Under the pieces are notes generated by a model. That model did not search any database, was not told the DNA's origin, and worked only from the letters and a program-made list of their open reading frames with translations. The translations under genes were made by a program, and so were the position numbers. Positions 1-64,000 of a stretch of 64,000 nucleotides of DNA are shown here, piece after piece. The stretch's first letter is position 1, and each line of letters opens with the position of its first letter. This DNA is from Cycas panzhihuaensis (lineage: Eukaryota; Plantae; Cycadophyta), in NCBI GenBank assembly GCA_023213395.1, contig CM041465.1:221905741-221969740 (forward strand). The letters run 5' to 3'.

Positions 1-1390
1 TTGGGAGACAGGAACACTATAAATTTTTGGGAGGATGCATGGTGTAGTGAAAAAGGATTAAAGAACTATCACGTCTTAACTCCCCTTCAAGCCCCTTATG
101 AAAGATTGTATGGCATTCATGTGAAGGATTATTAGAATGGGAGGGGAAGAAGGAAAAGATGGAGGAATTTCAAGGAACTTCAGGGGGGGTCTTTTCCCCA
201 AGAAGGTGTCATCAAACTTAGAAAGATTCTTGGAAAATGCTATATACCTAAAGCGAATAGGGCAAACTCAGTAGTCTAGCCCTCAACCCAAACTGGGAAG
301 TACTCAGTGAAGCAAGGTTATCTTTATCTCTGTTCAAAGAGAGGGGATCAAAGAAATGAGACCTTGGAAGGCATATGGAACCTGGACCTTACCCCAAAGA
401 TAGTTATTTTTGGTGGATTTGCTTTAGGAACAAAATCCTAACAGTGGATAATCTTATGAATAGAGGATATTAGCTGACAAACAGGTGCATTCTTTGCCAT
501 AAAGAGGAGGAATATGTGGACCATATCTTCCTCTGGTGTTCTTACTCAGGTGAGGTCTAGAGACTTATGCTCGACCTCTTTGAGGTGCATTGGGTCTCTT
601 TTGGAAACATCGTAGATCAATGGACATCTTGACAGAACACATTCAGGAGTGGAGTTCTAGGTAACTTGTGGAAAAGTGTTATCCTCGTATTATCATGGAA
701 TCTATGGAAAGAAAGAAATAGAAGGATTTTTCAAGATAGACAGATGGACTCGAATGCTATTTTCAATGTTATCCTCACATAGATTCAGGAGAATGTTAAA
801 ATCATAGAGGAGAAGCATATGGTTATGACAGAAGGAAAGATGTTGCATAAGTGTGGGGATAAAACTGAAAATTAAGGAGGAGAAAAGAAGGATTTGTCCC
901 TAGGTCCCCCCTGAGGAGTACTAGTTAAAAGTAAATTTTGATGGAACTTAAAAAGGCAACCCTAGAGAAGCTAGTGGTGGTGGTATCTGCAGAAATGCTA
1001 AGGGGAAGCTCATATGGGCTTTTGTAGAGTACTATGATCAATAGACAAACCACTCTATGGAGATGGCAGCTATATTAAAATCCATAGATTTAGCCCTGGA
1101 AGGGGGCTTCAGTAGGGTGGTTATTAAGGGTGATTCTCTAATTGTAATAAATTTGTTGAAAGGCACAACTTCCCCAGACTAGAGATTTTAAACCATAATT
1201 AAAGATGCTCAGGATGCATTAAAGGACTTGGAGAATGTCCAGATTCAACACACCTTCAGGGAAGGTAATAAAGTGGCTAACCTCTTGGCTAATTGGGGGG
1301 TTAGGAATAGGAGATCTAATGTTTTTAGGGAGGGCATCCCTGAGGAACTTATGAAACTGGTTGAGATTGAAAGGATCCATGACATCTAGC
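1..1390 (+). pseudogene. LINE ORF2 C-terminus: zf-RVT domain plus RNase H domain (stops and frameshifts)
   Basis: Translated motifs: LGDRNTINFWEDAW, GKYSVKQGY, KILTVDNLMNRG..NRCILCHKEEEYVDHIFLWC, WNLWKERNRRIF, VKVNFDG, GDSLIVINLL, IQHTFREGNKVANLLANWG. Confidence 0.85.
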
Positions 1391-1568
1391 TATGGGGCTT
1401 GTCCTGGCATAATTATAATCTATGTGTTGAGATTATTATTATACTTAGGTCATGGGGTTGTTACGGTCCATCATGATCTAGATGACAAAATTATATTGAT
1501 ATATTATGTTGTGGGATCCTGTTTATAAACCCACATTTTATTCATTTTACCTTAATTAAAAAAAAAAG
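1..1568 (+). mobile_element. 3' end of an L1-clade LINE (non-LTR retrotransposon) with poly(A) tail, inserted in copia element A
   Basis: The decayed ORF2 C-terminus is followed by a short 3' UTR and an A-tract at ~1558-1568. Copia pol sequence resumes directly after it. Confidence 0.85.
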
Positions 1569-1689
1569 ATTTTCTAGATGGATTCAAAGGAATCACAATA
1601 TAGAAAACAATTTGGATAATGACTACAATAGAAGATCTACTCATTCCCACAGGGTGAATTTTGCCCTTATGAGTCGATTCATGGAGACT

Positions 1690-3215
1690 CATAAGCCTTA
1701 TATCTTTGACAAGGCCAATATGCATGATGATTGAAGAAAAGCAATGGAGGAGGTATATAACTCCATAGTGAAAAATGATACATGGGAACTCATTGATCTT
1801 CCCCCCAACAAAAAGGCCATTGATACCAAATGGGTCTATAAGACCAAGTTCAAATTTGATAGATCAATTAATAAATATTAGGCTAAACTCATCGTAAAAG
1901 GTTATATCCAAAGAGAAGGCATAGACTATAGTGAAATATTTACTCCTATTACATGCATGAAAATTATTCGCATGATGTTGAGTTTGGTAGCACAAAAGGG
2001 ATAGGAAGTTTACCAAATGGATGTTAAAAGTGCATTCCTTAATGGGTATATTGAAGAAGATATATATATCCATTATCCCCAAGGTTTTGAAGTCACGGGG
2101 GTAGAAGACAAAGTGTACAAGTTAACAAAGGCACTTTATGGACTAAAACAAGCATCCAGGACACAGTACTCCCGAATCGACAAATATTTCAAAGACCAAA
2201 GATTTGAAAGAACCCAATTGGATCCAAATTTATACATTAAGATCAAAGGAGACTTCATCCTAATAGTGGGACTTTATACAAATGATCTTGTCTACATAGG
2301 AAATGACTCCCATCTTTCGCAAAAATTTAAGGAAGATAAGTGTAAGGAGTTTGAAATAACAGATTTAGGTTTGATGCATTACTTCTTAGGTTTGGAAGTA
2401 TGGCAAGACGAAGATGGCATCTTCATTTCTCAAAGAAAATATACCTTCGACTTACTCCAAAAGTTCAAGATGAACAATTACAAAACCCTATCCATACTTG
2501 CTGAAGTTGGAATCAAGTTATCTAAACTTAATAAGTCTGCACGAGTCGATCCCACACTCTACAGATAATTAATTAGTAGTATGATTTATCTAACATCAAC
2601 ACGACCAAATATTATACATGTAGTTAGCGTAGTGTTAAGATTCATGCAAGATCCTAAGTCCACTCATTGGCAAGCAACAAAAAGGATCTTATAATACTTA
2701 AAGGGAATAATAGAATATGGGTTGCATTATAAACCTTCACCAAACTTCATATTAAATGGGTATACAGATTCATATTAGGCAAGTGATATTGATGATAGGA
2801 AATCTACTTTAGGATACACATTTAGTTTAGGTTTAGCAGCTATAGCATGGAGCACTAAGAAACAAAATATAGTTTCTCTATCTATAGCAGAAGTAGAGAA
2901 CAAAGCAACAGTTTTAGGGGCATGTAAAACAGTATGGTTATGATGACTCCTACAAGATTTTCAAATGGAACAAAAAGGACCAACCAAGATTTGGTGTGAT
3001 AAATAAAGCACCATTCAGATGACTTAGAATATAGTTTTTCATGGCAGAACTAAGCATATTGAAACTCAACATCACTTCATTTGAGAATTAGTCTAAGCAG
3101 GTGAGATCGAGTTAGTATATTGTAGCACAAAAGACTAAATAGTTGATATATTCATAAAACCATTAGGTAAAATCAAGTTCCATAAATTCAGAGATAAACT
3201 TGGAGTTTTACACAA
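1690..3215 (+). pseudogene. Copia reverse transcriptase-RNase H (degenerate; includes ORF 2017..2568)
   Basis: KAMEE.YNSIVKNDTWELIDLP, MDVKSAFLNG, KALYGLKQA, DLGLMHYFLGLEV, DDRKST, HGRTKHIE, VDIFIKPL. Many in-frame stops. Confidence 0.93.
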
Positions 3216-3234
3216 TGGATGTTATGGAGGAGAA

Positions 3235-3569
3235 AGGTGGAATAATATCTAATATTTAAAAAGATATGCAAGAGGTACCTAGGAAAGGAGCGAGCCACCA
3301 CCAGTTGACATCATGCCACCATTAGCCAACTTTGAGCTACCTCAAGCTGCATAAAGCTGACAAGGTAAGTATTTGAATTTGAATTTATTATTTTTTAATT
3401 TATCTTACTAATATTGGGTTGAGATGGTCTCTTGCCTCACCAAAACTATATATACTTAGGGAGTACATCCCTAGTGTTTTTCAACACTACCTACTATTTG
3501 GAATTTTGAATACTTTTGGTAACTATGGATTAATCAATATGTGATCTACTCTATCCTCTAAGTCCAACA
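3235..3569 (+). repeat. Putative 3' LTR of copia A
   Basis: Follows the PPT. Starts with a degenerate TGTTGGA (aggtgga) and ends TCCAACA. The partner LTR is outside the window. Confidence 0.6.
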
Positions 3570-3989
3570 ATCTCTAGAGGCCACACAGCCTCACCTAATA
3601 CAAGCAAATCCTCTCACCATATACCTCCATGCCCATATTAGGCATTAGTGTCGCTCTAACTCATAAGAGTACTCCTTAAGCTTCTTTTATTGAAGAGTGA
3701 AAATTTATATTAACCCCACTCCTCTTTAACCCCCAATCTAGGCCAAGGTCATTGATGACATAGACTACTTTAAGAATGATTAAACTTCTTAAAGCACCTC
3801 ACTAGGACCACGTTAAGCCTCCCCCTGAATCACCACAAGATAGGGTTTTGAAAATGCCTTAGCATAGGATCTCCATTAACTAATTTTTATTCATGTAAGC
3901 CAACCCAAACTTGTTCATTAAGTAGGCCCCATCTCAATTTGAGGAGAGAAATATTGTACTTTTAAGGGAGACCTTGGTATTATAATTGC

Positions 3990-6674
3990 TCTAGGAAAGG
4001 CCATTAAAGTGGATATGGAATACATTCTTAAGCAGATTTCCTAGTATAAGGAGTTATTTTGATAGTTCTAAGACATCTTCGCATGGGACTACACTAACAT
4101 GAAGGGCATTTATTATAATATCACCATTTATAACCTCATAACCCACCCAAGGGCTAGGCTAATCAAGAAAAAATAATATCTTATTTATCTTAATCTCTCA
4201 ACTACCATGAAAGAGGTTGAGAAGTTGCTAAATGCTAGCCTAATCAGGTCCATTAACTATCTAAGTTAAGTGTCTAATATAATCTTAATGGCCAACAAAA
4301 ATAGGTAGTTTACATTTACATTAAGTTTTAAGTTATTAGTAATACCTACCATAAAGACACCCTTCTCCTACTATACATTAATCAAATCATTAACAAGATG
4401 ATAGATTTCAAGGTCATCTCACGTATGGATGGTTTCTCTAAGCATAATCAGATCCAAATCTCACCTAAGAATAATTATAAGATGATATTCATAATGCCTT
4501 GGGGTTCCTTCACCTATAAGGCAATGCCCTTTGGCCTTGAAAATATTAGTGTAACATACTAGTACACCATGCACTTCATTTTTCATGACTTGATTAATAG
4601 GATCCTCAAAGTCTACATGGATGTCTTGTTAGGAGTCTCTTACATTGAGTTGACCATCTAGTAAACCTTCTTGAGATGCCCCAAGTATCATGTCAACCTA
4701 AACCCCTTGAAATATATCACTACAGGTAAACTATTATGGTTTGTGATCTTAAAATAAAGGATTAAAGTTGACCTTAAAAAGGTGAGGGTAATTCTCAAGA
4801 TGCCCCCTCTTAGAACTCAAACTCAAAACTAATCTTCCCTTGAGAAACTTATATTTCTTTGATGCTTCTTGATAAACTTTACCTTAGACATAAAACCACT
4901 CACTGGCCTCCTCAAGAAGGGGGTCTCCTTCATTTAAACATTAATTTTCTAAGTTATATTTGATGAACTTAAATAAGGGCTTGTTTTGGCCCTAACCTTA
5001 GCACCATTAGACTTTAACAAATTGTTCATTCTTTATACATTCCCCCTAGACAAGTCACTTGGGGCCATGTTGGCCTAAGAGGATGATCTAGCAATTAAAT
5101 ATGCAGTCTAATTCATTAGTTATACTATTGTCATGATAGAACTTAACTACATGTTGATGGAGAAAGAGTGTATGGCTCTTGCCTTTACCATTAAAAAATT
5201 TTATTACTATTTGCTTAGGAACACCATATTAGTGAATATTTAATTGAATTTACTTTACTTCCTTTTGTCCAAATCTAACCTCACAAGGTAAGCATGAAAG
5301 TGAGTACTTCTACTACATGAGTACAAACTCTAAATGGTCAATTGAAAGTCTAAAAAGAGGATGGTTATTGCTAAGCAACATGCTCATGCACCTCTTCCAA
5401 ATCCCACCAATATACTAATCTATAATTCACTCCTAAATAAGCCAATCATAGTTATAAACACGATTGAAGACAAGTGGTATGGAGACATTATTTGGTACTT
5501 GATCCACTAGGTCTATTTAGATGATACAAGCTTAAAGCAAAAGTAGTATATTAAGACCATGGCCAACCAATATTTCTTAATTAACAAGATGTTATACAAG
5601 AGGTCTTTTAAGGGAGTCCTCCTTTGGTGCCTCAATCTTAATGAGACCTATGAGATCCTTTGCAAGTGTCATGATGGGTTATATAAGGGAATTTTAGAGG
5701 ATAATTTGCAACCTAAAGTATAGTCTACTCAAATATGCACATAACTACATTTAGAAATTCAAGAAGTTCTAGATGCATTTGAATGTCATTTGCAAGCCTT
5801 TTAAGGCCCTTCATGTTATTATATAAGCTTGGTCTTTTTCTTAATAGGGATTACACCTAATTAGGGCTATTACACCTCCATCTTCCTTGAAATGTACATT
5901 CATCCTAACTAAGATAAAGTATTTTTTTAAATAGGTAAAAGTAATCTCTTTGTCCCCTACCATTGAGAAAGTAGTCATAACATTTATCTTCCAACATAAC
6001 ATTTGCTAGTTTAGAGTCCTAGATGCTCTAATCATAAATAATGGAACTCTATTTTATAATAAAGAGGTAGATAAACTTTATGATAAGTTTTGCATCATAT
6101 ATAAAACCACATCCTCATGCTAACCACAAGTAAATAGGCAAATTGAGGCTTTTAATAAAGCCTTGGTCTTGATCCTCAAAAACATGATGTCAAAGTCTCA
6201 ATAAGACAGCCAGACCCAATTAAATCATGTACTCTTGATCCTATTATATGTCCATTTAGATTACTATGGCCTTGACCCTATTTTCCCTTATTTATGAATT
6301 AGAGGCAATCCCCCTCCTCAAGGTAAAAGTTCCTTCACTAAGAGTGTCTCTTAAAGGGTATGCAAATAAGGAATGGTATCAGCAAGCTTACTTATTACAC
6401 TTAGAGGCCTTAGATGAAACTTGTCCCATGGTTTATCAAAAGAATCTTGCCTCTAAAGCCAACATTAAAATCATACATGATAAACACTTACAACTTTACA
6501 AATTCTCCCTTGGGGACATTGTCCTCAAACTAGAATACTTGTGTGCCCAAGTAGATTAGGCCATTTACAATGCTCAAAGATCTTTCTAATAGTGCCTATA
6601 GAATCGCCATGCTCAAAGGACTTGAAATCAAGAAATTTATTAATGGCCAATTTTTCAAAAAATATTTTATTTAA
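3990..6674 (+). pseudogene. Gypsy pol: RT, RNase H, integrase (degenerate; includes ORF 6266..6559)
   Basis: DIFAWDYTNMKGI, MDGFS.HNQIQI, PWGSFTYKAMPFGL, VYMD, EKECMALAF, DKWYGDII.YL, LLWCL..CHDG, PQVNRQIEAFNK, INGQFFKKYFI*. Confidence 0.88.
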
Positions 6675-6688
6675 TCTTAAGTTGTATT

Positions 6689-7290
6689 ACTCTAAAATAA
6701 GCCTAAACTACTTGTGCTCTAAAATGAGCTTAAACTACCCTATGCTCCACCATGAGCCTAAAACATATTACACTCTACCATAAGCCCAAATTAGAACCTT
6801 GCTTTAGAATAATGGTAAACTACCAACACTCCATGATGAGTATAAACTTACTAACACCCTAAGTAAGAGTATAAACTATATTCTCCCCTAAGTGACACGG
6901 TGGAGGGTGCATCATACTTTGTAATAAGTATAAACTAGTTGTGCTTTGTCATAAGTGTAAATTATCACATGTAAATATTATTAACAAAACCCAATAAAAA
7001 ACATTAAAAAATAAAAATCTCAAAAACTCATACTCCTCTATGAGTATAAAATAGATTTCACACTTCTCTATGAGTATAAACTAGAATTGACACTCCTATA
7101 TAAGTATAAATTAGTTAATACTCTGCTATCAGTATAAATTATCAATGCACTCCTCTATGAGTGTAAATTAGCCTTGAACTCTAAGCAAGAGTATAAACTA
7201 CACTCCCCCTAAGTCATGCACTTAAAGGCACTACATTTCATAATGAGTGTAAACTAACTAAACTCCCCCCATAGTTTAAACTAGGCATCA
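6689..7290 (+). repeat. Degenerate tandem array A1, 27-30 bp period, core ACTC..N.ATGAG(T/C)(A/C)TAAACTA
   Basis: Units at ~6689, 6716, 6744, 6772, 6801, 6828, 6856; an A-rich gap; then 7031, 7061, 7091, 7119, 7149, 7178. Confidence 0.8.
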
Positions 7291-7576
7291 CACTCTGCAA
7301 AAAGGATAAGTAACTTTCATTAAACCATTTGAGTCTCATCTAATATCATGTGTATGTTAGATAAAATCTTAATGATCATGTAAGAGTACTATCACAAAGT
7401 GGTATAAGCCTTGGTTTTCAAACATATATTGACCTTCTAATGCTTTATAATAAGGATAAACTAACTAAAGTTCTCTAAGAATCAAAATTGGACATCATTC
7501 CATGAGACCAAGGTATAACCAAGCTACTTAAAATTTGAAAAATCTTCTAAAATTTTATATTTTGGCCTTTTTTCAT

Positions 7577-7816
7577 TGCACCATTATGCAGTCTCATAAT
7601 GTCTTGAATCTCATAATGGAATGAGATGCCCTATTATAATTTTTGTAATGAAGCATCTTGCCCCATTATGAAATTTAAAATGGGCCATGATGCCTTATCA
7701 TAAAAATAATAATAGAGCGAGTTTGCTTTATTAGAATTTTCATAATAGGGCTACTTGTCTCATTACATTTTTCATAATAAGGTGTAATGCTCTATTCTAA
7801 AAATTAGCATGGAGTA
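7577..7816. repeat. Array of imperfect palindromes B1 (about 32 bp period, TGCCCYATTATG-loop-CATAATGGGGCA)
   Basis: Units at 7627, 7659, 7691, 7724, 7756 and 7788, each an imperfect inverted repeat. Confidence 0.7.
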
Positions 7817-8372
7817 CTACATGCCACTTTAAAACACAACAAGATAAGAAAATTAACTTCTTGTAGTTTTGATAACCCATATGTGGACTTGTATTCTAAC
7901 ATCTTTGTCACAAAATACAATCACCTATAGTTATCCCATGTGATCCTTATTATAATAGACACTTATAAAATACTATGTAGCCTTCATGAGGTCCCTTCCC
8001 CATGTATTTCTCTTAGTATTATGTCCAGAGAAAACTTGTACAAACAACCCAAATATTCCCTATAGTTTGGCCATTAAGGATTTGCCTTCAGGTTCCCACA
8101 TACCTTGTTATTAGTATGTTTTACCATGTATTAGCTCTTCATTAATTTACTTCTCAAACCAAAAATAATAATTACACCTACCATGTCCTAACAAACATCA
8201 TATAATAACTATAGCTAGCTTGGTCTCAAAAGTTAACATGAGATTAAATGAAGTGTTCCACCTAGAAAGTGAGTTTAGAAATGTTTGGTTCACTATAACC
8301 CTCATATGAACCATCATATGGTATGATATACTCCACATTAAAAATAATAATAATAATAACAATAAATATTTC

Positions 8373-8803
8373 TATTAGAAATCATAATACTCACTCAAAT
8401 ATCTTATAAGAAATCAAGAAGAAATAGAGCCTTGATACCACGTAATAAATCACAGATAAACAAGGATCATTTATGTATATAACAAGCATGAAAATAATCA
8501 AGAAAATAATAGAATATATGTGGAAAACCCTTTTAGGAAAAAACTCACAACCAAAGATCTATTGATTAAATTGATACAAAATAACCCGTCATCTGTCATC
8601 ATCATGTACAATCAATTTAGATCCCTTCATATAGATCCAAGAATGTTAGATATGTTAGCTTACATTAATTTCATCATAATAAACTGTGTATAATATCTGC
8701 CATATATAATGCATTATAACAATATCATGGTTATATGTCACATCATGCCACATGCGCCACATTAAACATTAGATGGTCGAGTGAATTAGTGACCACTCTA
8801 ACA
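8373..8803 (-). repeat. 3' LTR of copia B
   Basis: Direct repeat of 13672-14105, adjacent to the PPT. Confidence 0.9.
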
Positions 8804-9074
8804 TCCCTTCTTAATGTTAATGTAGGTTTTGTCAACAATATGCATGTTAACACCCTTTTATCCTCAATCTATGTCGATCAAGACTAGTCTACCTTACTCT
8901 TTTTCTTGTTAATTAGTTGATGAAGTATCCTATCAATTATCAATAGCCTTATTGATGAGTTCTAGACCATCCTTTGTTAATAGCTCTATCTTATGATAAG
9001 AGTTGAATATTCCCTTATTGATGTCAATAAATACTATCCTTATTGATAGATCCCTCCTTAAGGATAACTTTACT

Positions 9075-12000
9075 TAATCTCAATTATATGCAAATTTTAA
9101 TGAAGAGATCTTCAGTAAAAGCTTTGGTGAACATGTCCATAATTTATTCCTCACTTGGACAAAATTTGACCTATAACTTCCCTAATCTAATTTGCTCATG
9201 GATTTAATGACACTGGATCTTGATATGCTTTATACATATGTGAAACTCTAGATTCTTAGAATGTAAAATAGCACTTTGATTATTAATATGTATGATAAGT
9301 ATGCTAGATGAAATTCTAAGCATCTCTAATAGTCTTTCTAACCATACAGCTTCCCTTGCACTAATACTTAGTCCCTAGTACTCAACCTCTGTAGATGACA
9401 ATACAATGATAGTCTACTTTTTGGTTTGCCATGATACAAAAGTATTGTTAATGCCAAAAATATATCCTAAAATCAATTTTTGATCTTCTAAATCTCCATC
9501 CTAATTTGCATCTATTTATCCATGCAAGTATACCTCTCCACCATGAAGGTATTCAAGGCTAAAATTAAATGATCCCTTCACATACTTCAAAATCCTTTTG
9601 ACAGTAACCCAATAAGGCTCTTGGGGATTCTATATGAAAAGGGAAACAAATCTAACAATATAGGTAACATTAGGCCTAGTATGAGTTAAATAAATCAAAC
9701 TCCTTGCTATGTGCTGATATAAAGTCCCATCTACAGTTGGATTATCCATATCCTTCAAAAGCTTTGTGCCCTTAACACATGGTATCTTTGCTAGTTTACA
9801 ATCCTTCATGCTAAATCTCTCAAGCAAGTTTACAACATGTCTCACTTGTGACAATATGATGTGATCCTCCATTTTCCTAACTTTAATTCCCAAGAAGTAA
9901 TGAAGTTGACTGAAATCTGTCATATCAAAAGTGTGTCCTAAATAGGACTTTGTCATTGTAATAGTTTTGTTATAGTTGCCTATAAGAATAAGGTCATCAA
10001 CATACAACACAACAATAACTATTATCAAACCACTCTTTTAAATATAAAGATTCAATTCTAATCCAGTCAACACAAACCCATCTTCCTTCAATTTAGCATC
10101 TATCTTCTTATACCAAGCACGTGGTGCTTATTTCAGGCCATAGAGAGATTTTTTCAATTGACATACTAAATGCTTATTATCTTTCTTAATAAATCCTAGA
10201 GGTTGCAACAAGTAAATCTCCTCCTTTAGATCTCTATTAAGAAATGTGGACTTAACGTCCATTTGGTATAACTCCCAACTATACATAGTTGCAAGAGTAA
10301 GGATTAATTAGACCATTAACATCTTAGAGACTAGTGTAAATGTCTCCTCATAATTGATTCCTTCTTTCTATTTGACACCTTGTGCAACAAGTCGAGCCTT
10401 ATGCCTGTCAACCTCTCCATTAGAGTAATATTTTATCTTGTAGACATACTTATAATTGACTATGTTCTTGAAGGGAGGTAAGGAATCAAATCCCATATAT
10501 CATTCTTCATAATTGATATGTACTCCTCCTCCATTAGAGCTCTCCATTGCTAGTCTTATTTTGCCTCCTTATATAAAATGGGATATCACTAGAGTCATTA
10601 TTGTCCACCACAAAAGTCTAACTAGCATATTGTCTCCTTATTCATCAATTATCTGTAAGCTCTTCTATTATCATGCTGGAGTCTTTAATAGTCCTCCTCA
10701 CCCATAAAAGAACATAGGGTATTATTCGTGCCTCATTATATAATGGCTCTTCATTAATACTTCTTCTTATTCCTACTTCTAATCTTATTAGCATAATGTT
10801 AAACTCTTAAACCTTAGCACATCTATTGAAAAATCAACTAAGAAAAGGAAGAAGTAGAGGATAAAACTTGTCTTTAGATGTTTTTTTAGCATGGTATATT
10901 AATGACTCATCAAACTTAACATCCTAATAAATCATAAATTTTTTCTTCTATGGATCTCATAGTCTATAAGCTTTACACTCTTCTAAGTACCTTACAAAAA
11001 TACACTTCAAATTCTTATGATCCAACTTCTTGCGATGTTTGTCAAGGATGGGTGCATATGCAGTGTACCTAAATACTTTTAAAAAAATAATGGAAGGTTT
11101 ATGATTGGTCTAATATTCTTCATGGGTAATGCCACAAATAACCTTCATTAGGACCCTATTCAAAATATAAATAACTATTGACATAACTTCTACCAAAAAT
11201 ATTAGCAATACGTTTTTCAAATGTATTATACACCTTGCCATCTCTATCATGATATGGTTCTTCCTTTCTGTAATACCATTTTGTTGTGGGGTATATAGGA
11301 CAGTCAACTTCCATTTAATACCATGATCAAGGTAGAACTATTTAAGGTATTATTATCATACTCCTTTCTATTATCACTTCTTAAAATCTTTATTTTTTTA
11401 TTACACTCATTTTTGACACAATTTTTCCTTTCATAAAAATTTTTAAATACATCAGACATGCTCTTGAAAAAGAATAGCCAATCTTTCCTACTGAAATCAT
11501 CTACAAACACAAGAATATATCGAGCACCAAAAATAGAAGGATTGGATAATAAATTCATTAAGTCAGTATAGACAAGTTCTAACTTTTCCTTCACTCTTCA
11601 AGCATAATTTCTAGCAAATAGATAGTGATGATGCTTTCCATATGCACATCCTTCACAAATGCCTTCTAAACAAGCAACATGTGGTAACCCTACCACCATA
11701 TGTAATCTTTTCATCAAGTTGATTCTTTTATAGTGACTCAATCATTCATACCATAACTTACTCTTGTTATCAGTTTTGGTGACAAAATCATAAGAAAGTT
11801 TTTTATCTTTGAATTTCTCAAACACCCAAAAATTATCCTATACTCTCCTAATAGTAACAATAGAGAAGTTCTTCTTCCTTAACTATATATATGTTATTAT
11901 AAAGTTCAATTTTCATACCTTGTTTACAAATTTCCTAGGGAGACAGAAGATTTAACTTCATGGTCAATACATAGTACATGTTATTGAATATACCCCCTTC

Positions 12001-13040
12001 AAGTGAAATGGAACCAATTCCTTCCATAGGCAAAGCATAAGCATCTCTAAGAATGACAATTATGTCACTTGTACCTTCATAAAAAGCAATAAAGTTTTGC
12101 TTCTAATAGGTTATGTGCCTTTATGTACCTAAGTAGAGGATTCAGTAATCTTTCCAACCAGACTCAATTATTGTCGATAATGTCGATATAGTTGACAATG
12201 TCAATACCTGAATACAATATGCTATAACATTCTTTCCTTTGTCAACTCGGTTAACATTATACTTGACCCACTTCTTGAACTAATAATACTTTTCTTTGTA
12301 GGCCCTCTTTCTTGTAGTAGTTACATTTACTTATGAACTTCTTCTTCTCCTGAGACAATTCACTTGTTAGCTATGTAAACTTTCCCTCTTAAATAACATC
12401 CTTTCTCTGCATCTTCATGACCAAAGTTAGCATCCTTTCTCTACATCTTTATGATCCAGCAAGTACTCCATGATGCTTCATCTCAGTGTCCTCTACTAGA
12501 ATCAGGTTTTTCAATGACTCAGATGATTCACCTTCCATAGCTTCATAGACAGTTTAGAAGGTTCCAAATACAATAGGCAACTTTGACATAATAATAATAA
12601 TAAAATAATGCATCATCGATTAAGTTTGACTTTAATTCGTCCAATTTGTTCTTTAAATCGATTATCTTCTTTAGATAAATACTAATGTCATTCTCATCCT
12701 TAACTTTGAAATTCAATAATTCTATCATGAGAATAAGATGTCTATTAGTTTTCTTTTCTTTAAATGTCTTACATAGCTTGGTCTAGATTTCATGTGGGGT
12801 TTTAAGCTTGTGAACTAATGCTCTCTAGTTTAGAGCCAAAGATAACATCAACAACTTAACAACCACGAATTGTTTCTCCTCAGCATGAATACGTTCTTTT
12901 TAGTCTAAAGGGATGGATACAACTTTAGATTTAGTAACAACCCAAAGCTTATTAAACATTAGGACTAACTCCATATTTGTGTTCTATTTGTTAAAGTTAT
13001 TCCCATTAAACGTTATGAGAGGAACTAACTTTTCTATAAC
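9075..13040 (-). pseudogene. Copia gag-pol of element B (ORF pieces 9630..10028, 11110..11307, 11304..11594, 12543..12728)
   Basis: RT LYVDDLIL and HYFLGIKV; INT LELVYTD, FVDDFSRK, LRSDNRKEY, YTPQQNGITERKN; gag remnant near 12550-13030. Confidence 0.92.
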
Positions 13041-13671
13041 AAAAAATAGGCAAATATGTAGATTCTAAACCACCCTTTAATAGAATTATCTAGACCCCTT
13101 ACAAGTCTACCTTAAAATAAATGCAATGATGCCTTATATCAATCGACACATTCGTTGAGTGATATCTTCATCGACTGATATTTTCTATAGTGGTAAACCT
13201 CATCAATTGAGGTAACAACCACTTCGTTGATTGAGGCAATGACCACTTTGGCGATTGACTATGGCTATGCCAAACCCAAACAATCCAATATCTCCTTTGT
13301 GTTTGTCTATTATAATTGTTGCTTCTGCTAACTAATGACAACTCTATAATATCAACTTTTGTTAAGTGGGCAATGAAGAATCATCTGCATCAACTCTTAA
13401 ACCTTTAACTTATGATACGAATAGTCAATCAATCAAATAATTGCTCTGCCAATGGCTTAGAGAATGGATATGAATATGTAGAATAGATCTAACACTAAGA
13501 AAACATATGGGCTACAAATAAAGCTATCATCACATCACCATGGTAGCTTTTTCAATTGTTGATAAAGATCGATTCTCAATAAAGGGTTGAGCTAACACTA
13601 TCTACCAACTTGTGATTTGATTAATCTATACAACTTTGCCTACTAGTATATATCCATCACCTTTAATACCA

Positions 13672-14105
13672 TGTTAGAAATCACACTCTTACAACTGCTC
13701 AAATATCTTGTAAGAAATCAAGAAGAAACATAGCCCTGATACCATGTAATAAATCATAGATAAATAGAGATCATTTATATACATAACAAGTATAAAATGA
13801 ATAAAGAAAATAATAAAATATATGTGGGAAACCCTTTCAAAAAAACCTACAACTAAAGATCTATTGATTAAAATGATATGGAATAACCCACCATCTGGCA
13901 TTGTCATGTATAATAAACTTAGATCCCTTTATATAGATCCATGAGTGTTAGATTTATCTGCTCATATTAATTTCATCATAGCAAACTATGCACAATATCT
14001 TCCATATATAATGCATCATAACAACCTCATGGTTATACATCACATCATGCCACATATGTCACATTAAACATTAGGTGGTCAAGTGAATTAATAACTACTG
14101 TAATA
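13672..14105 (-). repeat. 5' LTR of copia B, with two extra U5-end/PBS units
   Basis: Preceded on the plus strand by the PBS complement ctttaatacca. Internal GCCCTGATACCA at 13733-13744. Confidence 0.9.
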
Positions 14106-14927
14106 ATTTCCCACACTTACTTCACCTTTTTAGCATCTAAGGTAAGTCATATGATGACTTGATCCCCACTTACAATACATAGTTTAGGTCTAGTTATGTG
14201 GGTCATCTAAAACATTTGGATCCAATTGCTTTGATCTATCATGGCCTCAATTGTGATCAAAACATGTTTAACACTAGAAGGATAAAAATAAATAACATCA
14301 AGAACTCATAGCAAAACTAATAAAAAGCCACTCATGGAGCCTATTCTTGATCTAATTAGTAGTCAAAGTTGAGCCCATAAACTTGAAACCCTTCTTTACT
14401 AGTTGATTCCTACACCTTTCCCATATTCATCAAGTCAATTATGAACTACCATTATATTCCCATGGCATTGATCATCCATACTAATGGGAGAAGTCATAGA
14501 AACCCTAGGCCACTTATTGTTGCTTATATCATTTGCAACCAAACATGCCATGTTTTGACAAGTTCTTAAATATACATGTCAATAGTGAGCAAGAATATAG
14601 TTGAATACACTATAATTATTAAGGCCCTAACTTATGTACTCCATGTTTATGCTAGCCTTGTTTTACTATATTTTGCCTCCTAACTAGTTATATACCTAGT
14701 TGGACATGTATACTAAGTTTATTACCCTCATTTATATGCCTTTGCCAATTCAATTAGAACTTTATTAACCTAATTCTTATTCATTGTGAGAATAAAATAT
14801 TAAAGTTAACTAATTGGTCATATACATCTTAAAGTATTGCATATGGAAAGATTATTCTTCTCCTCAAGGCTTCTAAGCCTATCAATAAGATTAGGCTTCT
14901 AAGCTAGCCTTCTCATCATATAATACA

Positions 14928-15217
14928 ACTCTAAAATGAGCTTAAATAACTATTACTCTAAAATAATCCTAAACGATCTTATACTCCACTATAAACCTAA
15001 ACTAGAATCATGCTTTAGAATGAGCCTAAATTATGATAGCTCCAATATGAGTCTAAACTATTATATAGATATGATTCCAACATTCTAAAAAAGAAGAAAA
15101 AGAAGAAGAAAAATAAAACTAAAAGAACTAAAAGAACAAGCTCCAAAATGAGCTCAGATAACTACTAACTTTGAAATAAGCTCAAATAACTCCTATCTCT
15201 TAAAATAATTACTAAAG
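14928..15217 (+). repeat. Tandem array A2 (same ~28 bp unit as A1)
   Basis: Units at 14928, 14955, 14983, 15012, 15039, 15140 and 15168. The order of unit variants mirrors 6689-6850. Confidence 0.75.
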
Positions 15218-15906
15218 AGGTTAAACAATGATAACTAGTTTTGGCTCATGATCCTACTAAGAGGACTTATCTAATGATTCCTTATCAAATGAGGTTAAAC
15301 TAATGGAATTTTCTTTGAATACTTATGGATAAACTATGGAAACACCCATAGTTGAGCTTCTCATAAGAGTGTGACTTTTAAGCCACCCCTCCATCAGTGC
15401 CCTTCCCAATTACTTTAACAAACATACAAATAGCTAGTTGAGCATCATTATTAGCATTCTCCATCTTGCAACACTAATCTAAAGAGGCTATGTTGCCAAG
15501 GGGATAAATATTTTCTAAAAATCAAGAATCTAACATCTATGATAACATAGGTAAAGTAGGTATATATTTATTGCTTTATTTTAATTTAATTTCTAACTTT
15601 TATACCTATACTACTAACATTTGCCTATTATTCTAGTGATAGGTATGTAAGGAACTCAACTTATGATGATTTTGACTTTAATAAGTGGCATAATAAAATT
15701 GTCCATTGGAGCCTTACATGTCAAAAGTAAAAAGGCCCTTTAATACCTCCAAAAGCACTTCTAAGAATTCTATTATCTTTTGTTGGTCATCTTAGCCACT
15801 TTTACTTTTATGATTTTCACTTAATTTTTTTGTTTATTATTATTATTATTTTGATTCATCCCATTTTGAAACCTTACCCAGTTTTATCTTTTAGAACATG
15901 ACACTT

Positions 15907-16031
15907 TATACTATTGTAAACTTTATAGTAGTGCAACACACCCCATTGTAGATTTCACAATGGTGCATAATGCATTCTTATAAAATTCATAATGTTACAA
16001 CATGTATCATTCTAAAAATTAAAACCATATA
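15907..16031. repeat. Palindrome array B2 (32 bp period)
   Basis: Units at 15907, 15939 (caccccattgtagatttcacaatggtgca), 15971 and 16003. Confidence 0.6.
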
Positions 16032-17832
16032 AAGTTGAACTATTACAAAATCATGGGTAATATTTTTTCTAATATTTTTGTATTTTTTTTAAATATCTAC
16101 CATCATTATTAATGTCAAGCATGGCGGAAGAGGGATAAGACATGGCAATACCATACACCCTCCCCTCACCTCCTAGGATAAAAACCACCGATTTTGGCCA
16201 TGGTTTCAAGGAAATACCATGGATCTATCCCATTTGGCATTAAATTCATTTCAAAATCCATGGGCATTGGTCAATGGGTTTTGCCCATGATTTCACTCAA
16301 ACCATAGGCCCCAAATCCACTCGAGTGGCATCTTCTTATATCTATTTATACCCTGATATTCCATTGGAAAAGGGGGGGAGGAATTACATCAAAGTCCTAT
16401 TAGAACATTATTAGGCATCCTCCATATACATCCACTTTAATTGGTGTTTAAGTGCTTGAGTCTTATGTTGGAGTCATTTGAATGCTAAGGGTAGCATTCA
16501 CTTTTACAGTTTAAAGCCATTGGCCAATTGTCATATACTAATTAGGGAGCATCATTTACCTTGTGATCTTCATCCCTTCTCATTTCTTCCCCAATTCTAC
16601 TTTTGTAAAACTACCACTTCTATCACTTGATTTTCTCCCCTCCAACCACTTTTTCTTTGCTTCCTATCTATTAGAAGTATTTAAGGAGGTTTTAGAGGGC
16701 TCATTGATATTGTTTAAATCCCATGCAGTGGCAATCCTACCATTTATAAGGCTCACACTATAATTGCACTTGTTTAGATATAGATTTGTTGGTAATCACT
16801 TTCAATTTATTTTGTTTGCTTTGATATACATGTTATTACTTTAAGGACTAACTTTACAAGTGGAGGAGGTACACGGTGATCCTTTTTCTTGTAAGTAGCT
16901 GTGGAGCTTTTATTTAGAGTCTTCCCCTTCTTCTCTCATTATCAAAATTACCTATATGATAGGGGATTTTTTTAATTATAATGTAATTCAATAAGCAAAA
17001 ATAGTCTTAAATTTTACACACAAATTATTTAACTTTGCATGTGCATCTTGAGTTTATTGTCTAGATCTCACTTGATGAATTTGGACTCATAGAGTTAAAA
17101 GTTAAAAAGATAAACCATCTGAGCTTTGTTATGTATCACCAGTTCATCTTATTTCTCTTTTGCTCATTTAGTTTAATGCCTTTAATCTCATTAATTAAAA
17201 TATTAAAAAAAAATCTTCTATTTTAAAGAAAGAAAAAAGTGAAAAGACTTTTATTTCCCTTCCTCTCTTATTTGGTTTCAAAAATTAAAAATAAAAAGAG
17301 TGTTTGATTTTCTTGTGTGTGTGTTTACATACATGCTTACTCTTGCCTTTCCTCTGATTCTAAAAGTTAATTAGAAAATAAAAAAACAAAGAAACTAAAG
17401 GAAAGACTTTCTTTTTTTAGTTTATGCTTGATTAGATATACCACATGAAGAGGGGGATTTACACTTGGTATGAATCCTCAAACTTGTGGAGCCTTAGGTC
17501 TTGCTTTTAGACTAGGTTGTTGTGATGTGTGCATTAAAATAAAAGTGTATATAGTTGTATAGTAAGCACTTGTTCTCTACTCTCTAGATCTCTTTAAGAT
17601 AGGGTCATCCTCCATTAGATGAGGGGTCACTTAGGTCTTAGTTGCTACTAAAAACTACTCCTTATGCTTAATTTAAAGCACCTTTGAAAATTTGATCTGC
17701 ATGTTTAAAAGGCTTAATATAAAGAGAGTGCAAAGATCTTGGATGGACTTAACTCATCTCTTCTTCTATCTATCTTGTACCCTAAGCTGATGTCTTGATT
17801 TGCTAAGGCTAAACTAGTAGGAAAAGACTCCT

Positions 17833-18882
17833 TGTAATACCAATATGGATTTTATATTTGATTACACTCACTAACCTCATACTTGATGCTTCATTAATAC
17901 TTGCATATAAAATAAGATTGTAGATTTTAAACTCCAAGTAATCTAAAATGAAATGTTAGAACGTAGTTGGAATTTCCTAACTTACATTAAAACAATTCTC
18001 AATAATAGACAAGGAGGACATGTAAGAGGATTCTCAATGCTTAGTAAACAACATGCAAAATATAAAACTCAATTTATAGAATAAATTGTTTATCAATAAA
18101 CCATCAGAACATGTGCTTAATGGTATGTGAAAAATAATTATGGCATAAGATTCTTGCATTATAGTGATAAAAGTTTAAGTTACAATTAGATGTCTATGTG
18201 TTGATATGTTGCCCAAAATAATCCCTTGATACAGACTAGTACATCAAAATTAACATGATGTTTATAGTAGCTGAATGCACTTACTTAAGAGTTCCTAGTT
18301 GCAAAAAAGCCTATAGCATATGAATTATCTTTCACCAAATGCCTTTTGTACCCATATATATATACAAATAAAAACAAGTAAAGAAGAAAGAAAGGAGAGA
18401 GGAAAAGAAAACTTAAGAAAAAAGAATTTAAATAAGGGAAAAGAATATGGTCTAAGACCTTACAACTCTTTCTCTAAATTTTTTACCCTAGTCTCTTTGA
18501 AGTGTTGCCTTTTAACCTCACTCCTTTGCAACTATCCTATAAACTCTAAGAAGCCCTATGTTATTATTACTACTACTCTTAGTGAGCCCTATTGATCTAG
18601 TATTACACTTTATTCGGTAGTTACTAGTTGATGTGATAGGTTGTTAGGGAGTCCAATCATAGTATTGGAGAGGCAAGTTGTTTCATATCTTGTCAGTGAG
18701 ATTCACTAAAAGGTGGGGCCCATAATAATGATAAGCGTAGTCTTAGTACTTAGTGTTTTAGTATTATACCTAAAAAGAAGCTATGTTAATCCCATTGTGC
18801 ACTTATTTATGACTACCATCATATGAACTTAATATTAATGCAAGACTTTGCATCATTGCATTCATTCAATTAAAAACTAACA
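17833..18882 (+). repeat. Putative 3' LTR of the Tat-like gypsy element
   Basis: TG...CA ends, preceded by a purine tract, with a TATA-like tract at ~18355. No partner LTR in the window. Confidence 0.55.
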
Positions 18883-20329
18883 TTTGTAGATGTAGCACCA
18901 TCTTGTCCTAGCTAAAGTGATTTCTCATGAAAACTATGTAACTTGAACTCTAGCTTTTCTCACATTGAATTTCTCTAGCATTAGACTAAAATCTTCTTTA
19001 CTAATATCATGGGGAAATATCAACCACATGTTCAACCATATATATAAAGTACCTTTCAACTCAAACAAGAGCAAGTTATAAACTGTTAATAAACCCTTGC
19101 CTAAATGACTTAGATGAAACCCTCAAGTCTCCACTTTATATTAGCATATTAAATTTTGTTACTCCCCTAACTTTATCTAGGTATTTATTTTCAATCTCTT
19201 TAACCTCCCTTCCCTAAGGATTTTTCCCTGTGTAAAGAATAATTAGTGCTATATCTTCATCTAAAAAAGTAGATGTAGACTTAGTAAGAATATCTAAGTC
19301 TTTTCTGCTCTTTTAATCTCCCAAAAAAACCTATGATAAGAATATCTAAATCCACAAGTGACCCAACTTTATCTTATAATGTTTCTTTCAAGGCAAGTTT
19401 TACCTCTATAATAGTTGTGGAAAAATAGTTCACTTCAATATATTTATTTGATGAAAGATCCCATTCCTAGACATCCATTCCATTAGTTATTCTTGTAATG
19501 CTAGTCTTACAGATAATCAATTCCAATCTCACTCCTCTCTCTTCCCTATAAACAAGCTTATTTACATGAAATGGACTCATTGTGGGAACTTTTTTAGATT
19601 CCAATAGTTCTACTTTCACCTAGTTAATAATCCTTCCTTTCATTGGCTTATCATAAACATTTATGAAATTAAATGAGCTTTTAAATTGATTAGGTATATT
19701 GAAAACTGAGAAGTCTAAGCAAGCAAGTCCACCTTAATATATTATATTATGCATGTTAAAACGTAACCTTGGCATTTGTGAAAAGCATGACAAGCTTGTA
19801 GATGATTTTCAAGTAACAAGAAAGTGAAACTATATGCTAATCATTGGTAATGAAGATAACATCTCCCTCCCTCCCATAAGGTTTATTAAGGTATTCATTG
19901 CTAATGAGGTTGAGAATCCTCAGGGCTTCAATTATAGCCTAACATAAGAGACTAAGATGAAATTGATAGTCTTAGTAATCTTCTTCTACTTGAGGACCAT
20001 AAATCTTACCCCTAGTCTTTCCTCAACTAGACCATTCGTTATGATATCTATATCTTTTATGCTTTTAACTATAGCCTTTTTTCTAGTGTCAAAGTCAACT
20101 TTCTCCAAGTCCCCTACAATTGCCATATAACCATACAATGCCTTCTTTTTTATCTTTTTTTTTTTTCCATCTATATAAGATCTATATTCTCTTCATAATT
20201 TTGTTTATATATATGTGAGGATTACACTCATAGCTAATCTTTCTATGCATGATTATTGTCTTCAAAATATTTAACTAGTTACTCTACCTACTGAAAACTA
20301 GAGAGGGTGGGTGAGAATTTTACTACTAT

Positions 20330-20900
20330 TATCCATCCATGGCCATATTTTCCATACACTGCTTTTGACCTCCCATTGTTAAACCCAAGTTCCTCAAGTT
20401 ATCCATCCATATCTTTATTTCCAATACCCTCCCAACAACCATCCTTTCTCTTTATAATGTATGCATTATGAATAATAACTAATGGTGATACTAAAATAAG
20501 ATCTTCTCTATTTTTTATTACTTTTAAGGATGGCAATGATTAATACGATCTTACATCATTGAGCAATGAGACATAGCTCCATCTCATCAAAACACATAAA
20601 GCTTTATGTAAGCTAAGGTGTTATTTCTTATAAGCTAGAATCCTGAACACTATAAATGTCTATATAATCGTTTGAAAGCTTATTATACATGAGACAAAGT
20701 GAGAAGCTAGATTTCCCTTCATCCTAGTATCTTTTATGCTATTATAGATTCTCATTAAGCACTTTTGCAAATTAAAGATATGATCTATGAACATGTTACT
20801 TAAATTTCTCATTATCCTTGGGTAAACCAAACTATCACATAAGCACCCCATCCTTTAATAGAGTATCATCATCTATGAAATGGCTAATACATGTCCTTAA
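20330..20900 (-). pseudogene. Possible ancient LINE reverse transcriptase relic
   Basis: ISHFIDDDTLL at ~20855-20890 resembles the L1 motif SHLxFADDTLL. The rest is barely recognisable. Confidence 0.3.
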
Positions 20901-23079
20901 TTGATCACAATTCTACTTCTAGTACTTAAAAGGGCATTGATAATTACACTAATTTCTAAGGTCCATAGGCTTGTTATGAAACCCCTTCTACTAATTTCTG
21001 TTTCTTGCTTTAATTTCGATTCTAAGAGCAAGAGAGGGCATAGTGTATATGTTATGAACCTAGTTTGTAACTAGGAAGCAAATGTTAAGTTTTAGCAAGC
21101 ATAAAAGAGCACAAGGATGCTTAGACAAGATAATAGTCAAATGACCAATTAATTTATTAATAAAAGAAAAAGTGATGAAGAATGTATATTGTTGGATATA
21201 TATTTATATGCATAAAATAGGGTCTTTTCACAAATGGGTGCATCCATTCAATGAGACCTTTGATAATGATTAATTAATTACTTCTTTTAACGAGGTTTTT
21301 AACAAGACCCACTTCTTGAAATGTTTCATCCTCAAAACATAATAGAGATAACGATTGGTCTAATATAGCCTCTTACTGATAAAAGTATATCATAATCATC
21401 TAATGTATGTCATTCAGTTATAATTATCGAAACTTTAAATAATAATAAATGTGAACATAATGTCAAGCTTAAATAAGATGATGTGATTGTAGACTAATTA
21501 GAATTCTTTGGTAGATGTTGACTACGAGAACGTTGAATTTCTATTTTACCTTGCCTAGAGGTTGAAGATTGATGCCAAGGAATCTTCCATTCAATTTTGA
21601 CTTTAAATTATAAATAGATGTTACAATTTGAATAGTTATCATTTATAAGATCATTAAATGTAGGTATTTAAAAAGTTGATATGAGTGTTGATACAAACCA
21701 ATATTGTCTTAGAATATAGGATTCTTAATGAATGCTTGAGATCTTCTTAGATTCATTAGGAGATAAAATTATTATTATTAATACTAGAGAATCCTCTCAT
21801 ATATATGATATAATTATTTGATTCGTATTATCACGTATATTGATTTTACCAAAAGTTTTACTTGTAGTATCATAAGTATCATACTTTATATTGGGGGTCT
21901 AGTCACCATTTCCAAAATTGTTGAACATATTTTTTTGAAAAATTATTATTGGTGATGTTCCGTAATAGTATTATTTTTAAGGTATAAGATTTTATATCTA
22001 GTTTTGAATTTTGCCTAGGTTGTTTAAAAGGTGAACTTATTATCATTGGTATTAGTAATTTTTGCCTAGATTAATTAGGAGATATTATTGACACTAGTTG
22101 ATTCTTCTCAAATTGATCAAGGGATATAGATATTATCATTAGAATTAGTGAATTTTCTAGCATATTTTTTATATCTTCTTTATTATAAATTATTATATAT
22201 ATTTTTAGGAATGGCACTAGCTTTTTATCTTTATTAATTATCAATGGTTTATCCATATTTTCTTATTGAATATTATCTTCTTCTTCCTGTATACTTAAAT
22301 TATGTGTTGGGATTATGATTTGGTTTGTAGGTCCTTTTTCTTTTTGAATGAAATAAATTACAAGAGAACAGGGAAGAACATAAAAGAGATAATCAAAACT
22401 TCAATACATCATTGTTGCATGAACAAAAATCATTGTATTCAATCCATTTTGTAAAGAAAGTATTACAAATGTCCATAATAAAGGCAGTGTCTAAAGACAC
22501 TAAGGTTGCACACCCCTCAAATTATATAATTTGGGGGAGGAGAGAAACTCCTGAACCCCTAAAATTCAAATAACAATAAAATAATACAAACTTAACTCAA
22601 ATTAACTAAACTTAGCTTATACTTACCTACACATGTTGAGCACCCACATATGTAAATTAATGAAGATGAGGTGTACACTCCTAGTTGGAAAGTATGAGAG
22701 GGGTGATGACTATTAACCCCAACATTCTCCCCCTTAATGGTTATCATGAACAATATCTTCTCTTTAAACTTATGGAATTTATACTTGAAAAAAACTTTAA
22801 AATTTTGTCTCTTAACTTGATCTTTATTAACTTGCTTCAACCTTCTACCAATGTGTATATCTTCATCATTGAATGGTGTAAAAAAAACTATAAGTAAATG
22901 AAGCTTTATTGAAAAGTGGATGTACTGCTGAAACTTTGACTTTGTTAACTGAAACTTTAAGAAAACTTTGAACTTGAACTTTATCTTTTGAAGACTTTCT
23001 ATTATGAACAATTATTAAATCATCATATATCTTCTCTATCATATCATAAGATTCATTCACCCCCTCAAATAGAGGATTA

Positions 23080-23480
23080 GGCTCTTATGCAACAAGCTAA
23101 TAATGCATTTGATTTGAATCTTCCTTAGTTTTTTCATTATAATCTACTTGTTCTAGTACCTATCTCACATGCTCAATAAAATCAACATCAAATACATTGA
23201 GGGTATCTCCCCCATAAGTAGAAATCAAAATATCCTAAATAGATTTAGAAGTTGTTAATTCACAACCTTTAGAAAATACATTATCATCAATAGTGCAAAA
23301 TAATATCCCTAAGACTTCATTATCCTTTCTAAAATTTTCTTTAATACTAAGAGCATATTCATGTTATAAATATTTCCAAAGATCATGTGTAATGAAATAA
23401 TCTTGCATTGTTTGATGCCATAGTGAAAATTTATGGTCATCGAAAATAGGAAATTGCACTTGGTTAAGATTGAATGCTAT
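23080..23480 (-). pseudogene. Copia gag N-terminal relic
   Basis: NLNQVQFPIFDDHKFSLWHQTMQDYFITHDLWKYL matches the copia gag pattern PxFxGxNYxxWxxxMxxxLxxxxLW. Confidence 0.7.
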
Positions 23481-25593
23481 TTTATCAAGAAAAATTTGAG
23501 TACATAAAAGGATATGCTTTTACCATCTAAAAAAGTTAATAAATGACAAACTAATATGATTTCAATTTTTTTTTTTTGAAAGAAATGTAATGCCCTTTGA
23601 AAATGAATTAACTAAACGCAACTTGTATAGGTGCAATAGGGAAATAATTTTTCAACAAGGATGAATAAAAAATATATTTCAATAAATGTATGCCTTTCGA
23701 ATAAATGACAATCTTATAAGATATAATTTCAGATAAAATTTGAAATATAATGAGTTTGTAAGAAAATTTGAATATAACTAAGATTCTTTTAAATATGCAA
23801 ATCTGAAATAAACTTTTATGAAAAAATAATAAAAAAATCTTAATCTTTTAATTTTCTAAATAAATAAATATAAACTCTCAATGTAAGAAATCATTTGCCT
23901 TGATAATAATATATAATGCTGAAACTGAAATATATATAAGTATTTTCACTTTGAAATATAAAGAATATAAAGAAACTTTTAAACAAAAATAAATTGTACC
24001 CAGTTTAGTTATAGGTCCACTTGGCTTGTCACTTGCTTGAAATCACTTTCTATTATATATTAGCTTAAAAGTAGCTTAAATAAAAGTCAAATGAAAACCT
24101 TAATCATATAATATAAGTGATCAATAAGAAATAAAATGAAGAACTCCTTAAAAGAAAGGTTTAAAAGATAAAATCAAGTTTGGCAGCTTCAAAGCTATAC
24201 TAAATAATGTTAGAATAAAGTGAAATTGTATCACATTAAAGATCAATAAAAAAATTATCCAATGTAACTATCCATTTTGAAAACGGGTTTCTACAAGTCA
24301 AATTTTAATGAACCAAATGTACAAACCTACTTTTAAGGCCTAACAAGAGCAGGGAGCTTAAAATAGTATAGAAAATGCTAATAAAATTTTATAGAATATT
24401 GTAAAATAATTGAATATATATTAGAGAGCTACTCAATATATTTTCAGCTAAAAATTTTGAGAAATAATATATAAAAAATGTGTAATAATTATAGATTAGA
24501 GGCTATTAAGTACGTCAACTTTAATGCTTTTGAGAATCAACGAAAACACTTCAAAACTTATAAAAAACTATGTCAATTCAAAGAGAAGTGAGTCATCTTC
24601 TCAATGAAACTGACAGAATTAAATTCTGATGTAAAACAGAAAAGTTATAATGAAAATGGCAACAAGTACTTTTATGGTAAAATGTTTAAAAAGTGCTGAA
24701 AAATAATAAAGTGTCACTTTCAGTGATTAAAATAATCATAAAAATAAATCCTAAAAAATAAAATAAATGGTTGGTAATGAAGTTTATTAATAGAAAATAA
24801 CTGTAGAATAGATCTAGGTAGAAAATAATCTCCCGGTGATAAAATATAATCTGTTAAAAAAGTAATTTTGTAAAAATGTTTTAAAAGGCTCAAAAAATTA
24901 CTAATTAACTTTAAATTGACTGAAAATGGGTCAGATCAGCTCTAAATTGGTCATATGATTAGTCAAAATCATACTGTAGAAAATTCTGGATGCAATGGGA
25001 TAGGTTTCATCATAAACTGATGACCCAGTTAGAAGTTATCACAAAAAAATGATAGTTACCCTATGTAAAATGAAAAATTAAAAAAAATAAAAAGAAAAAA
25101 AGTTTATAACTTTTGTTAGCCCCTTTGAAATAAGGAGAAAGGTCATATGAATATGAATATGACTGGGGGCTAATGGTGAAATGGGGGCTAAGATTTAAGA
25201 AACCCTGGATTTGAAAAGACATACAATTTAATTAAATTTTTAAAACTTTATATTAAAGAAAAATAAAAAAATAAAAGGTATTTGAAAAAAATGTTTTGGT
25301 GCACGCCGTCGTGGTGCCGCCGTCACCTGTATACCTAGCAAACTTGCAGAGGTGCCATTTGTGGGAATCGTCATTGTCACGCGGCTTCTATTGGGGAGAT
25401 GGCAGAGATGCTGTGGAGATCTGTACTACTCAGAGAGCTGGAGAGATGGTGCTAAAGCAATAAGCCTAGTTGGATTAAGTACCAAGTTTGGTACTCCTGT
25501 ATCGAGTAATAAAAATTAAGTTTGCCAAATGGCCCTTGTTGAAACAAATCCACAAAATTGTTGTGTCAACTCTTCTTCACAGGTTTGCTAAAT

Positions 25594-25710
25594 TGTGAGC
25601 ATGCATCGAATTGTGGAGGCTGTAAGATATAGAATCTTGCATATGATGCACAGATCAGGGTAAAGGAGCAACAAGTCCATGATCTAATAATTCATAAAGG
25701 GAGGTTTCCT
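25594..25710 (+). pseudogene. Captured host gene fragment: TrmA/RlmD(RumA)-family RNA m5U methyltransferase, Fe-S cluster region
   Basis: CEHASNCGGCKI*NLAYDAQIRVKEQQVHDLIIHKGRFP contains the C-x5-CGGC-x-x-Q-x-L-x-Y-x-x-Q-x-x-x-K signature, with one CAG>TAG stop. Confidence 0.8.
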
Positions 25711-26302
25711 AATCGAATTTTGGTATTACGAAGCTTGCCAGATTTCCCTGTTCAAATACTCTATAGAAAATTAATTTAGAAGGAAAGCACATAGATTTAA
25801 GGCCCACAAAAGCTGATATAGTCAAGGGTTTGAGGGTAGCTAGTTGGTTCTCTTGCTCTATTGGTTGAATTTGGTAACACACACTAGTGCTTATTATGAT
25901 TGATGGATCTTTGTAGGGTAGATATTGTAGATGTTTATGACTGCCTAATGACTGGGTGGTCTATCATAACAACTTGTGTTCATGAAGTATGGAAGTTTCT
26001 CTTGCACAAAGATAATATGCTCACAAAGGTTGTGGACTCTAGGAATTCAATTATGATGGAGCTTAAACTACTCTGATTCTAGAAGGGTAATGCACAGAAC
26101 TAACAAAAAAAAATGTCAAAGCCAACGAAAAATAGATAATGCAAATGGGAAAATAGAGTATACCAGTCTCAATCTGGCTATCTTCAAGGTTCTAGCCAAG
26201 AGATTGGAGGATCATCACCACTCCCTTTTTTTAATTTTTACTTTACATAAAAGACCTTTCTGCTATTGTTAAGAACTGTCGTGTGTTGGGGGATTTATTA
26301 AT

Positions 26303-26350
26303 ATTGTAATGATTGCAGGTTATGCTAAAAAATGGACAAGATCAGCTTTT
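26303..26350 (+). pseudogene. Possible captured PLS-class PPR motif fragment
   Basis: Reads IVMIAGYAK(N)GQ if one A is removed from the A run, matching the consensus WxxMIAGYAQNG. Very short. Confidence 0.4.
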
Positions 26351-29300
26351 GCCTTCTTAGCTACCAATTTCAAATATAAAATCAAGATATATTTTGACAT
26401 AGAAACAAGTGTTAATAAAAGAAGTTATTTTCCAGCATATTATTATCAAAAAAAATTTTAAACTTTTGTGCTTTTAGTTTGCTCATGTACACCGGTTATG
26501 TGCTTTATGCTTTCTCTTCAAAAAAATTTATTTGCATCGTTTAAATGCCTTTCTACTTGGCTTCGTTCTACTTTGGGTTATAGGCACATATATGTTCAAT
26601 GCAGCTTTTACCTTCTCAAAGAAGGAATGATGAGATGGCAATAGCAAGGTGATTGCCTATATTTAAAACTATTATAATGGTGAAGGCACTATGAATAAGA
26701 AATATCAAAGAGGAAACTTATTGTTTCAAAAATATTCTACCAACAACAACAAAGATAGCTTGACAAAAATGAGACTTGATTCAAATATTACCATATGCTT
26801 GTTTTTGTGCTTTCAGCCTTGTAGTAGGTTATAAAAGAGAGATCTAGCTCATCAGATCTCACCACCACACAGGCTCTCAAGGCCTATATGCAAATAGAGC
26901 AAATGTAAAATATAGCAGAAAAATATTTAAAAATTATATATTTATATAAAACACAAAAGATGAGTATTGTGTTTGAAATCTTTTAAATATACTTTGGAGT
27001 TTCACAGAAATTTCTTCAAATAATAACAATAAAAAACATTCAATGGAAGAATATAACTATATAATAGAGCCACAATGAAACCAAGACATTTTTTAAATAT
27101 TTTGAGGAAAGTATATAAAAAAATGTTGGTACTAAGTGCTTTTGAATACTTTTCCCTTTTATTCTATTTGTTATTGTTTTTTTTTTAAGTGATTCAATGG
27201 ACCACAAATAAACCAAAAAAAATTTAGATATATTGAAGAAAATATGTCAAATAAATAAAATGCATATATATATTTGTATCTGAGTTTTTTCAAATGTATT
27301 GAAGCAAATATATCAAAGAGCCAAGAGAAATATATATATATTTAAATCTAAAAATAAAACTGAAGAAACTAGTAATTTAGCTGTAGCAGACTTACAGTAG
27401 AAAAATAGACTTCCAAAGATGAGATCTCCTTCCACACGAATTGAAACTTCAAACAGATTTCTCTAGTATACAGATCTACTATAAAATATAGTTTATTGGG
27501 CTAAATATACACCCAAAATTTGTAGATCTGAAAAAAAACTTGAAAATATGGTCAAATATATAATGAAATAAGTAGATCTAAAGTAAAACTTTAAATAAAT
27601 ACCGCTTATAGCTGAAATCCTACACAGATCTTAAAAATATAAGATAAATAAACAAGAATATGCCAAAAAAATGATAAAATATATAAATCTGAAAGATATA
27701 CAACAGATCTAAAGAGAACTTTGAATAAATATTGCTTGTAGCTGAAATCCTGCATAATTAGAAAAAAGATGAAATATGCTTGAAAAATATCAAATATATG
27801 ATAGAAATATATAAAACTTGTTAATGAAACCTCTGTATAGTGATAAAACTTGATATTTATTATTTTTCAGCTATGCACCTGCATAAATCTAAATAAAATC
27901 CAAAATATGTTTGTTATATCACAAGTATATCTTTAAGAATAATCAAATCTTTAATAAGAAATATAAGAAACTATTGAAAAAACTTACAGAAAATGAATAT
28001 AACCAATATTTCTTGCTTATAAGTAGATCTGCTTCAAAAATGCCAGTAAATCTTTCTTCTTCAAAAAAAAAACTTCAACAATAGATTATAAACCTACTCT
28101 GATACCAAATGTAGGAAATAATATCATGGAGAACAGGGCAGAACATAAAAGAGATAATCAAAACTTCAATACATCATTGTTGCATGAATAAGAATTATTG
28201 TATTCAATCCATTTTATGAAGAGGGTATTACAAATGTCCACAATGAAGGTGGTGTCTAAAGACACCAGAGTTGCACACCCCTCAAATTATATAGTTTGGG
28301 GGAGGAGAGAAACTCCTCAACCCCTAAAATTCAAATAATAATAAAATATTACAAACTTAACTTAAAATAAACTTAACTCAAATTAATTAAACTTATCTTA
28401 TACTTACCTACACATGTTGAGCACCCATGTGTAAATTGATGAAGATGAGGTGTGCACTCCTGGTTGGAAGGTAGGAGAGGGATGATGACTATTAACCCTA
28501 ATACTTTTTATATTACATGATCCTATATTCCATTATCTTTTAATATAGATATATCATCCTCGCTTGCCTTCTTGACACATTTATCTATAAGTTCATCATG
28601 ACTTTTAGTTGAACTTTTTTATATATTTCTTGTAACCTTCTTACTTGCTCCTTTAATTTTTTATCTAATGCTAACAGATTAGCATCACTTACTAGTATCA
28701 TACAAGATTTTTTATGTTTATTTACACTCTCTATGTATAAAGGGGTTCTATGTTCACTCCTTTCAAGTTCTCCATAAGCCCTTACTTACATATATTCTTT
28801 ATAAAAAATAACTTATCTAACATAAGATATAATAGGGGTTTAGAATTTGGCACCATAAGAGGTCCATGTAAACTAGTAATATAACTATATGAGACTTGAT
28901 TATGTCTTTATAATAGAGGAAGAAAACTTTTACTAATCTAAACATCCTCTAAATCCCTGGCCTCTATCTCCAAAATCTCTACCTCGCATCCATTTTTTAA
29001 GTAATTTTCTTTAAGAAGTAATACCCAAACCTTCAAGCAGTCTTCAAGCCTATGATAATCAACTAGATTTAATCTCATTTGTTTAGAAAGCCTATACTTG
29101 TCCCCTTCATACTTGTAAAAATGAGATGTATTACTTTACTCGTAATCAATGGTTTTATAAATTGTACTTATATTATTTCAACCATTCTCATAATGTCTTG
29201 ATGATCTTAACCTTGATACCCTATTAAATAAATACATAAGGATGCACTACTTGGAATACCAATCATATCTTCTATAGGTCTGTATAGAATCTTATTAATG

Positions 29301-32300
29301 TCTACAAGCACTTACTTGGTTAAATTGTCTGTAACCCATAAGTGTATAACCAATGCCTTCACATTCTTCCCTGCCATGGCAAAATAAGATCATTGTATGT
29401 AAATTAGTAATAATGACATGAGTACAACTCACATCATATCATTCCATATTGAATTCCCTATTATGCTTAAGCTTTGTTGTATATTCATTTTGTGTTACAA
29501 GGTTGAATCCTACGAGTGTAAATCTTATTCCTTAGAATAATGCTATCATTCTTCTGCCTTACTTTTAAATATCTTTATTGATGTGATCGATATCAATAAC
29601 TCCATCCATCCCTTAAACCTATTCATTCTAATTCTATACCCCACTTTAACACATTGCATAACCTAAAGTGACAAGGCCCATGAAATGATAATGAAGTATA
29701 ACTATGAAAATGGTAGGGGTGATAATAATATGCAAACCACTTTAGGATGAGTATAAATAATATATGGAGACAATAAGTAAAGTTATGTTTAAAATAAGCA
29801 ATGATAAGGGAGCAATGAGAGTAAGTGTGGTGTTGTATAGCAAATAGTTGAGTAAGATATCTTTAGGTTTGAAGTAAGGAGTATTCTTCTTACAAAAGTG
29901 GCAATTATGGGTTGGGACTTAGGTTATATAAAAAACTTTATAAAAATAAGTATTAAGGAATATTCTCTTAATGAGAATATACTTTCATGAATCATAACTT
30001 AAGATAAATCCATACTCTAGAAAATAAGAGAATATTAAGGATGTGAATATTATACAAGTGGCAAACAATAAAAGATAACAATGTTATGGAAACGACATGG
30101 CAAAGGATGAGTAAATATGAATTTCATGAGGAATAATGTAGTGAATATGATTATTACAAAAATTTAAGAAAATATAGAATGTCTATTATATTACAAGATT
30201 GTTATGCCTAGATGGACAGAATGCTTGTACCCCATGGGATGAGATTAATGGAGAGGTGATGTAAATATTTACATTTATTTGAAATAAATTCTTGGAGAAA
30301 ATGGCATTATCTATGTACTTTAAATATCAGAGGAGGTTGACAAGTTCGTGAGTCAAATCAGTAATCCATATGAGATTTGATGGTGGATTACTGATCACTT
30401 GTAGTAGAAAGGATTTAACAGGATTAGCGGTTATTGGTTTAGGGCTGAAATAAATGGTGATAACTACCAAAGAGATGTGGTGTGAGAGTTACAAACAATA
30501 ACAAAATTATTAGCCAAATGACTATTACAAAATAAGAGAGGGACAATTTTAAAGATAGGTAGCTTAGAGACAAATGCCTATAGAAGAGAATGAAGGTTAA
30601 AATATAAGTATAAATGGTGGTATCCCATGAGAAGGCTATATAAGAATGAAATAAAGAGGCTATAGATGAGAGGTAATCACTAATTTATAAAATCAGAAGC
30701 CAAAATCTGAAACTAGTTGTAATAGGATTATATCCTATTACTCAAATATTCAATAGTGTATTTGAAAGGGAAGAGCCATGAGCCAGAAATATTCTCTCAA
30801 CATATCAATATAAATAATTTACTAGACTTAAGTAGATAAATGTCAATAAAAGTTAATTACTTTTATTGTGTGTGATCAATATAATAATTTTATAATGGAA
30901 GAGCTCTAAAGGTCTAAGCTTTGATACAGCTTGTTATGAACCTAGTTTGTAATTAAGGAGCAAACACCAAGCTTCAATAGGCATACAAGAGTAAAAGGAT
31001 GCTTGGATAGGATAAGAGTCAAATGACTAATTAATTGATTGATAAAAGAACAAGTGATGAAGAGTGTTTACAATTGGGTGCATATTTATATGTATAAAAT
31101 AGGGTTTTTCATAAATGGGTGAAACCATTCAATAAGACCTTTAATAATGATTGATTAATTACTTCTTTTAAGGAGGTTCATAATAGTATAAACTAGAAAT
31201 ATAGGGCAAAGAACATCCAACATGGCTTCCCTAGCTCATCAAATGCATTGAGTATTACACACTCTACTTCTATAGTGCACTATGCTTCATATACCATATA
31301 TTGCAATATAAAATCCTTAGTAAATATAGCGATAATAAAGCTAGCTAAATCTTTGATGTGTAGGGGCAACATCTCAAGAATGCATATTATAATCTCTTCC
31401 AAAGAGTTTATATGAGGGTCTTACATGCAGGAAGTCACCCCATGAGAATATACACTATAATTCATTCCTATATCGACATATCCCATATCAATCTTAATTT
31501 TATGAGACACCACCTCATGTAAGGGCACTTAATATGGGAGCATCATGTGCATGGTGCTACTTATACAAGGGAGTTTTATTTTAGTCTCTCTATATCTTCT
31601 TTTTTTTTGGCAGAATTTTAACTCCTTTGATGAACTCCATCTAGAGGAGATTACCTCTTTACATAATCATCTTATGTAGGGTCATTACATAAGGGGAAAC
31701 TTTGTATTCATATTTACCCCTTTGAATTGCACTCACAACATTTTTACATTACCTGCAGCTAACCCTTTTCCTCATATATGACTAAGATAGCCATCCCCTT
31801 GGGACTTTTGCCCTTAAACTATTATCCAATATAAAAAAAAACCCTCATCCTTACTTCACCATTATTTACAAAATTAGTGGTATAGTTTATATACTTTTGA
31901 ATGAATGTCCCTCTTATAAACAATATGCATCACCTTGTAGACAAGAAAAGAATATCTCACACATTTGCTAAAGTTGAGAGTACTTTTATAGCTTATATTA
32001 CCTCCACTAAATGAGGTAGCCCCCCCAATTAAATAGAATCACTAATCATCTAAGTGTATCATCAAATATTCTATATGACTCACCCAATCTATCAACTAAG
32101 CAACAACATGCCACTACATCTAGGGCATATCCCTTTACTATCATATCCTCAAATCGAGCATGAGTTTCACCTAATACAAAGCCTTATAGAGTTTATATAT
32201 AATTATATTCACTATATCTCCCAAGAATTTAATAAACAAACTATAATAGCCCATTATTCTATATGCAATACAATATGTGTTTTGGATTCCTTTCTATTTA

Positions 32301-32820
32301 AATAAATAAATCGTAATAGTATGCATTACATTATTCACTAGTAATATTCTTTCATTATTTAAGTACAAATTCCTTATCAATATTTTTAAAATAGTGGCAT
32401 ATCATCATGTACACAAAGATTGATGATTGTAATTAAATTAAATAAATATAGTCTACAATATATATAGGCTTATTTAGCATCAACAAAATTATTTATTTCA
32501 TCAACAATTATAGGTTACATATTTGTATTCAATGAATCAATTTGAGGATAGAATAGGAGGAGGAGTCTGTAATAATATAATTCCTAAATTAGGTTCTAAC
32601 CCCCTTAGTATAGTGCCTAAATTAGATAGATAAACCTCCACCCTTAACATGTCAAATACCTAAACTAGGTTCTCCCAATTCTCAACATGTTAAATCTAAG
32701 TTTTAAGCTCCTATGGTGAGTAAAATCCTGTACCTCCTCATGGCCTTCTACTTCTTAAGATTCCAACTCCAATCTAGAATCCATTTAAAGTGGATTCATC
32801 CTAACTCCAAGAATTCAAAG

Positions 32821-32822
<2 letters not shown>

Positions 32823-32880
<58 letters not shown>
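32823..32880. repeat. (TC)29 microsatellite inside the 3' LTR of H
   Basis: Perfect dinucleotide run. Confidence 0.98.
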
Positions 32881-32885
<5 letters not shown>

Positions 32886-33914
32886 ATAAATATATGTATA
32901 TTATAGTAGGTTACTAAGAGGTGTGATTCTTTACTCCTTCACTTTAATTAAGTCTTTATTTCTCTAATTAAATGGAATCAAGCATGTGACAATTCTCTTT
33001 TACTTGATTGTGGTTGTCCTTAATAGCCTTTTCATTCCCCTGCATTATAAATGCACAAACATGGTGAGTAAATAATTATGGCATAACTATCTTATAATAG
33101 GATTTATTCAATAGTTACTAATACCAATAAATTATAGGTAAAATAGTTCTTTTATTTATTATATTCAAAGGAATAAGTATATGCAAAAGAAGTATAACCA
33201 CTTTTAACATATTATATTTCTTTCAAATAAAATATCAATTTCTTTATTAATTATACATTTTAGGTATCTAATATTTTCAACCTCTTCGAAGAGCCTTATA
33301 ATAATTAGTATTCTTGGGATTTTGAATAGCTCTCCTGGATTCCAACCATGGCTCCAGAATTTCACTAGCCATGAACTCAACCAAGGCTCCAAGATACTAC
33401 TAAAGCATGTTCATCCTTTCTTTTCCTTCCATATAGCTAGCATTCAAATAGTAGTAACTTTTCATCCATCCTATGTTTCCTCTTCCCCTTAGCTTCAGGT
33501 TGTCTTTAGTTATTCTTATTTTATTTCATTTATCTCCATAAAATTTCTCTAAGGTTAGTATTTGTAACTTAATCCTAAAACTTATGGATTATGAAGTAAT
33601 TGCATAGGAAATCTATTTTCCAATGATTCATTTACTTTAAATTATTATTACAATTACAAAATAGTCATAGTTAATAGGGAGCATATGGTATAAGGTTCTT
33701 AGAAAATTTATCCTTAAGCTATAGTTAAGGGTTATTCATATACGTTTTGGGCAATATTTGTAGGGTTAAGCCTAATGGTGCTATAAATACCAGTTTAATC
33801 CTTAAATATTTTTCCAAAGAAATAAATTCATATTCGTAATATTTTCTCAAAAAAATAAATTCAGGGGTTATAATTATAGCATTCCTTCTATAGAAACATT
33901 CAATAGTACTTATG

Positions 33915-33915
<1 letters not shown>

Positions 33916-33948
<33 letters not shown>
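33916..33948. repeat. (TA)16 microsatellite
   Basis: Perfect dinucleotide run. Confidence 0.97.
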
Positions 33949-33951
<3 letters not shown>

Positions 33952-34754
33952 CATTACCCTTTTAACATGACCACGTACTATGTCATCACATACCTTTAAA
34001 TGATTTAGACTCTACTTGTACAATATAAGAATACTTAATTAATATCTGTAATTAAAGTTATGTTTTTTCTTTTTCTTTTTAATAATATCATCATGCCATA
34101 TTTATTATCTAAAAATATAAATTTCTAAAAAAAAATTGAAAGGAAACAATAAGAAGAAATAGGGCAAAATCAAGATACTTAAGTGATTTCACCTAACCCC
34201 TTAATTGGAATGCCCTTATCACTAAGGAGGGTTTGATGATAAATCATATAACTTTTTTCTGTTGCTCATTTGATTACTAGTGAGTGTACCATTTATTTTG
34301 TGTTGTAAAATGGGTATGTAAATATGTGGATTTCTCCTCCCCTTAAATGATTCTAACTCTACCAGGATATTTAGTGATTATAATTTGTTGGTTACCCTTA
34401 TAAATGTTAGAGAACATAAAATATACAAATAGGATTAGAGGAATTATTTATGAATACACTAGACTCAAGAGAATAAGCACATAAGATACCATATTTGATG
34501 TGGGAACCTTATAGGGAAAACCTACCATAAAATAATATTATATTCATATTTTTGACAAATCTAAAGTGTAACTTTACAATGGACCTTAGATCTATATTTA
34601 TAGATCATAAGTATACTGAATAATTAGGTTTACGTTTGTTGGCTCATTATAGTATTATATCAACATTATCCATGCATCATATCCCCATATTTTAACATTA
34701 GTCGATATGTAATACTTTTCTAGCATCCCCTCTTAATATAAATGTGGAGTCTTA

Positions 34755-34919
34755 TGAAGGAAAATATATTTGGAAGAACTATGCTCTGATACCAAATGAT
34801 GGAAAAAATATGGAGCCACAATGCTCTGATACCAAATGAAGGAAAATATATTTGGAAGAACTATGCTCTGATACCAAATGAAGGAAATATATTTGCAAGA
34901 ACTATGCTCTGATACCAAA
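34755..34919 (-). repeat. Four tandem 40-42 bp units: LTR terminus + spacer + tRNA-iMet PBS
   Basis: Units 34755-34796, 34797-34836, 34837-34878 and 34879-34919. Each starts TGA(A/T)GGAAA and ends ATGCTCTGATACCAAA. Confidence 0.95.
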
Positions 34920-35314
34920 TGAAGGAAAATATGCTTGCAAACTATGAGCGAAACTAAGCTCTGCACCAGTATTGCATCAAATACATCAGTGTATCACCAT
35001 TACAATAGCATAAACACATGAAAGCCTTGTTGTTCAATCCATTGTAGTAGAATGAGTATTACAAATCTCCTCAAAAGTAGGTGGTATCTAAAGACACCAG
35101 GGTTGTACACCCCTTAACATTTATAGTTTGGGGGACGAGGGAAACTCCTCAACCCCTGAATTCAAATTAATAATAAAATAATACTAACTTAACTCAAATG
35201 AAACTAACTCAACTTACCTTAACTTACCTTGATATGTTGAGCATCACATGTCTAAATTGAGGTGCACAATCCTGGTAGGTAAGAGGGAGTTGAGTGATGA
35301 CATTACACCCAACA
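34755..35314 (-). mobile_element. Solo LTR related to the element C LTR, with a tandem PBS array at its U5 end
   Basis: TG...CA ends and a perfect TSD TCTTA (34750-34754, 35315-35319). Shares blocks with the C LTRs (TCTAAAGACAC, GTT..ACACCCCT, GAAACTCCTCAACCCCT). Confidence 0.9.
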
Positions 35315-38300
35315 TCTTAAAGTCTTCCTAAGGGATTAGTCTATCTTTATCCTTAATGATAGATCCCCTCTCAAGGATAACCTTTCCCAATATACACGAA
35401 TATTGATGAAGCAATCTTCAGTAAGAGCTTAGTGAACATGTCCATAAGTTGATCTCCACTTGGACAAACTTCAACCTACATCTTCCTGATTTAATCTACT
35501 TTCAAATGTAATGTTGTTATGCCTTGTATATGCATAATTTCTTAGAAATGATATAATAATCCCTATAACCATATAACTTTCTCTCGCACTGATAGTTAGT
35601 CTATAAAACTCAGCCATTTTCCTTTGATTAAACTACAAGGTTGAGCCACTTGATCCATGTGAATCTCCTCTTCAAGTCTCTGTTAAGGAATGCTAATATG
35701 ATATGACTCTTAATTATATGAAGTTATTAAAGTAAGGATCAAACAAACCCATAATATAAAGACAAGTGTAAATATCTCCTCATACTTAAATCCTTCTTTC
35801 TGCTTGAAATCCTATACAACAAGCTTTGTTGACTTGCAAACCAACTAGGTTCTATAAGGGAGGTAAGGGACCCAAATCCCATATATCACTCCTCTGTCAA
35901 TGTAGCTCTTCATTATAAATCTTCACTTGCTGGAACATTGGTGTTTATCATGAACTTGACTAGCATGTTGATCATCATTCTTCAATCATCTTGTAGGTCT
36001 TCAACCATCATAGTAGAGTCCTCAATGGTCTTGCTAACTCAAATAAAACATGGGATTGCAATATGTATCTCTTCAAACAATGGCTTTTTGTCATCACTCC
36101 CATTAGGCCATGATTTCATCTCAAATATAATGTTAAGCAAATAAACCTCCACACCTACTGAACCATGGCTCAGAAAAGAGAAGAAATGAAGGATAAAACC
36201 TATATTTAGATTACACTCAATATGATATGTTATAAACTCTTCAACTTGATATCTAGACTAATCACAATGCTCTCCCCCTACAAATCACACTATTTGTAAG
36301 CTTTGTTATAAAACACCCCATTCACTTTAGACTCTTGCAATTATGCTGCTACAATCTTCATCTAAGATGTATGCACTCTAATGCACCTTAAGAATCAAAT
36401 GGAAGGTTTCTGACTAATCTAATACACAATGGGGGATAATCCACAAACAACTTTAGAAAGGGGCCCATAGAATAACTATCACAATAGCTTTTGTTACAAA
36501 ACATGAGAGGGAAACTCATATAATATACCAAACACCTCCTCATCTACATCATGGTACCTACAACTTAATCTAATAGGGATACATAGGACAACCAACTTTT
36601 GTTCCATACCATGACAAAGGCAGAACTGATTTTAAGACTTCTTGTCATAAACCTTTCCATTCACACTTCAATTTCATATAAATACACTATCAATTCTTCA
36701 TTAGACTCATTTAGACGTGCATACAAGTTGAACTAGCATCAAACATGCAATAAACCCTCATGTTAACATCAGTCCAACCACCCAAAGTATAACAATCCAC
36801 CACAAACAGATAACCACTTATATAAATAGGCCAATAAATAACTAATTCTAAACTTCTTTATCACATTCATCTAATGAAAAAGAACTCTAATATAACTGAA
36901 TAAAACATCATTTTATAATAAATAAACCACATTAATATAACATATATGCAATGATCTATAAACCACTCTAGAGTTTGTATATCCTGCAACTCGAGTATCT
37001 TTATCATACTCACCCTTATTCACCCTACTATCAATCAACAAAATACAACACTGACATTGATAGCTCTCGCCCATCAAACTCTTTTATGTAAACACATGAA
37101 AAGAGCTTACAATCACTTCATATCACCATTGAGTCACTACCTTTGCCATTAATGCCTTAAACACACTACTTTGCTAATCATAACAATATGCCCTCTTGAT
37201 TAAAGTATAATCTCACACCCAATAAAGAATGGATATCAACCACCTACTTGATATATCAAAGGTCTCTTTAATCCCATTCAAATAAATAATAATATGACTT
37301 GATAAAGCTTTGAATCAAGGGGTAAGAAGCCTTAATAAAAGGCAACATATGTAACTTAATCAAACGATGATCAATAATAAAAATTGGTTTTGATAATAAA
37401 GTGACTTGATGATTTAATATATCATCAAAGGTAACCTTAACCAATATATCAAATATAACATTGGTATATCATATGGGCAACTTTAGTAAATTATGTTGGC
37501 ATCATTAATAAATAAATCATCAAAGGATGATCTTTATATATTAGATGGCAATGCAATTATATAATACAACCGGAGATATAATTCACAAGCAACGTAACTA
37601 AGTAAATACCATAATGGGTGACTTCAATCATTGAATACAATATGGCTAGGCAACACAATATATAAATACACAAATAAAAAATGGAACAATATTTCATTAA
37701 ATATATCAAAAATAGCCTAAGCACCAAACATATAATCACATAGCAAATAAATTAATGGCTACTAATTATATAAATACTTCACAATATATTATTCATATGG
37801 GTGACTGAATAAAATTGAATGGCTAACTAAATCATCAGTAAGCGACTTTAATATATGAAAATAATTCAACAACAAGCTTCATATCTTATGTGGCCAAATA
37901 CATATTCATATGATCATGAAATATTAAACCTTAGATTAACAGCTACAACTATTACATCTCCAATAGTTAAGTTATTATTTCAAACCAGGTTATAGAAATA
38001 TCAATTGGCAGACTTTATATATACGGGCAATTATATTTCAAAAAATATATTAAAGAGTATACCTTAGAATTATACCATAAATATTATGACTCTATTGTAA
38101 TCACCAAGATTATTTGTCTTTTATGGGGCTCTATAATTGTTAACTATATACATGGCTTCTCTCTATATACAAATGGCCTCTATTGCTTCTCAACTACTCA
38201 ACGGGTACCAATATGACCTCCATACAATCCTAGGACATCTACTCTTCACAAGGATTGTAACCAAACACTCCACCAGTGGCTATGCATCTTAACTCAAGTG

Positions 38301-41300
38301 TAAACTTAGTGGAAACACCCAATAATAGATCTAAGACCTTTAGTAGGCTCAAAACAACTAACAATAGAGTAACTAGGGTTGCATATTTAAAAACGGGGGC
38401 TCTAACACCTACACAAACTAAAACAATACCTTTTACTTATTTGCACACCTCTATAGACCATTAAATTCCTACGAAACCTAAAATAGAATACTCTAGGATT
38501 AGTACACAATCATTTGCACCTCTGTGGTAGTTCTATTAGTCATTAGATAAGCTAATCCTCAATGGGTGAGCTAGCATGACCTAACAACTAATGATTGGAT
38601 AATCTAGACAATATATGCCTAATTCTGCACCTCCTACCACTATGATACCATGTTAGAGAACACAAAATATATAAATAGGATTAGAGGAATCATTTATAAA
38701 CATATTAGACTCAAGAGAATAAGCACACGAGATACTAGATTTGACGTGGGAACCTTGTGGAAAAAATCCACTAGAAAATAATATTATATTCACATTTTTT
38801 ATAGATCTAAAGTGTAACTTTATAATAGACCTTAGATCTATATTCATAGATCATAAGTGTACTGAATAATTAGGTTTACATTGTCAGCTCATTACAATAT
38901 TACATCAACAATATCCATATATTTAATATTAGTTGGTATGTAATACCTTTCCAACAATAAGTGTTATTAGATTTTAACCAGACCATTGATTAATTATGAT
39001 TAAGTAAGTGGTATATTATTTATAATAAAACATACTAAGATTTTAATGTAATTAGGAGTCAAATATAAATATAAGGGTGGCTCCTTTTGAGAGGAAACAA
39101 AGATTGTCCAAGTGCAAGTATAAGCATTAGCTCGAGTCGATCGTAGCTTTGTAGTATACCCTTTAAGTAGTCTAATATGCTACCAATTCATATTTAGAAC
39201 ATTAGTAAACCCTTTTGAATATTATAATCTTTTTAATTATATCTTATTGTGACTTATGTTATTAGATAATGGGTTTAAGGGATGGTCATTTTGACTTTTG
39301 TTTGATGTTGGAGTAGGGGATCAATAGTGATCTTTATTGGGTCACAACCCTAATCAATTTTCTTTTTTTCCCTTTACATCCCTTTAAGAGAATACCCTTT
39401 TAATCCAAAAAAAGTTTTACCTTTAAAGACAAACCTCCTATTGTGCTAAAAGATTGTCCTCAAATGTGGTACAAGTAATACCAATTAGGTTTTGGTTGTG
39501 GATTAAGGACTAGTACCTAGTATAAAATTGATGTAAGGGGATTATCTAATAAGGGAATTTTAACCTACACAACAAAATACCTTTGGCATTTCCTATATTT
39601 AATAGAATAGGGTGTTACCTTATAATAACATACATATTTATATGGTATATAACCTGATTTAAAGAGGTGGATTTGTTTAACAAAATTTATAGGATTTTGA
39701 ATAATATTTATACTAGTTTTATTTGTAGTGTCTTAATTAGCAAAGTGATATTATTAAGTTATGCAATAATATATCATTATCATTTAGTAGTTGTAGGCTT
39801 AAAATAATTAAGGTAACCCTATAACAAAATATACTTAGAGATGTTAATTCTTTAAGGGCGGGTCACTCACCAAAGCCTCTAGGATCATTTAAAAGATTTT
39901 AGGTAAACATGATATATGCGTTTTCATTAGTTAGGTAGTTAAGGTTTAAGGTTTAAAATAGGTTGACAATTAAAGTCAATCTTCATCGTTTATATTAATG
40001 GTTAAGGATGGTTAGAAAAATAGGATTAATCCTAATCTCTTCACATTCCATTTTACTCCATGTGCTTGTAACCTATCGAGGGTGTAGGTGTGGAATTTAG
40101 GGGAGAAACAAATGTAAAGGTTAGCATAGAGTCAATCAAAATCAATGTAATATAAATTTTATTATGGAATTGAGATAGTAATTGCCATCATTGCCCCTTC
40201 ATACCTAGGGAGGAGTTAATCCAACATTCTTCCTATATTATATTAATTTCTTTAAAATTAGGGAAAATCATGAGTTTTTACTTAATTGACCTTGTGATAT
40301 AAAAAGGTATGTGAATCTTCCATGATGGCTAATTAGTATAATTTAATATATTGATTACCTTTCAACAAAATTCCTAAATAATTAACTTGAATCAATGTAT
40401 AAGTTGCCTTACCAATTTAGGATAAATTTAATTTTTGGGGCCTCTAAAATTGAATAGCTAGAAATCTATAATTCTTCCCTTCATAATATTTGATGTGTAC
40501 ATTTACCTTTGATCAATTGATAAACAAATAGATATACAATTTGATAACCCAAAATTCAAGCTCTATTGTTCGGGTGTGGGGTGGGAAATTAGTAAATCTC
40601 TCTATTAAATCTAAACCTAGTTAAGGAGCTATTTTTTTATAGGTATTTTATGGGCATCCATATTTGACATGTAGAGCAACCCTTTTGGGTTGGTTGGGTT
40701 TTGACGAGCAAAGTTTCATCATCAAGTATAAGCCTTATCAAGGTAGACATGGTGTTTATACATAATTTTTTTTTCTTTCTATTCAATTTCAAGGTGTGAA
40801 GCATCTATGTGGATATAATATTCATGTTAAAATTGGGTAGCTAGGGTTTTGGTAGGTAATTTATTGGCTACCATATTATGGGTGTAAAATAACCCTTTAC
40901 ATAGCAAAATCAAAGTTTAGTTGAGATGGTTATGATTTTGATAGATATATCCTTTTGTTGTAGGATTTAATGGGCAAGGAATACATGGATAAAACATATT
41001 TTATGCTTCAACAATTCAATCTTAGTTGGACTAGTTAAGATTCTGATAGGGAATTTAATTTGTTACTAGTAGTTGATGCATGAAATGACCTTTGATAATA
41101 GGATTGTATGTTTTAATCTCCAAGCCCTATTGGGCTGTTAAGGCTTAGAGATCTTAATTTGAGTAATGAGTGCTCCTCCTAGTGATGAGGTGTGATGATT
41201 CATCTCAGTCATAATTAAGGGGATTTGAGTGTGATTACTATCAATTGTCTTAATAACATTCATCTTAGTTGTGATCTATAATGAGTTATTTTTTAGTATG

Positions 41301-43732
41301 GCCTTCACATGGTCAAAGAAGACCTTTCAATAAATGGGAAATAGTGCTTTGTAATATATTAGATGCTACCTAGATTAGATCACTTAGACCAATATGATAG
41401 GCAATGATAAAGAAAAACCTTTTATCTATATATCCTATAAATCTTACTCATCATTTTCTTCTAACCAACCCTAATCCAAAACCCAAGAAGGTATACCTCT
41501 TATAAGTTTATTCATTGGATTAGGTTGGGCTTCTGAATGATATATCTGAAATCCTATGGGATCTTAAACTCAATATTCATAAGGTAAAAGTTTCAAGAAC
41601 CCCTGGGGTCAAAGTTTTGCACCTCTTCTACATCATAAATGCACATAAAAAAGAGGCAAGGTGATGTGTGTGATCACTTGAAATTTATTCCAAGTGAATC
41701 CATGATTCTTTGTGATCTCTAAATAGCCCTAATCCTGGTTGAGTTTCAAATAACTCCTTAAATCATCTCTAGTGGATCAATTTTGGCGATTACTCAATGA
41801 GTCTTTCATCAATTGAATGGGGTTTCTACTAGTGATAATTTATTATTCTACACCTACTCTAAAATAGTTGTTCTATGTCATTAATTTCTCTTGAAAGATT
41901 ATATGCAATTATTAGATGGTTTCCTATTTCATAGAGGTAGACTCTTTAGTTGGTGGTTTTATGAAGATCCCTTTTTTTTTTTTCTTCCAAGCTTCCTCTA
42001 GTTACCTAATGGCCATTGTATTTAGTTATTCACTCTTTTACTTTGAAAATCAAAGGTTAATAATGAGTTTTGAACTACATCAACTATCATACTTTCAAAG
42101 ATACATATCATAGTGATATTCCCTCTATATACCTAACTAGTTTGAATCTCACATTATTGTCTCTATATGTTCCATAGATATAAGAATATTAAGCCAAAAG
42201 AAATTTATTATTTTTAAGAGCATGAAGGAAAAATTCAACATGAGAGAGCTCGATAGTGGTTTACTCATTGGAACACTTGGATTGGAATCAACTTAGTAGA
42301 AATTGGGAAGCCTGGAAAGTTAGGGGCACTAGTAAAATAAAGAAGAACCTATAACTGACTTGAGAATGCCCTATTGGTAAGATCTTCCCCAAAAATATTA
42401 GATCCGACTTTATTAACAAGTTGGCAAGCTCTTCCTCTAAAATATTAGATCACTTTCTTTGTCTTGGTTGAGTTACAATGAAGCCTTTCCTCAACTCTCT
42501 TATCACTCCAAAAGTTTAAAATACACATGTTTATCCTCCTTTTCTTACACTCTAAAACATCTTAATCCATAACTTAAACACATCTACATAACCATCTTAA
42601 AAAGCTAATGAAATAACATTATGAAATGTAAAGTTCTAGAAATCTTTTATATTTTGGTTTTGTGCCTTTTGGAAATCTTGAATGTGTTAAGCTTTATCTT
42701 TGGGAATTTGTCAAATCCTATTCACTATCAGGACATAGTACTAGCCATTTATCACTTATTACTTAACCAATATTTATATTGGACATCTTCTTACTACTTA
42801 TTAAGGTGGTTTTTCATTTACAATTTATGGTATATAATAGTATTTTCCATTTTTATTTATCATGAATATTTGCATGGTTGATGTTGCTATTATAATTATT
42901 ATTTACATATGCTTGACGGATATTAGGTAGAATTAGCACTATTATTAGATCAATTTCTAGTTTAATATTTAAACTATATCATACATGTATCTTGTTAAAT
43001 TTTTGGGTTCCTAAACTTAGAATTAATTTTAGTTTGGGGAAAATTTTATGCTCTTAGTCTTTAGGATAGGATAGAGTTAAACGTAGATTTGGGTTCTCTC
43101 ATTATTGCTTCTCTTCAACCCTTGATTAGACTCTACCTGACTTTGGCTAATGACTCTATAATAAATATATTAATGACACCAAATATAGATTCCTTGGGCT
43201 AGACAACGGTGGTAAATTGGTCTCAAGCATACTTGACCCAAGAGCTCAAATCATTTTGAGGCCTTTGGGAAGAAATATAATGCTTTAATTGAGTGTAACT
43301 AAATCTAGTATTGGCCCTTTTTAATATGTGAGTTTTCTTTTTTCTTTTTTATATTAGGCAATTTAAGAAATCTACTTTTCAAGCTCTAATACCAAATTGT
43401 AATAGTCCTTTATTCTATATGTAATGCAATATGTATTTTGGATTCCATTTTATTGAAATAAACAAATTATAATAGTATCTATTACATTGTTCATTGGTAA
43501 TATTCTTTGATTATTCAAGCATAAATTCCTTATCAATATTTTTAAAATAATGGCATGTTATCATCCACACAAAGATTGGCGATTGTAATGAAACTAAAGA
43601 AATGTAATCTATAATATATATAAGTTTATTTAGATTTAATAAAGATATTTATTGCATCAATAGTTATAGGTTACATATTTGTATTTAATGAATTAATATG
43701 AGGATAGGCCAAGAGGAGGAGTTTGTAATAAT

Positions 43733-46700
43733 ATGGTGCCTAAATTGGGTTATGATCTCCTTAACACAATGCTTAAAATAAAAGGATATATCTCCATTGA
43801 CATCATGTCAAATTCCTAAAGTAGGTTTCACCAACCTTCAATATGGTTTCAAGCTATTATGGCAAGTACAATCCTGCACCTCTTCATGGCCTTCTACATA
43901 TCAAGATTCTAACTAGGATATAAAATCTTGTTAGATAAAATTCATCTTACCTTTAGGAATCTAAAGCTTATTCCTCTCTCTCTTTCCTCTTCCATATATA
44001 TATATATATATATATTTTATAGTTGGTCACCAAGAGGTATGACTCTTTTTTTATTATGTCCTTTCATACATATATTAATTAATCATGCATTAATGGTAAT
44101 TTACTTATTCACTTTAATTAAGTTTTTATTTCTCCCAATAAGGGAAATTAGGTATGTGACACAAACATATTATCTTTTCCCAATTCCATAAGGTCATCTA
44201 TAAGAAAACAATTTAATTCCTTTATACCATTAATGATTTTTTCATTTACATGTGCCTAACATTCTACTTCTTCATTGAAACTATGGCTTGTTTAATTTAT
44301 TTACATGCATTTTTAATCAAGAGCTAAAAACGAGGGATAATAATCTCTACCTAGATTTCATCACCAAGGGAGAGGGGTGACCTTACACCTAAGGTGGGTT
44401 GTATCTTTATTGTATTTTAAGCAAGCTAGTCATAGGTGGTTATCTCAACTGCATGCAGTTGGAAGAATTAAGTACCATTAGTCCCATTGAGAGTAACCTA
44501 TCTTACCTCTTTTCAACTCTAGGAGCTTAAGGCCCATCAAAATCTAATACATGTATCTTCTAGACCTTCCACACTTACAAGTGGGTTATTATTAGAGGAA
44601 TAAGTACTCACTGACTTATCCATGAGTGGATTGTGAAGGAATGATAGATCTAAGGAATAAATTACTCACATGTACACAATGGAAATGGAGAATGAAGAAG
44701 AGATTAAAATAAGATATGAGAGCAAATCTTAAAGGTGAGAATGAATAATGACTCCCTCCTTGAGATTTTGCCTTTTATTATTGAGGGTAAGCATTAGAGT
44801 TAGGATTTTGCTCCTAATGACATGAACTCAAAATTATATCTAAATGCACATAAAGTGTATTTCACTACAAGACTAATACTAACATTATACCATAAGGTCA
44901 CTTAATTAATATACACAAATGACCTTAATACATTAACCTCTTTCAATCCCCCCTAAATGATAGAAGGTTATTTTAAAAAAATCTATTATATAAGATCTTT
45001 ATTTTAGCCTCATTATTATATTGAAATTCTAAATGATACTTTTGTGGGAAAACCCTTATGGAAAATAAAAACTCATGGACTTTTTAAGATCTATAGCCCT
45101 TTTTATAAATTAAAATAGCTAAGGTGGCTCTTGATGTAGCCTGATAGCTAAGCAACTTGATTTGTTGAATCTCCATATATCATTTGGTCATCCCCTATGC
45201 CCTTGCAAGTTTTCATAGATTTTGATTTTCCAAAACTAGTACAACCCTTATTCTCCCATGCCCACATGGGGTTTTCACAAATAGGATAGAGCAAAGACTT
45301 ACTCTTATTCTTCTATACCCATAAGGGATTTTCATGAAGAGAATAGAGTATGATGATCTTATTACCATCTTCTTTGATCAGTCGAAGATATAGGCTCTGA
45401 GGCTAAGCTACCTTCAGAACTATTCAAGGTATTAGCCACTTGATCTGCTCTGAGGTAGTATTCTGATTAAATTATGCCATCATAAACTAGTTCTCTAATC
45501 TTGTGGACTTTTCTACTTATGTGTTTGATATGATCATGAAATATAAGATTTTTTGCCATATGGATTGCTGATTGATTATCTACACAAAAGTTGGTAGGAT
45601 TTATTTGGGTGATATTCAATGTTTCTAATAATTTTCTAAACCATATCAACTCCTTACTAGTCTCAGAAGCAACAGTGTATTCAGCTTTGACAATCAAATT
45701 AGTAACTATCTTTTGTCATCTAGATCTCCATGATATTGGTGCTATTCTAAGAAATGTTGCATACCCAAACATAGATCTTCACGTATCTTTATCTCCTACA
45801 AAGTCTAAGTCTCTATATGCAGAAAGCTTAAATTCATTATTAGGTTCATATAATAGACCAAATTTGTTGGTTGTCTTTAGGTGTTTTAACACTTGAATTG
45901 TAGCTTGCTAGTGATTCTACTTAGGATTTATCATGAATCATATAAAAATACTGACAGAGTGTGTAATATATAGCCTTACATTGTTAGTGTAGATGAGGCC
46001 ACCTATAAGTTTCTCATAGAGTGTTACGTTTGCCTCCCTAGTATCACCATCAACTAAGAGTTTGGTATTAGGGTCCATAGGTATAGCCACTGATCAAGCA
46101 TTTTTTAACTAAAACTTCGTTAAAAGATCATTGACGTATTTTTCTTAGGAGAGGAAAATTTTTTCATTCTTTTGTATTACTTCAATTCCTAAGTAATATT
46201 TCATCAATATAAGGTCAAACAATTTAAACATTTTGCCAAGGTCCTTTTTCAACTAGCTTATTACATGTTTACTGCTACCCATTGCTAACATATCATCCAT
46301 AAAGATTATGAGATAAGTGACTTTATCTTTTTGCCACTGGATGCATAATGTTGTATCAATAGCTTGGTAGTCACAAACCTCATATCCAAGTTACTTCATT
46401 CTTTTAGACAAATTGGAAAACCAAACAAAAGGAGCTTATTTAAGGCCATACAAGGACTTTTTGAGTTTGTAAACCTTATGCTCTTGACCTTTGATATTGT
46501 ATCCTTTTGGTTGAGCCATGTAAATTTCTTCTTCAAGATCCCCATTTAGAAACATGATTTTAATATCAAGATGGTAAATTTTTTAGCCCTATTGAGCAGC
46601 CAAGGCCACAATAGTTCTAATTGTAGGCCACTTAGTTGTAGGTGTAAAGACTTTAGTGTAGTTAATGCCTTCCCATTGTGTGGATCCTTTAGCTACCAAT

Positions 46701-47656
46701 ATTACCTTCTATTTTTCCAGGGTGCCATCTAATATGTATTTATTTTTAAACACACATTTATTTTGAACTACCTTTCTACCAAGTGGTAGATCAATGTACT
46801 CCCATGTACTATTTTTTATGAGAGATTGGTATTCTTCATTCATTACATTTCTCCAAACTATATATTTCATAGCTTTTTGGTATAAGAGGGGCTCTTCATT
46901 AAGAGTAAGGTGTAGTTCTATTGGTTCAAGCTTAGTATATAATGATTCCTACATCCTTACTCTATGGGCACTTCGAGTGCTAGTTTTATCTACCTCATCT
47001 GGTCATATGTCCTTGTTAAGTTGGTGGGCTTTATGAGATCCTTGAGTTAGGAATGAGATCCTCATTTCCTCAACTTCTTGGTTCTTATTTTGTTCATTAA
47101 AATTATCATTTTCTGAGTAGGATATTGGCATGCCTAGGGGAGATGATCCTTCTACCACTATTTTGCCTTTATTAACTGAAGATAGAGAGGATGACTCTTT
47201 TATAATGGCTTTACCTTTGTCAACTCGGTTACCTTCAAAAGATGGTGTTGTATATATATTCATCAGTTCTGAGTCATAACTTATATCCTCTAAGGCTCTA
47301 TTATCAACTTCTAATATTTGGAGTAATTTATGTGTGTCTCCCCTCTAAATTTTAGAATCTGAACATCATACTTGATAACATCATTATAGCGGCATGAGGG
47401 TGTTTTAAAGCCTAATCTAAGCAACTAATCCTCTAGTCTCCACAAAAATCACATCTCTAGTAATGATGATTTTTCATTCTAAAGGTATAAATACCTCATA
47501 TCCTTTCTTGTCCATGGGATATCCCATAAAGATGCCTTTAAGTACCCTTAATTGGAGTTTATTTCAATTTGCATCTAGAATATGGGCATAGCATGTAGAG
47601 CCAATAATTTTAAAGTAGTGAACAATTGGGGCTTGTCTTGACCATTTTTCATTAGA
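43733..47656 (+). repeat. Segmental duplication, copy 1 (copy 2 at 56597-64000)
   Basis: Colinear high identity across the H LTR end, its TSD, the flanking DNA and the 3' half of copia D. Confidence 0.93.
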
Positions 47657-50600
47657 TGATTATCCTTTCTTTGATGGGCTAATAACATTGATGCAATAAA
47701 TAACTATCTAGATGGCTTCAACCCATAAGTAGGTAGGTATATTTTTGTATACCCATATAGCTTGAGCCATGTTCATGATTGTCATATTCATGCACTTGAC
47801 AACACGATTTTATTGTGAGGTACCTATTATTGTTGTTTGATGTTTGATGCCATTATCTTAAAGGTAGCTTTCAAACTTATGTGAGGTATATTCATCATTA
47901 TTATCAGTTCAAAGACATTTGAGTTAATAACCTGACTCTTTTTTAGTGTAGGCTTTGAATTCTTTAAATACACAAAAGGTTTCATCTTTCTTATGTAGAA
48001 ATGCTACCCATATTTTCTTAATGAAATCATAAATGAAAGAGATATAATATAACTTACACTTCAGTGAAGGAATGGGCATTGGTCTACATAAATTAGAGTG
48101 TACTAATTGTAATAGATGGCTCAATTTCCACTGACTTTTGGGAAAGCGTTGTCGATGAGATTTGGTAATGATGCAAGCTTCACATTTAAAGGGCTTGAAA
48201 GAGAACTTTGGAAGACATGGAAGAGTGTTACAAAGATCTCTAAGTCTATCAATATAAACATGGCCTATGTAAGCATGCCAAAGAGCTTATAGTGATAATG
48301 TTGGGTAGGTCAGGATGGTATTAAATGTAAATTCTTCATTAGCATAGGGGCTTTGGGCACAATAGGCTTTAGAAGATGGAGAGTTATTTAGTCAAAATAG
48401 TTTACCATTGAAATGTCCAGTCAAAACTACTTAATTAGTTGGAGGGTAAATGACATGGAAAGTTTAGTCATTTATGGTTACAATCAAATGAAATCCACTA
48501 GAGACAAGTGTGGATAAGGAGATGAGGTTTTATTTGATATTGGGTATATATAGGACATTAAGCAATGTAAAATCTCTTAAGCCTAGGAGTTTTAGGTGAA
48601 TATTACCAAGTCCTTTACCAGGTTGTTGTGATTTGTCAGCCATGTGAACAACTTCTTAAATATTTAAGTCAAATGTTTTATATAGACTATGATTGTACAT
48701 CATATGTTGAACTGCTCTTATGTCTATAATCCACTGTCTATCAATTAAAACAACGCTATTTGCAATTCTAATAGAAGTTGGCATTAGTGAAGGGAATTCA
48801 CAAGTGATATATCTACATTAAGCTCCAAAGTATTTCTCTGATTAGCCAATGGCATTTGATGTTGAAGATCCCTCAATTCTTTAAAAGTGTGCTTGTACAA
48901 AACCTACACCACTAAATGATTCTTCTCAAGTTTCTTCAATATTGTGAGATCTATGTTTTGGTTGGAACTTGGCAAACTTATAAGTGGTAGTTGTGTAGTC
49001 TTTTGTAAAGTTCCCTTTACAGTTATACCAATCACATATAATAGTTTGATTGCCAATCCTTAAAGAGGTACTAGTTTGGACTATCTATCTCATTTTTTGT
49101 TGAGGTGGCCTTAGCCTTGAGAATGTTAAGGCTATGAGTGAGAGTTTGGTTAACCTTGTGGATGATCGCCCATGTTTCTTCCTCTTCCTCTTGCTCAGTT
49201 GTTTCCTCTGCCACGAGAGGGACCTTGGTTCTTTGTATAGCAAGCTTCTTCTTCCACCTTAAAGGTTGCATCTGGAAGAGAGTTAGAGGCTACAATGTTA
49301 GTATCAAAGGTCTTGTCAAGTTCTATGAACTTCTTAGTAAGTGCTTTGAAGTTGAGTATTTTCAATATTTCACTAGATTAAAGACTACTAAACAAGTTTT
49401 TATAATAAGGGACATGTAGACATGATTAGATCAAGAATGTCCAAGTGATATATTTAGTATTAAAATCTTTATCAATTACTTATTTTATTAGTTGAAGGAG
49501 ATTTATTGTCTCATGTGCTCATCCCTAATGTACTTTTAATTTGTTCATTTTCAAAATAAGATGAACAAATTCTAAGTCTAGCTTGATATCAAAGTTCTTC
49601 TTGAGAACTTCACGGGCCTTCAAGGTTGTATCATGTTGCTCTTCATAAATCAAGTTGTGTAAGGAGTGATTAATAACCAACAAAATTCCTACATGAATCT
49701 TTTCATCATCTATCTCCCATTATAGTTTAGTTGTGATATTTATAAGAGCTATTAGAGAAGTTCCACCAAAAGTAGGTGTTGTAATTATTGCAGGTATGAT
49801 GGGTGTAGGCTACAAGTGGGCTCTCTAAAGGCCTTCATACTTTATAGCATTTTTAACTCCAGTGTATCACAAATCCTAATTTTCTTTACCTTTTAATATA
49901 TAGTTGACATTTTGCCTGAATTGAGATAACATGGTGACAATAAAGAAGTAGAAGAAATAATAGAAGTATGTGCTACTAACATGTGTGATTAATACACCTA
50001 GTGTAGTAAGGATGTAGAAATCAATGCTATGATAAGAAGGCAAGTAATGATTAAGTATTTTTTAACAATTATAAAGAATAAGTATAAGCAATGATGTAAG
50101 AATGAGACATAATATCCAGCTAACAAATAGTGGTGATGTGTTATGCCACTAACCTCTAACTTATGTCTAAATGTAGGTGAGGTTTTGATGCCTAAGACTT
50201 CAAGTATATGATTAGGGCCTTCACCCATGATGCCCACACCTATGCTTGGTGATGAAATCAAAGTCATAGTAGAGCTTAGGTACTCTCAATCCTCACCCAA
50301 TTCAATAGTGAGTAGCTATATACCTCCTCCAAAGAGTAAAATAATACGTGCATATCCTACAGCTATGATGAATATTAGACCGGGTTAATTTTAATCTTGC
50401 ATTAAGGTTTTAGTTGTCTTGATTGGTTATTAGGATAATCCTTGAAGGGAGCCTATAAGTATGGCTAACCTATAACTCCACCAGTATTCTGATTAAGACC
50501 AAACCTAGTATGAAGCTCACACCTCCCTTAGGGCTTGGGCTTCAGCCAACTATGGTCTATTTCAACCAAGGTGAGTATGCGCACAAGTCAAGAACTAGCG

Positions 50601-52188
50601 ATATAAGTCAAATGTAATGTCTTCATTTTAGAAAATATGTAAACATGTCTATGTTTATATTGTTGAATGAATTGCTAATGTTTTGATGCTTGCTTTTACA
50701 CCTCCTTTTTATTGCTTTTGTCTATCAATGTGCATGTATATGAACAAACATACAAAGATGCTAAGTATAAACACTAGATTTTGTTATGATCTAGGTGTTT
50801 TACTATTACAATAAGTTTTTGTACTTTTACTATTTGAAAAACCCCTTCTTTTTTTGTTATGAAAGGGAAAAAGTATAAAACTTAAATATTTACTTCTAAA
50901 CTTGAATTTTAATGAAAAAAGAAAGTGTTAGGAAAAGTGAGAGAAATCTAAATCTTTTGTTAGAAACTTCTATATGGTCATGTAACCATATGAAATAGCT
51001 AAAACATTTTGGTTCAAAACTTCACTCTCCTAGATGATATATCTCTCTATAATAAGTCAAAAATTTGTTTAGCAAAACTTCTAAAAATGAGCAAAAATAA
51101 CCTAAAACTCATCGAAACTCCTATAAGACTTTCATAAGCAAAAATTAAAATTTTGAAGAAATCTCTCTCTCTAGTATATACAATCTAATAAAACTTAATT
51201 TTTTGATTTCCTTGAGGCTAGATCTATTGAAGCCCTTAAGAAATTTTGACATGCATTAAAAGTTTTAAGAAAATTTCTTAAAAAATAGTCAGATTAGCCC
51301 TATTTGAACTTCTACTTTATGAAGTTCATCAATGTAGAGCTTAGAGATGGTGTAGAAAACAAAATTGTTTGTCTTGCTTAGGCATCCTTTCTTGCAAATT
51401 TTTACAAAAAATGGACGACTTTTAATTTTCACCTATCGTAGAGCTAAACAACCTTTTTCTGAACTATTTAAGCTTATTTTTGTTACCTGCAAGTAGCTAA
51501 AAATTTGTTCTATAACTTTACAACATAGTTTTTATAACTAATAATTAATGTATGATGAGTAATCAATAGAATCTCTCTTACTAAAATTTAAAATTAGCTA
51601 TAAAGATTGATAAAAAGTTAATTTTTTTCGGGACCTTAAAACTAGGAAACCTTCTTCTGGTTAACAATTTTAAACGTCAATGCACTTGCAAATAAATAGA
51701 GGATATTAAAATATACTATAAATGAAATACATGCTTTGTATGATAAAAAAACTTTCATAATTTTAAAAATAATAAATGCACTCTCAATACTTCACATTAA
51801 AGGTGAAGAAGAGATAAAATGACTACATGCAAATGGAATGGACTGAATAGATCCTCTTCTTGCTCTAATACCACATGATAGAAAGATGGATCTAGGGAAT
51901 ACATCACTTACATGTATATAATGGTAATATAGAATGAAGAAGAGATGAAAATAAGATATGAGAGCAAAGCTTGGAGGTGAGAATGAATAATGACTCATTC
52001 CTTAATATTTTACCTTTTATTATTGAGGGTGGGCATTAGTGTTAGGATTTTTTTGCCTAATGACATAAATATAAAATTGCATACAAATACACATAAAGCA
52101 CATTTTACTAAAATACTAATGCTAACAATATACACTAAATTCATTTAATTAATCTACACAAATAACCTTGATACATTAACCTCTTTCA
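44634..52188 (-). mobile_element. Full-length degenerate Ty1/copia element D
   Basis: LTRs 44634-44945 and 51876-52188. PBS complement GCTCTAATACCA at 51862-51873. PPT at 44946-44954. TSD GATTG/AATCA, consistent with a decayed GATCG. Confidence 0.9.
45390..49930 (-). pseudogene. Copia gag-pol of element D
   Basis: RH AEYTVA..ELIWFRKLL..VDNQSAI; RT ~45900-46870; INT LQLVHSNLCRPM..ISFIYDF; protease WIIDIRAVQHM at ~48703-48735; gag ~48950-49900. Confidence 0.9.
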
Positions 52189-52263
52189 AATCAACCCCAT
52201 TATCCTTATTCTTTCATACCTCTACTCCACTCAGTCCTCCCCTTTTTTTATTAAGTCTCATTA

Positions 52264-54950
52264 TGTGGTATAATTTAGAGGGTTGGTAGGTAGAGGTTAG
52301 TCATCCTTAGGGGGTTATAGTACTTAGGGTAGTCTTGTATGGTTTATCATCACTTGAGATGCATGTACCTAAATAAACCTCTAAGATTCTATGAGACTTT
52401 TTCCTTGGGTATTGCTTGCTTCTTTTGATAAGAGTTTTTTAGTAATTAACTTTCAATTTACTCTTTCATACATTATTTTCCAGTGTGTTTTCTTGTGTTT
52501 CTTTCTCATGTATGTTAGATAGATGTTAGTTTAGTTTAATTCTTTTCCTTTCACCTATTTTTCTCGTTTCTTGTACATATCATCTCCTTCACAGCCTAGG
52601 TCTCTCCTCAGTCTTTACACTCATGTCTATCTAAACACGAGTGTCCACGAGAGAGAGAGGTTCGTTCCCTTCTTCGACTTAGAACCCATGCCCTAGGTCC
52701 CTTGTTAGGTTACACGAGTGATATTGCGCCCTCGTAAGTTATATGCATTATGAAATAATATATAAGTTGAATTATATTATGATTTTCCCTTAGAGCCTAT
52801 AGGATTTCCTTAAAAAATTATGGTATATCTTCTCTAATATCTTATAATTCTAACTTTAATTTTTATTTCAATGTGTTTTACCTTTTTTTGGCATTTACAA
52901 CTAATTAGTCTTATAATAATTTAATCTCTTGCTTAATGCCTTACTAAGGCCTCTAAAGAAATTTTCTAACATTTCTAATTTTTGAATATTTATTACCTAT
53001 ACTATTAGAGTTTGGTATTATTTGATGTATTCTACTACTATGTCGGCCCATTATAAATTTATGAGTGATAAAATAATCATTATCCTATGAATTTTCTAAG
53101 TACTTAAAAATGCCTATGATGAAGGTTCACCAATTTGCTATCTACCTATTTGCCTTCTTCTCCCACCATTTATACTAATTGAATGTTGTTCCCTTTAAAT
53201 ATATAATATGGCTAATATGGTGTGAATATTATTATCTAGTAATTTATAGAGATTAGAGTGTTGGTCCATGTTGTTAACCCATTCATTTGATCATGGTCTT
53301 CCTTTTTCTACTCAACTTTTAAATGTGTACTTTTGAATGATATCCTTTCTGGGCCTACAGAATTTGTTGTTAATGGCATTCCCTAATCTATTATTATTTG
53401 TTTAATAGAGATTTCCCTAATAATTATGACAATCTTACAACTATATCGATTAGACACTTTCAATTTTAAAATATAATGGTTTCGCTCAATTCTAATCCCT
53501 TTAAGGGTGAAGGTATATATGGTTCTATTTCTTCTCTATTTTCAAAGAAAGACATTAATGATATAGCTAGAAAAAGTGTGAATTATATGGTCATGTACCT
53601 ATAATTTATAAGAATTATGGATCTAATATAATCTCAAGTGATCCCTATGGGATATATAGTATTTTTACTCTTCAAGAATGTTAAAATATATGATTGAAAG
53701 AAATATACATTTACATAGATCAAATAATGAGGAACAAAATGAAATTAAGCTAAATGAAGATATGCTAAGAATACATATCAATAATCAATTAGACCTTTTT
53801 TGGCCTTTTCAAGGAAGGGGTCCTCCATAATTACATAAAGTCCTCAAGCAAAGAAAGCTCAATGAAATTTGTAAACTAATATTTCAAAATGAGGAATTCT
53901 AAGTCCTATTGATAAGAATTTGGTGATCCTACCTCAACTTGATATGATCAGTTAATTTTAGTATTTTTAACTTATTTTATTACATTACTCTAGATTCTGC
54001 TAGAGACTATGGGACTTGCCTCAAAGTCTAAATAAATATAAAACATTAATACTCTTATGTTTATGTTTAGTTATTCAATTATAATTTTCTTTCACTATGT
54101 AAAAGTTTGCATATCCTTTAATTCATTATATTCCATACAATCTAATCATTAATTTATAACTTATATACTTGAACTTATAATTTAAATTCATGGCTTATAT
54201 ACTAGAGTATTGTTCTCCTTGCTTCCCGCATTGAAATCTAATATGATTGTTATGTCTCTAGCTCTTATGGCATATGCATAGAAACCTTTGATATTAGTCT
54301 CCTAATTAGTTTATTATTATGCTTTATTCTATAATATGGACACCTTTAATTTTGTTATCTTGTGGATCCTTAATTTAACTTGTAATGTTAGATTCACACT
54401 ATAAAATGTTGATGATAAGACCAAAGAAGAGTATGTTGATAATACCATTGAGTTTGTTATACTTTTACTTCTCCAATGAATAAGATCAATTATTAAACTT
54501 ATTTTAGTGGTCTTAAAAAATTTAATAGTTACAAAATTTTCCAACTAATCTTTATTATCAACAAGTATTCTCAAGATATTTTGTAAGTAGTCCATATAAT
54601 GAAGTAGTTCTAGTGATATTTCTTTAAACTAATAAAGCTCCATATTAGAACCACACTTGTTAGATGCAAATAATTATGGGTAATTAAATGCCAAAATATT
54701 TTAGAAGGATTCAGAAAAAATTATAACTCAATTTTTTTATGCATGTATAATAAATCTAATTATTAATAATAATTGATATATAGGATAATAATGGGTTTAT
54801 GAGAATGTTTAAGTCCTCTCAATTCTATATAGTAATAAAGAGAGGAGATATTTTCAGAGGCATAAAAGTGATAACCCTATTGGAAGATATGGATATTTCT
54901 TAACTTCTAAATAAACTAAATAGAAATGAAACATTGAGCCCAATGTGTAT
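52264..54950 (+). mobile_element. Possible old LTR (about 52264-52714) plus very decayed gypsy-like internal sequence
   Basis: TG...TTACA segment followed by the PBS-like agtgatattgcgcc. Only faint integrase-like patches downstream. Confidence 0.25.
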
Positions 54951-54961
54951 GACACAACATG

Positions 54962-56596
54962 TGTTGGCCGACTGAGGCTTTAAGGCTTTTCCCAACAACA
55001 TGTTGTTGTAGTTCCATGACAACATATATAAACCATGACATTCATACTCATAACATCAATGAACATAACATTTACAAGAGAAGATGACCTAAATATAAGT
55101 AATAATAACATCATTTATTGGTTAAGAGGATTACATGGTTGGTTGGGTAGCGAAGGCTACTAGCCTGGAATTAATGCATCAACCCTTACACAGTGAACCA
55201 TCATACACCACTCTTCGAAAATGCCTTTCTCATGCTATCTATTTATACATTGTGTTAGGTGGTTTAATTATCCAACTAATCCCTACATTAATAACTTTTT
55301 TATACATTAATTAATACTTATATTAAGATAAGCCTTAATGACCTCTTTTGATCTATGACCAATGAACCTTTTATTAATGTATTGATCATGACCCTTTTAT
55401 AAGCCAACATGTCTCTTGGGCTTAAAACATATTTCGCCCTAGAATGTTGTCAAATCCCAATATCTCCCCTAAATTTAAAATATCACATAAGGTTGAACAA
55501 AAAATAACATGTATTTATGTGATAAACAAGAGTTAATAATGTCTATATGAAAGATTGTCCATTTGCCAATCTGTATGGGTAACTGGCCACTACATCTATC
55601 AATTCACTAGGAAATCCTTTGGATGCATGTTTCATCATCAATATGCATCATGTTATTGATCAATAATATAGATGTACTACTAATGAGTAATAATCATCTA
55701 AATATGAGTTGTGTCTTACTATTGAATTATTTTTCTAAGTTCCAATCAATGGGATCTCATATCTGGATGTTGTATTACCCAATCACATGGGTCATGGTAG
55801 TCATGCTAAATCCTACCCATGTGTTTGCTAGGTTGTTAACATCTCCATCTAAGTCCTTTTTGTAATGTAGCTCCTTTTTTTAAGTTGAACTGAGAAGTGA
55901 GCCTCAAGACCTGTATTCCTTGTCTTATTTTAGAGAGTTTTAATTAGAGGGTTCAGGTTGACCCACAACGTTTTCTAGCTTATTATATGATAAAGGGTTT
56001 GGGCTAACCTATGACCATCACATCAACTCAATAGCATTATTATTAATAGAGAAAGTGGTTACATCATATTAGGTATTCATTCATTGGGGATCATTATCAG
56101 TTGAGTAAAAATCATACTACATGAGATAGTACTAAGCTATTTACTTCCATTTGTTGTTGCATGCTACTGGCAAATGAGAAAAATCTTAATTTGGACTAAA
56201 ATTAAAAAATTCATGTGCCTACAACCTTGTCATCACATGTGTTCTTGAATTTTTCCCCAATACACATGAGGTCATGCTTGTCTTCAATTGTTCTAGAGTC
56301 TTATCGATGATACACACTATAATGACATATCAACATTATGTATAGGCATGTGACATGGCTAGACCTCCAAAAATACTAACAATTTTCTTTTTACAAAATA
56401 CAGAAAGCTAGCAACTTCCTTGACATTATTGCTAGCTTTCCTTGTTTTGTAAATAAAATTTACTAATCGCCCTTCTTGTGATTTAAGATCTAATCTAAAC
56501 TCTCATGTAGCAACCTTATCTTGTTCATGTACTTGACTCTATCGTTAAGTACCTTTTTCACGTCTGCATACCTTATAAAGAACCATATCTTCAGCC
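54962..56596 (-). mobile_element. Truncated copia fragment (3' LTR ~54962-55462, PPT, eroded RH/RT), cut by the duplication junction
   Basis: TGTTGG...CCCAATA followed by TCTCCCCT. Weak RT patches at 55980-56560. Confidence 0.5.
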
Positions 56597-56858
56597 ATGG
56601 TGCCTAAATTGGGTTATGATCCCCTTAACACAATACTTAAAACAAATGGATAAATCTCCATCAACATCATGTCAAATGCCTAAAGTAGGTTGCACCAACC
56701 TTCAATATGGTTTCAACCTATTATGGTAAGTAAAATCCTGCACCTCCTTGTGGCTTTCTACATATCAAGATTCTAACTAGGATATAGAATCTTATTAGAT
56801 AAAATTCATCTTACCTTTAGAAATCTACAGCTTATTCCTCTCTCTCTTTCCTCTTCTG

Positions 56859-59800
56859 TATTAAGATTAGGAATATAACAAGCATATGAAACCCTAATGG
56901 TGAGCAATAAAAAGATGAAGTATATACAAAATAGACACCGTGTTGGAGAATTGGCCAAAACTTAATTATGAACAAATAAGAGTACATACTTATAGTACAA
57001 CCTCACCACTAGAGAGAGAACCCCATTGGACTACATAGAGGTGGCACACATATCAAGGTGGCCCACAACTCTAATATAAAATACAAAAGATAGAGAGAGT
57101 TTACATAGGGCTAATGGAATTAAGTATTACACCCAACATTCCCCCCTGTAATAGTCAATTATATAAATGTCGTCACATCAATAATAAGCTCAAGTCTCCA
57201 AAAGTCTGTTGGATCATAACTGCTGCTGCACAGAATAAGAAAGCTGTTGAAGTCCATATGAAGTAGAGTCCATCTATCAGAATGCATGGGTTATCAGCCG
57301 CTGCAACTGCTAGTTAGGTAGGAACTCCCTTTATATACGTGGATCAATCAACAACTGGCAAGAGTAGTTGTATAAGGTCCCACCCTCGCTCATATAGGAG
57401 TGTAAGTAGGAAAAAATATATATAGAGCACATGGGAGGCAAGAGTAGCTTCTAAAAGTGTGTCCTACCTCTTGCTCAATAGGACTACCACTTCTTCGACA
57501 TCTATTAGCCGGAAATACAATGGCACTATGGCCTCAAACATGCCACATGGGCTAAAAGATGCCTCATTGGGCTAACAACTTGCCACCATGGGCAAAAATA
57601 ACCAGCATTAGAAATTTTTACATGAGTGAAAAATAATATGTGACTTGTGTAGCACATATGACTCTCTCTCATAAATGAAGTACAATATGATCGCAATGGG
57701 TTCTTCAAGAGCTAAAAAGAAGTCCATAGTACATGTCATCCCCTCCCATTTGGGGTACATTACATCAAGAAGCCTTGAAAATATAATATGTGCTTGAAGA
57801 AGCTGAAAAAAAATGAAGACAAATAGAAACTTGTGACTTTGAATGAAAAAATCTCTATAAAAATAGCTCCTAGGTCTAAGATATCATCAAAAATGTGAAA
57901 GATAGTCTTTAACGACGCTGAAAAATGAAGGTTAGCCCCTTTTATGGCTAGCTACTGTTCATATAAATCCTCCATAAGACTAAGTGCTAATAGCAAAGGG
58001 GCTAGGGTGGATCCGAAACCAATATCTAATATAGTTAAATTTATTTTTTCAAATCGAAAAAAAATAAACTTAACCCTTTTTAATAACAAAATTCGCCAAC
58101 ATAATATACGCGAAAAAAAATATAGTGTTAACCCTAAATAGGGTTTGCAATAACGATATACCCCATTGAGAGGGGGGGCGTCGCCATTGAATATATTTAT
58201 AGGTGCAGGATGCCATTAATCGAACCGACATTGAAGAATGAAATTACAGAGTCATGCATGCGAGGTTTTCCCATGAGTGGCAATATCCATGAGCACGCAT
58301 CGACTACGATAACTCTAGATCTCTAAGAGTTTCCATCACCATCCATTCGAATGCCCTGTGTAGAACGCGTCAGGCAAAAACCACTAAGCTGCCATATACT
58401 TTGCAGAGTTTGTAATGGATGAAGCCATGTTTTATTTCCGTGTCGCCATTGTATGGTTTGTAGGTCTCCACTGTGGGAATAATTATTGAATTGCCATTGA
58501 TGAAGTGCTCGAGCATGCATACTCTAATCCAACACTTGTCTATAACTGAGGACGCTCACATTCCAGCTATTAACGAGCTTCCCATCAGTGAAACCTAAAT
58601 GAAACGGAGGTCTAAGGAATGATAGAACTAGCAATAGCCAATCTGCAAAGAATTTAGCGATGGTTGCTTCTCATCCAGAAATTTTATCCTATTCATAAAT
58701 TTGGTATTGATAATTTTAGCATCGATAAGACCATTTCAACTGCCAAGTAGCCAGTGGATATCTGCCCCAACTGTCACCTCAGAACTGAAAGGCCACGCTC
58801 CATTTATTCTGTGTGGTCGCCATCACGGTAATAAGGAGAACGCAGGTACTTCCTGAGAGACCAGGTGCATTTTTCGTTGCAATATGACGGGGATCGACAT
58901 CAAATGGCAATGTCATATCTCACGAATATTCTGTCATCCAAGGTTTATGATTTGGCCATCGAATCCCCGCTCTAGTATGTGCCCCAGGTGTCTGAGAAGA
59001 TAGGCTTCAGGATTTGGTTGAAATAAGAGGACCTGTAGCATGTTTTCTTTTTATTGCGTGAGGCATACAACACGATGGCAAAACTACCTAAGAAGTAGCT
59101 AGAGAGAGGAGTTATATGCTCCAATACCAAGCAGAAATACGATCACAAAATAGCTGCCAATAATTATCAACAAAACTATCAATCATCATTAATGCATTAC
59201 CTACACCAATGATAACTGATAATAAATAAATATAGCTCCACATGTTGTCTGGCAGGAAATAGATTGTAGTTGTAGAGAATATCCATCAGACTGCCATGAC
59301 AGCCACTCTCTTGCTGGTACATGGAAATATAGGCCAATGGTTTTCTAGTCATACTCTCTATAGTTTTGGCAAATGGTTACACACCAACAAATAGATTTGG
59401 CAGAAAACCATTTTTTTTTTTTTTGAAAAATACATAAGAACATAGGGTAGAATATAGATTTTTTGATTTTTTTTTTTTCAATACAAGAAGCTATAAAATA
59501 GTACATATCAATAGAAGTATATGTATGACCTATAAATCTGTAAATCTTCCAAAAATGGAGTCACTTCTGGCTTCCGAATAGCGAGAAGCGCTCTTTCAAC
59601 CATCATAACAGTTCACGCAACACTCTAATCGACGAAGGAAGTAGCTAAATAGTAGTTGAATCTTCACAAAGAATGCGGTGGACTTTCACTTGCATGCAAA
59701 TTTATTGTGGTACCACATGTAGAGAAGATGTCCACTTGAGCAGCATCAACAGGCTTCAAACAACTACAAAACTTCAAAATAGGCTTAAAAATAGCCTCCC

Positions 59801-60290
59801 CTCAACACCAAAATAGCCCTTCAAAACTTGATAACAGTCCCATAACAAAATATGCATAAGATGTAACTTGAAATGATCTTCAACTTGATAAAGTCACCAA
59901 ATAGGCACATCAAAAAAATTTACAAGATTTGAAAGCTCAAAAACATGGATAACACGTACTAGGATTTGCAAGAAATGCCTCCAAGGACTAAACCTTGGGC
60001 TCTGATACCATGTTAGGATTAGGAATGTAACAAGCATATCAAACCCTAATGGTGAGCAACAAAAAGATGAAGTATATACAAAATAGACACCATGTTGGAG
60101 AATTGACTAAAACTCAATTATAAACAAATAAGAGTACATACTTATAGTACAACCTCATCACTAGAGAGAGAACCCCATTGGACTACTTAGAGGTGGCACA
60201 CATATCAAGGTGGCCCACAACTCTAATATAAAATACAAAAGATAGAGAGAGTTTACATAGGGCTAATGGAATTGAGTATTACACCCAACA
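56859..60290 (-). mobile_element. Non-autonomous LTR retrotransposon J (3.4 kb, 280-bp LTRs) carrying a host gene fragment
   Basis: LTRs 56859-57138 and 60011-60290 differ by about 13 substitutions by eye. TSD TTCTG/TTCCG. Perfect PBS complement GCTCTGATACCA at 59999-60010. PPT at 57139-57146. Absent from duplication copy 1. No gag/pol recognised. Confidence 0.95.
58874..59122 (+). pseudogene. OMR1: Captured host gene fragment: plant biosynthetic threonine dehydratase/deaminase (ilvA/OMR1 homolog), N-terminal catalytic region
   Basis: SLQY...[68 protein letters not shown] matches the plant TD pattern [20 protein letters not shown]...[34 protein letters not shown]. Confidence 0.92.
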
Positions 60291-60295
60291 TTCCG

Positions 60296-60322
<27 letters not shown>
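60296..60322. repeat. (TA)n microsatellite in the duplicated H LTR (paralog at ~43994-44015)
   Basis: Dinucleotide run. Confidence 0.95.
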
Positions 60323-60330
<8 letters not shown>

Positions 60331-60949
60331 ACTATAGTTGGTCACCAAGAGGTATGACTCTTTTTTTATTGTGCCCTTTCATACATATATTAATTAATCA
60401 TGCATTAATGGTAATTTACTTATTCACTTTAATTAAGTTTTTATTTCTCCCAATAAGGGAAATTAGGTATGTGACACAAACATATTCTCTTTTTCCAATT
60501 CCATAAGGTCATCTATAAGAGAACAATTCAATTCCTTTATACCATTAATGATTTTTTCATTTACATGTGCCTAACATTCTACTTCTTTATTAAAATTGTG
60601 GCTTATTTAATTTATTTATATGCCATTTTTAATCAAGAGCTAAAAATGAGGCGTAATAATCTCTACTTAGATTTCATCACCAAGGGAGATGGGTGACCTT
60701 ACACCTAAGGTGGGTTGTATCTTTATTATATTTTAAGTAAGCTAGTCATAGGTGGTTATCTCAACTGCATGTAATTGGAAGAACTAAGTACCATTAGTCC
60801 CATTGAGAGCAACCTATCTCACCTCTTTTCAACCCTAGGAGCTTGAGGCCCATCAAAATCTAATCCATGTATCTTTTAGACCTTCCACACTTACAAGTGG
60901 GTTATTATTAGAGGAACAAGTACTCACTGACTTATCCATGAGTGGATTG

Positions 60950-63900
60950 TGAAGGAATGATAGATCTAGGGAATAAATTACTCACATGTATACAATGGCA
61001 ATGGAGAATGAAGAAGAGATTAAAACAAGATATAAGAGCAAAGCTTGGAGGTGAGAATGAATAATGACTCCCTCCTTGGGATTTTACCTTTTATTATTAA
61101 GGGTAAGTATTAGAGTTAGGATTTTCTTACCTAATGACATGAACTCAAAATTATATCTAAATACACATAAAGTACATTTCACTACAAGACTAATACTAAC
61201 ATTATACCGCAAGGTCACTTAATTAATCTACACAAATAACCTTGATACATTAACCTCTTTCAATCCCCCCTAAATGATAGAAGGTTATTTTAAAAAAATC
61301 TATTATATGAGGTCTTCATTTTAGCTTCATTATTACATTGAAATTCTAAATGACACTTTTGTGGGAAAACCCTCATGGAAAATAAAAACTCATGGACTTT
61401 TTAAGATCTATAGTCCATTTTATAAATTAAAATAGCTTAGGTGGCTCTTGATGTAGCCTAATAGCTAAGCAGCTTGATTTGTTAAATCTCCATATATCGT
61501 TTGGTCATCCCTTATGCCCTTTCAAGTTTTCATAGATTCAGATTTTCCAAAACTAGTATAACCCTTATTCTTCCATGCCCACATGGGGTTTTCACAAATA
61601 GGATAGAGCAAAGACTTACTCTTATTCTTCTGCACCCATAAGGGATTTTTATAAAGAGAATAAAGTATGATGATCTTGTTGCCATCTTCTTTGATCAGTC
61701 AAAGATATAGGCTATGAGGCTAAGCTACCTTTAGAACTATTTAAACTTCATCCTTTGTAATGGTTTGGTGAAGATATTAGCTACTTGATCTACTCTAAGG
61801 TAGTATTCTAATTAAATTATGCTATCATGAACTAGTTCTCTAATCCTGTGGACTTTTGTACTTATGTGTTTGATATGATCATGAAATATAAGATTTTTTT
61901 CCATATGGATTGTTGATTGATTATCTACACAAAAGCCGGTAGGATTTATTTCGGTGATATTCAATGTTTCCAATAATTTTCTAAACCATATCAACTCCTT
62001 GCCAATCTCAAAAGCAACAGTGTATTTAGCTTCGGTAGTTGAATTAGTAACTATCTTTTGTCATCTAGATCTCCATGATATTGGTGTTATTCTAAAAAAT
62101 GTTGCATACCCAGACATATATCTTCATGTATCTTTATCTCCTACAAAGTCTAAGTCTCTGTATGCAGAAAGCTTAAATTCATTATTAGGTTCATACAACA
62201 GACCAAATTTGTTGGTGGTTTTTAGGTATTTTAACACTTGAATTGCAGCGTGCGAGTGATTCTACTTAGGATTTATCATGAATCGTGTAAAAATACTGAT
62301 AAAGTGTGCAATATCTAGCCTTATATTGGTAGTGTAGATGAGACTACCTATAAGTTTCTTATAGAGTGTTACGTTTACCTCCCTAGTATTACCATCAACT
62401 AAGAGTTTGGTATTAGGGTCCATAGGTATAGCCACTGGTTGAGTATTTTTTAACTGAAACTTCATTAGAAGATCATTGATGTATTTTTCTTAAGAGAGAA
62501 AAAATTTTCCATTCTTTTATATTACTTCAATTCCTAAGTAATATTTCATCAATATGAGATTAAACAATTTAAATATATTATCAAGGTCCTTTTTCAACTA
62601 GCTTATTACCTGTTCATTGTTACCCATTACTAACATATCATCCACAAAAATTATGAGATAAGTGACTTTATCTTTTTGCCACTTGATGCATAGTGTTGTA
62701 TCAATATCTTGATAGTCACAAATCTCATATCCAAGTTACTTCATTCTTTTAGAGAATTTGGGAAACCAAGCAAGAGGAGCTTATTTAAGGCCATACAAGG
62801 ACTTTTTGAGTTTGCAAACCTTATGCTCTTGACCTTCGATCTTGTATCCTTTTGGTTGAGCCATATAAATTTCTTCTTCAAGATCCCCATTGAGAAACAC
62901 GGTCTTAATATCAAGCTGGTAAAATTTTTAGCCCTATTGAGCAGCCAAGGCCACAATAGTTCTAATTGTAGGCCACTTAGTTGTATGTGTAAAGACTTTA
63001 GTGTAGTTGATGCCTTCTCATTATGTAAATCCTTTAGCTACCAACCTCACCTTGTGTTTTTCCAAGGTGCCATCTAATCTGTATTTATTTTTGAACATAC
63101 ATTTATTTTGAACTACCTTTCTACCAAGTGGTAGATCAACGTGCTCCCATGTACTATTTTTTATGAGAGATTGGTATTCTTCATTTATTGCATTTCTCCA
63201 AACTATATGTTTCATAGCTTTTTGGTATGAGAGGGGCTCTTCATTAAGAGTAAGGTGCAGTTCTATCGGTTCAACCTCAATATATAATGATTCCTACATC
63301 CTTACTCTATGGGCACTTTGAGTGCCAATTTTGTCCACCTCATATGGTCATATGTTGTTGTTAAGTTAGTGGGCTTTACGAGATCCTTGAGTTAGGAACG
63401 AGATCCTTATTTCCTCAACTTTTTTGTTCTTATTTTGTTCATTAAAATGATCATTTTCTGAGGAGGATATCGACATGCCTAGGGGAGATGGTCCTTCTAC
63501 CACTATTTTACCTTTATTAACCAAAGATAGAGAGGATGATTCTTCTATAATGGCTTTACCTTTATCAACTCTATTATCTTTAAAGGATAGTGTTGTATGT
63601 GTATTCATCAAGTCTGAGTCACAACTTATATCTTTTGAGGCTCTATTATCAACTTCTAATATTTGGAGTAATTTCTGTGTGTCTCCCCTCCAAATTTTAG
63701 AATTTGAACATCATACTTAATAACATCATTATAACGGCATGAGGGTGTTTTGGAGTCTAGTCTAAGCAACTAATCTTCTCTCTCTGCAAAAATGACATCT
63801 CTGGTAATGATGATTTTTTGTTGTGAAGGTATAAATACCTTATATCCTTTCTTGTCCATAGGATATCCCATAAAGATGCCTTTAAGTGCCCTTAATTAGA

Positions 63901-64000
63901 GTTTATTTCAATTTGCATCCAGAATATGGGCATAGCATGTAGAGCCAATAATTTTAAAGTAGTGAACAATTGGGATTTATCTTGACCATTTTTCATTACG
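60950..64000 (-). mobile_element. Duplicate of copia D (3' LTR 60950-61262, RH, RT, INT C-terminus), continuing beyond the window
   Basis: Same flank junction (GATTG|TGAAGG) as 44634. RT ORF pieces 61812..61994, 62262..62465 and 63021..63215. Confidence 0.92.

Follow-up and report, generated by a model that had tools for sequence, protein, structure and literature searches.

Within the 64,000-nt stretch of Cycas panzhihuaensis DNA analysed here (the window), positions 56859-60290 are occupied by element J, a non-coding LTR retroelement of ~3.4 kb that lies on the minus strand. Its middle carries a decayed fragment of threonine dehydratase (TD) and pieces of an MFSD12-like transporter, and these host-gene pieces are flanked on both sides by one and the same LTR element, the arrangement by which LTR retrocopies are recognised. 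The coordinates of all features are given in Table 1.

Structure and copy level of element J

J is inserted in a Copia copy, of which an RVT_2 remnant is found at 63021-63293. An uninterrupted sister of this Copia copy, 8% diverged, lies at 43733-47654; it holds the target word once and its empty site reads TTCCA, while the two 5-bp copies of the target site duplication (TSD) that flank J differ at a CpG. The LTR pair shows 13 differences over 280 nt (K2P 0.048); at the conifer substitution rate of 2.2e-9 per site per year, the insertion of J would be about 11 million years old. The primer binding site (PBS) is one that we take to be of the initiator tRNA-Met type. Pfam searches in six frames gave no match to gag or pol remnants in the interior of J, and as a positive control, ORFs elsewhere in the window match RVT_2. 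With LTRs, a PBS, a polypurine tract (PPT) and a TSD, and with no gag/pol, J is a non-autonomous LTR retrotransposon.

Table 1. Coordinates of element J, its flanks and its cargo, as positions of the window
Feature	Position	Strand	Description
Left TSD	56854..56858		reads TTCTG
3' LTR of J	56859..57138	-	280 nt, TG...TA, terminal CA decayed
PPT AGGGGGGAA	57139..57147	-	adjoins 3' LTR
3' internal arm	57148..57910	-	high-copy, non-coding; summed contig depth ~5,000-150,000 in three DNA runs; 0 Pfam matches in six frames
Medium-copy block	58007..58198	.	A-tracts and AACCCTA motif; depth 150-600
Low-copy CpG-rich cargo	58199..58884	.	depth ~7-40; parts matched by contigs of the run guessed to be RNA
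Decayed TD (OMR1/ilvA) fragment	58885..59121	+	antisense to J; four stops; net 3-nt loss; continuous over EDLQP/V
MFSD12-like piece A	59124..59177	-	Ginkgo P0085 aa 262-281, exon 7, sense to J; tblastn 75%
Exon 4 start	59171..59183	-	first 13 nt (IDRFG, aa 140); overlaps piece A via AGTTTTG microhomology
Non-colinear exon 11-exon 4 junction (ALMM/ID)	59183..59184	-	apparently exact at both splice sites
MFSD12-like piece B	59184..59295	-	aa ~381-417, 3' part of exon 11, sense to J; tblastn 80%
Internal sequence	59296..59638	-	low- then medium-copy; 0 Pfam matches
Leader	59639..59998	-	high-copy, non-coding; depth ~7,000-100,000; 0 Pfam matches
PBS TGGTATCAGAGC	59999..60010	-	directly behind 5' LTR
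5' LTR of J	60011..60290	-	280 nt, TG...CA
Right TSD	60291..60295		reads TTCCG

Summed contig depth in three DNA runs, a measure that is not equal to copy number, amounts to 10^4-10^5 over the arms of J, to 10^2-10^3 over two inner blocks and to ~7-52 over the cargo at 58199-59350, and this contrast indicates a very common family with few members that carry this cargo. The preliminary description had looked to other J copies for the TD fragment; a few diverged sisters do carry it, but most members of the family do not, since the depth of the arms exceeds that of the cargo by a factor of thousands. In three organisms, contigs 9-14% diverged from the window bridge the TD piece at its left end, and since such diverged contigs cross this join, the capture is older than the present J insertion and was copied on afterwards. 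Secondary copying of the cargo is likewise supported by the joins that sister copies share, one between TD and its upstream sequence and the other the exon 11-exon 4 junction together with 59296-59400. A nested Pack-MULE or TIR element around the cargo was considered and rejected: the comparison of 57880-58260 with the reverse complement of 59300-59700 scores 46, and 51 of 200 block shuffles reach that score.

The region 58140-58870 had been described as CpG-rich, and its observed/expected CpG ratio is indeed 0.71 against 0.17 window-wide, a level reached by 7 of 633 windows of the same size (overlapping ones included). A six-frame search of 58199-58884, some 690 nt of the cargo, returned no Pfam match, and no PDB match to it was better than E 0.5; the armadillo repeats of APC (PDB E 0.5-0.84) were taken as chance, and a stretch at 58846-58869 that resembles VFPERPGA, a motif of the TD C-terminus (7 of 8 letters, E 0.48), was not accepted.

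The threonine dehydratase piece

The preliminary description placed in J a plant TD fragment, antisense to the element and interrupted by four stops at Q/R codons, and all of this was borne out. Translated on the plus strand with X at the stops, 58874-59128 matches tomato threonine deaminase 3iau (E 8.8e-15), IlvA models (up to E 5e-19) and 81 of 91 candidate proteins at E<=1e-3, nearly all of them named plant TDs; the match at the protein level covers 58907/58910-59125. A 1542-nt contig aligns with 58885-59121, from which it departs at 22 letters and by 3 gap letters, and extends into the conserved SAGNHAQGV motif; it comes from a run guessed to be RNA, whose species label is also that of the best DNA holder. 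Taxus has the TD start, MSYL, in common. The PBS and PPT of J stand on the minus strand, opposite to the reading direction of the piece.

The stops are TAG at 58973, TAA at 59024, TAG at 59036 and TAG at 59096. The contig guessed to be RNA has C at all four stop positions and G at 59025, which points to CAG, CGA, CAG and CAG as the original codons; at these places, homologs read Q in 51 of 71, R in 69 of 69, Q in 69 of 69 and Q in 52 of 58 motif matches. The loss of a codon at the PLP-binding lysine, also claimed earlier, stands in part: the piece is short of a net 3 nt and the Lys of SFKLRG is absent under either placement of the gaps, but the aligner opens one gap of 2 nt behind 59042 and another of 1 nt behind 59053, so that what was lost is perhaps not one clean codon.

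It had also been proposed that the frame is continuous over EDLQP/V, that plant TD genes have an intron there and that the piece was accordingly captured from mRNA. The continuity stands; the intron was not seen directly and is made likely by two or three broken gene models among 81 TD proteins. Two of these models (Camellia P0002, which holds a normal TD copy as well, and Gossypium P0080) are broken directly after EDLQP, and by our reading a frame-shifted TD model, P0082, would fit an acceptor before V. In the same set of 81, 66 motif matches read EDLQP-VFSFK and 14 proteins fall outside the motif. The alignment of one 874-nt DNA contig ends at 59039 and leaves 55 letters unaligned. In the portion of the OMR1 paper available (PMC3542050), exon numbers are given without junction positions. 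Neither viral contigs nor prokaryote genomes contain a match to a plant-specific degenerate TD pattern (0 in each). Taken from these gene models, an intron at EDLQP/V, and hence splicing of the TD piece, is likely.

The TD piece, and only this piece, could instead have been copied from genomic TD DNA in a lineage whose gene is without the EDLQP/V intron, in which case it would carry no information on RNA. Capture at the DNA level gives an antisense orientation easily, no intron-bearing host TD gene was identified among the contigs aligned, and several DNA contigs do run continuously over EDLQP/V and on into TD sequence; these continuous contigs, however, are decayed, their conserved codons are damaged, their loose ends (59053, 59120, 59121) alter the SAGNHAQG motif, and in one of them EDLQ is interrupted by a stop. 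Such contigs resemble processed copies and not the gene, and we read them as processed TD copies, or as longer sister cargo, elsewhere in these genomes. Angiosperm gene models, moreover, break exactly after EDLQP, and we regard a genomic source as unlikely, although it keeps some weight.

The capture of TD is in itself that of an ordinary dead fragment, and the antisense orientation is the remaining puzzle. The join between the TD piece and transporter piece A was not counted as bridged, as the contigs that cross it have at most ~19 letters on one side; one contig with a different deletion joins TD at 59034 to 59179.

The transporter pieces and the exon 11-exon 4 junction

The stretch 59220-59420 had been flagged for a search, and a second gene, which the preliminary description had not named, was found at 59124-59295. 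Piece B matches the Ginkgo MFS_2 protein Gb_40275 (E 1.6e-9, PF13347), the only match among five candidates, and this protein belongs to a family of 986 proteins named MFSD12-like. In a 2121-nt contig from the same run guessed to be RNA as the TD contig, piece A corresponds to positions 980-1033 (4 other letters) and piece B to positions 1334-1445 (10 other letters); in this contig A stands 300 letters (100 codons) before B with no introns between them, while on the minus strand of the window the order is reversed and B stands before A. Transporter sequence outside exons 11, 4 and 7 was not found in the window, and no poly(A) tail stands behind piece A, which abuts TD; the sister copies are represented by short contigs.

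The order of the pieces changes at a precise point. The 2121-nt contig passes from ALMM into VTAISMESIL, whereas the window departs from the transcript exactly after ALMM; the loose end of the transcript reads GIEKQYRWIA, as it does in Ginkgo. The 13 nt that follow ALMM in the window match the start of exon 4 in a conifer-like transcript, L001, at 12 of 13 letters, and the next best site reaches 9 of 13. In sister copies more of this exon is left. Three contigs in one run and two in another align from piece B to 59171 and then continue for 127 and 171 letters (medians); the consensus of these loose ends reads exon 4 (GSFLVAVS), and after a gap of 21 nt, 24 of 30 letters equal L001 when compared by eye. 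One of the five shares 59296-59400 with J, and for this reason we consider it to come from a sister element. Two contigs span the arrangement B-exon 4-A (59126-59200) with 17 letters on the B side, below the 31-letter rule of the alignment tool. In this J copy, AGTTTTG is shared at the exon 4-to-exon 7 deletion.

Of the 13 nt of exon 4 left in the window, 7 fit piece A too.

A metagenome profile scan for the transporter was used to ask if the edges of the junction are splice sites. Of 99 confirmed stretches the best 80 were kept, and these gave 66 distinct loci, among which redundant genomic contigs of plants are numerous. The IDRFG motif is present in 52 of these loci: 5 are spliced and 47 are intron-type, and the 22 different sequences upstream of the motif in the latter all end in AG (22/22). 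The NALMM motif is present in 32: 7 are spliced and 25 are intron-type, and the 13 different sequences downstream of it in the latter all start with GT (13/13). Both sites occur in 23 loci, including L052, whose closest named proteins are from a liverwort. A cDNA/genome pair has 11 introns in the coding region, and GEL/IDR and ALMM/VT are both phase 0; when the 5' UTR exon is counted, the exons at the junction are 4 and 11, and exons 4-11 make up 834 nt. Since the 66 include no gymnosperm genomic locus, the position of the host's splice sites is bracketed by angiosperm loci on one side and bryophyte-like loci on the other. With exon ends taken from these other plants, the transporter join appears to be a non-colinear exon-exon junction that is exact at donor and acceptor. 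The chance that one random backward jump lands on both a donor and an acceptor is 4.5e-5, or 1.4e-4 if a slide of 2 nt is allowed.

Taken together, the sequences show in the middle of J a dead TD piece in antisense and an MFSD12-like piece in sense with exon 11 joined to exon 4, and this join probably arose when a reverse transcriptase copied a circular RNA of the transporter gene across its back-splice junction. The same join might have been made by splicing of J's own RNA, had the element taken up, in swapped order, two transporter pieces that were still unspliced, from pre-mRNA or from genomic DNA. The transporter piece is sense to J, which would make its splice sites usable, the junction is exact at both sites, and multi-step capture is known from the available text of Tan et al. 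(PMC5131818); yet this course requires two captures from one gene, both with intron ends and in reverse order, and the five sister contigs hold no intron remnant and read from ALMM straight into exon 4, which makes it quite unlikely in our view. To the same degree we doubt that a linear mRNA which already had the exon 11-exon 4 join, from a host paralog with tandem exons 4-11, from exon repetition or from trans-splicing, was captured. Capture of linear mRNA is an established route (PMC5131818, in the part available), and an Orobanche model, P0091, looks like fused tandem copies of an MFSD12-like gene; on the other hand, the single host transcript contig recovered has its exons in colinear order, with ALMM running into exon 12, and all recognised transporter cargo lies inside exons 4-11. 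It could also be by coincidence that the join matches the splice sites, after a random template jump, or a rearrangement of DNA, at 2 nt of microhomology. This would be in keeping with the other cargo joins, which are microhomology deletions at arbitrary positions, and with the TG found at the end of exon 3 as well as of exon 11 in L001; with p ~1e-4 for one jump and <1e-3 across the half-dozen joins examined, it is very improbable.

Capture, decay and relation to known systems

If a circular RNA was indeed copied across its back-splice junction, the host would make a circle of exons 4-11, predicted to be 834 nt long, and this circle would have been packaged together with the RNA of the element, the reverse transcriptase being borrowed from an autonomous relative of J. 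During minus-strand synthesis, the enzyme would have jumped from the element RNA to the circle in exon 7, moved back through exon 4 and over the junction into exon 11, and then made a return jump; the run on the circle would be ~540 nt, which is under one round. A linear mRNA would need an extra jump that lands on both splice sites, so that one switch to a circle and a return would explain the whole transporter cargo. Later rounds of copying would have trimmed the cargo at microhomologies, with the 21-nt loss in exon 4 that is common to the sisters and then, in this copy, the exon 4-to-7 loss at AGTTTTG. In the one run of contigs guessed to be RNA, the exon 4-11 circle is absent and the transcript is linear only; contigs drop rare forms. 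None of the listed contig holders is on record as RNA, and the contigs guessed to be RNA behave as spliced mRNAs.

The TD piece may derive from spliced RNA at one remove. Its antisense orientation means that a plain minus-strand switch onto TD mRNA cannot be the source. In view of the decayed contigs that resemble intronless TD copies, our first guess is an RNA that reads backwards through an existing processed TD copy, to which we would give about an even chance; a plus-strand jump onto TD mRNA is a less probable candidate, and DNA repair is somewhat less probable again.

The TD piece differs from its transcript at 9.3% of positions (22/237) and the transporter piece at 8.4% (14/166), both values exceeding the divergence of the LTR pair, and 13 of 20 listed differences are C-to-T or G-to-A. 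Two such similar values, made up mostly of these changes, suggest captures of similar age followed by methylation-driven decay, and it is by C-to-T decay of this kind that the TD stops would have been created. Both pieces are incapable of encoding protein, and the cargo is likely neutral.

Pseudogenes derived from circular RNAs (circRNAs) have been defined in mammals by a reversed exon-exon junction, with mouse circRFWD2, circSATB1 and circDIAP3 and human circPRKDC and circCAMSAP1 as examples; Dong et al. (2016, PMC4897178), in the text available, report an enrichment of LTRs in their flanks, leave the mechanism open and allow that structured linear RNAs might give similar joins. The cargo of J resembles these in its reversed exon junction, in copies of several lengths and in its LTR flanks, as far as that text describes them. 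It differs in that it is found in a plant, within a single LTR element that has kept its PBS, PPT, both LTRs and TSD, and beside a second gene in opposite orientation; moreover, the mouse circles are known from RNA data (PMC4897178, same text), while the exon 4-11 circle of J is predicted from the DNA join. The open-access main texts searched show circRNA-derived pseudogenes in mammals only, though lists of circRNAs are usually placed in supplements, where an exon 4-11 circle may already appear, and a review that covers plant circRNAs cites, in the section on such pseudogenes that was available, only mammalian ones (PMC6965350).

The route of entry has its closest parallel in LTR-mediated retroposition, which according to the available text of Tan et al. 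(2016, PMC5131818) proceeds by template switching on co-packaged RNA, may draw on several donors and can continue in later rounds. As in the retrocopies described there, the maize Bs1 element among them, partial gene copies from at least two donors replace the coding region of J, and further rounds of copying took place; microsimilarity, which is known from their joins, is seen in J at the internal exon 4-to-exon 7 deletion. The word 'circular' is absent from that text, however, whereas J has a donor that looks circular and a piece that lies in antisense. J also resembles TRIM and LARD elements such as wheat Veju, for which the part of PMC13317346 available describes short LTRs, a PBS and PPT, no gag/pol and foreign sequence gained through abnormal template switching; J differs from them by its 3.4 kb, its very high-copy arms and its low-copy, multi-gene middle.

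Captured fragments as such are common. The Platycladus genome paper (PMC13477047), in the text available, counts ~400,000 TE-captured fragments per gymnosperm genome, with at least two fragments in 13.68% of host TEs on average, and the TD piece of J is one such fragment. That survey is BLAST-based, and as far as its available text goes it covers neither exon order nor splice-exact joins nor orientation ('antisense' occurs 0 times). Capture of gene fragments by TEs is routine in gymnosperms; the unusual feature here, and stronger evidence of capture from RNA than the TD piece, is the exact join of the back-splice type in the transporter piece. On these sequences, we lean towards the wider view that a host circRNA was written into a plant genome by an LTR element, which is preserved intact around it, and that elements of the J type sample co-packaged RNA, circles and antisense RNA included, although we hold it with less confidence than the copying of a circle at this locus.

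Here a join of this kind is enclosed in a full LTR element for which sister copies and an unoccupied insertion site are both available, and this ties circRNA-derived pseudogenes to template switching in a form that is testable. If the reading is true, such pseudogenes form by template switching inside virus-like particles, a poly(A) tail is not required, and the cargo of J is a datable fossil record of back-splicing that is millions of years old. Genome sequences alone would suffice to screen the captured fragments of gymnosperms, ~400,000 in each genome (PMC13477047, in the text available), for donor-acceptor joins in reversed order, and the outcome would tell the frequency and the age of circRNA formation in plants.

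Copia sequences and the site of J

The non-coding LTR retroelement J lies within one of two Copia copies, which diverge from each other by 8%; the other copy provides the empty site. A (TA)n run adjoins the position of J in the interrupted copy.

Features in and around element J (window positions)
Feature	Position	Observation
Copia element, first copy	43733-47654	provides empty site for J
Copia element, second copy	56597-56853 and 60296-63998	interrupted by J
Decayed Copia-type reading frame	2005-2568	RVT_2 match, E 3.5e-44
Decayed Copia-type reading frames	9630-10037, 11304-11597, 47924-48286	similar to RT or integrase, judged by eye only
Medium-copy block, left	58007-58198	depth 10^2-10^3; contains AACCCTA motif
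CpG-rich low-copy cargo of J	58199-58884	partial matches to contigs of the run guessed to be RNA
Medium-copy block, right	59351-59638	depth 10^2-10^3

Host-gene pieces and their relatives

The CpG-rich cargo, where the partial matches fall at about 58487-58582 and 58679-58870, probably consists of further host-gene pieces and is perhaps the 5' region of threonine dehydratase (TD). The sequence GTCGCCATTG is present twice, near 58180 and near 58442.

In X24, the run guessed to be RNA, a second, deeper TD-like transcript contig (depth about 79) matches only 58910-58970 and differs upstream of this match; it is likely a TD paralog. Several decayed intronless TD copies (58960-59121) were found in runs X1, X2 and X5, extending past the fragment of J at both ends; they are either processed pseudogenes outside any element or cargo of sister elements that is longer than that of J.

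For the MFSD12-like transporter, plant transcript contigs at metagenome loci L003, L004, L006, L009 and L011 each keep one intron, in some cases the one that precedes exon 4 or the one that follows exon 11.

Variation in the cargo

One X2 contig, in which TD is fused directly to the region of the non-colinear exon 11-exon 4 junction (59034-59179; 144 nt missing; side of 20 letters), is another deletion variant of the cargo, and a single X1 contig jumps from 57351 to 59411 (side of 30 letters). The medium-copy blocks separate the very high-copy arms from the low-copy cargo, a placement that suggests a subfamily with a variable cargo slot.
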